DNA from: Streptosporangiaceae bacterium
GTDB lineage: Bacteria; Actinomycetota; Actinomycetes; Streptosporangiales; Streptosporangiaceae
DNA: 32,000 nucleotides
NCBI GenBank assembly: GCA_035308365.1
Contig: DATGGU010000179.1
Span: forward strand, 3,139 to 35,138
Direction: 5' to 3'
Shown here: piece after piece, positions 1 through 32,000 of the stretch
How the letters are laid out: every line of letters starts with the position of its first letter
Numbering within the stretch: the stretch's first letter is position 1
Notes under the pieces: model-generated
The model's input: the letters and a program-made list of their open reading frames with translations, nothing else
Told to the model about the DNA's origin: nothing
The model's database searches: none
Position numbers and translations under genes: made by a program

Positions 1-3000
1 ATCAGGGTGTTGTCCAGGGCCAGGTCAAGGCCGTGGTCCTGGGCCTTGGTGTTGCGCCTGGCAGCCCCGGCGGGCAGCTCGGGTACGTGCAGCACCGGGG
101 TGAGGTCGAGCCCGCTGGCCTTCCAGTGCGCGATGGCCTGGGCCGGGTCGAGCAGCTCGGCGTGGCCCACCGCCTCGGCCAGCGTGCGGAAGCCGAGTGC
201 CGCAAGGTACTCGCGGACTTCCTCGGCGATGAACTCGAAGAAGTTGACCACGAACTCCGGCTTGCCGGTGAACCGCTTGCGCAGCTCGGGGTTCTGCGTC
301 GCCACGCCCACCGGGCAGGTGTCCAGGTGGCAGACCCGCATCATCACGCAGCCGGCCACCACCAGCGGCGCGCTGGCGAAGCCGAACTCCTCGGCGCCGA
401 GCAGCGCCGCGATGATCACGTCCCGGCCGGTCTTGAGCTGCCCGTCGGTCTGCACGACGATCCGGTCCCGCAGCCCGTTGAGCAGCAGCGTCTGCTGGGT
501 CTCGGCCAGGCCGAGCTCCCAGGGCACGCCGGCGTGCTTGATGCTGGTCAGCGGGGAGGCGCCGGTGCCGCCGTCGTGACCGGAGATGAGCACCACGTCG
601 GCGTGCGCCTTGGACACTCCGGCCGCGACCGTGCCGACGCCGACCTCGGCGACCAGCTTCACGTGCACCCGGGCTGCCGGGTTGGCGTTCTTCAGGTCGT
701 GGATGAGCTGGGCCAGGTCCTCGATGGAGTAGATGTCGTGGTGTGGCGGCGGCGAGATCAGGCCCACCCCGGGGGTGGAGTACCTGGTCTTGGCGATCCA
801 CGGGTACACCTTGTGCCCGGGTAGCTGGCCGCCCTCGCCCGGCTTGGCGCCCTGGGCCATCTTGATCTGCAGGTCGTCGGCGTTGACCAGGTACTCGCTG
901 GTGACGCCGAACCGGCCGCTGGCGACCTGCTTGACCGCCGACCGGCGCAGGTCGCCGCCGGGGCCGGGCAGGTACCGGTCCGGGTCCTCGCCACCCTCGC
1001 CGGTGTTGGACTTGCCGCCGAGCCGGTTCATGGCGATGGCCAGGGTCTCATGCGCTTCCGCGGAAATCGATCCGTACGACATGGCGCCGGTGGCAAACCG
1101 GCGCACGATGTCCGCCGCCGGCTCGACTTCCTCGATGCGGACCGGCGCGCGATCACCAGGGATTTCATTTCCTGACGGATGGGGGTCGGCGCCGCGGATA
1201 CGCAGGAGTCCGCGCAGGGTCATCAGCCGCGCCGACTGGTCGTCGACCAGCCTGGTGTACTCCTTGAAGATCTCGTAGCGGCGTTCCCTGGTCGCGTGCT
1301 GGAGCTTGAACACGGTCTGCGGGTTGAACAGGTGCGGCTCGCCCTCGCGCCGCCATTGGTACTCACCGCCGGTCTCCAGGCGGCGGTGTGGCAGGCCCGC
1401 GCCGCGCGGCGGGTAGGCCATGGCGTGACGGCGCGCCGTCTCGGCGGCCAGCACGTCGAACCCGACGCCGCCGAGCCGCGAGGTGGTCCCGGCGAAGCAG
1501 GTCTCGATCACCTCGGCGCCCAGGCCGATGGCCTCGAAGATCTGGGCTCCGGTGTAGGAGGCGACGGTGGACACGCCCATCTTGGACATGATCTTGAGCA
1601 GGCCCTTGCCGAGGGCCTTGATCAGGTTGGCGGCAGCCCTGTGCTCGCCGGTGCCACCAAGCTCGCCGCGCCGGGCCAGGTCGCGCACCGTGGCGATGGC
1701 CAGGTACGGGCTGACCGCGGCCGCGCCGAACCCGGCCAGCAGCGCCACGTGGTGGCATTCGCGCACGTCGGCGGCGTCGGTGATGAGGCCGGCCCGGGTC
1801 CGGGTGCGCTCCCTGATCAGGTGGTGGTGCACCGCCCCGGTGAGCAGCAGCGAGGGGATCGGAGCCCAGCCGGGATCCGGCCGCGTGCCGGTCAGCAGGT
1901 GTGCCCGGTCGGACAGCACGATGATCCTGGCCCCGCGGCCGATGGCGGCGGACACCTCGGTGCAGATCCCGGCCAGCCGCGCCCGCAGTTCACCGCCGCC
2001 GCCGGCGACCCGGTACCGGCCGTCCACCACGTGCGCCGCGAACCCGGGCAGATCACCGGCCGCGTTGATGTTGATGATCTTCGACAGCTCGGTGTCGCTG
2101 ATCACCGGATAGGGCATGACGACCTGGCGGCAAGAGGCCGGGCCGGGCTGCAGCAGGTTCTGCTCCGGCCCGGTGACCGTGGCCAGCGAGGTCACCAGCT
2201 CCTCTCTGATGGCGTCCAGGGGCGGGTTGGTGACCTGGGCGAAGAGCTGGGTGAAGTAGTCGAAGATGAGCCTGGGCCGCTCCGACAGGGCGGCCACCGG
2301 GGTGTCGGTGCCCATGGAGCCGATCGGCTCGGCCCCGGTGCGGGCCATCGGCGCCAGCACGACCCGCAGTTCTTCCTCGGTATACCCGGACATCCGCTGC
2401 AGGGTGGCCAGCTCGGACGGCTCCGGGGCCGGCAGCGCCGGCTGGCCGGTGCCGGGCAGGTCGCCGGTGTGCAGCAGCCCGGCGTGCAGCCAGTCGGCAT
2501 AGGGGTGCCGGGCGGCCAGCGCGGACTTGACCTCGGCGTCCTCGATGATGCGGCCCTGGCCGGTGTCGGCCAGGAAGATCCGGCCCGGTTGCAGCCGGCC
2601 CTTGCGCACTACTGTTGCCGGGTCGATGTCGAGCACGCCGACCTCGCTGGCCAGCACGACGAGGCCGTCGCTGGTCACCCAGTACCGGCCCGGGCGCAGC
2701 CCGTTGCGGTCGAGCACGGCGCCGATCACCGTGCCGTCGGTGAACGCCACGCAGGCCGGGCCGTCCCAGGGTTCCATCAGTGAGGCGTGGAACCGGTAGA
2801 AGGCGCACAGCGCCGGGTCCAGGCTGACGTGGTTCTCCCAGGCCTGCGGGAGCATCATGAGCACGGCCTCGGGCAGCGAGCGGCCGCCGGCCAGGTGCAG
2901 CAGCTCCAGGCAGGCGTCGAAGCTGGCCGAGTCGCTCTCGTCCTCGCGCAGCACCGGGAACAGCCGGTCCAGGCCGCGCCCGTCGGCCGCGTCCGGGATG

Positions 3001-3875
3001 AGCTCGGTGGCCAGCATGGACTCGCGGGCGCGCATCCAGTTGCGGTTGCCCCGGATCGTATTGATCTCGCCGTTGTGCGCGATGAACCGGTAGGGGTGGG
3101 CCAGCGGCCAGGACGGGAACGTGTTGGTGGAGAACCGGGAGTGGACCAGGGCCAGCGCGCTGGTGTACCGGGGGTCGGAAAGGTCGGTGTAGAAGGCCTC
3201 GAGCTGGGTGGCGGTGAGCATCCCCTTGTACACGATCGTGCGCGAGGACAGGCTGGCGAAGTAGCTGCCGGTCTCGTGCTCGGCCCGCTTGCGCAGGCAG
3301 AACGCGAGCCGGTCCAGGTCCAGCCCGCGCTGGCCCTGGGTGCCGGCCACGAAGAGCTGGCTGAGCGTGGGCAGCACGGCCCGCGCGCCGTGGCCGCAGG
3401 CGGCCCGGTCGTGCGGCACGGCCCGCCAGCCGAGCACGCGCAGCCCCTCCTGGGCGGCGATGGCCTCAACCGCCGCCATCGCGGCGGCGCTCTCGTCCGC
3501 GCCGGGCGGCAGGAACGCGATGCCGGCCGCATAGGCGTCCCGCTGCGGCAGGGCGAACCCGCAGACGGCCCGAAGCAGCGCGTCCGGCACCTGGGTCAAG
3601 ATGCCCGCGCCGTCGCCGGTGTCCGGATCGCTGCCCTTGGCGCCGCGGTGGTCGAGGTTGCGCAGCACGGTGAGGCTCCTGGCCACGGTGTTGTGGCTGC
3701 GCCGTCCGGTCAGGTCGGCCACGAACCCCACGCCGCAGGCGTCGTGCTCGAACCGGCTGTCATACAGCCCCTGACGGGCCGGGCCGGCCGGGCCGGCCAG
3801 GAAAGAAGGTGTGCGGTACCCAGATGCGTCGGCAGTTGCCAAAATCTCTGCTCCTGTCGTCTCGTCTGCGTTCAT
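1..3875 (-). CDS. gltB: Glutamate synthase (NADPH/ferredoxin) large subunit, partial (3' end beyond window)
   Basis: Reading the minus strand from the ATG at 3875 gives [19 protein letters not shown]...[23 protein letters not shown]... (propeptide, then catalytic Cys as in class II amidotransferases), ...[33 protein letters not shown]..., and later ...[81 protein letters not shown]..., typical of GltB. The frame is open where I read it. Confidence 0.95.
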
Positions 3876-3945
3876 GCCGGCATACGGGACGACATTGGCC
3901 CTGCCACCAACGCCCTCGGGGGTGGCGCCGCTGAAACCCGGGGAA

Positions 3946-3974
3946 GTAACACCCGGACGTTACGGTGAGGTTAC
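3946..3974 (-). promoter_or_regulatory. Candidate GlnR-type operator upstream of gltB
   Basis: On the + strand GTTAC (3959-3963)-n6-GTTAC (3970-3974), which reads GTAAC-n6-GTAAC on the gltB strand, plus another GTAAC at 3946-3950. This fits the actinobacterial GlnR half-site consensus GTnAC-n6-GTnAC. It lies about 85-100 bp upstream of the gltB start. Confidence 0.4.
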
Positions 3975-3983
3975 CCTATTGCT

Positions 3984-4484
3984 TCAATCATGCCCGTGAC
4001 CAGCGGGTGAATAAACACCCGCGGTGGCGCCGGGGTGGACCTCGTCGCGCAGGATCCTGAGCGCGCCGAGCAGGGCGTCGAGCTGATCCGGGCTGAGCAG
4101 GCCGGTGAACCAGCGGTCGATGTCACGCAGGTGGCTGCTCAGCAGCCCGGCCAGCAGCCGGCCGCCTTCGCCGGTGAGCACCGCGTAGGCACCGCGCCGG
4201 TCCGACGGGCAGATCTCGCGGGCGGCCAGGCCGTGGTTCTCCAGCCGGTCCACCACCCGGGTCACCCCGCTGGTGGACAGTGCCGTCTGCACGGCCAGGT
4301 CGGACATGCGCAGCCGCCGGCCGTCGGAGCGGGCCAGCCGGAGCAGCACGTCGAAGTCGGTCAGGGACAGGCCCGCCGCGGTGATCGTGGGCATGACCTT
4401 GGCCTGCAGCCCGGCATAGGTCTCGGCGAGCAGCCCCATGGCGGTCAGCCGGGGGTCGTCGAAGATCGCCGTGTCCGTGGTCAC
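3984..4484 (-). CDS. MarR-family winged helix-turn-helix regulator
   Basis: MTTDTAIFDDPRLTAMGLLAETYAGLQAKVMPTITAAGLSLTDFDVLLRLARSDGRRLRMSDLAVQTALSTSGVTRVVDRLENHGLAAREICPSDRRGAYAVLTGEG..., MarR wHTH architecture with the LTxxG-SDRRGxxxxLT wing. Confidence 0.9.
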   Translation of the reverse strand: MTTDTAIFDDPRLTAMGLLAETYAGLQAKVMPTITAAGLSLTDFDVLLRLARSDGRRLRMSDLAVQTALSTSGVTRVVDRLENHGLAAREICPSDRRGAYAVLTGEGGRLLAGLLSSHLRDIDRWFTGLLSPDQLDALLGALRILRDEVHPGATAGVYSPAGHGHD

Positions 4485-4526
4485 CCCTCCATCCTAGCTG
4501 TATTTGACTCGCGGAATACTTGTGCT

Positions 4527-4539
4527 AACAATAATTGTT
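4527..4539. promoter_or_regulatory. Candidate MarR operator in the divergent marR/yceI promoter region
   Basis: Perfect palindrome AACAAT-A-ATTGTT in an AT-rich patch between the divergent MarR (start 4484) and YceI (start 4587) genes. Confidence 0.5.
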
Positions 4540-4586
4540 GACGCAATCATCCGCCCAGCAAGGACTTACTCCGAAGGAGACGTACG

Positions 4587-5171
4587 ATGACCGAGACCGC
4601 CACCGAGAGCACCCGGACCTTCCACAGCCTGACGATCCCGGCGCCGGGCACCTTCGACCTGGACCCGGCGCACACCAGGATCGGGTTCTCCGCCCGGCAC
4701 ATGATGGTCAGCAAGGTGCGCGGCCGGTTCGCCGACTTCACCGGCTCGATCACCGTGGCCGGGGAGCCGCTGGAGTCCACCGCCGAGGCCGTCATCAAGA
4801 CCGCCAGCATCGACACCGGCTCGGCCGACAGGGACCAGCACCTGATCAGCCCGGACTTCCTCGACGTGGAGAAGTTCCCGGAGATCACCTTCACCACGAC
4901 CAAGGTCATCGCCCGGCACGGCGCCGAGTTCACCGTGCTCGGCAACCTCACGATCAAGGACGTCACCCGGCCGGTCGAGCTGAAGCTCGAACTGGAGGGC
5001 GTCGGCAACAGCCCGTGGGGCAAGCAGGTGCTCGGGTACAGCATGACCACCGAGATCGACCGCGAGGACTTCGGCATCACCTGGAACGTCGCCCTGGAGA
5101 CCGGCGGCGTCCTGGTCGGCAAGACCGTCAAGATCGAAATCGAGGGCGAGGCCGTCCGCCGCGACGCCTGA
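4587..5171 (+). CDS. YceI family protein (lipocalin-like, polyisoprenoid-binding)
   Basis: MTETATESTRTFHSLTIPAPGTFDLDPAHTRIGFSARHMMVSKVRGRFADFTGSI...TFTTTKVIARHGAEFTVLGNLTIKDVTRPVELKLELEGVG..., YceI signature. Upstream sequence gaaggaga is a good RBS. Confidence 0.93.
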   Translation: MTETATESTRTFHSLTIPAPGTFDLDPAHTRIGFSARHMMVSKVRGRFADFTGSITVAGEPLESTAEAVIKTASIDTGSADRDQHLISPDFLDVEKFPEITFTTTKVIARHGAEFTVLGNLTIKDVTRPVELKLELEGVGNSPWGKQVLGYSMTTEIDREDFGITWNVALETGGVLVGKTVKIEIEGEAVRRDA

Positions 5172-5190
5172 CGCTCACCCCGTCCGCACA

Positions 5191-5364
5191 CCAAGGCGGT
5201 CGAACCGGGTTTCACCCGCCACCTGAGGGGGTCGAACCGGGTTTCGACCGCCTTGGCAGGGAGGGGGACGCGTGGTTCACCTCGGCTGCCCGGCATGGCG
5301 GTCGAACCGGGTTTCACCCGCCACATGAGGGGGTCGAACCGGGTTTCGACCGCCTTGGCAGGGA
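5191..5364. repeat. Two tandem copies of a 68-bp hairpin-forming intergenic repeat
   Basis: Copies at 5195-5262 and 5297-5364 (102 bp offset) match at 67 of 68 positions (CACCTGAGG vs CACATGAGG). Each contains two GTCGAACCGGGTTTC sub-units. Copy 1 is bounded by a perfect 14-nt inverted repeat CCAAGGCGGTCGAA (5191-5204) / TTCGACCGCCTTGG (5243-5256). Confidence 0.9.
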
Positions 5365-5409
5365 ATGGGGCGGGGCTGCTAGCGGAGGGGTGAACGTGCT
5401 GCGGGGGTT

Positions 5410-5814
5410 CTAGGTTTGCGAGCCGGGTAGCTGGCTGGACTCGATGGCGGCGGCGAGCACGGTGGGGTCGCCGGTGCGGATGTAGACCGAGGCGGCCGTG
5501 TCGGTGAACTTGATCACGTGCTCGTCGCCGTTGGCGCAGGCCCGGCCGATGACCTCGGCCACCGGATCGCTGGCCTCCGGCGGGCCGGGAAGCTCCACCG
5601 CCGGCTTGGCCTCGACCGGGGCGGTGGCGGCGGGCATTTCGTCCAGCCGCTTCAGGTAGGCGTCCACCCAGGCGGGTACCGCCTCGGCGCAGCCCCGCCT
5701 GGCCAGCACCCCGGCCGCCATCGGCCCGTGGTTGGACAGGTTGCCGCCCCATTCCGGGCCAGTGCCGTGCAGCCGGATGTAGGCCTCGTCCAGGATCTCG
5801 GTTGCCGTGCTCAC
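5410..5814 (-). CDS. Short protein related to questin oxidase / DUF4243 family, apparently N- and C-terminal segments only
   Basis: MSTATEILDEAYIRLHGTGPEWGGNLSNHGPMAAGVLARRGCAEAVPAWVDAYLKRLDEMP... resembles the questin oxidase N-terminus; ...DPVAEVIGRACANGDEHVIKFTDTAASVYIRTGDPTVLAAA... resembles its C-terminus. The ORF is only 134 aa. Confidence 0.6.
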   Translation of the reverse strand: MSTATEILDEAYIRLHGTGPEWGGNLSNHGPMAAGVLARRGCAEAVPAWVDAYLKRLDEMPAATAPVEAKPAVELPGPPEASDPVAEVIGRACANGDEHVIKFTDTAASVYIRTGDPTVLAAAIESSQLPGSQT

Positions 5815-5844
5815 GCTCGCCTCCTCAGCAGGATTGGCCCCAGC

Positions 5845-6687
5845 TTAGGAAACCCTGGTGACGCTGCCCGCGACCGCCACCGGCCGCCCGGCGGTGGGGG
5901 CCTTCCTGGTCCGGTAGAGGTACCAGGCAGCGCCGGCGAAGGCCAGCAGGGCGATCCACTCGTTGGTCCGCAGGCCGAGCAGGTGGTGGGAGTAGTCGAT
6001 CCGGACGGTCTGCACGGCGAACATGCCGACCGCGTAGACGGCCAGGTACAGCGCGAACACCCGGTCCCCGCCGAGCGTGAACCGCCGGGCCGCCCAGATC
6101 ACCACGGCGGCCGTCAGCAGGTCCCACAGCGACTGGTACAGGAAGGCCGGCTGGAAGGTCGCGAAGCTCTCGTAGCCGGTCAGCCGGTGCGACGGCCCGA
6201 TCTCCAGCGCCCACGGCAGGGTCGAGGGCCGGCCGTAGAGCTGCTGGTTGAACCAGCTGCTGCAGCTCCCGATGGCCTGGCCGATGGCGATGGCCGGGGC
6301 AGCGGCCCCGGCGACCGGGCCCAGCGGCAGCTTGGCCCGGCGGCAGGCGATCCAGCCGCCCAGGAAGCCGAGGGCCAGCCCGCCGGGCATGCCGAGCCCG
6401 CCGTCCCAGATCTTGAACATGGTGACCCAGTCGTCACGTTTGCCGAAGTAGAGCTGGTAGTCGGTGAGCACGCTGTACAGCCGGGCGCCGATGAGGCCCA
6501 GCGGGACCGCCCAGGCCGCGACGTCGGCCATCACCCCGCGCTGGCCGCCCGCCGCCTGGTACCGCCGGCCGGCCAGCCACACGGCCACGATGACCCCGGC
6601 GACCAGGCACAGCGCGTACGCCCTGACCGGGATTGGGCCGAGCTGCCACACCCCACGAGACGGGCTCGGGATGTACGCGATCGACAT
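5845..6687 (-). CDS. lgt: Prolipoprotein diacylglyceryl transferase (Lgt)-like membrane protein with divergent signature residues
   Basis: MSIAYIPSPSRGVWQLGPIPVRAYALCLVAGVIVAVWLAGRRY...PLGLIGARLYSVLTDYQLYF...FKIWDGGLGMPGG...AIGQAIGSCSSWFNQQLYG...YAVGMFAVQTVRIDYSHHLLGLRTNEW. Located directly after trpA, the conserved actinobacterial lgt position. An alternative start lies at 6699. Confidence 0.85.
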   Translation of the reverse strand: MSIAYIPSPSRGVWQLGPIPVRAYALCLVAGVIVAVWLAGRRYQAAGGQRGVMADVAAWAVPLGLIGARLYSVLTDYQLYFGKRDDWVTMFKIWDGGLGMPGGLALGFLGGWIACRRAKLPLGPVAGAAAPAIAIGQAIGSCSSWFNQQLYGRPSTLPWALEIGPSHRLTGYESFATFQPAFLYQSLWDLLTAAVVIWAARRFTLGGDRVFALYLAVYAVGMFAVQTVRIDYSHHLLGLRTNEWIALLAFAGAAWYLYRTRKAPTAGRPVAVAGSVTRVS

Positions 6688-6727
6688 GGTCAGCCACACT
6701 ACCGGTGATCGGCAGCCGGCATCTCCG

Positions 6728-7546
6728 TCACGAAGAGCTGGCGCGCGCCCTGGGCGAGCGGACGCCCGCGGCCAGCTCCGCCGCCAGGCCGGCCACGGCC
6801 GCGACCCCGGCCTGCTGGTCAGGCGCCTCGAGCAGCCGCTGCACGAACGCGGAGCCGACGATCACGCCGTCGGCGTAGCTGCCCACCGTGGCCGCCTGGG
6901 CGCCGTCCCGCACGCCGAGGCCGACCGCGACCGGCAGGGTGGTGACGTTCCTGATCCGGCCGACCAGCGCCGCCGCCTCGTCGCTCACCGCGTCGCGGAC
7001 CCCGGTCACGCCCATCCGCGAGGCCGCGTAGACGAAGCCCCGGCATGCCGAGGCGATGCGCGCGATCCGCTCATCCGGCGAGCTGACCGCGGCCAGGAAC
7101 ACCGCGTCCAGGTCGTGAGCCTGGGCGGCGGCCAGCCACGGGCCGGCCTCCTCCGGGGGCAGGTCCGGAGTGATCAGCCCCGATCCCCCGGCGGCGGCCA
7201 GGTCGGCGGCGAACGCTTCGACTCCGTACCGGTCCACCGGGTTCCAGTAGGTCATCACCAGGACCGGGACCCCGCCCCCGGCGACCACCTCCACCGTGCG
7301 CAGCACGTCGGCCACCCGGACCCCGCCGGTCAGCGCGCGGTGCACCGCCTCCTGGATGACCGGGCCGTCCATCACCGGGTCGGAGTAGGGCAGGCCAAGC
7401 TCCAGGATGTCGGCGCCCGAGCGGGCCATGGCCAGGGCGGCCTCGATGGCGCCGTCCACCGTGGGGTACCCGGCGGGCAGGTAGCCGATGACCGCCGCCC
7501 GGCCCTCGGCCGCCGCCTTCCCGAACGCGGTCCCGGCCGGGCTCAC
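6728..7546 (-). CDS. trpA: Tryptophan synthase alpha subunit
   Basis: ...[50 protein letters not shown]...; start overlaps the trpB stop (ATGA). Confidence 0.97.
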
Positions 7547-8790
7547 CGGCCGCTCCCGTCGCCGTCACCCGCCAGGCCGAACCAGCGGGCCGCGGTGTCC
7601 ATGTCCTTGTCCCCCCGGCCGGACAGGTTGACCAGCAGCAGGGCGTCCGGGCCGAGCTCGCGGCCCACCTGCAGCGCCCCGGCCAGGGCGTGCGCCGACT
7701 CGAGCGCTGGGATGATCCCCTCGGTCCGGCACAGCAGCGAAAAGGCCGCCATGGTCTGCACGTCGTCGATGGCCCGGTAGCTGGCCCGGCCGGTCTCGTG
7801 CAGCCAGGAGTGCTCGGGGCCGACACCGGGGTAGTCAAGCCCGGCCGAGATCGAATGCGTGGGCAGGGTCTGGCCGTCCTCGTCCTGCAGCAGGTAGGTG
7901 CGCATGCCGTGGATCACCCCGGCCGACCCGGCGACCAGCGTGGCCGAATGCCGCCCGGCCTGCACGCCCTCGCCGCCTGCCTCGCAGCCGATCAGCCGCA
8001 CGTCCTCGTCCGGGATGAACGCGTGGAACGCGCCGATGGCGTTCGAGCCGCCGCCGACGCAGGCGATCACCGCGTCCGGCAGCCGCCCGGTGCGGTCGAG
8101 CACCTGCTGGCGCGCCTCCTGCCCGATGATCCGCTGCAGGTCGCGCACCATCACAGGGAAAGGGTGCGGGCCCATCACCGAGCCGATGCAGTAGTGCGTG
8201 GTCGCGACCGTGGACACCCAGTCACGGAAGGCCTCGTTGATCGCGTCCTTGAGCGTCCGGCTGCCGATGGTGACCGGGACGACCTCGGCGCCGAGCATCC
8301 GCATCCTGGCCACGTTGAGCGCCTGCCGCCGGGTGTCCTCCTCGCCCATGTAGACCACGCAGTCCAGGCCGAGCAGCGCACAGGCGGTGGCGGTCGCCAC
8401 CCCGTGCTGGCCGGCCCCGGTCTCGGCGATCACCCTGGTCTTGCCCATTCGCTTGGTGAGCAGTGCCTGGCCGAGCACGTTGTTGATCTTGTGCGACCCG
8501 GTGTGGGCCAGATCCTCGCGCTTGAGCAGGACCCGGCAGCCGCCGGCCTCGGCGGCGAACCTGGGCGCCTCGGTCAGCGGCGTGGGCCGCCCGGCGTAGT
8601 CGCGCAGCAACCCGGCCAGCCCGGCCTGAAAGGCGGGGTCGGCCTGGGCGCTGGCCCAGGTCTCGGTCAGCTCGGCCAGCGCCGACATCAGCGCCTCGGG
8701 GGCGAACCGCCCCCCGAAGGGCCCGAAGTGCCCGGCCGCGTCGGGCTGGGTCAGCGTGGCCGGCCCGGTTTCCTGGGCACCGTTGCGCAT
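7543..8790 (-). CDS. trpB: Tryptophan synthase beta subunit
   Basis: ...[18 protein letters not shown]...[24 protein letters not shown]...[13 protein letters not shown].... Confidence 0.98.
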
Positions 8791-8803
8791 CTCTGAATCC
8801 TAT

Positions 8804-9613
8804 TTAACGCCGGTCACCGCGCAGTGCCGGATGGGAGCCGGCGGTGACGAGATCGGCCACGGCGGCGCGCGGGTCCTTCCCGGTCACCAGGCTCTCCCCG
8901 ACCAGCACCGCGTCGGCGCCGGCCGCCGCATAGGCCAGCAGGTCGTGCGGGCCGCGCACGCCAGATTCGGCGATCTTGATGATGCCGTCCGGGATGAGCG
9001 GGGCGATCCGGGCGAACGTGCTGCGGTCCACCTCGAGCGTGGCCAGGTCCCTGGCGTTGACCCCGATCACCCTGGCGCCGGCGTCGACGGCCCGGTCCAG
9101 CTCTTCCTCGGTGTGCACCTCGACCAGCGGGAGCAGGCCGATCGACACCGCCCGCTCGACCAGCGAGACGAGCGCGTTCTGCTCCAGCACCGAGACCATC
9201 AGCAGGGCCATGTCGGCGCCGTGGGCGCGTGCCTCCCAGAGCTGGTAGGAGCCGACGATGAAGTCCTTGCGCAGCACGGGCGTCCGCACGGCGCTGCGCA
9301 CCGCGTCCAGATCGGCCAGGCTGCCGCCGAACCGTCTGCCCTCGGTCAGCACACTGATCACCCGTGCACCACCGGCCGCGTAGTCCATGGCGAGTGCGGC
9401 CGGGTCGTCGATCGCCGCCATCCGGCCCCTGGATGGGCTGCCCCGCTTCACCTCGGCGATGACGCACACGTCATCGCCGCTCAGCGCGGCCAGCGCATCT
9501 CGCGGTGACGGCGCACGCCGCGCCATCTCCTTCAGCCGGTCGAGCGCGACCTCCCGCTGCCGCTGCTCGAGGTCGGCGCGGACGCCTTCCAGGATGTCAT
9601 CGAGCACGCTCAC
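8804..9613 (-). CDS. trpC: Indole-3-glycerol-phosphate synthase
   Basis: [22 protein letters not shown]...[47 protein letters not shown]...; GTG start overlaps the upstream gene's stop (GTGA). Confidence 0.97.
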
Positions 9614-10431
9614 GCGGTTCCGCTGTCCCCTCGGATCGGATGCCCTGCGTCCCTGATCGTAGCGGGAGCGTTCCGGCCGCCGGCCGCGGGGCCTACCGCC
9701 GCGGCCACAGGGTCCATCACATAGCCGACTCCGCGGACCGTCCGGATCCCGTTGCCCGGGCCGAGTTTCGCCCGCAACTGGGCGACGTAGACGTCCACGA
9801 TCCGGTCGGTGGCCGCGCCGTCCTCGCCCCAGACCGCGCGCCGCAGCGCCTCCCGCCTGACCGCCCGCCCGGCGCTGCGCACCAGGTAGCTGAGCACGTC
9901 AAACTCGGTGCTGGTGAGCGCGAGGTCCACGCCGTCCAGGGTGGCCCGGGCGCGGGCAGGCTCCAGCCGGAGCCGCCCCGCGGTGTGCGTGGCGCCCGGG
10001 TCCGGCGGCGCACCGGCGGCCTGGGCCGCCCGGACCAGGGTCCGCACCCGGGAGACCAGCGTCCGCGGGGCGAACGGGCGGGCCAGGCAGGCATCCTGGC
10101 CGACGCCGATGTCCTTGGGCCGCAGGCCGAGCGCGGCCCGGGGCGCCTCGCCCGCGGTCAGGCAGATCACCCGGGCGCCCGGCCGGCCGCGGACCAGTTT
10201 GCGGATCTCCCTGGCGTCGAGCCCGGGCATGGTCAGGTCGAGCACGACGGCGGCGGCGCGGCTGCCGGTGAGCGCGGCGGCGGTCTGCCCTGGGGTGCTG
10301 ACCGACTGAACCCGCAGCCCCTCCTTGACCAGGTAACGGCGGATGAGCTCGGCCACCGCGGGGTCGTGCTCGGCCACCAGGATCTCGGCTGTGCTCGATT
10401 GGCCGCAAAGACGCCCCGCGGATCCCGTCAC
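9610..10431 (-). CDS. OmpR-type response regulator (receiver plus winged helix) with atypical receiver residues
   Basis: C-terminal DNA-binding domain ...[51 protein letters not shown]...[15 protein letters not shown]...[11 protein letters not shown]; receiver [18 protein letters not shown]...[17 protein letters not shown].... A GTG at 10431 overlaps the upstream stop (GTGA) and is preferred over the track start at 10494. Confidence 0.88.
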
Positions 10432-11156
10432 GGCTCTTCGCGGGGCGCGGCGGCGGACCCGGTCAGATCCTCGCCGCGGTCGAGCGCCTCCCACAGCGCC
10501 GCCGTGTCACCCTCGGGCGGGCTGGCCGGCGTGATCGCCGCCGCGGCTTCCCTGGGCTCGGCCACGCGGCGTTCCGGCTCGGCCACGTCGCGCTGCGGCC
10601 CGGACCGGTCGAACCTGGCCGACATGACCGGCCAGCTCCGGCCACGCCAGATGGTGATGAGACCCATCATGATCACGATGACCGCACCGCTCATCGCGGC
10701 CTGCCGCCAGGCTTGGCCGTCCCATCCGGCACTGCTGACCGTGCCGATCAGCGGCAAGCTGCCGCCGGAGGAATTCCCGCTGATGGCGGAGTTGCCGCCG
10801 GGCACCGAGCCGGCCAGCCCGCCCGGGCCGGCCTGCCCGGCGGCGGCGAGCACGTTGATCGATCCGCCGAGCACCACGGTGGTCCAGGCACCAAGGGCGG
10901 TCATGACCAGCCCGGCCGCCTGGCGGGCCAGGCCCCGGGTCGCGATGACCGCGGCCAGGCAGGCGACCGCGGCGAGCGCGAGCGCCCCGGCGGCCGGCCG
11001 GAGGCTCTGCCCGGACACCAGCAGCGACCCGGACGGCAGCGGCGCCGGGGCCTTGTAATACACCCGGGCCCAGTGCTGGTGGAGGGCGAGCAGCACCAGC
11101 CCGGCGCCCAGGAGGCATGCGAAGATCGCGCCGCCGAACTCCCTGCGCGGCCGCAC
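10428..11156 (-). CDS. Trp biosynthesis-associated membrane protein (Trp_oprn_chp / TIGR02234-like)
   Basis: From the GTG at 11156: MRPRREFGGAIFACLLGAGLVLLALHQHWARVYYKAPAPLPSGSLLVSGQSLRPAAGALALAAVACLAAVIATRGLARQAAGLVMTALGAWTTVVL...; hydrophobic helices with a long charged C-terminal tail; sits between hisI and trpC. The track ORF extends back through hisI, which I judge spurious. Confidence 0.82.
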   Translation of the reverse strand: MRPRREFGGAIFACLLGAGLVLLALHQHWARVYYKAPAPLPSGSLLVSGQSLRPAAGALALAAVACLAAVIATRGLARQAAGLVMTALGAWTTVVLGGSINVLAAAGQAGPGGLAGSVPGGNSAISGNSSGGSLPLIGTVSSAGWDGQAWRQAAMSGAVIVIMMGLITIWRGRSWPVMSARFDRSGPQRDVAEPERRVAEPREAAAAITPASPPEGDTAALWEALDRGEDLTGSAAAPREEP

Positions 11157-11161
11157 GCCGG

Positions 11162-11536
11162 CTACATTCCCCGCGCGGCCAGCGGGAGCACGCCGGTGTC
11201 GAAGCAGGTCCGGTCGCCGGTGTGGCAGGCGCCGCCGGCCTGGTCCACCTTGACCAGCACGGTGTCGCCGTCGCAGTCCAGCGCCACAGATATCACCCGC
11301 TGCCCGTTCCCGGAGGTGGCGCCCTTGACCCAGTACTCCTGCCGGCTGCGCGACCAGTAGGTGCACAGCCCGGTGGTCAGGGTGCGGTGCAGCGCCTCGT
11401 CGTCCATCCAGGCGAGCATCAGCACCTCGCCGGTGTCGTACTGCTGCGCGATGGCGGGAAACAGCCCGGCCGCATCCCGCTTGAGCCGCGCGGCGATCTC
11501 GGGGTCCAGCCGTGACGGGCGAATGACGCTGGTCAC
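11162..11536 (-). CDS. hisI: Phosphoribosyl-AMP cyclohydrolase
   Basis: ...[85 protein letters not shown].... Confidence 0.97.
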
Positions 11537-11666
11537 GTGTGCTCACTCCTCTGCCGTTTGAAAAAGCATAGGACCTGAACGATGCCCGCCATCCCGGTGG
11601 TCACCGCGGACCGGTCGCGGGGGGCGCCCATTCCCCTGGCGGGCGCCGGCCCCTACTCTCTGTGCA

Positions 11667-12314
11667 ATGACGTACTCCCGGGATGAGCGACTCGCGCTGT
11701 GCGCCGCGCTCGATGAGGCCGGCCCGGACGCGCCAACCCTGTGTGATGGCTGGGCCACCCGTGACCTCGCCGCCCATCTGGTGCTGCGCGAACACCGCCC
11801 GGACGCCGCCGCTGGAATGCTGGGCGGCCCGCTGGCCAAGCACACCCAGCGGGTCCAGCAGGGGATCGCCGAGCGGACCCCCTACCCGCGGCTGGTCCAG
11901 ATCGTCCGGGACGGGCCGCCGAGGCTGTCGTTCTTCGGGCTGCCCGGCATGGACGCGCGGGCCAACCTGGTCGAGTACTTCGTGCACCACGAGGACGTGC
12001 GGCGCGGCGCGCCCGGCTGGGAACCGCGCGAACTCGGCGCGGGCCTGGCCGAGGCGCTGTGGTCCCGGCTGGGCATGACCCGGCTGATCCTGCGCCGGGT
12101 GCCGGTCGGCATCGAGTTCGCCAGGGACGACGTGGCGGACGGCCAGACGCGGCACCGGATGACGATCAAGACGGCCACCCCGGTGGTCACCGTGATCGGG
12201 CCGCCCGCCGAGCTGACCCTGTGGGCCCTGGGCCGCACCGGCGCCGCCCACGTCCGGCTGGACGGCGCCGAATCGGCCATCCAGAAGGTGACCGCGTCCA
12301 ACTGGCGGCTATAG
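11667..12314 (+). CDS. TIGR03085 / maleylpyruvate isomerase-like (DinB/MDMPI N-terminal) family protein
   Basis: MTYSRDERLALCAALDEAGPDAPTLCDGWATRDLAAHLVLREHRPDAAAGML...GMDARANLVEYFVHHEDVRRGAPGWEPREL.... Confidence 0.85.
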   Translation: MTYSRDERLALCAALDEAGPDAPTLCDGWATRDLAAHLVLREHRPDAAAGMLGGPLAKHTQRVQQGIAERTPYPRLVQIVRDGPPRLSFFGLPGMDARANLVEYFVHHEDVRRGAPGWEPRELGAGLAEALWSRLGMTRLILRRVPVGIEFARDDVADGQTRHRMTIKTATPVVTVIGPPAELTLWALGRTGAAHVRLDGAESAIQKVTASNWRL

Positions 12315-12325
12315 GGCTGGCGCCC

Positions 12326-13645
12326 TCATGGGCTCAGCCGGTGGATGTCGCGCGGGAACAGGGTGGCGCTGCGGACGTTGGCGGCGCCGGTGAGCCGGGA
12401 GGTCCAGCGTTCCAGGCCCATCGCGAAGCCGCCGTGCGGTGGCATGCCCGCGGCGAAGACGCCCAGGTAGCCGGCGTAGGGCCCGGGGTCCTCGCCGCGC
12501 TGGGCGAGCGCGGCCAGGTAGTCCTCGTGCCGGTGCAGCCGCTGGCCGCCGGTGACGATCTCCAGGCCGCGCAGCAGCAGGTCGAAGCTGTTGGAGTAGC
12601 CGGGGCGGCCGGGCTCGGGGTGGGTGTAGAACGGGCGCTTGGCCATCGGGTAGCCGGTGACGTAGAGGAACTCCGAGCCGTGCTCACGGACCGCCCAGTC
12701 CGACAGCCAGCGTTCGTGCGCCGGGGCCAGGTCCGGCTCGCCGCGCGGGTCTTCGCCCGTTTCCCTGGCCATCAGCTCCTGGGCCTCGGCGATGTGGATC
12801 TCGGGGATCCGGGCCGGCACCTCGGGCAGCTTGGCGCCGAGCAGTTCGATCGCGGCGCTGGCCCGGTCAGAGATGGTGGCCACCATGCCCGCCGTGACCT
12901 CGGTGAGCACCGCCATCACGTCGTGGTGGTCCTCGATGAACCCGAACTCGGCGTCCAGGCTGAGATACTGAGCCAGGTGGCGGGCGGTGTCGTGCGGCTC
13001 GGCCCGGAAGGCGGGGGCGGTCTCGTAGACCCGCTCGAACACGCCCACCATGGCCTGCTTGTAGAACTGTGGCGACTGGGCCAGGTAGGCCCGCTGGCCG
13101 AAGTAGTCGATGCCGAACACGTTCGCCCCGGACTCGGTCGCCGACCGCACGATCTTGGGTGTGCTTATCTCGGTGAAGCCGAGCCCGTCCAGCGTGGCCC
13201 GGAACCCGGCGACGGCGGCCGCGCTGATCTCGAACGGCGCGCGCAGCAGCGGGTGCCGCAGGCTGGCCGGAGCGTTGTCCAGGATGGTGGGCAGGCTGGC
13301 GGTGACCGTGGGCCGGTACAGGTCGAACGGCGGCCGGGCCGCCGGGCCCGACAGCGGCGTGATCACCGGCCGGACCAGCTCCGCCCCGCCGGGCGCCTGG
13401 TCGCTGGCGGCCACCGTGCCGGTGACGGACAGGACGGTTTCCTCGGCGAACCCGGCCGCCGCCGCTATCTCGTCCGGAGCGGCCAGGACCACCTGGGCCA
13501 GGCCGGACCGGTCGCGGATGACCAGGAACGTCATGGACTTGAGCGGCCGGCGGCGGTGCAGCCAGCCAGCGATGCGGATCCGCTCACCGGCGTGCGCGGG
13601 CACGTCGGCGGCCATGACACGGACAGCAGGGACACGAGAGATCAT
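12326..13645 (-). CDS. aspS: Aspartyl-tRNA synthetase, archaeal/AspRS2 type (possibly non-discriminating)
   Basis: From the ATG at 13645 (GGAG SD 4 nt upstream): MISRVPAVRVMAADVPAHAGERIRIAGWLHRRRPLKSMTFLVIRDRSGLAQVVLA...PQFYKQAMVGVFERVYETAPAFRAEPHDTARHLAQYLSLDAEFGF...GMPPHGGFAMGLERWTSRLTGAANVRSATLFPRDIHRLSP. It is 439 aa and lacks the GAD insertion expected in typical bacterial AspRS (~580-600 aa). Confidence 0.92.
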   Translation of the reverse strand: MISRVPAVRVMAADVPAHAGERIRIAGWLHRRRPLKSMTFLVIRDRSGLAQVVLAAPDEIAAAAGFAEETVLSVTGTVAASDQAPGGAELVRPVITPLSGPAARPPFDLYRPTVTASLPTILDNAPASLRHPLLRAPFEISAAAVAGFRATLDGLGFTEISTPKIVRSATESGANVFGIDYFGQRAYLAQSPQFYKQAMVGVFERVYETAPAFRAEPHDTARHLAQYLSLDAEFGFIEDHHDVMAVLTEVTAGMVATISDRASAAIELLGAKLPEVPARIPEIHIAEAQELMARETGEDPRGEPDLAPAHERWLSDWAVREHGSEFLYVTGYPMAKRPFYTHPEPGRPGYSNSFDLLLRGLEIVTGGQRLHRHEDYLAALAQRGEDPGPYAGYLGVFAAGMPPHGGFAMGLERWTSRLTGAANVRSATLFPRDIHRLSP

Positions 13646-13935
13646 CGCACTCCTTCCCGGGATGCCTGATCCCCTCGGAGTGCGGGCGAGAAGGGAGACT
13701 CGCTGTGCCACCGCACCTTCGCCGCCGCCTGGCTGGCAAGCGGCCTCTGCGGGCCCGGTGACGGGGGCTAACCGGCGGGGCATGGGGCAGGCCGCTGGCC
13801 GCGGCCGCCGTTCCTCCCCGCACTCGGGAGGGTCTTCGCCACAGGGCGCGAGTCCGCCTTCACAGCTCCCGGCGGCTCTCTGTGTTCGGATGAACAGTGC
13901 TCGCGTGCTCCTGCGCTACTCGTCTCCGTCAGCGC
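13646..13935 (-). promoter_or_regulatory. T-box riboswitch leader of aspS, predicted translational (SD-sequestering) type
   Basis: On the minus strand: loop-E partner AGTA (13920-13917) and GAA (13837-13835); candidate specifier GAC (13834-13832); GGAG/CTCC closing pair (13927-13924 / 13830-13827); AGAGAG-CCGCC-GGGAGCTGTGAA-GGCGG distal element; T-box helix GCGG-[TGGCACA]-GCGAG-TCTCCCTT-CTCGC-CCGC (13714-13682); mutually exclusive SD hairpin CGCACTCC (13684-13677) / GGAGTGCG (13653-13646) directly before the ATG. Confidence 0.85.
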
Positions 13936-13974
13936 GTTACCATCCAGGATACTGGCACGGGAGGAGAAGCTTTC

Positions 13975-14760
13975 ATGCACGCACTCGGCGTTGACATCGG
14001 CGGTACCGGGATCAAGGCCGCTCCGGTGGACGTGGCGGCGGGCAAGCTGCTGGAGGCGCGGCAGAAGATCGCCACCCCGCACCCGGCGACCCCGCAGGCG
14101 GTCGCGGACGTGGTGACCCAGCTGGTCAAGGCGTTCGGCTGGTCCGGGCCGGTGGGCATCACGTTCCCCGGCGTGGTCGTGGACGGCGTCACCCGGACCG
14201 CGGCCAACGTGGACCACGGCTGGATCGGCCTGGACGCGCGGTCGCTGCTGGCCAAGGCCACCGGCCAGGACGTCAGCGTGATCAACGACGCGGACGCCGC
14301 CGGGATGGCGGAGATGGAGTTCGGCGCGGGCAAGAACGTGGCCAGCACCGTGCTCATGCTGACACTGGGCACCGGGATCGGCAGTGCGCTGTTCATCGAC
14401 GGCATCCTGGTGCCGAACACCGAGTTCGGCCACATCGAGATCCGGGGCAAGGACGCGGAGAAGCGGGCGTCCGAGATCGTCCGGGAGACGCACGACCTGA
14501 GCTGGGGCAAGTGGGCGGGCCGGGTGGATGAGTACCTGCGGCACATGGAGGCGCTGCTGTCGCCCAGCCTGTTCATCATCGGCGGCGGGATCAGCAAGGA
14601 GTCGAAGAAGTTCTTTCCGCTGCTGACCGGGATCAAGGCGCGGATCGAGCCCGCGCACCTGCTCAACGATGCCGGGATCGTCGGCGCGGCCATGCACGCG
14701 CATCCCGGATACACCCGGTACAAGCGCGGCGGCGGGAACGAGACCGCCAGCGCGGGCTGA
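13975..14760 (+). CDS. ppgK: Polyphosphate glucokinase (ROK family)
   Basis: MHALGVDIGGTGIKAAPVDVAAGKLLEARQKIATPHPATPQAVADVV...VGITFPGVVVDGVTRTAANVDHGWIG...LMLTLGTGIGSALFIDGILVPNTEFGHIEIRGKDAEKRAS...; RBS gggaggagaa. Confidence 0.93.
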   Translation: MHALGVDIGGTGIKAAPVDVAAGKLLEARQKIATPHPATPQAVADVVTQLVKAFGWSGPVGITFPGVVVDGVTRTAANVDHGWIGLDARSLLAKATGQDVSVINDADAAGMAEMEFGAGKNVASTVLMLTLGTGIGSALFIDGILVPNTEFGHIEIRGKDAEKRASEIVRETHDLSWGKWAGRVDEYLRHMEALLSPSLFIIGGGISKESKKFFPLLTGIKARIEPAHLLNDAGIVGAAMHAHPGYTRYKRGGGNETASAG

Positions 14761-14766
14761 CGGGTT

Positions 14767-15528
14767 CTACCTGACGGTGTGGCCGGCCGCGCGCAGCGCG
14801 GCCTTGACCTCGCCGATGCGGACCAGGCCGAAGTGGAAGACGCTGGCGGCAAGCACGGCGTCGGCGCCAGCCTCGACGGCCGGCGGGAAGTCGGCGGCGC
14901 GGCCTGCGCCGCCGCTGGCGATCACCGGCACGTCCACGGCCTGCCGGACCGCCCGGATCAGCTCCAGGTCGAAACCGGCCGCGGTGCCGTCGGCGTCCAT
15001 CGAGTTCAGCAGGATCTCACCGGCGCCGAGTGCGGCGCCGCGGCGGGCCCACTGGACGGCGTCGATGCCGGTGCCCCGGCGGCCGCCGTGCGTGGTCACC
15101 TCGAACCCGGATCCGGTGCCCGCCGTGCGGCGGGCGTCCACCGACAGCACCATGCACTGGCGGCCGAACCGCCGGGCCGCCTCGGCCAGCAGTTCGGGCC
15201 TGGCCACGGCCGCGGTGTTCAGCGAGACCTTGTCGGCGCCGGCCCGCAGCAGCCGGTCCACATCGTCCACGCCGCGCACCCCGCCGCCCACCGTCAGCGG
15301 GATGAACACCTGCCCGGCCGTGCGGCTGACCACGTCGTAGCTGGTCTGCCGGCCGGCGCTGGACGCGGTGATGTCCAGGAAGGTCAGCTCGTCCGCGCCC
15401 TCCGCGTCGTAGGCGGCGGCCAGCTCGACCGGGTCGCCGGCGTCGCGCAGATCGCGGAAGTTCACCCCCTTGACCACCCGGCCGGCGTCAACGTCAAGAC
15501 ACGGGATCACCCGGACCGCGACGGTCAC
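14767..15528 (-). CDS. hisF: Imidazole glycerol phosphate synthase subunit HisF
   Basis: From the GTG at 15528: [69 protein letters not shown]...[34 protein letters not shown].... Confidence 0.97.
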
Positions 15529-15562
15529 GGTGCCGTCCTCGCCGGCCGGTCCTGGAGAATCC

Positions 15563-16285
15563 TCACGGGGCCACCGCGCCGAGGGCTTCTTCCAGGGTGA
15601 ACTTCCCGGCGTAGAGGGCCTTGCCGACGATGGCGCCCTCAACGCCGAGGGGGGCCAGCGTGGCGACCTCGCGCAGGTCGCCGAGGCTGGCCACTCCCCC
15701 GCTGGCGACGACCGGGCGTCTGGTATGCGCACAGACCAGGCGCAGCAGACCGGTGTTGCAGCCGGTCAGCGTGCCATCCCTGGCCACGTCGGTGACCACG
15801 TACCGGGGGCAGCCCTCGGCCTCCAGCCGGGCCAGCACCTCGAGCAGTTCGCCGCCCTCGGCGGTCCAGCCGCGGGCGGCCAGCCGGGTGCCGCGGACGT
15901 CCAGGCCGACGGCGATCTTGTCGCCGTGCCTCGCGATGATCTCCCGCACCCAGTCCGGCCGCTCCAGCGCCGCGGTGCCGATGTTCACCCGGGCGCAGCC
16001 GGTGGCCAGGGCGGCCGCCAGCGAATCGTCGTCGCGGATGCCGCCGGACAGCTCGACCGCGATGTCGAGCTTGCCCACCACCTCGGCCAGCAGCCCGGCG
16101 TTGGAGCCGCGGCCGAACGCGGCGTCCAGGTCGACCAGGTGTACCCAGCTCGCCCCGCCACGCTGCCATGCCAGCGCGGCCTCCACCGGGTTGCCGTAGC
16201 TGGTCTGTGACCCCGCCTCGCCGCGGACCAGGCGCACCGCCTGGCCGCCGGCGACGTCCACGGCGGGCAGCAGGGTGAAGCTCAT
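15563..16285 (-). CDS. hisA: HisA / PriA phosphoribosyl isomerase
   Basis: From the ATG at 16285: [70 protein letters not shown]...[17 protein letters not shown]...; start overlaps the hisH stop. Confidence 0.96.
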
Positions 16286-16917
16286 GTCAGCGTCTCCAGC
16301 CAGTTGGCCAGCAGCGTGGCGCCGGCGTCGCCGGACTTCTCCGGGTGGAACTGGGTCGCCCACAGCGGCCCGTGCTCGGCCGCGGCGATGAACGGCTCGC
16401 CGTGCTCGGCCCAGCTCAGCAGCGGCCCCGGCAGCCTGGCCGCGGGCTCCCAGGGGCAGGAGGTCGCGGCGTAGGAGTGCACGAAGTAGAACCGGGTACC
16501 CGGGTCCAGGCCCGCCAGCAGCGCCGAGCCCGCGGCCGGGGTGACGGTGTTCCAGCCCATGTGCGGCAGCACCGGCGCCTTCAGGCGGCCGACCGTGCCG
16601 GGCCACTCGCCGATGCCCTGGGTCCGCACGCCGTGCTCGTCGCCGGTCTCGAACAGCACCTGCATGCCGACACAGATGCCGAGCACCGGCCGCGCCCCGG
16701 CCAGCCGGCGGTCGATGATCATGTCACCGCGGACCGCGCGCAGCCCGGCCATGCAGGCGGCGAACGCGCCGACGCCGGGCACGACCAGGCCGTCGCAGTT
16801 CATCGCCTCGCCGAACGCGGCGGTGACCGTGACCTGCGCGCCGGCCCGCTCCAGCGCCCGCTGGGCGGACCGCAGGTTGCCCGAGCCGTGATCGAGGACG
16901 ACGACCCTGGGCTTCAC
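16282..16917 (-). CDS. hisH: Imidazole glycerol phosphate synthase subunit HisH
   Basis: [32 protein letters not shown]...[18 protein letters not shown]...FYFVHSYAA...[14 protein letters not shown], class I amidotransferase triad. Confidence 0.97.
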
Positions 16918-17507
16918 AGAACCCCTTTGGTGCTGGGCACGCCGCCGGCCCGCGGGTCCGGGGCGGCGGCGGCGCGCAGCGCCCGGGCCACGGCCTTGAA
17001 CTGCGCCTCCACGATGTGGTGGGGGTTACGCCCGGACAGCACGAGCACGTGGATGCAGATCCCGGCGACGCTGCCGAGCGTCTCGAAGAAATGCCTGGTC
17101 AGCGTCGTGTCATAGGTGCCGATCAGGGGCGGCATGGCGTCCGGCTCCTGGTGCACCACATACGGCCGCCCGGACAGGTCCACCGCGGCCTGCACCAGCG
17201 CCTCGTCCAGCGGCACGAGCGCGTTGCCGAACCGGGTGATCCCCGACTTGTCGCCGAGCGCCTGGCGCAGCGCCTCACCGAGCACGATCGCGGTGTCCTC
17301 CACCGTGTGGTGCGCGTCCACCTCGATGTCGCCGCTGGCCCGCACGCTCAGGTCCAGGCTGCCGTGCCTGCCGAGCTGGGCCAGCATGTGGTCGAAGAAC
17401 GGCACCCGGGTGGCGACGTCAACCACCCCGATCCCGTCCAGGTCGAGCTCAACCAGCACCTGGGTCTCGTTGGTGAGGCGCTCCACCCGCGCCACCCGGT
17501 TGTTCAC
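16914..17507 (-). CDS. hisB: Imidazoleglycerol-phosphate dehydratase
   Basis: From the GTG at 17507: [94 protein letters not shown].... Confidence 0.97.
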
Positions 17508-18598
17508 CGCCCGGTCCTGGGGGTGTCGAGCACCGCGCTGAGTGCGGTGCGGAACACGGTCATCTCGTCCGGCGTGCCGATGCTCACCCGCAGCCACCCC
17601 GGCGGGCCGGTCTCGCGGATCAGCACCCCCCGGTCGAGCAGTCCCTGCCAGACGGCGTGCCGGTCGGCCAGGCCGCCGAACATGACGAAGTTGGCGTCCG
17701 ACTCGGCCACCCGCAGCCCGAGACCGCGCAGCCAGTCCGCGGTCCGGTCGCGTTCGGCGCGCAACTGCGCCACACATTCGAGCAGCTCACCGGACCGGCG
17801 CAGCGCGGCCCTGGCGGCCGCCTGGGTCAGCGCGGACAGATGGTAGGGCAGCCGGACGACAAGCAGGGCGCCGATCACCCTGGGGTCCGCGGCCAGGTAG
17901 CCGACCCTGGCGCCGGCCAGCGCGAACGCCTTGGACATGGTCCGGGTGACCACGAGCCGCGGGTAGCCGGGCAGCAGTTCCAGGGCACTGCGGGTGCCCG
18001 GCCGGGCGAACTCGGCGTAGGCCTCGTCCACCACGACCATGCCGGGCGCGGCCGCGCAGACCGCCTCGATCACCTCCAGCGGCAGCGCGGTTCCGGTGGG
18101 GTTGTTCGGCGAGGTGAGGAACACCAGGCCGGGCGCGGCCTCGCGGACCCGCCCGGCGGCGTAATCGGCGTCCAGCCGGAAGTCGCCGGGCCGGCCGGCG
18201 TTCAGCCAGGCGGTGCCGGTGATCCGGGCGATCAGCGGGTGCATCGAGTAGGACGGCTCGAAGCCGAGCGCGGTGCGGCCGTGCCCGCCGAACGCCTGCA
18301 GCAGCTGCTGAAGGATCTCGTTGGACCCGTTGGCCGCCCAGACCTGCCGCCAGGTCAGCCCGTGCCCGAGATAGCCGGCCAGGCCGGCCCGCAGCTCGGT
18401 CGCGTCCCGGTCCGGGTAGCGGTTCAGCGAGGCCGCGGCGCCGGCCGCCGCCTCGGCGATCTCCCCGACCAGCGCCTCCGGCGGCGGGTAGGGGTTCTCG
18501 TTGGTGTTCAGCCGGACCGGCACGTCCAGCTGCGGTGCGCCGTAGGGTTCGAGCCCGGCCAGCTCAGGGCGCAGCGGCAGGGTGTCCATGGGGGTCAC
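17504..18598 (-). CDS. hisC: Histidinol-phosphate aminotransferase
   Basis: ...[21 protein letters not shown]...[17 protein letters not shown]...[22 protein letters not shown]...VVDEAYAEF...[17 protein letters not shown].... The GTG at 18598 overlaps the hisD stop; an alternative ATG lies at 18589. Confidence 0.96.
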
Positions 18599-19902
18599 GG
18601 GGCGCCCCGGGTGGCGACCGCGGCTACATGCGCTGGCAGGTCTTCGGCGCCGCCGAGGGCAGCCACCTGCGGCAGCGTGGCCGCCAGCGCGGCCTGGCTG
18701 CATTCCACGACGTTGACCAGCCGAAGGAAGGGCAGCACGGACAGGCCCGAGGTGTGCCGCGCCGACCCGCCGGTGGGCAGCACGTGATTCGATCCGGCCA
18801 GGTAGTCCCCGAGCGAGACCGGCGCGAACGGCCCGGCGAAGACGGCCCCGGCGCTGCGCACCCGCCGGGCCAGCTCACCGGCGTTCCTGGCCTGAATCTC
18901 CAGGTGCTCGGGCGCCCAGGCGTCCGCCACGGCCAGGGCGGCGTCCATATCGCCGGTGATCACCTGGGCGGACTGCCCGGCCAGCGCGGCCTCGACCCGC
19001 TCACGATGGCCGGCCGCCCGGACGCTGTGAGCCAGCTCGGCCGCTACCCGGCCGGCCAGGCCGGCGTCGGGGGTGATGAGCAGGCATGCGGCAAGCGGGT
19101 CGTGCTCGGCCTGCGCGATCAGGTCGGCAGCCAGGTACCTGGGGCTGGCCGTGTCATCGGCCACGATCGCTATCTCGGTCGGCCCGTTCTCGCCGTCGGT
19201 GCCGACCACGCCGCGCAGTACCCGCTTGGCCGCGGCCACGTAGACGTTCCCCGGGCCGGTGACCACGTCCACGGGGTCGCACTCGGGTGTGCCGTAGGCG
19301 AGCATGGCGAGCGCCTGTGCGCCGCCAACGGCGTGCACCTCGCTCACCCCCAGCAGCGCGCAGGCGGCCAGCACCGCCGGATGCGGCAGGCCGCCGTGGG
19401 CCGCCTGCGGCGGCGATGCCACGGCGATCTCACCAACCCCGGCGACCTGGGCCGGGACGACGTTCATGACCACCGACGAGGGGTAGGCGGTCAGACCGCC
19501 CGGCACGTAAACCCCGGCCCGGCCCACCGGCACGAACCGGCCGGTGACCGTCAGCCCGTCGGCGACCGGCGTGACGATGTCCCCGCGCAACTGGGCCCGG
19601 TGCACCAGGGTGGCGCGCCGGGCCGCCTCGGTGAGGGCCGCCCGCACCTGCTCGTCCAGCTTGCCGAGCGCGTCGTCGAGCGCACCGGCCGGGACTGCGG
19701 TCGAGGCCAGGTCCACCCCGTCGAACCGGCGGGTGTACTCACGCACCGCCGCGGCGCCGCGGCGCCGCACGTCCTCGCAGACCGGCTGGACCTGCAGCGC
19801 CGCGGTGGCCACGTCCAGGACGGCCCTGGGCAGCACGCCGTGCAGGGCAGCCCTGGTCAGCTCCGGTGCGGCCCTGCCCCGCAGGTCAATCGTGGCAAGC
19901 AT
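18595..19902 (-). CDS. hisD: Histidinol dehydrogenase
   Basis: [10 protein letters not shown]...[43 protein letters not shown]...[13 protein letters not shown]...[30 protein letters not shown].... Confidence 0.97.
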
Positions 19903-20055
19903 TGGCTCAGCCTATCGGGCCACCGCGCAGCGTGGCGGCTGTGCATCACGGCGGGACACCCTGATGCGAGCGTACGGCCTGCGTGGCACTCTTATCGGAC
20001 CAGCGTCCGGCATACCGGGGCCAGTGTCCGGACCACAGACGAAAGTGAACCACCG

Positions 20056-21774
20056 GTGACCCACCAGCACGACACCAGCAGCCAGGCCGACCTCGCCTTC
20101 ACCGAACTGGCCACCGCTTACCTCGACGACACCGGCGAGCGGCTTCCCGAGTTCGCCACCGCCCTCGGCGATCACCGCTTCGACGCGCATCTGCCGGTGT
20201 TCACCCAGGCCGCGCTCGACGCCGAGCGGCAGGCCCTGGAGGGTTTCACGGCCAGGCTGGCGGCCATCGACCACGCCACGCTGAGCCCGGAGAACCAGGT
20301 GGACGCCGCCATGCTCGGCACCGCGCTGAAACGGCGGATGTACGAGCGGGAGGCGATGCGGGAACACACCTGGAACCCGCTGGTCGCCAACCCGGGCCGG
20401 GCCATCCGGCTGCTGCTGGCCAGGGACTTCGCCCCACTGCCCGAGAGGCTGGCATCGGTGGCCGGGCGGCTCGCCGAGGTGCCCGGGGCGCTGGCCGGTG
20501 CCCGCAACCTGCTCGGGCCCATGCCGCGGGTGCACCTGGAGACCGCCATCGGCCAGTTCACCGGCACGATTTCACTGGTGACCAAAGAGATCGACCAGGC
20601 GCTCGAGGACGCACAGCACCGTTCCGGCGCGACGCCAGCCCTACGGCAGTGTGCGGCCCAGATCGGCGCCGTGCGGCCGGCCGCTCTGGAAGCACTGGAC
20701 GAGCATCGCGCCTGGCTGTCCGCCAAGCTGGACGAGGGCAATGCGAACGGCGGGTTCGCCGACCCGCGGACCGGCCCCGAACGATTCGCCCGCAAGCTGT
20801 CGCTCACCCTGGACGCCGAGGCGGACGACGGCGCGATCCTGGCCAGGGCGCTCGCCGACCTGGACCGGGTGAGCGAGGAAATGGCCGGGCTGGCGGCCGG
20901 GCTGGCAGGGCCGGCCAGCGGCACCGACCGCGCTGCGGTGGTGCGGCAGGTGCTCGGCTCGCTGGCCGCCGACGCGCCGGACGACAAGACCATCCTGGAG
21001 CTGTGCCGCGGCGCGCTGGCCCAGCAGGCCGCCTTCGTCACCGCGCACAAGCTGGTGACCGTCCACGACGACCCGGTCGACCTGATCGAGATGCCGGAGA
21101 TCGACCGCGGCGTCGCGGTCGCCTACTGCGACTCACCGGGCCCGCTGGAGCCCCGGGGCATGCCGACGTTCGTCGCGGTCTCCCCCACCCCGGCGGCCTG
21201 GCCGGCCGAACGGGTGGCCTCGTTCTACCGCGAGTACAACCGGCACATGGTGCACAACCTGATGATCCACGAGGCGATGCCCGGCCACTTCGTGCAGCTG
21301 GGGCACTCCCGGCGGTTCACCGGCACGCCCACCCCGCTGCGCTCGGCGCTGCGGTCGGGGTCGTTCGTCGAAGGCTGGGCGGTCTACGCCGAAGAGCTCA
21401 TGGCCATCCACGAGTACCCGGGCCTGGGCGACCCTCGCAAGGTGCGGATGCAGCAGCTGAAGATGCAGCTCCGCATGATCATGAACGCGATCCTCGACGC
21501 CGGGGTGCACACCCAGGGGATGACCGAGGCCGAGGCGATGAGCCTGATGACCGGCCGCGGGTTCCAGGAAGAAGGCGAGGCGGCCGGCAAGTGGCGCCGC
21601 GCGCAGCTCACCTCCACCCAGCTGTCCACCTACTACGTCGGGTATACCGAGGTCGCCGACCTCGCCGCCGAGCTGAAGGCGGCCAGCCCCGGGCAGCCCG
21701 AACGGGAGCTGCACGACCGCATGCTCGCCCACGGCACACCTCCGGTCCGGCGCCTGCGCACCCTGGTCAGCTAG
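20056..21774 (+). CDS. DUF885 domain-containing protein
   Basis: From the GTG at 20056: MTHQHDTSSQADLAFTELATAYLDDTGERLPEFATALGDHRFDAHLP...NLMIHEAMPGHFVQLGHSRRF...FVEGWAVYAEELM...QQLKMQLRMIMNAILDAGVHTQGMTEAEAMSLM.... HEAMPGH and EGWAxYxE motifs suggest a zinc-peptidase-like fold. Confidence 0.88.
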   Translation: MTHQHDTSSQADLAFTELATAYLDDTGERLPEFATALGDHRFDAHLPVFTQAALDAERQALEGFTARLAAIDHATLSPENQVDAAMLGTALKRRMYEREAMREHTWNPLVANPGRAIRLLLARDFAPLPERLASVAGRLAEVPGALAGARNLLGPMPRVHLETAIGQFTGTISLVTKEIDQALEDAQHRSGATPALRQCAAQIGAVRPAALEALDEHRAWLSAKLDEGNANGGFADPRTGPERFARKLSLTLDAEADDGAILARALADLDRVSEEMAGLAAGLAGPASGTDRAAVVRQVLGSLAADAPDDKTILELCRGALAQQAAFVTAHKLVTVHDDPVDLIEMPEIDRGVAVAYCDSPGPLEPRGMPTFVAVSPTPAAWPAERVASFYREYNRHMVHNLMIHEAMPGHFVQLGHSRRFTGTPTPLRSALRSGSFVEGWAVYAEELMAIHEYPGLGDPRKVRMQQLKMQLRMIMNAILDAGVHTQGMTEAEAMSLMTGRGFQEEGEAAGKWRRAQLTSTQLSTYYVGYTEVADLAAELKAASPGQPERELHDRMLAHGTPPVRRLRTLVS

Positions 21775-22402
21775 CGCCGCTCTCGCCCTCGAGGGCCAGC
21801 TCCGCGCGCTTGCGCTCGGCCGGCTGGCTGGCCAGCTCGATGGCGCCCACGGTGAACGCGGCGAACAGCGGCCAGAAGGCGAGCGCGCCACGCCCGGCCA
21901 GGGCGAGCGGCTCGTGCAACTGGGCCCCGACCGGGCTGGAGGCGAGCTGGGACCGGAACCCGGCGAGTCCCTGCTGCTGCCCGGTCCACATGGCCAGCAC
22001 GGCCGCGGCCACACCACCGAGGACGAGGCCGGTCACCGCTACCGCGCCGTGCCTGCGGACCACGATGAAGTAACCGGCCACCCCGCACAGCAGCCCGGCC
22101 GCCGCGGTCAGCAGGCAGAACCACCCTTCGGCGGCGATGAACGCGCTGGTCTCCGGGTTCGCGACGTAGGCGACGCCACGGCTCTGCACGACGAGCAGCG
22201 CCCTGGGCGCGACCGCCGACCAGAGGAACCCGGCGAGCAGGCCTGCCGCGGCGCTCGCCGCCGCGGTGGCGAGCAGGACGGCAACCGCGCCGCCGAACCT
22301 GGCCGCCGCGCCCATTCGCCGGGCGGCCTGGGCCGGACCGGGAGCAGTGGCGGGCACAGGCCCGCTGCGCGGTGCGTCGGGATACTGGCCGGGTTGCGTC
22401 AT
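21767..22402 (-). CDS. DUF2567-like integral membrane protein
   Basis: From the ATG at 22402: MTQPGQYPDAPRS...AAGLLAGFLWSAVAPRALLVVQSRGVAYVANPETSAFIAAEGWFCLLTAAAGLLCGVAGYFIVVRRHG..., a repeated-helix protein with the APxAxxxV...SxxFIAAxGWF pattern. Confidence 0.7.
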   Translation of the reverse strand: MTQPGQYPDAPRSGPVPATAPGPAQAARRMGAAARFGGAVAVLLATAAASAAAGLLAGFLWSAVAPRALLVVQSRGVAYVANPETSAFIAAEGWFCLLTAAAGLLCGVAGYFIVVRRHGAVAVTGLVLGGVAAAVLAMWTGQQQGLAGFRSQLASSPVGAQLHEPLALAGRGALAFWPLFAAFTVGAIELASQPAERKRAELALEGESGAS

Positions 22403-22530
22403 TCTGGGCAGCAGGGTACGCGACACCGGCGATCTGAATGCAAGAATCTGCCGCCCGCACCCTGCGGCTGTACCGGAGGCCGGACCGCAATGCGCTCCAC
22501 GGCGGGCGCGACTTGTGCTAGATAAGAGAT

Positions 22531-22570
22531 TGGTTAACCACACATGTGCGCCCGGCGAGAATGGTTAACC
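22531..22570. promoter_or_regulatory. Clustered palindromes upstream of the ABC transporter operon (candidate operators)
   Basis: TGGTTAACCA (22531-22540, perfect 10-bp palindrome), CACATGTG (22541-22548, perfect 8-bp palindrome), and a second TGGTTAACC at 22562-22570. The two TGGTTAACC starts are 31 bp apart. Confidence 0.45.
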
Positions 22571-22587
22571 GGTCAACTGGGGGTCCC

Positions 22588-23592
22588 ATGATCGAGGCTC
22601 GTGTTCTGACCAAACGGTACGGCCCGAAGGTGGCGGTAAACCAGCTCTCGTTCACCGTCGAGCCTGGCAAGGTCACCGGATTTCTCGGCCCGAACGGGGC
22701 GGGCAAGTCCACCACGATGCGGCTCATACTGGGCCTGGACCGCCCTGACGGCGGCACCGCCACCATCGACGGCAAGCACTACCGCGAGCTCGCCAGCCCG
22801 CTGCGTACGGTGGGAGCCCTGCTGGAGGCCCGTTCGGTGCACACCGGCCGGACGGCCTTCGACCACCTGCTCTTCCTGGCCCAGACCCAGGGGCTGCCAC
22901 GGCAGCGGGTGCGGCAGGTGATCGACCTGGTCGGGCTCGGCGCGGTGGCGAACAAGCGGACCGGCGGATTCTCGCTGGGCATGAGCCAGCGCCTGGGCAT
23001 CGCCGCGGCGCTGCTCGGCGACCCGCAGGTGTTCCTGCTGGACGAGCCGGTGAACGGCCTCGACCCCGAGGGCATCCTGTGGATCCGCAACCTGATGAAG
23101 CGGCTGGCCGCCGAGGGGCGCACCGTGTTCGTCTCCAGCCACCTGATGAACGAGATGGCCGTCACCGCTGATCACCTGATCGTGATCGGCCGGGGCGAGC
23201 TTATCGCGGACTGCAGCACGCAGGAGTTCATCGGCAGCCGTACCCGGCAGTCGGTGCTCGTCCGCACGCCCGACCCGGACCGGCTGGCCAGCGCGATCAC
23301 CGCCGAGGGCGGGCACGTCTCGGTGGCGCCTTCGGACGGGAACGCCATAGCGGCCGCCGCGGGCGGGCAGCCGGCCGCCGCCCTCACCGTCACCGGCATC
23401 CCCGCGCCGCGGATCGGCGAACTCGCGGCCGCCACCTCGGTCGTGCTGCACGAGCTCACCCCGCAGACGGGGTCCCTGGAGGAAGCGTTCATGGAAATGA
23501 CCGCCGACAGCGTCGAGTACGGCCAGCACCAGGCCCCCGCCCCGTCACCACCCAGTACGGCCGCCGTGCCGGGCGAACGGAGTGGCTCATGA
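22588..23592 (+). CDS. ABC transporter ATP-binding protein
   Basis: MIEARVLTKRYGPKVAVNQLSFTVEPGKVTGFLGPNGAGKSTTMRLILGLDRPDGG...FSLGMSQRLGIAAALLGDPQVFLLDEPVNGLDPEGI...; Walker A, signature and Walker B present. Confidence 0.96.
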   Translation: MIEARVLTKRYGPKVAVNQLSFTVEPGKVTGFLGPNGAGKSTTMRLILGLDRPDGGTATIDGKHYRELASPLRTVGALLEARSVHTGRTAFDHLLFLAQTQGLPRQRVRQVIDLVGLGAVANKRTGGFSLGMSQRLGIAAALLGDPQVFLLDEPVNGLDPEGILWIRNLMKRLAAEGRTVFVSSHLMNEMAVTADHLIVIGRGELIADCSTQEFIGSRTRQSVLVRTPDPDRLASAITAEGGHVSVAPSDGNAIAAAAGGQPAAALTVTGIPAPRIGELAAATSVVLHELTPQTGSLEEAFMEMTADSVEYGQHQAPAPSPPSTAAVPGERSGS

Positions 23593-24425
23593 CCGCCGCG
23601 ACGCCCCCGGTGCAGATGACCCCGCTGCCGCCGCCCGGGCACCAGGGGTTCGGCCGCCTGCTGCAAAGCGAATGGACGAAGCTCCGCTCGGTTCGCTCCA
23701 CCATCTGGTCGCTGGTCCTGCTGGTGATCCTCACCCTCGGGCTGACCGGCCTGATCGCCGGCATCACCGAGGCGCAGTGGCACAAGATCGGCGCTGCGTC
23801 ACGGGCCACCGTCATCGGCGACCCGGTCGCCACGATCCTCGGCGCCTCGGTGGAGTTCGGCCAGCTCACCATCGTCGTGCTCGGCATCCTGGTGATCTCG
23901 TCCGAGTACTCGACCGGCGCGATCCGGGCCTCCTTGCTGGCCGTCCCCCGCCGCCTGCACATGCTGACCGCCAAGGCGATCACGTTCACCGCGCTGATCT
24001 TCGTGCTGGCCGAGGTCGTCTGCTTCGCCGCGTTCTTCCTCGGCTCGGCGATCCTGCACAGCCACGTCCCGGTCTCGCTGAGCGGCCCGCACGTGGCCCG
24101 TGCCGTCGTCGGCGCCGGCCTCTACCTGACCGTCCTGGGGTTGTTCTCGATGGCCATCGGCGGCCTGATCCGGCACACCGCGGGCGCGATCGCCGGCGTC
24201 ATCGCCTTCGTCATCGTCCTGGAGCCGCTGTCCACCCTGATCCCGGGCACCTGGGGCCACCACATCCACGACTACCTGCCCACCTCGGCGGGCCGCCTGG
24301 TCTACCAGATCCGCCCGGTCTCCGGCCAGGTCCTGCCAGCCTGGGGCGGCTTCGCCGTCTTCTGCGGCTGGACCGCCGCCCTGCTCATCGCCTGGGCAGT
24401 GACCCTCAAGCTGCGGGACGCATAG
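23589..24425 (+). CDS. ABC transporter permease (ABC-2 type)
   Basis: MTAATPPVQMTPLPPPGHQGFGRLLQSEWTKLRSVRSTIWSLVLLVILTLGLTGL...; multiple TM segments, 4-nt overlap with the ATPase gene. Confidence 0.9.
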   Translation: MTAATPPVQMTPLPPPGHQGFGRLLQSEWTKLRSVRSTIWSLVLLVILTLGLTGLIAGITEAQWHKIGAASRATVIGDPVATILGASVEFGQLTIVVLGILVISSEYSTGAIRASLLAVPRRLHMLTAKAITFTALIFVLAEVVCFAAFFLGSAILHSHVPVSLSGPHVARAVVGAGLYLTVLGLFSMAIGGLIRHTAGAIAGVIAFVIVLEPLSTLIPGTWGHHIHDYLPTSAGRLVYQIRPVSGQVLPAWGGFAVFCGWTAALLIAWAVTLKLRDA

Positions 24426-24476
24426 GGGTTCCGGGGGCCGGCCCGCGTAAATGGCAAAATCCCCAGCCCCGTTCGT

Positions 24477-24507
24477 GGGGGGTCCGGGGGCTCGGCCCCG
24501 GGTAAAT
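24477..24507. terminator. Candidate bidirectional terminator between convergent ABC permease and dnaE genes
   Basis: GGGGGGTCCGGGGGCTCGGCCCCGGGTAAAT forms a CCGGGG (24484-24489) / CCCCGG (24496-24501) stem. An imperfect second copy, GGGGTTCCGGGGGCCGGCCCGCGTAAAT, lies at 24425-24452. No U-tract, so the intrinsic terminator call is tentative. Confidence 0.4.
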
Positions 24508-24568
24508 ACTGCGGGCCCACGGCGAAGCTGGCCGAGGCCAGCGAGCAGGGCTGGCCGCCTTGGGATGC

Positions 24569-27500
24569 CTAGCTGGCCATCCCGGCACAACCCGGGCCCA
24601 GCAACTGCTTGAGATCCCCGAGCAGGGCCGGTGACGGCGAGACGCGCAGTTTGTCGTCCAGCCGGACAACGGTGGTCTTCTGCTTCCCGGCGAGCCGCAG
24701 GTGCACCTCGGTGGCTCCCGGGTGCGTCCGGAGCACCTCGCGCAGTTGCTCCACCACCGGCGCCACGCACCGGGCCACCGGCATCTCAACCACGAAAGGG
24801 CCGCCCTCACCCGGCGTGGTATCCGGCACCTTCACGTCCATGGCGATCAGCTTCGGCACCTCGTCGCGCCGGTCCAGCCTGCCCTTGACCACGAGGATGG
24901 CGTCCTCGGCGAGGTAAGCAGCGCAGGTCTGGTAGGTGGCCGGGAAGAACAGCACCTCGATGGCGCCTTCGAGATCCTCCAGGGTGGCCTGCGCCCAGGT
25001 GTTGCCCTGCTTGGTGACCTTGCGGGTCAGGCCGGACAGGATGCCGCCGACGGCGACCACCTGGCCGTCGTCCCGGCCGCCGCGCCTGCGGTCGGGCTCG
25101 CCGTACTCGGCGCCCGGCTCGGTGGAGCCGAGCAGTTGCGCGATGGAGCAGTCGGTCCCGGTGGCCAGCACGTGCTCCAGCCCGAGCAGCGGGTGATCGG
25201 AGACGTACAGGCCGAGCATCTCCCGCTCGAAGCCGAGCAGGACGGACTTCTCCCACTCACCCTCAGGGACCGGGATGTCGAACATCGTCTCGGCCTCGGC
25301 GTCGTCACCGAACAACGTATCCTGACCGGCAGCTTCTTGGCGCTTGACATCGATCACCTGGTCGACGGACTGCTCGTGGATCAGCACCAGGCCCTTGCGC
25401 GGATGGCCGAGCGAGTCGAACGCGCCGGCCTTGACCAGCGACTCGATGACCCGCTTGTTGCACACCGTGACCGGGACCTTGCGCAGGAAGTCGGCGAAGC
25501 TGGTGAACGCGCCCTTGGACCGCCTGGTCGCCACGATCGCGTCCACCACGTTGATGCCGACGTTGCGGATCGCGGCCAGGCCGAACCTGATGTCGGCGCC
25601 GACCGGGGTGAAGTTGGCCGCCGATGCGTTTACGTCCGGGGGCAGTACCTTGATCCCCATCCGGCGGCATTCGCTCAGGTAGAGGGCACTCTTGTCCTTG
25701 TCGCCGGAGATCGAGGTGAGCAGGGCGGCCATGTACTCGGCCGGGTAGTTGGCCTTGAGGTAGGCGGTCCAGTAGGACACCACGCCGTAGGCGGCGCTGT
25801 GCGCCTTGTTGAACGCGTAGTCGGAGAACGGGACCAGGATGTCCCAGAGCGTCTTGATCGCCGAATCGGAATAGCCGTTGGCCTTCATGCCCGCGGCGAA
25901 CGGCTCGAACTCCTTGTCGAGGATCTCCTTCTTCTTCTTGCCCATGGCCCGGCGGAGCAGGTCGGCGCTGCCCAGGGAGTAGCCGGCCACCACCTGGGCG
26001 ATCGACATGACCTGCTCCTGGTAGACGATCAGCCCGTAGGTGCTGCCAAGGACCTCGGCCAGCGACTCGGCCAGCTCCGGGTGGATGGGGACCACCGGTT
26101 TGCGGCCGTTCTTGCGGTCGGCGTATTCGTTGTGCGCGTTCGCACCCATCGGGCCCGGCCGGTACAGCGCGCCCACCGCGGAGATGTCCTCGAAGTTGTC
26201 TGGCCGCATGCTGCGCAGCAGGGCCCGCATCGGGCCGCCGTCGAACTGGAAGATCCCCAGCGTGTCGCCGCGGGCAAGCAGTTCGTAGGTGGGCTTGTCA
26301 TCCAGCGGCAGATGCTCCAGGACGATCTCCTGGCCGCGGTTGTCCTTGATGCCGGCCACCGCGTCGTCCAGCACGGTGAGGTTGCGCAGGCCCAGGAAGT
26401 CCATCTTGAGCAGGCCCAGGCTCTCACACGCCGGGTAGTCGAACTGGGTGATGATCGCGCCGTCGGCCTCGCGCTTCCACACCGGTATGCGGTCGATGAT
26501 CGGCTCGCTGCTCATGATCACGCCGGCCGCGTGTACACCGGCCTGGCGGATCAGCCCCTCCAGGCCCTTGGCCGTGTCGATGACCTGGCGGACCTCGGAC
26601 TCGGCCTCGTACAGGGCGCGGATCTCACCGGCCTCCCCGTAGCGGGGGTGGGCCGGGTCGAAGACACCGGTGAGCGGGATGTCCTTCCCCATTACGGCGG
26701 GGGGGAAAGCCTTGGTGATCCGGTCGCCGAGCGCATAAGGGTAGCCGAGCACCCGGGTGGCATCCTTGACCGCGGCCTTGGCCTTGATCGTGCCGTAGGT
26801 GATGATCTGGGCCACCCGGTCATCGCCGTACTTCTCGGTGACGTAGCGGATCACGTCACCGCGCCGGCGCTCGTCGAAGTCGATGTCGATGTCGGGCATC
26901 GAGACGCGTTCGGGATTGAGGAACCGTTCGAACACCAGCCCGTGGTTGAGCGGGTCGAGGTCGGTGATGCCCAGCGCGTAGGCGACGATGCTGCCCGCCG
27001 CGGAGCCGCGGCCGGGACCGACCCGGATCCCGTTGCGCTTGGCCCACATGATGAAGTCGGCCACGACCAGGAAGTACGAGCAGAATCCCATCGTGGTGAT
27101 GATGCCCATCTCGTACTCGGCCTGCTGGCGGCGCTGCTCGTCGTAGCCACCGGGGTAGCGGCGCTCCATCCCCCGCCACACCTCGGCGCGGAAGCAGCTC
27201 TCCTCGGTCTCGCCCTCGGGCACCGGGTACTTCGGCATCAGGTTCTGCTTGGTGAACGCCACCTCGCAGCGTTCGGCGATGAGCAGCGTCGAATCGCAGC
27301 CCGCCTGCCATTCCCCGGCCGTGCTCACCGCACGCATCTCGGCGGGAGACTTCACGTAGTAGCCGGTGCCGTCGAACTTGAACCGGCCGGGGTCGGCCAG
27401 GTTGGACCCGGTCTGCACGCACAGCAGCACCTCGTGCGCCTGCGCGTCGGACGGCCTGGTGTAGTGCGAATCGTTGGTGACGACCCAGGGCAGCGAGAGC

Positions 27501-28150
27501 TCGGCAGCGATCTGGCGCAGGCCGTCGCGGACCCGCAACTCGATGTCGAGCCCGTGGTCCATGATCTCGACGAAGAAGTTATCCGGGCCGAAGATGTCGC
27601 GGTAGGCCGCGGCCGCCTCGACGGCCTGGCGGTACTGACCGAGCCGCAGCCTGGTCTGCACCTCACCCGACGGGCAGCCGGTGGTCGCGATGATCCCCTT
27701 GGCGTACTGGGCGAGCAGCTCACGGTCCATCCGCGGCTTGCGGAAGTACCCCTCGATGGAGGCCAGGGAGGACAGCCGGAACAGGTTGTGCATACCCTCG
27801 GTGGTCTCGGCGAGCAGCGTCATGTGGGTGTAGGCACCGGCACCGGAGATGTCGTCGCCGGACTGGCCTGGGCTGCCCCAGCGGACCGGCTGGCGGTGCT
27901 TGCGGTGCTCGGGCGCCAGGTACGCCTCGATCCCGATGATCGGCTTGACCCCGGCGGCGGTGGCCTTGTTCCAGAAGTCGTAGCCGCCGTAGAGGTTGCC
28001 GTGGTCGGTCATCGCGATGGCCGGCATGCCGGCCTGCTGGCACTGGGAGAACAGGTCCTGCAGCCGGGCCGCGCCGTCCAGCATCGAGTACTCGGTGTGC
28101 ACGTGCAGGTGGACGAACGAATCCTTGGGGTCCACCCCGGCTGCCGTCAT
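24569..28150 (-). CDS. dnaE: DNA polymerase III subunit alpha
   Basis: From the ATG at 28150: [34 protein letters not shown]...[11 protein letters not shown]... (PHP), ...[26 protein letters not shown]..., ...[23 protein letters not shown]..., C-terminal OB domain. Confidence 0.97.
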
Positions 28151-28396
28151 GAGTGACACCGCCTCCTTCGGGCATGCGTAAGAACGCCCTCGCGGGCGCT
28201 CGTCAACCAACCGGGGGAAGTGGCCAGTAACACCATCGGGAGTAAACCCGCAGGTCAAACTTCCGTGAATGGTGGCACCGACCCGGCAAGAACAAGCCTA
28301 ACCCCGGGCAAGATCCTTAACATAGAGGCTCGCCGATCGCCCGTGGGCTGTCTCGGGCAAGCCCCGGCCGGCCGTAGCCGCGTCACTTCTGCCCGG

Positions 28397-29371
28397 TCAA
28401 TCCTGGCCGCGCAGGATGTCGAGGGAGCGGGCCAGATCGGCCGGGTAATCGCTGTGGAACCCGGCCGGCCGGCCGTCGGCCGGGTGGGCGAACGACAGGC
28501 TCACCGCATGCAGCCACTGCCTGGTGATCCCTAGCTGCCTGGCCAGGACCGGGTCGGCGCCATACAGCAGGTCACCCACGCACGGGTGCCTGATCGCCGC
28601 CATGTGGACGCGGATCTGGTGCGTCCGCCCGGTCTCCAGGCGCACCTCGGTCAGGCTGGCGCCGCGGAAGGCTTCGATGGTGTCGTAGTGGGTGACGCTC
28701 GGCCGGCCACCGGCGACGACGGCGAACCTGCCATCACCGGAGGGGTGCCGGCCGATCGGCGCGTCCACCGTGCCGCGCAGCGGGTCGGGGTGGCCCTGCA
28801 CCAGGGCGTGGTAGCGCTTGTCCACCGCGCGCTCCCGGAAGGCCCGTTTGAGCGCGCTGTAGGCGGTCTCGCTCTTGGCCACGACCATCAGGCCGGTGGT
28901 GTTCGCGTCCAGCCGGTGCACGATGCCCTGCCGTTCGGCGGCGCCACTGGTGGCGACCGAATGGCCGGCGGCCTGCAGGCCGCCGGTGACGGTCGGCCCG
29001 GTCCAGCCGGGCGTGGGGTGCGCGGCGACACCCACCGGCTTGTCCACGACCAGGATGTCGGAGTCTTCGTAGAGCACGTTGAGGCCGGGGACGCGCCCGT
29101 GCCCGGCAGCACTGCTTTCCTGGCCGGAAACACGCTCTGCGGCCGCACCGGACTGGCCGCCGCCGGCCGGTGGCAGCGTCACGTCCAGCCATGACCCGGC
29201 CTCGACCCGGTGTGACTTCTGCGCCTGCTGCCCGCCGACGAGCACCAGGCCGCCGGCGATCAGGTCGGCCGCCTTCGCCCGGGACAGCCCGAACATCCGG
29301 GCCAGCGCCGCGTCGAGCCGCTCACCGTCCAGGCCCTCGGGAACGGGCACATGGCGCTGGTCCAGCGTCAC
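28397..29371 (-). CDS. RluA/RluD-family 23S rRNA pseudouridine synthase
   Basis: [47 protein letters not shown]... (S4-like), ...[25 protein letters not shown]..., ...[20 protein letters not shown]..., ...[29 protein letters not shown].... Confidence 0.94.
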
Positions 29372-29536
29372 GGCAAAGGTCCTTTCAGAACACGGATCTT
29401 CCCAGGCTGCCGCAAGTCAGTTGCCGCGCTGCCATCCGCACCGGCACCCGGGCAGGCCAAATCGGCTGCCCTCGCTGGCCGGTCTTGACGAATCCTCCTG
29501 AGCTTCATGATCGTTTTGATGATTTTGAAAGGATCT

Positions 29537-30217
29537 TCAGTCGGCCGCTCCGGGCTGGGCGGCCTGGTTCGCCGGGCCGGCCTGGCTGGCGCGGTTGGCC
29601 TGGCTGGCGTGGCTGGTCTTGTCGTGCGGGCCGGGCGGCTGCGGCGGCCCGGCCGGCTCGCGCGTGCCATCGATCCGCAGCCCGCGGATGGCCAGCAGGA
29701 CGGCCAGCACGCCACCGCAGACGATGGCCGAATCGGCCAGGTTGAACACCGGCCAGTGTGGCAGCTCTATCCAGTCCACCACCGAGCCCCGCATCGGCCC
29801 GGGCGCGCGGAACAGCCGGTCCGACAGGTTGCCGGTGGCGCCGCCGAGCAGCAGCCCGAGCGTGATCGCCCAGGGCAGGCTGCGCAGCTTCCGCGCGGTC
29901 CGCAGGATGAAGACGATCACGCCGGCCGCGATCGCGGTGAACACGATCGTCATCGAGGTCCCGATGCTGAACGCCGCGCCGCTGTTGCGCAGCAGCCGGA
30001 TCGTCAGCAGGCCGCCGAGCAGCCGGATCGGGGCATGGCCGGCCAGGTCGGCCACCACGATGGCCTTCGAGATGAGGTCGGCGGCCAGCACGAACACGGC
30101 AACGCCGGCCAGGACGGTGACGTACAGGCGGCCCGGCCTGGAACGCTCCGGACCGCCGGGCTCGCCGGGCTCGCCGGGCTGCCCCGCGCCTTGCATGTCC
30201 GCGCCGGTGTCAGTCAT
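29537..30217 (-). CDS. lspA: Lipoprotein signal peptidase (signal peptidase II)
   Basis: From the ATG at 30217: ...[26 protein letters not shown]...[17 protein letters not shown]...[52 protein letters not shown]...; both catalytic-Asp motifs intact. Confidence 0.93.
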
Positions 30218-30224
30218 CGGCGGG

Positions 30225-30644
30225 TCAGCGGCGCTCTTCACGCTGCTTGCACGAGACACACAGGGTGGCCCGGGGGAAGGCCTGCAAGCGCGCCTTCCCG
30301 ATGGGCTCGCCGCAGGACTCGCATACCCCGTAGGTCCCCGCCGCGATCCTGGCCAGCGCCCGCTCGTTCTGCGCCAGAAGCTCCTTGGCGTTGTGGGTGA
30401 GGGCAAGGTCATGCTCGCGCTGGAACGTCTTCGCCCCGGCGTCGGCCTGGTCATCGCCGGCGTCCGCGACCGCGTCCCCCATCCGGTCGGCGATGTCGGA
30501 CTCGGCCTTGGCGATCTCCGCGGTCAGCTCGGTCACTTCGGCTTCGAGCTCCATGCGGACCTCGTCGAGTTCGGCCTCGGTCCAGGGCTTCTCACCCGGC
30601 CGGACCGGGAGAGCCGCGGCGCCGGAACGGGTGGCTTCTGCCAT
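30225..30644 (-). CDS. DksA/TraR-type zinc-finger protein
   Basis: From the ATG at 30644: [50 protein letters not shown]...[36 protein letters not shown]; C-x2-C...C-x2-C finger. Confidence 0.92.
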
Positions 30645-30692
30645 CTCGGACCTCCCGTGGCGCGAAATGTCGGCGAATCCCTGCACTGTAAA

Positions 30693-30719
30693 GATCTTGA
30701 AATAGCGATGATCTTGAAA
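30693..30719. repeat. 10-bp direct repeat GATCTTGAAA x2 (17-bp period) upstream of the DksA/TraR-like gene
   Basis: GATCTTGAAA at 30693-30702 and 30710-30719, in a locally AT-rich patch. Confidence 0.6.
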
Positions 30720-30809
30720 CAGCGCGGTCAACGGAGGATAAGTCCGGACGGCGGCCATTGCAAACTCGCCCCGGACCCCGGCACGGCCGGCGGCCGGGCG
30801 GGCCGCGGC

Positions 30810-31124
30810 TCAGGAGTCGTAGTGGCTGGGCGGGAACGGGTCACGCTCGTGCTCGACACGCAGTTCGTCCTTGTCATACTCGCGCCGGATCTCCGCCCTG
30901 GCCTCCTGATAGACATCGGTCTCGCTGACATCGAAGGGCTGCGGCGGCGTGTCGGTCGCCGGCGGCACCTCATCGGGGTCGAAGTCGTCGACCCCGGCCT
31001 CGACCCGCTCCTCCTCGGCCAGCCGGGCGAGCTGCTCGTCATCGATGTGCTCCGGGCTGCCGCCGTGCTCCCGGCGGTCGCGGCGGAACTCGCTAGCGGG
31101 CTGATCCGGCTCTTGCTCTGTCAT
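30810..31124 (-). CDS. Small highly acidic hypothetical protein
   Basis: From the ATG at 31124: MTEQEPDQPASEFRRDRREHGGSPEHIDDEQLARLAEEERVEAGVDDFDPDEVPPATDTPPQPFDVSETDVYQEARAEIRREYDKDELRVEHERDPFPPSHYDS. Conserved-looking but no family assigned. Confidence 0.7.
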   Translation of the reverse strand: MTEQEPDQPASEFRRDRREHGGSPEHIDDEQLARLAEEERVEAGVDDFDPDEVPPATDTPPQPFDVSETDVYQEARAEIRREYDKDELRVEHERDPFPPSHYDS

Positions 31125-31190
31125 GACGCCTCCAGCGGGTAGGCGGAACGGCCCCCGGGCACACGGTAACCTAAGTGGCAGCGCGGCGTT

Positions 31191-31410
31191 GATCCGGCTA
31201 TCACCGGGGAGCCTCCGGAAGAACGGGTGCCTGCACCTCAGTAGAACCGGACGGGTGGGCCCGTCACAGCCTGTCGAATGAGCGGTCGTCATATCAGCCA
31301 GATCCCTGGCTGGCGTGGTGGCAAGCGAGGTGGTACCGCGGTGTCGCCCGGGCCGGTGGCCCTGGGATGCCGTCCTCGCCGGAGTTGCGGACCGACCCGG
31401 AGGGAACCAC
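31191..31410 (+). promoter_or_regulatory. T-box riboswitch leader of ileS (actinobacterial ultrashort Stem I type)
   Basis: GGCTATCACCGGGGAGCCTCCGGAAGAACGG with specifier ATC (31200-31202), then GCGAGG-TGGTACC-GCGG (bulge 31331-31337) and partner CCTCGC near 31374-31379, directly upstream of ileS. Confidence 0.93.
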
Positions 31411-31413
31411 CGA

Positions 31414-32000
31414 ATGATCTATCCCAAGGCATCTGCGGGCAAGCGCGACGAGGGCGTGCCGCCCACTCCTCGTTTCCCGCAGATCGAGGAATGGGTCCTG
31501 GAGTACTGGGCGGCCGACGACACGTTCCGCGCGTCCGTGGAAAACCGTCCCGCGGGCGAGAACGGCTCCGACGAGTTCGTGTTCTATGACGGTCCCCCGT
31601 TCGCGAACGGCCTGCCGCATTACGGCCACCTGCTGACCGGCTATGTCAAGGACCTGATCCCGCGCTACCAGACCATGCGCGGGAAGCGGGTGGAGCGCCG
31701 GTTCGGCTGGGACACCCACGGTCTGCCGGCCGAGCTCGAGGCGATGCGGCAGCTTGGCATCAAGACCAAGGAGGAAATCGAGCAGGACTTCGGCATCGCC
31801 AGGTTCAACGAGGCGTGCCGGGCGTCGGTCCTGCGGTACACCCAGGCATGGCGCGACTACGTCACCCGGCAGGCCCGGTGGGTGGACTTCGGCAACGACT
31901 ACAAGACCCTCGACCTGAGCTACATGGAGAGCGTCATCTGGGCGTTCAAGCAGCTCTACGACAAGGGCCTGGTCTACGAGGGGTACCGGTGCCTGCCGTA
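31414..32000 (+). CDS. ileS: Isoleucyl-tRNA synthetase, partial (3' end beyond window)
   Basis: [110 protein letters not shown]...; HIGH-type motif (HYGH). Confidence 0.97.

Follow-up and report, generated by a model that had tools for sequence, protein, structure and literature searches.

In the biogenesis of bacterial lipoproteins, the committed step is catalysed by Lgt, the phosphatidylglycerol:prolipoprotein diacylglyceryl transferase (EC 2.5.1.145), which moves a diacylglyceryl group of phosphatidylglycerol onto the lipobox cysteine. The enzyme is being studied as a target for antibiotics, and two of its arginines, R143 and R239, are regarded as invariant and catalytic. In E. coli Lgt, Y26, H103, R143, N146, G154 and R239 are listed as absolutely required (PMC13251419); R143 is the proposed catalytic centre, R239 is called the family's best-conserved residue, and the substitutions R239A/E/H/K/Q and E243A/Q/R fail to complement (PMC4728403). 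A sequence-only reading of the locus described here had noted Arg143 and Arg239 as reported to be essential.

Lgt proteins that depart from this residue set have been described before. A 2026 survey counted about 1,300 genomes with two lgt copies, and recognized a subgroup of Lgt without R143 and R239 in Deinococci, Acidimicrobiales, Anaerolineales, Acidobacteriales as well as Myxococcales, for which its authors suggested another acyl substrate or another mechanism; Lgts of monoderm bacteria fail to complement E. coli (PMC13251419). In Mycolicibacterium smegmatis, the second Lgt homologue MSMEG_5408 carries Y26H and N146C (PMC11741404, PMC13251419); its activity is presumed to be low.

The gene analysed here lies in a 32-kb stretch of DNA from a Streptosporangiaceae bacterium, which we call the window (Table 1). 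Like canonical Lgt (E. coli 5azb/5azc; Mycobacterium, Streptomyces, Actinomadura), it matches PF01790 over its full length, lies downstream of trpA, and shares a predicted seven-helix fold together with Y26, G98/G99, G104, G142, N149, G154, Y235 and R246; its identity with the Actinomadura and Streptomyces proteins is 52-57%. Unlike canonical Lgt, it is without R143, G145, N146, E151, E202, R239 and E243 and falls below the NCBIfam equivalog cut-offs, and its dN/dS is about four times higher than that of canonical same-locus relatives. The absence of both arginines, replaced here by S and M, is shared with the subgroup of PMC13251419, but that subgroup comes from other lineages and is described from alignment only, and the window Lgt is set apart from it, as described, by being nested in the canonical actinobacterial trpA-linked clade. 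Since the loss is recent within the actinobacterial clade and same-locus intermediates are still living, its origin is independent of, and convergent with, that of the published subgroup. With MSMEG_5408, the window Lgt has in common that it is an actinobacterial homologue with altered essential residues. However, MSMEG_5408 is an extra copy beside the canonical trpA-linked MSMEG_3222 and keeps R143 and R239 as far as reported, whereas in the window the trpA-linked copy itself is degenerate, with Y26 kept and both arginines lost. Of the 150 cluster representatives closest to the window Lgt, about 10 full-length proteins likewise have no R143 or no R239, so degenerate Lgts are a known and recurrent minority. 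What is new is that the degenerate gene is the canonical-locus orthologue of an actinomycete, that it lost these residues recently and separately from the published subgroup, and that every intermediate state survives in close relatives.

Table 1. Positions in the window of lgt, its altered sites and the genes discussed in the text
Feature	Coordinates	Strand	Details
134-aa ORF	5410-5814	(-)	30 bp downstream of lgt
Lgt-family CDS, 280 aa	5845..6687	(-)	ATG at 6687; stop codon 5845-5847
Degenerate head-domain motif, GMFAVQTVRID	5995..6027	(-)	R239M, E243Q; R246 kept
Codon CAG, Q185	6133..6135	(-)	E202Q (buried H-bond network), from alignment with E. coli
Degenerate signature motif, GSCSSWFNQQLYG (G-S-C-S-S-W-F-N-Q-Q-L-Y-G)	6232..6270	(-)	R143S, G145S, N146S, E151Q
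Pro101	6385..6387	(-)	Site of E. coli H103 (HGGL motif); W in Streptomyces and Actinomadura
trpA	6728-7546	(-)	Directly upstream of lgt, 40-bp gap
trpB	7543-8790	(-)	Upstream of trpA, same strand
OmpR-type response regulator gene	9610-10494	(-)	Response_reg and Trans_reg_C; inside the trp operon
trp-operon membrane protein gene	10428-11156	(-)	Frame of ORF 10428..11546; PF09534 in relatives
203-aa ORF	10507-11118		Probably not the real gene
DUF885 gene	19951-21774	(+)	
ORF without Pfam match	21767-22543	(-)	Between the DUF885 gene and the ABC ATPase gene
ORF without Pfam match	23589-24425	(+)	Probably the permease partner of the ABC ATPase
lspA (signal peptidase II), intact	about 29537-30196	(-)	NSGAAF, GNLSDR and FNLADS motifs

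An in-frame GTG at 6699 extends the minus-strand ORF (5845..6699) by 4 aa relative to the ATG at 6687; the ATG is the start in gene-caller records and in homologues, and the resulting 280 aa matches the length of the closest homologues. With a GC3 of 0.94, lgt has the codon-position GC of a real gene. PF01790 (Pfam LGT) spans the whole product (E 2.3e-49, profile positions 3-239 of 240) and passes its gathering cut-off of 24.9 with 168.3 bits. The curated NCBIfam equivalog TIGR00544, which NCBI uses to name Lgt, scored 111.3 bits, below its cut-off of 118.9, as did the NCBIfam model NF009611 with 274.5 bits against 636, and the NCBI label for near relatives is only 'family protein'. An AF2 model built with 66 homologues as input (pLDDT 74, pTM 0.75) has confident transmembrane helices and low confidence in the arm and head regions. 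Comparison of such a model with E. coli Lgt had been proposed from the sequence, and 5azb, the E. coli enzyme, was its sole significant PDB match (E 3.3e-07, TM 0.59); the window Lgt is thus predicted by the model to keep the seven-helix transmembrane Lgt fold.

Residue numbers follow E. coli Lgt and were taken from MAFFT alignments that included it, while the pairing with 5azb comes from HMMER, which placed GSCSSWFNQQLYG opposite GRLGNFINGELWG. From the canonical signature GRxGNxxNxExxG, the window motif keeps G142, N149 and G154 but has lost R143, G145, N146 and E151. Both degenerate motifs had been read correctly in the sequence-only reading, at approximate but overlapping coordinates (they are encoded at 6270-6232 and 6027-5995), and the substitutions that it listed (R143S, N146S, E151Q, R239M and E243Q) were reproduced by MAFFT alignment with E. 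coli Lgt. Beyond that list, the MAFFT alignment added H103P, D129G and E202Q. Residues retained in the window Lgt are Y26, R73, G98, G99, G104, G142, N149, G154, Y235 and R246, and the strings RAYAL, GLIGARLY, GGLGMPGG and HHLLGLRTNEW, named earlier as intact, are all found in the product. In TM6 and the head domain, R239M and E243Q break up the R239-E243-R246 hydrogen-bond network, leaving R246 alone. These results support the idea of a selective loss of charged and polar residues from the catalytic pocket, with the predicted fold and many other conserved residues kept. At site 103, the window Lgt has neither H nor an aromatic residue (Y, W, F), but Pro. This proline is common to the whole uncultured lineage, and 15 of the 150 cluster representatives combine it with a fully canonical residue set; because it occurs in such otherwise canonical Lgts, we rejected P103 as a mark of inactivity and gave it low weight.

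The nucleotide changes behind the substitutions are small. The window codons for positions 143, 145, 146 and 151 (AGC, AGC, AGC and CAG) are each one base away from CGC, GGC, AAC and GAG in relatives, and at 239 and 243 the window has ATG and CAG where canonical relatives have AGG/CGG and GAG. Single-base changes cover every step: CGC to AGC, GGC to AGC, AAC to AGC, GAG to CAG three times, and AGG to ATG.

Ten contigs, assembled independently from JGI, NCBI and Logan samples, carry the identical 280-aa protein, with the trpA-lgt order in six of the six places shown, so the substitutions are not read errors. A return of the canonical residues on resequencing, which the sequence-only reading had allowed for, is excluded by these contigs. 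We give practically no credence to a sequencing, assembly or frame artefact behind the substitutions, given that the samples and assemblers were independent, that codon-position GC fits a real gene, and that relatives carry graded intermediates.

The gene order of the window runs gltB, MarR, YceI, the 134-aa ORF, lgt, trpA, trpB, trpC, continues with the response regulator, the trp-operon membrane protein, hisI, several genes and hisF/A/H/B/C/D, and ends with DUF885, the ABC transporter, dnaE, rluD, lspA, a dksA-like gene and ileS. The trpB-trpA pair is probably co-transcribed with lgt. A scan of species-representative genomes returned at least 80 loci, and in most of those listed trpB-trpA lies upstream of the Lgt homologue, so the window gene is a syntenic orthologue of canonical actinobacterial Lgt and no extra copy. 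A neofunctionalized paralogue, one of the options raised from the sequence, was therefore rejected: the trpB-trpA-lgt synteny and the neighbours YceI, MarR and gltB match those of canonical relatives, and the closest same-locus relatives show intermediate states. The best species representative among the matches listed, a Streptosporangiaceae MAG, has 77% identity, the window's own species being absent from the scan. All close relatives are uncultured, either 'Streptosporangiaceae bacterium' MAGs or soil contigs, and the nearest cultured canonical Lgts, from Actinomadura and Thermomonospora, are about 52% identical.

Several features of the neighbourhood vary among these loci. The 134-aa ORF (GC3 0.91, without Pfam match) is found only in the nearest relatives of the window (L001-L006), and in L007 and others YceI directly follows lgt. 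In L087, a locus with a fully degenerate Lgt, an Eco57I-type and BsuBI/PstI-type restriction-modification pair (11815-14312 of that locus) lies downstream of lgt in place of YceI-MarR-gltB, which points to an insertion or a rearrangement immediately behind lgt. The response regulator gene sits between the genes for the trp-operon membrane protein and trpC, overlaps the trpC start and has no partner kinase nearby. As in the window, it is present in the degenerate-class loci L007, L010, L012, L087, L089 and L093, and it is absent from the canonical-class L091 and from L013, L014, L019 and L034. For the membrane protein gene, codon-position GC and the gene calls of L001 favour the frame given in Table 1 over the 203-aa ORF. 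The ORFs without Pfam match at 21767-22543 and 23589-24425 both have a good coding signal.

Alignment of orthologues at the trpA-lgt locus, another comparison that had been proposed from the sequence, revealed a nested series. All 68 Streptomyces-type sequences carry W103, D129, R143, G145, N146, E151, E202, Y235, R239, E243 and R246, and every member of the uncultured lineage has P103 and G129. Within the uncultured lineage and at the same locus, 33 sequences are fully canonical (including L008, L009, L011 and L091), 33 are intermediate, with only R239M/L/V/T and E243Q (including L010, L012 and L089; 14 of them have F or C in place of Y235), and 30 are fully degenerate, being also without R143 (S, C or N) and E151 (Q), with G145S and N146S/T frequent (including the window, L007 and L087). 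In a neighbour-joining tree with the key columns masked, the fully degenerate class is nested inside the R239M/E243Q class, which in turn adjoins the canonical class; the series thus leads from canonical proteins through R239M/E243Q to proteins that have also lost R143, E151 and N146. The arginine and its glutamate partner are usually lost as a pair. Separate sublineages carry R239S/E243Q (L014, L019), R143C/S/N and E151Q with R239 or K239 kept (L013, L034), E151Q/R239G/E243Q (L015, L036), or R143V (the P0144 family). The loss in the uncultured lineage is stepwise, with parallel losses in other sublineages, and more than 100 distinct degenerate sequences keep the gene intact at its locus.

In two sublineages, lgt follows gltB-gltD instead of lying between trpA and gltB (L015, L036, L094, L095, L096 and L097). 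A GNAT acetyltransferase gene occupies the old lgt position in L096 and L097, and since lgt is missing from the trpA-gltB interval of these loci, the one behind gltD is the same single copy, moved to a new place. The E151Q/R239G/E243Q class found after gltB-gltD (L015, L036, L094, L095) was also considered as a hidden second Lgt of the window genome. It was rejected, as a half-degenerate genome has no lgt after gltD, and the window's gltB shares only 76-78% identity with its counterparts on those contigs, which places them in other lineages. In L093 (ENA contig_19532, 1.88 Mb), the gene calls break up many genes (hisF, trpA, YceI, MarR, gltB and gltD) into pieces, a pattern typical of indel errors in long-read assembly that makes this contig unfit for pseudogene calls.

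To describe selection on the locus, dN/dS was calculated by the Nei-Gojobori method in each class, for lgt, trpA and trpB. Canonical relatives gave 0.09-0.10 for lgt (trpA 0.15-0.19, trpB 0.08-0.10), the R239M/E243Q class 0.20-0.36 (trpA 0.19-0.23, trpB 0.15-0.20), and the fully degenerate class, which includes the window, 0.35-0.39 (trpA 0.20-0.37, trpB 0.18-0.24). The lgt value thus rises about fourfold, from about 0.09 in canonical to about 0.37 in fully degenerate proteins, with a small change in trpA and trpB. At a dS of about 0.4 in the degenerate class, it stays far below 1, and no frameshift or stop codon was found in lgt of the window or of about 100 sequences (about 30 fully and more than 60 partly degenerate). 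A dN/dS of about 0.37 indicates that constraint on lgt is relaxed, yet that the gene is not a pseudogene. The relaxation is unevenly spread: 93 alignment columns are invariant in canonical Lgts, and about 70 of them are still invariant in the degenerate class, while the most variable of the 93 are E202 (rank 1 of 257), N146 (rank 10) and R239 (rank 14), with R143, N149, G145 and E243 likewise variable. Y26, R73, G99, G104, G142, G154 and R246 are fixed in the degenerate class, S143 occurs in 23 of 30 fully degenerate sequences, Q151 in nearly all, and S145 is fairly constant. The relaxation is centred on the buried hydrogen-bond network, which is the catalytic centre according to Mao et al. 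(PMC4728403). The features of a pseudoenzyme are observed together here: the fold is retained, the catalytic residues are lost, and purifying selection persists.

No second Lgt homologue was found in the 32-kb window, and the related 13-21-kb loci held at most one homologue each. Among the best 120 matches per search, none of the long contigs with a degenerate Lgt was seen to carry a further Lgt-family protein, and among the matches listed in the species-representative scan, where the window's species is absent, no genome has two Lgt loci. The next enzyme of the pathway is intact in the window, as had been noted from the sequence: its LspA aligns with P. aeruginosa LspA 5dir (E 2.9e-14) and keeps both catalytic Asp motifs, and the catalytic dyad is present in 120 of 121 sequences (the window LspA and its best 120 homologues). 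Signal peptidase II is kept in genomes with a degenerate trpA-linked Lgt. A fully degenerate Lgt other than that of the window, P0006, shares its 95,156-bp JGI contig with the intact LspA P0485, and two further LspA homologues come from contigs of 160,394 and 66,083 bp, sizes that match contigs with R239M/E243Q-class Lgts. The substrates of LspA are diacylglyceryl-modified precursors, so a diacylglyceryl transferase of some kind should be active in these cells. No lipobox protein is encoded in the 32-kb window; a single lipobox candidate is encoded in a related locus, whose genome is without R143/E151 but has R239/E243.

Our preferred reading, held tentatively at a probability of about 0.48, is that the window encodes a catalytically disabled Lgt kept for another role, while lipidation is carried out by another Lgt encoded outside the window. 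The proposed inactivity is extrapolated from E. coli point mutants, and the second Lgt and the residual role are inferred as well. The canonical phosphatidylglycerol:prolipoprotein diacylglyceryl transfer chemistry would have been lost from the trpA-linked orthologue, as suggested by that mutagenesis, by the drift at the former catalytic sites and by the rise in dN/dS. R143 and R239, which in canonical Lgt hold and activate the C3-O-phosphate ester of phosphatidylglycerol, are now uncharged residues, and their acidic and amide partners E151, E202, E243 and N146 are replaced likewise. The seven-helix fold, the glycine-rich arm-2 region, Y26, Y235 and R246 are preserved. As the protein is still under selection, the disabled Lgt is most likely still a membrane-inserted protein that binds lipid, prolipoprotein or both, its role being altered or non-catalytic, and the diacylglyceryl transfer needed by the intact LspA would be supplied by the other Lgt. 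Redundancy would be expected to give losses that recur in sister sublineages with different patterns, as seen here, and this favours a disabled Lgt with an active one elsewhere. Against this stand the lack of a second Lgt in the window and in the related 13-21-kb loci, and the retention of the gene, intact and with dN/dS well below 1, in more than 100 distinct sequences, which is not obviously the fate of an enzyme that is dead and fully redundant.

The main alternative, which we consider unlikely but worth weighing, is that the window Lgt is the sole Lgt and still lipidates without R143 and R239, by a different mechanism or with a donor head group that needs no arginine clamp, binding through R246, Y26, Y235 and a new Ser/Gln-lined pocket. 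No second Lgt was found in the window or the related loci. Two fully degenerate genomes have an intact, conserved LspA, so some diacylglyceryl transferase must act in them, and the gene has stayed at its ancestral locus, with many cleft residues invariant and dN/dS at about 0.37. Y26 and R246 are fixed and Y235 is present in the window Lgt, though it varies in the intermediate class. The replacements conserve shape (three of them E to Q) and are partly fixed, above all at 143 and 151; the three Glu-to-Gln changes, isosteric and with hydrogen bonding kept, together with the fairly constant S143 and S145, could represent a remodelled working pocket. This explanation has already been put forward for Lgts without R143 and R239 in other phyla (PMC13251419), and a different lipid preference was suggested for the second M. 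smegmatis homologue (PMC11741404). However, no new fixed residue set has emerged: 146, 202 and 239 are among the most variable positions of the protein, which looks like release from constraint and not like a new active site, different sublineages lost different residue subsets, and whole-gene constraint is down about fourfold from that of canonical relatives. Any phospholipid donor would moreover still offer a phosphate to bind, and a non-phosphate donor would be without a good leaving group. That this protein is the organism's only Lgt and attaches diacylglycerol with both catalytic arginines and the buried acidic network gone, in which case the accepted mechanism would not be universal, is rather unlikely. 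We regard it as improbable that Lgt activity has become dispensable in the lineage and that the gene is slowly decaying, kept so far only through chance or through its coupling, polar or translational, to the trp operon. Viable lgt mutants of M. smegmatis (PMC11741404), the raised dN/dS, the drifting catalytic sites and the repeated independent losses agree with such decay; reading frames free of frameshifts and stops in the window copy and in the fully and partly degenerate sequences, a dN/dS of 0.35-0.39 at this dS, and the persistence of about 70 canonical-invariant columns do not. LspA and its catalytic dyad are also retained, which would be pointless without diacylglyceryl-modified substrates.

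The canonical, R239M/E243Q and fully neutralized orthologues at one locus form a natural mutational series for dissecting the mechanism of Lgt, and since every member of this series comes from uncultured soil bacteria, such work must be heterologous. If a second Lgt exists, the window gene would be a documented Lgt-derived membrane pseudoenzyme. If there is none, the accepted Lgt mechanism or donor specificity would not be universal, and a different catalytic arrangement or lipid donor would be at work.

Follow-up and report, generated by a model that had tools for sequence, protein, structure and literature searches.

A probable tRNA-Asp-specific T-box riboswitch with full-length Stem I as leader of a second, archaeal-type aspS gene in a Streptosporangiaceae bacterium

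T-boxes specific for aspartate are common in Firmicutes, and TBDB contains 510 Asp T-boxes, 477 of them with GAC as specifier (supplement of PMC7778990). They are class I T-boxes (RF00230) found upstream of aspS or hisS-aspS. In actinobacteria, T-boxes were described essentially as ileS leaders with a truncated Stem I (PMC1262725, PMC7583486, TBDB supplement). In these leaders, known from M. tuberculosis, M. smegmatis and N. farcinica and forming class II of TBDB, the codon is presented in the apical loop of an ultrashort hairpin (PMC7583486) and an anti-sequestrator competes with a sequestrator of the Shine-Dalgarno (SD) sequence. According to a review from 2020 (PMC7583486), a long Stem I is retained by only a few translational T-boxes, and the TBDB scheme allows for “class I translational” members (PMC7778990). 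A description of an Asp or a Ser T-box in Actinobacteria was not found in the literature searched, an earlier cataloguing being possible.

The leader described here lies in a window of 32,000 nucleotides, i.e., the whole stretch of DNA that was analyzed, from a Streptosporangiaceae bacterium. It spans 13941..13646 on the minus strand and is probably a tRNA-Asp-specific T-box riboswitch that acts by SD sequestration, forming the leader of a second AspRS gene of the archaeal, non-discriminating type. With the class I Asp T-boxes it shares the same modules in the same order, from the K-turn to the UGGN bulge, and with most Asp T-boxes in TBDB it shares the specifier GAC. In contrast to the Asp T-boxes of Firmicutes, the competing hairpin carries the SD and is not followed by a U-tract, making it a sequestrator and no terminator. 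Further differences are the G+C content of ~72%, lineage-specific insertions and a score of 27 bits against a cut-off of 93 bits, as well as the host, a Streptosporangiales-like actinobacterium, and the archaeal-type non-discriminating AspRS encoded downstream. With the actinobacterial ileS T-boxes the leader has the phylum and the competition between anti-sequestrator and SD sequestrator in common. Unlike these, it has a long Stem I with an elbow platform and the codon in an internal loop, an Asp instead of an Ile specifier and the bulge UGGC instead of UGGU. It resembles TBDB class II in its output but is no member of this class, since it has a Stem I of 116 nt, an AG bulge plus distal loop and an internal-loop codon. 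An ultrashort ileS T-box is indeed present in the same window, as stated in the initial annotation, ~17.5 kb away at 31190-31415 on the plus strand, with a 4-bp hairpin whose apical loop contains AUC and with the T-box core GAGGUGGUACCGCGG. As a whole, the leader is a real but fairly ordinary addition to a well-known RNA family. Its features and those of the surrounding locus are the following:

12326..13645, minus strand: aspS2, encoding a 439-aa archaeal-type non-discriminating AspRS (NCBIfam NF003483)
13635..13677, minus strand: candidate third pairing H2 (duplex energy, RNAalifold)
13646..13684, minus strand: predicted sequestrator hairpin (minimum-free-energy fold)
13679..13717, minus strand: discriminator or anti-sequestrator (covariation)
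13721..13744, minus strand: Stem III (pairing)
13753..13774, minus strand: Stem IIA (CGG/CCG) and IIB pseudoknot (GCCC with GGGC; covariation)
13775..13821, minus strand: Stem II with the base helix GCGGGG/CCCCGC, the five-purine S-turn AGGAA (13815-13811) and an extension hairpin (13809-13786; pairing)
13831..13837, minus strand: GAA (3' strand of the S-turn), specifier GAC (13834-13832) and post-codon C (13831; invariance)
13853..13881, minus strand: AGAGA bulge, apical helix GCCGCC/GGCGGA and 12-nt distal loop GGGAGCUGUGAA (pairing, invariance)
13883..13897, minus strand: lineage-specific hairpin of 15 nt, CUGUUCAUCCGAACA, inserted ahead of the AG bulge (cmscan alignment)
13917..13920, minus strand: AGUA, 5' strand of the specifier-loop S-turn (invariant in 79/79, aligned to AGUA of RF00230)
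13821..13936, minus strand: full-length Stem I, 116 nt (covariation)
13646..13941, minus strand: full-length T-box leader (motifs, RF00230, comparison)
13946..13951, minus strand: -10-like hexamer UAUCCU (TAnnnT; TATCCT in the DNA; conservation only)
ATG at 13975, plus strand: polyphosphate glucokinase gene (NF045942 match)

The leader lies between the two divergent genes, which are 330 bases apart. The product of aspS2 matches the NCBIfam model NF003483, aspartate--tRNA(Asn) ligase, with 523 bits (cut-off 353), while the asnS models give 164-186 bits, below their own cut-offs, and the bacterial AspRS model stays far below its cut-off. By these profile matches, aspS2 is placed among the archaeal-type, non-discriminating AspRS genes. 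A homology search with the aspS2 protein yielded close relatives only (Trebonia, Streptosporangium, Microtetraspora), distant lineages being absent from its output. Upstream of the leader, the sequence TAnnnT is found 10-12 nt before a conserved AACG in 78/78 orthologous leaders, and this constant spacing places the probable transcript start near 13940, right at the foot of Stem I. A sigma-70 consensus scan detected no promoter.

All motifs listed in the initial annotation were found at their places on the minus strand, and a search with RF00230 and a covariation analysis of orthologous aspS leaders had been proposed there to check the T-box reading. At the Rfam gathering thresholds, no match at all was obtained in the window, and the leader appears only with E-value reporting. 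The entire model (1-219) then aligns to 13941-13679, with E = 3.8e-4 when 501 nt are searched and E = 0.024 when the search covers the complete window. The match is thus significant and runs from end to end, but its 27 bits lie far below the gathering cut-off of 93, and taken alone it is suggestive but weak. The gathering score is an operational annotation cut-off and no structural feature. For comparison, relatives of the aspS2 protein were collected with one genome per species, resulting in 80 orthologous loci (67-84% identical), mostly from Streptosporangiaceae, Nonomuraea and uncultured Actinomycetota. The same leader architecture was observed in 78 of the 80 loci; one locus (L024) has no leader and another (L038) retains Stem III and the T-box core only, Stems I and II being absent. 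Complete genomes with the leader include Nonomuraea CP191982 and CP170570. Scoring 10 of the orthologous loci with RF00230 gave a T-box match in all but L011, with 30-80 bits (best 79.9 bits, E = 1e-15), and these matches are full-length except for that of L009 (model 7-103). None of the ten reaches the gathering cut-off, and RF00230 gives no hit at all on the ileS T-box of the window, which shows that this cut-off misses GC-rich actinobacterial members. As they score below it, these leaders are missed by routine annotation.

The covariation analysis was done by aligning three segments and counting pairs for pre-specified structures, with 500 shuffles and slid registers as controls. It revealed compensatory changes in the T-box helices among 79 sequences, but the sequestrator hardly covaries (see below). 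The covarying helices together with the invariant motifs make the identity as a T-box secure on comparative grounds, whatever the Rfam score. When the 299-nt leader was folded as a whole, its minimum-free-energy structure did not show the T-box architecture (z = -0.7), a result that is uninformative for an RNA with 72% GC.

Stem I consists of the K-turn (CGC / bulge GCU / GA ... CGA / GUG), a GGAG/CUCC stem, the specifier loop, three upper helices, the AGAGA bulge and the distal loop. In the alignment 92.5% of its cells are paired and both sides have changed in 17 of 26 pairs, which was reached by none of the 500 shuffles (0/500), and the slid controls gave 39-51%. The motifs GA, GGAG, AGUA, AGA, GCUG, AAGAC and GAG of Stem I are invariant in the 79 sequences. 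This includes the K-turn GA at 13930-13929 and 13825-13824, next to a bulge of 3 nt. A K-turn had been proposed in the initial annotation and is present, but in another register, with a 3-bp C-stem CGC/GUG and the 3-nt bulge GCU, which is the register that shows covariation: the middle pair of the C-stem (10-174) is G-U in 37, G-C in 30 and A-U in 12 sequences and unpaired in none. A 5-bp helix CGCGC/GUGCG below the K-turn was rejected, since 13 sequences cannot form one of the pairs. In the upper part of Stem I, the AGAGA bulge is located at 13881-13877 and the distal loop GGGAGCUGUGAA at 13870-13859. AGA and the distal-loop GCUG..A are invariant, and the apical helix between them reaches 97.9% pairing, both sides having changed in 5 of its 6 pairs. 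Together, AG bulge and distal loop make up the tRNA-elbow platform of the long Stem I, with a predicted fold of interdigitated T-loops. The adjacent insertion CUGUUCAUCCGAACA is missing in most orthologues, and other clades carry insertions of 20-40 nt at the same spot. That a long Stem I T-box precedes an AspRS gene was marked early on as the point deserving attention, and it is borne out by the comparison across orthologues and by the NF003483 match.

On its 3' side, the specifier loop has the sequence GAA-GAC-C, and the CUCC behind it forms a stem with GGAG. AGUA, GAA and the proposed specifier GAC are invariant in 79/79 leaders. Less regular is the base following the codon, which is A in 47 and C in 30 of the 79 leaders. 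The expected purine is found in 48/79; the window has C. This C instead of the usual purine in the clade of the window counts against the T-box reading. The codon register was tested by scanning metagenome contigs for the leader scaffold with an open codon slot, GAANNNNCTCCNGAGNGCGGGGAGGAA. The scan resulted in 119 matches, 114 with GAC and 5 with UCC in the slot. An AspRS homologue is encoded downstream of 97 of the 100 GAC leaders with enough downstream sequence, and the three exceptions (L092, L116, L175) are leaders broken inside helix A2. Behind 7 of the 97 leaders a second AspRS clade was found, only 33-36% identical to the enzyme of the window and still belonging to NF003483.

The five UCC leaders (L093, L097, L112, L140, L172), found in soil metagenomes, are a Ser sister group located upstream of serS. 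They have the same GC-rich scaffold as the leader of the window, nearly base for base, and differ from it in the UCC in the codon slot and in the gene serS. The scaffold common to Ser and Asp leaders is AACGCGCUGACGGAGAC.AGUAGCC ... GAA-NNN-A-CUCCCGAGUGCGGGGAGGAA ... GGUGGCACCGCGAG, with the SD downstream of the T-box helix. In L093 the downstream gene is serS by its match to TIGR00414 (362 bits, cut-off 301.65), and in L097, L112, L140 and L172 the sequence after the leader starts with the SerRS N-terminus of L093. Because the same scaffold carries GAC before AspRS and UCC before serS, the codon register is fixed, and the codon slot tracks the downstream enzyme in the sequences compared. This upholds the reading of GAC as specifier. 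The leader shows that complete T-boxes of the classical architecture exist in Streptosporangiales and related actinomycetes, with ~190 relatives and a Ser/serS sister group, and that T-boxes of actinomycetes probably control further aaRS genes beside ileS. Two of the Ser leaders (L112 and L172) have neither AG bulge nor distal loop. Leaders such as the one described here are natural T-boxes with a long Stem I and a predicted translational platform, which allows testing the dispensability of the elbow platform for translational control.

The invariance of the specifier also bears on the question of which tRNA is sensed. The enzyme family charges both tRNA-Asp and tRNA-Asn (NF003483), and the leader might sense both substrates of the enzyme, tRNA-Asp by Watson-Crick pairing and tRNA-Asn (anticodon GUU, discriminator G) by forming a G·U pair with the first base of the codon. 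Bacterial tRNA-Asp and tRNA-Asn both have G73, matching UGGC. As a precedent, the lysK T-box of B. cereus is partly induced by tRNA-Asn (PMC2916919), but this concerns the third codon position and not the first. Moreover, an AAC leader was found neither among the 79 aligned orthologues (0/79) nor among the metagenome matches (0/119). Sensing of both tRNAs is very improbable given these counts, and the sensing of tRNA-Asn that was envisaged in the initial annotation is unsupported: the slot contains GAC in 79/79 and 114/119 leaders and AAC in none. The preferred reading is that of a leader specific for tRNA-Asp.

Downstream of Stem I, the Stems II, IIA, IIB and III were evaluated as one segment, in which 94.4% of the cells are paired, 15 of 28 pairs have changed on both sides, 0/500 shuffles reach this value and the slid controls give 42-52%. 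The base helix of Stem II is 99.1% paired. Its extension is clade-specific, being missing from the Nonomuraea clade, and has changed on both sides in 7 of 8 pairs. The five purines AGGAA are nearly invariant only. For the IIB pseudoknot 99% pairing was observed, including one pair that is G-C in 53 sequences, A-U in 24 and unpaired in none. The outer 6 bp of Stem III reach 92.3% pairing, and 4 of these pairs have changed on both sides, while its inner part is of variable length.

The discriminator is composed of the A1 strand GGUGCGG, the 7-nt bulge UGGCACA with UGGC at 13710-13707, the A2 helix GCGAG-loop-CUCGC and the A1 3' strand CCGCACU. The element GCGG-UGGCACA-GCGAG...CUCGC-CCGC, reported initially as the T-box helix, is present at 13714-13682, but A1 comprises 7 bp (GGUGCGG/CCGCACU) and not 4. 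Taken together, A1 and A2 are paired in 97.3% of the cells and changed on both sides in 4 of 12 pairs (shuffles 0/500, slid controls 35-66%), and all seven A1 pairs are kept in 74/74 distinct sequences. GGUGG.AC is invariant and the T-box sequence GGUGGCAC is conserved. The UGGC bulge, likewise proposed initially, occurs in the window and in most relatives, flanked by the covarying helices A1 and A2, and 13 leaders carry UGGU instead. Bacterial tRNA-Asp has G73 as discriminator base. A tRNA-Asp gene was found neither in the window nor in the 60 loci scanned, which contain tRNA-Pro, Ser, Ala and Gly genes only. A small GUGC/GCAC hairpin over the UGG bulge, predicted for the off state, was rejected as a part of the leader, since it is lost where A1 covaries (L064, L078).

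The Rfam score far under the gathering cut-off could also be explained by a decayed T-box or a chance look-alike without regulatory role, and true remnants do exist elsewhere, namely the three leaders broken inside A2 and the locus that lacks Stems I and II. For the leader of the window, this is contradicted by the compensatory changes in six helices among 79 sequences, by the invariant motifs and by helix insertions of variable length. In a variant of this explanation the region would be part of a longer coding sequence, as the aspS frame is open upstream to an ATG at 13783, i.e., across half of the leader, and the list of open reading frames contains a version with 485 aa (12326..13783). The annotated homologues of aspS2 begin with MISRV, and in 22/80 orthologues in-frame stops are present at most 12 nt from the start, on the basis of which a coding N-terminal extension was rejected. 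The probability left for a look-alike or a coding region is hardly worth mentioning, although the frame running open through half of a T-box leader is a practical issue for annotation.

The expression platform is formed by the anti-SD arm CGCACUCC (13684-13677), which pairs perfectly with GGAGUGCG (13653-13646), the latter ending one base before the AUG at 13645. An inner helix GGGAU/AUCCC is enclosed and the SD AAGGAG (13655-13650) lies in the 3' arm. Of the 8 bases of CGCACUCC, 6 belong to the A1 3' strand CCGCACU. With an A1 of 7 bp and an overlap of 6 nt, the two switch states are more clearly exclusive than drawn in the initial annotation. Folding of the 3' domain gives this hairpin as the minimum-free-energy structure (-35.7 kcal/mol, z = -2.1), and it is likewise present when the complete leader is folded. 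If the sequences are folded one by one, 72/80 orthologues show pairing between the freed 3' strand of A1 and the 16 nt that precede the start, compared to 38% for shuffled arms. In the fixed register of the window (MAFFT columns), covariation of the sequestrator was no better than in shuffles, with 69% paired. The register differs between clades and contains a 1-nt bulge, and the folding per sequence was used instead. Little true covariation is seen because the 5' arm is nearly invariant, being fixed by the T-box; only three compensated variants were found, L002 and L004 (A-U to G-C; GCGCUCC/GGAGC) and L067 (ACACCUCC/GGAGGUGU). Support for the predicted sequestrator is conserved complementarity instead of compensation.

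No terminator-like site or U-tract was found after the hairpin, with at most 4 U per 8-nt window, making SD sequestration the best reading. The leader most likely controls the access of the ribosome in this way: the 8-bp stem competing with the T-box helix that had been proposed at the outset is supported, and from it we infer the regulatory role. Alternatively, the T-box might be real but transcriptional, with the hairpin CGCACUCC...GGAGUGCG and the comparatively U-rich AUGAUCUCUCGUGU acting as a non-canonical intrinsic terminator, or with blocked translation exposing the transcript to Rho. The class I architecture, which is nearly always transcriptional (PMC7583486), would fit to this, as would the codons 2-4 (AUC UCU CGU), which end with U despite a GC3 of ~0.9 and are conserved at the nucleotide level, and a ribosome binding site that is structured in both states, as expected for a switch acting elsewhere. 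Against it stand the missing terminator-like site, the low U content after the stem and the orthologues with other N-termini (L013 type), which do not show the U enrichment. Moreover, the 3' arm of the hairpin is the SD and in every clade stops one base short of the AUG, which matches the accepted translational class of ileS T-boxes. A transcriptional output is unlikely on balance, and SD sequestration is the reading followed here.

Folding calculations give an estimate of the size of such a switch. With A1 forced, the cost of opening the ribosome binding site drops from 12.0 to 3.5 kcal/mol if the coding sequence is excluded, and from 15.1 to 11.2 kcal/mol for the region -12 to +3 if 27 nt of coding sequence are included. 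For the ileS T-box of the window, taken as an internal standard, the cost drops from 7.6 to 4.0 kcal/mol. By this measure, the aspS switch (predicted ~4 kcal/mol) is similar in size to that of the ileS T-box (3.6), and the aspS ribosome binding site is predicted to be much more structured in both states than the ileS one. Among the orthologues, forcing A1 lowers the opening cost by at least 2 kcal/mol in only 37/80, with zero drop in Nonomuraea.

Following what is established for the T-box family for binding and switching, uncharged tRNA-Asp would pair with its anticodon GUC to the specifier GAC and with its 3' GCCA end to UGGC. Binding would stabilize A1 (GGUGCGG/CCGCACU), and a locked A1 would prevent the formation of the hairpin burying GGAG and the four bases before the AUG, since 6 of the 8 bases of CGCACUCC lie in the A1 3' strand. 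Charged tRNA-Asp would be unable to lock A1, whereupon the hairpin, more stable by ~5-9 kcal/mol, would win and block initiation. The effect would be a shift of ~4 kcal/mol in the opening cost of a site with strong structure in either state. As a consequence of this structure, aspS2 would be poorly translated by default, and it would be induced when charging of tRNA-Asp falls. This mechanism is the one expected for a T-box and leaves the accepted view of the T-box mechanism unchanged.

A further pairing, H2, was identified as a candidate between CGAGGGGAUCAGGCAU (13677-13662) and GUGCGAUGAUCUCUCG (13650-13635), the latter extending over the spacer, the AUG and codons 2-4. Complementary to this region are the 15 nt behind the anti-SD arm. 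The duplex has -14.4 kcal/mol (z = -2.6), and z < -1.64 was found in 62/80 orthologues, with upstream sequences that differ by clade. It is also the RNAalifold consensus if the A1 strand is left out, with 7 bp in 59/59 sequences and one-sided changes only. When A1 is forced in an RNA that also contains 27 nt of coding sequence, A1 plus H2 is the most favorable structure with -36.9 kcal/mol, compared to -41.7 kcal/mol for the sequestrator state. In nearest-neighbor models AUG and spacer stay paired in H2 despite the forced A1, which counts against a simple SD switch. Along these lines, the leader might be a three-state device, in which GAC and UGGC accept tRNA-Asp and, via a first-position G·U pair, tRNA-Asn, and in which H2 would leave the output to folding kinetics rather than to a simple on/off equilibrium, a reading that we regard as quite improbable. 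H2 itself would be broken by, e.g., a change of GGGGAUCA to GGCCAUCA together with synonymous changes in codons 2-4.

The region around the aspS2 start codon carries a further conserved complementarity: the stretch 3' of the anti-SD arm can pair with a segment running from the spacer through the AUG into codons 2-4 (window 13635-13677, minus strand). With the T-box helix in place, this candidate third pairing (H2) is predicted still to keep the AUG base-paired. U-ending codons are found within codons 2-4 (AUC UCU CGU), compared to a genome GC3 of about 0.9. Moreover, the aspS frame is open in the 5' direction as far as an ATG at 13783 within Stem II, resulting in an ORF of 485 aa (window 13646-13783, minus strand). 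Selection of this ATG by a gene caller would conceal half of the riboswitch within the coding sequence. T-boxes normally have a conserved purine directly after the specifier codon, stacked beneath the codon-anticodon helix. At this position (window 13831, minus strand) the clade of the window's leader has a C, in 30 of the 79 orthologues and 75 of the 119 metagenome matches.

The GAC T-box is also found in front of archaeal-type AspRS genes of a second clade:

L101:652-1938, minus strand, second-clade archaeal-type AspRS preceded by a GAC T-box
L109, L131, L117, L141, L083 and L094, second-clade archaeal-type AspRS with a GAC T-box

These seven enzymes share only 33-36% identity with the enzyme of the window and have the same GAC T-box, so that either the association of leader and AspRS is old or the leader has been transferred between genes. 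Most leaders of this clade carry UGGU instead of UGGC in the bulge. A GC-rich scaffold is furthermore common to the aspS2 leader and Ser-type sister leaders:

L093:2420-2745, UCC in the codon slot, serS downstream
L097:5470-5900, UCC in the codon slot, serS downstream
L112:760-1100, UCC in the codon slot, serS downstream
L140, minus strand, UCC (Ser) in the codon slot, serS downstream
L172:820-1150, UCC in the codon slot, serS downstream

For L093, the downstream gene was identified as serS by TIGR00414 (362 bits). In L112 and L172 Stem I is shortened, lacking the AG bulge and the distal loop.

Other loci are decayed copies, three of them GAC leader remnants without aspS on their 3' side:

L092:~1460-1750, ends inside helix A2
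L116:8150-8520, ends inside helix A2
L175:~2600-2900, ends inside helix A2

To this group also belong L038 (2170-2510), in which Stem III and the T-box are kept and Stems I and II are replaced by unrelated sequence, and L024, which has the aspS orthologue and no leader.

In the window, aspS2 is neighbored by the histidine biosynthesis genes hisI, hisH, hisC and hisD (window 11162-19911) and is oriented divergently to ppgK; 14 orthologous loci instead have a tRNA-Pro(GGG) gene a few hundred bases 5' of the leader (L008-L031, ~1400-2130). The window contains a second leader:

31190-31416, plus strand, ileS-type translational T-box upstream of ileS (ATG 31414)

The RF00230 search reported no match for this T-box, even at E<=10. 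Its hairpin CCGG-CUAUCA-CCGG presents AUC within the loop, the T-box core is GAGGUGGUACCGCGG, helix A2 contains a long insertion, and the SD is GGAGGG.
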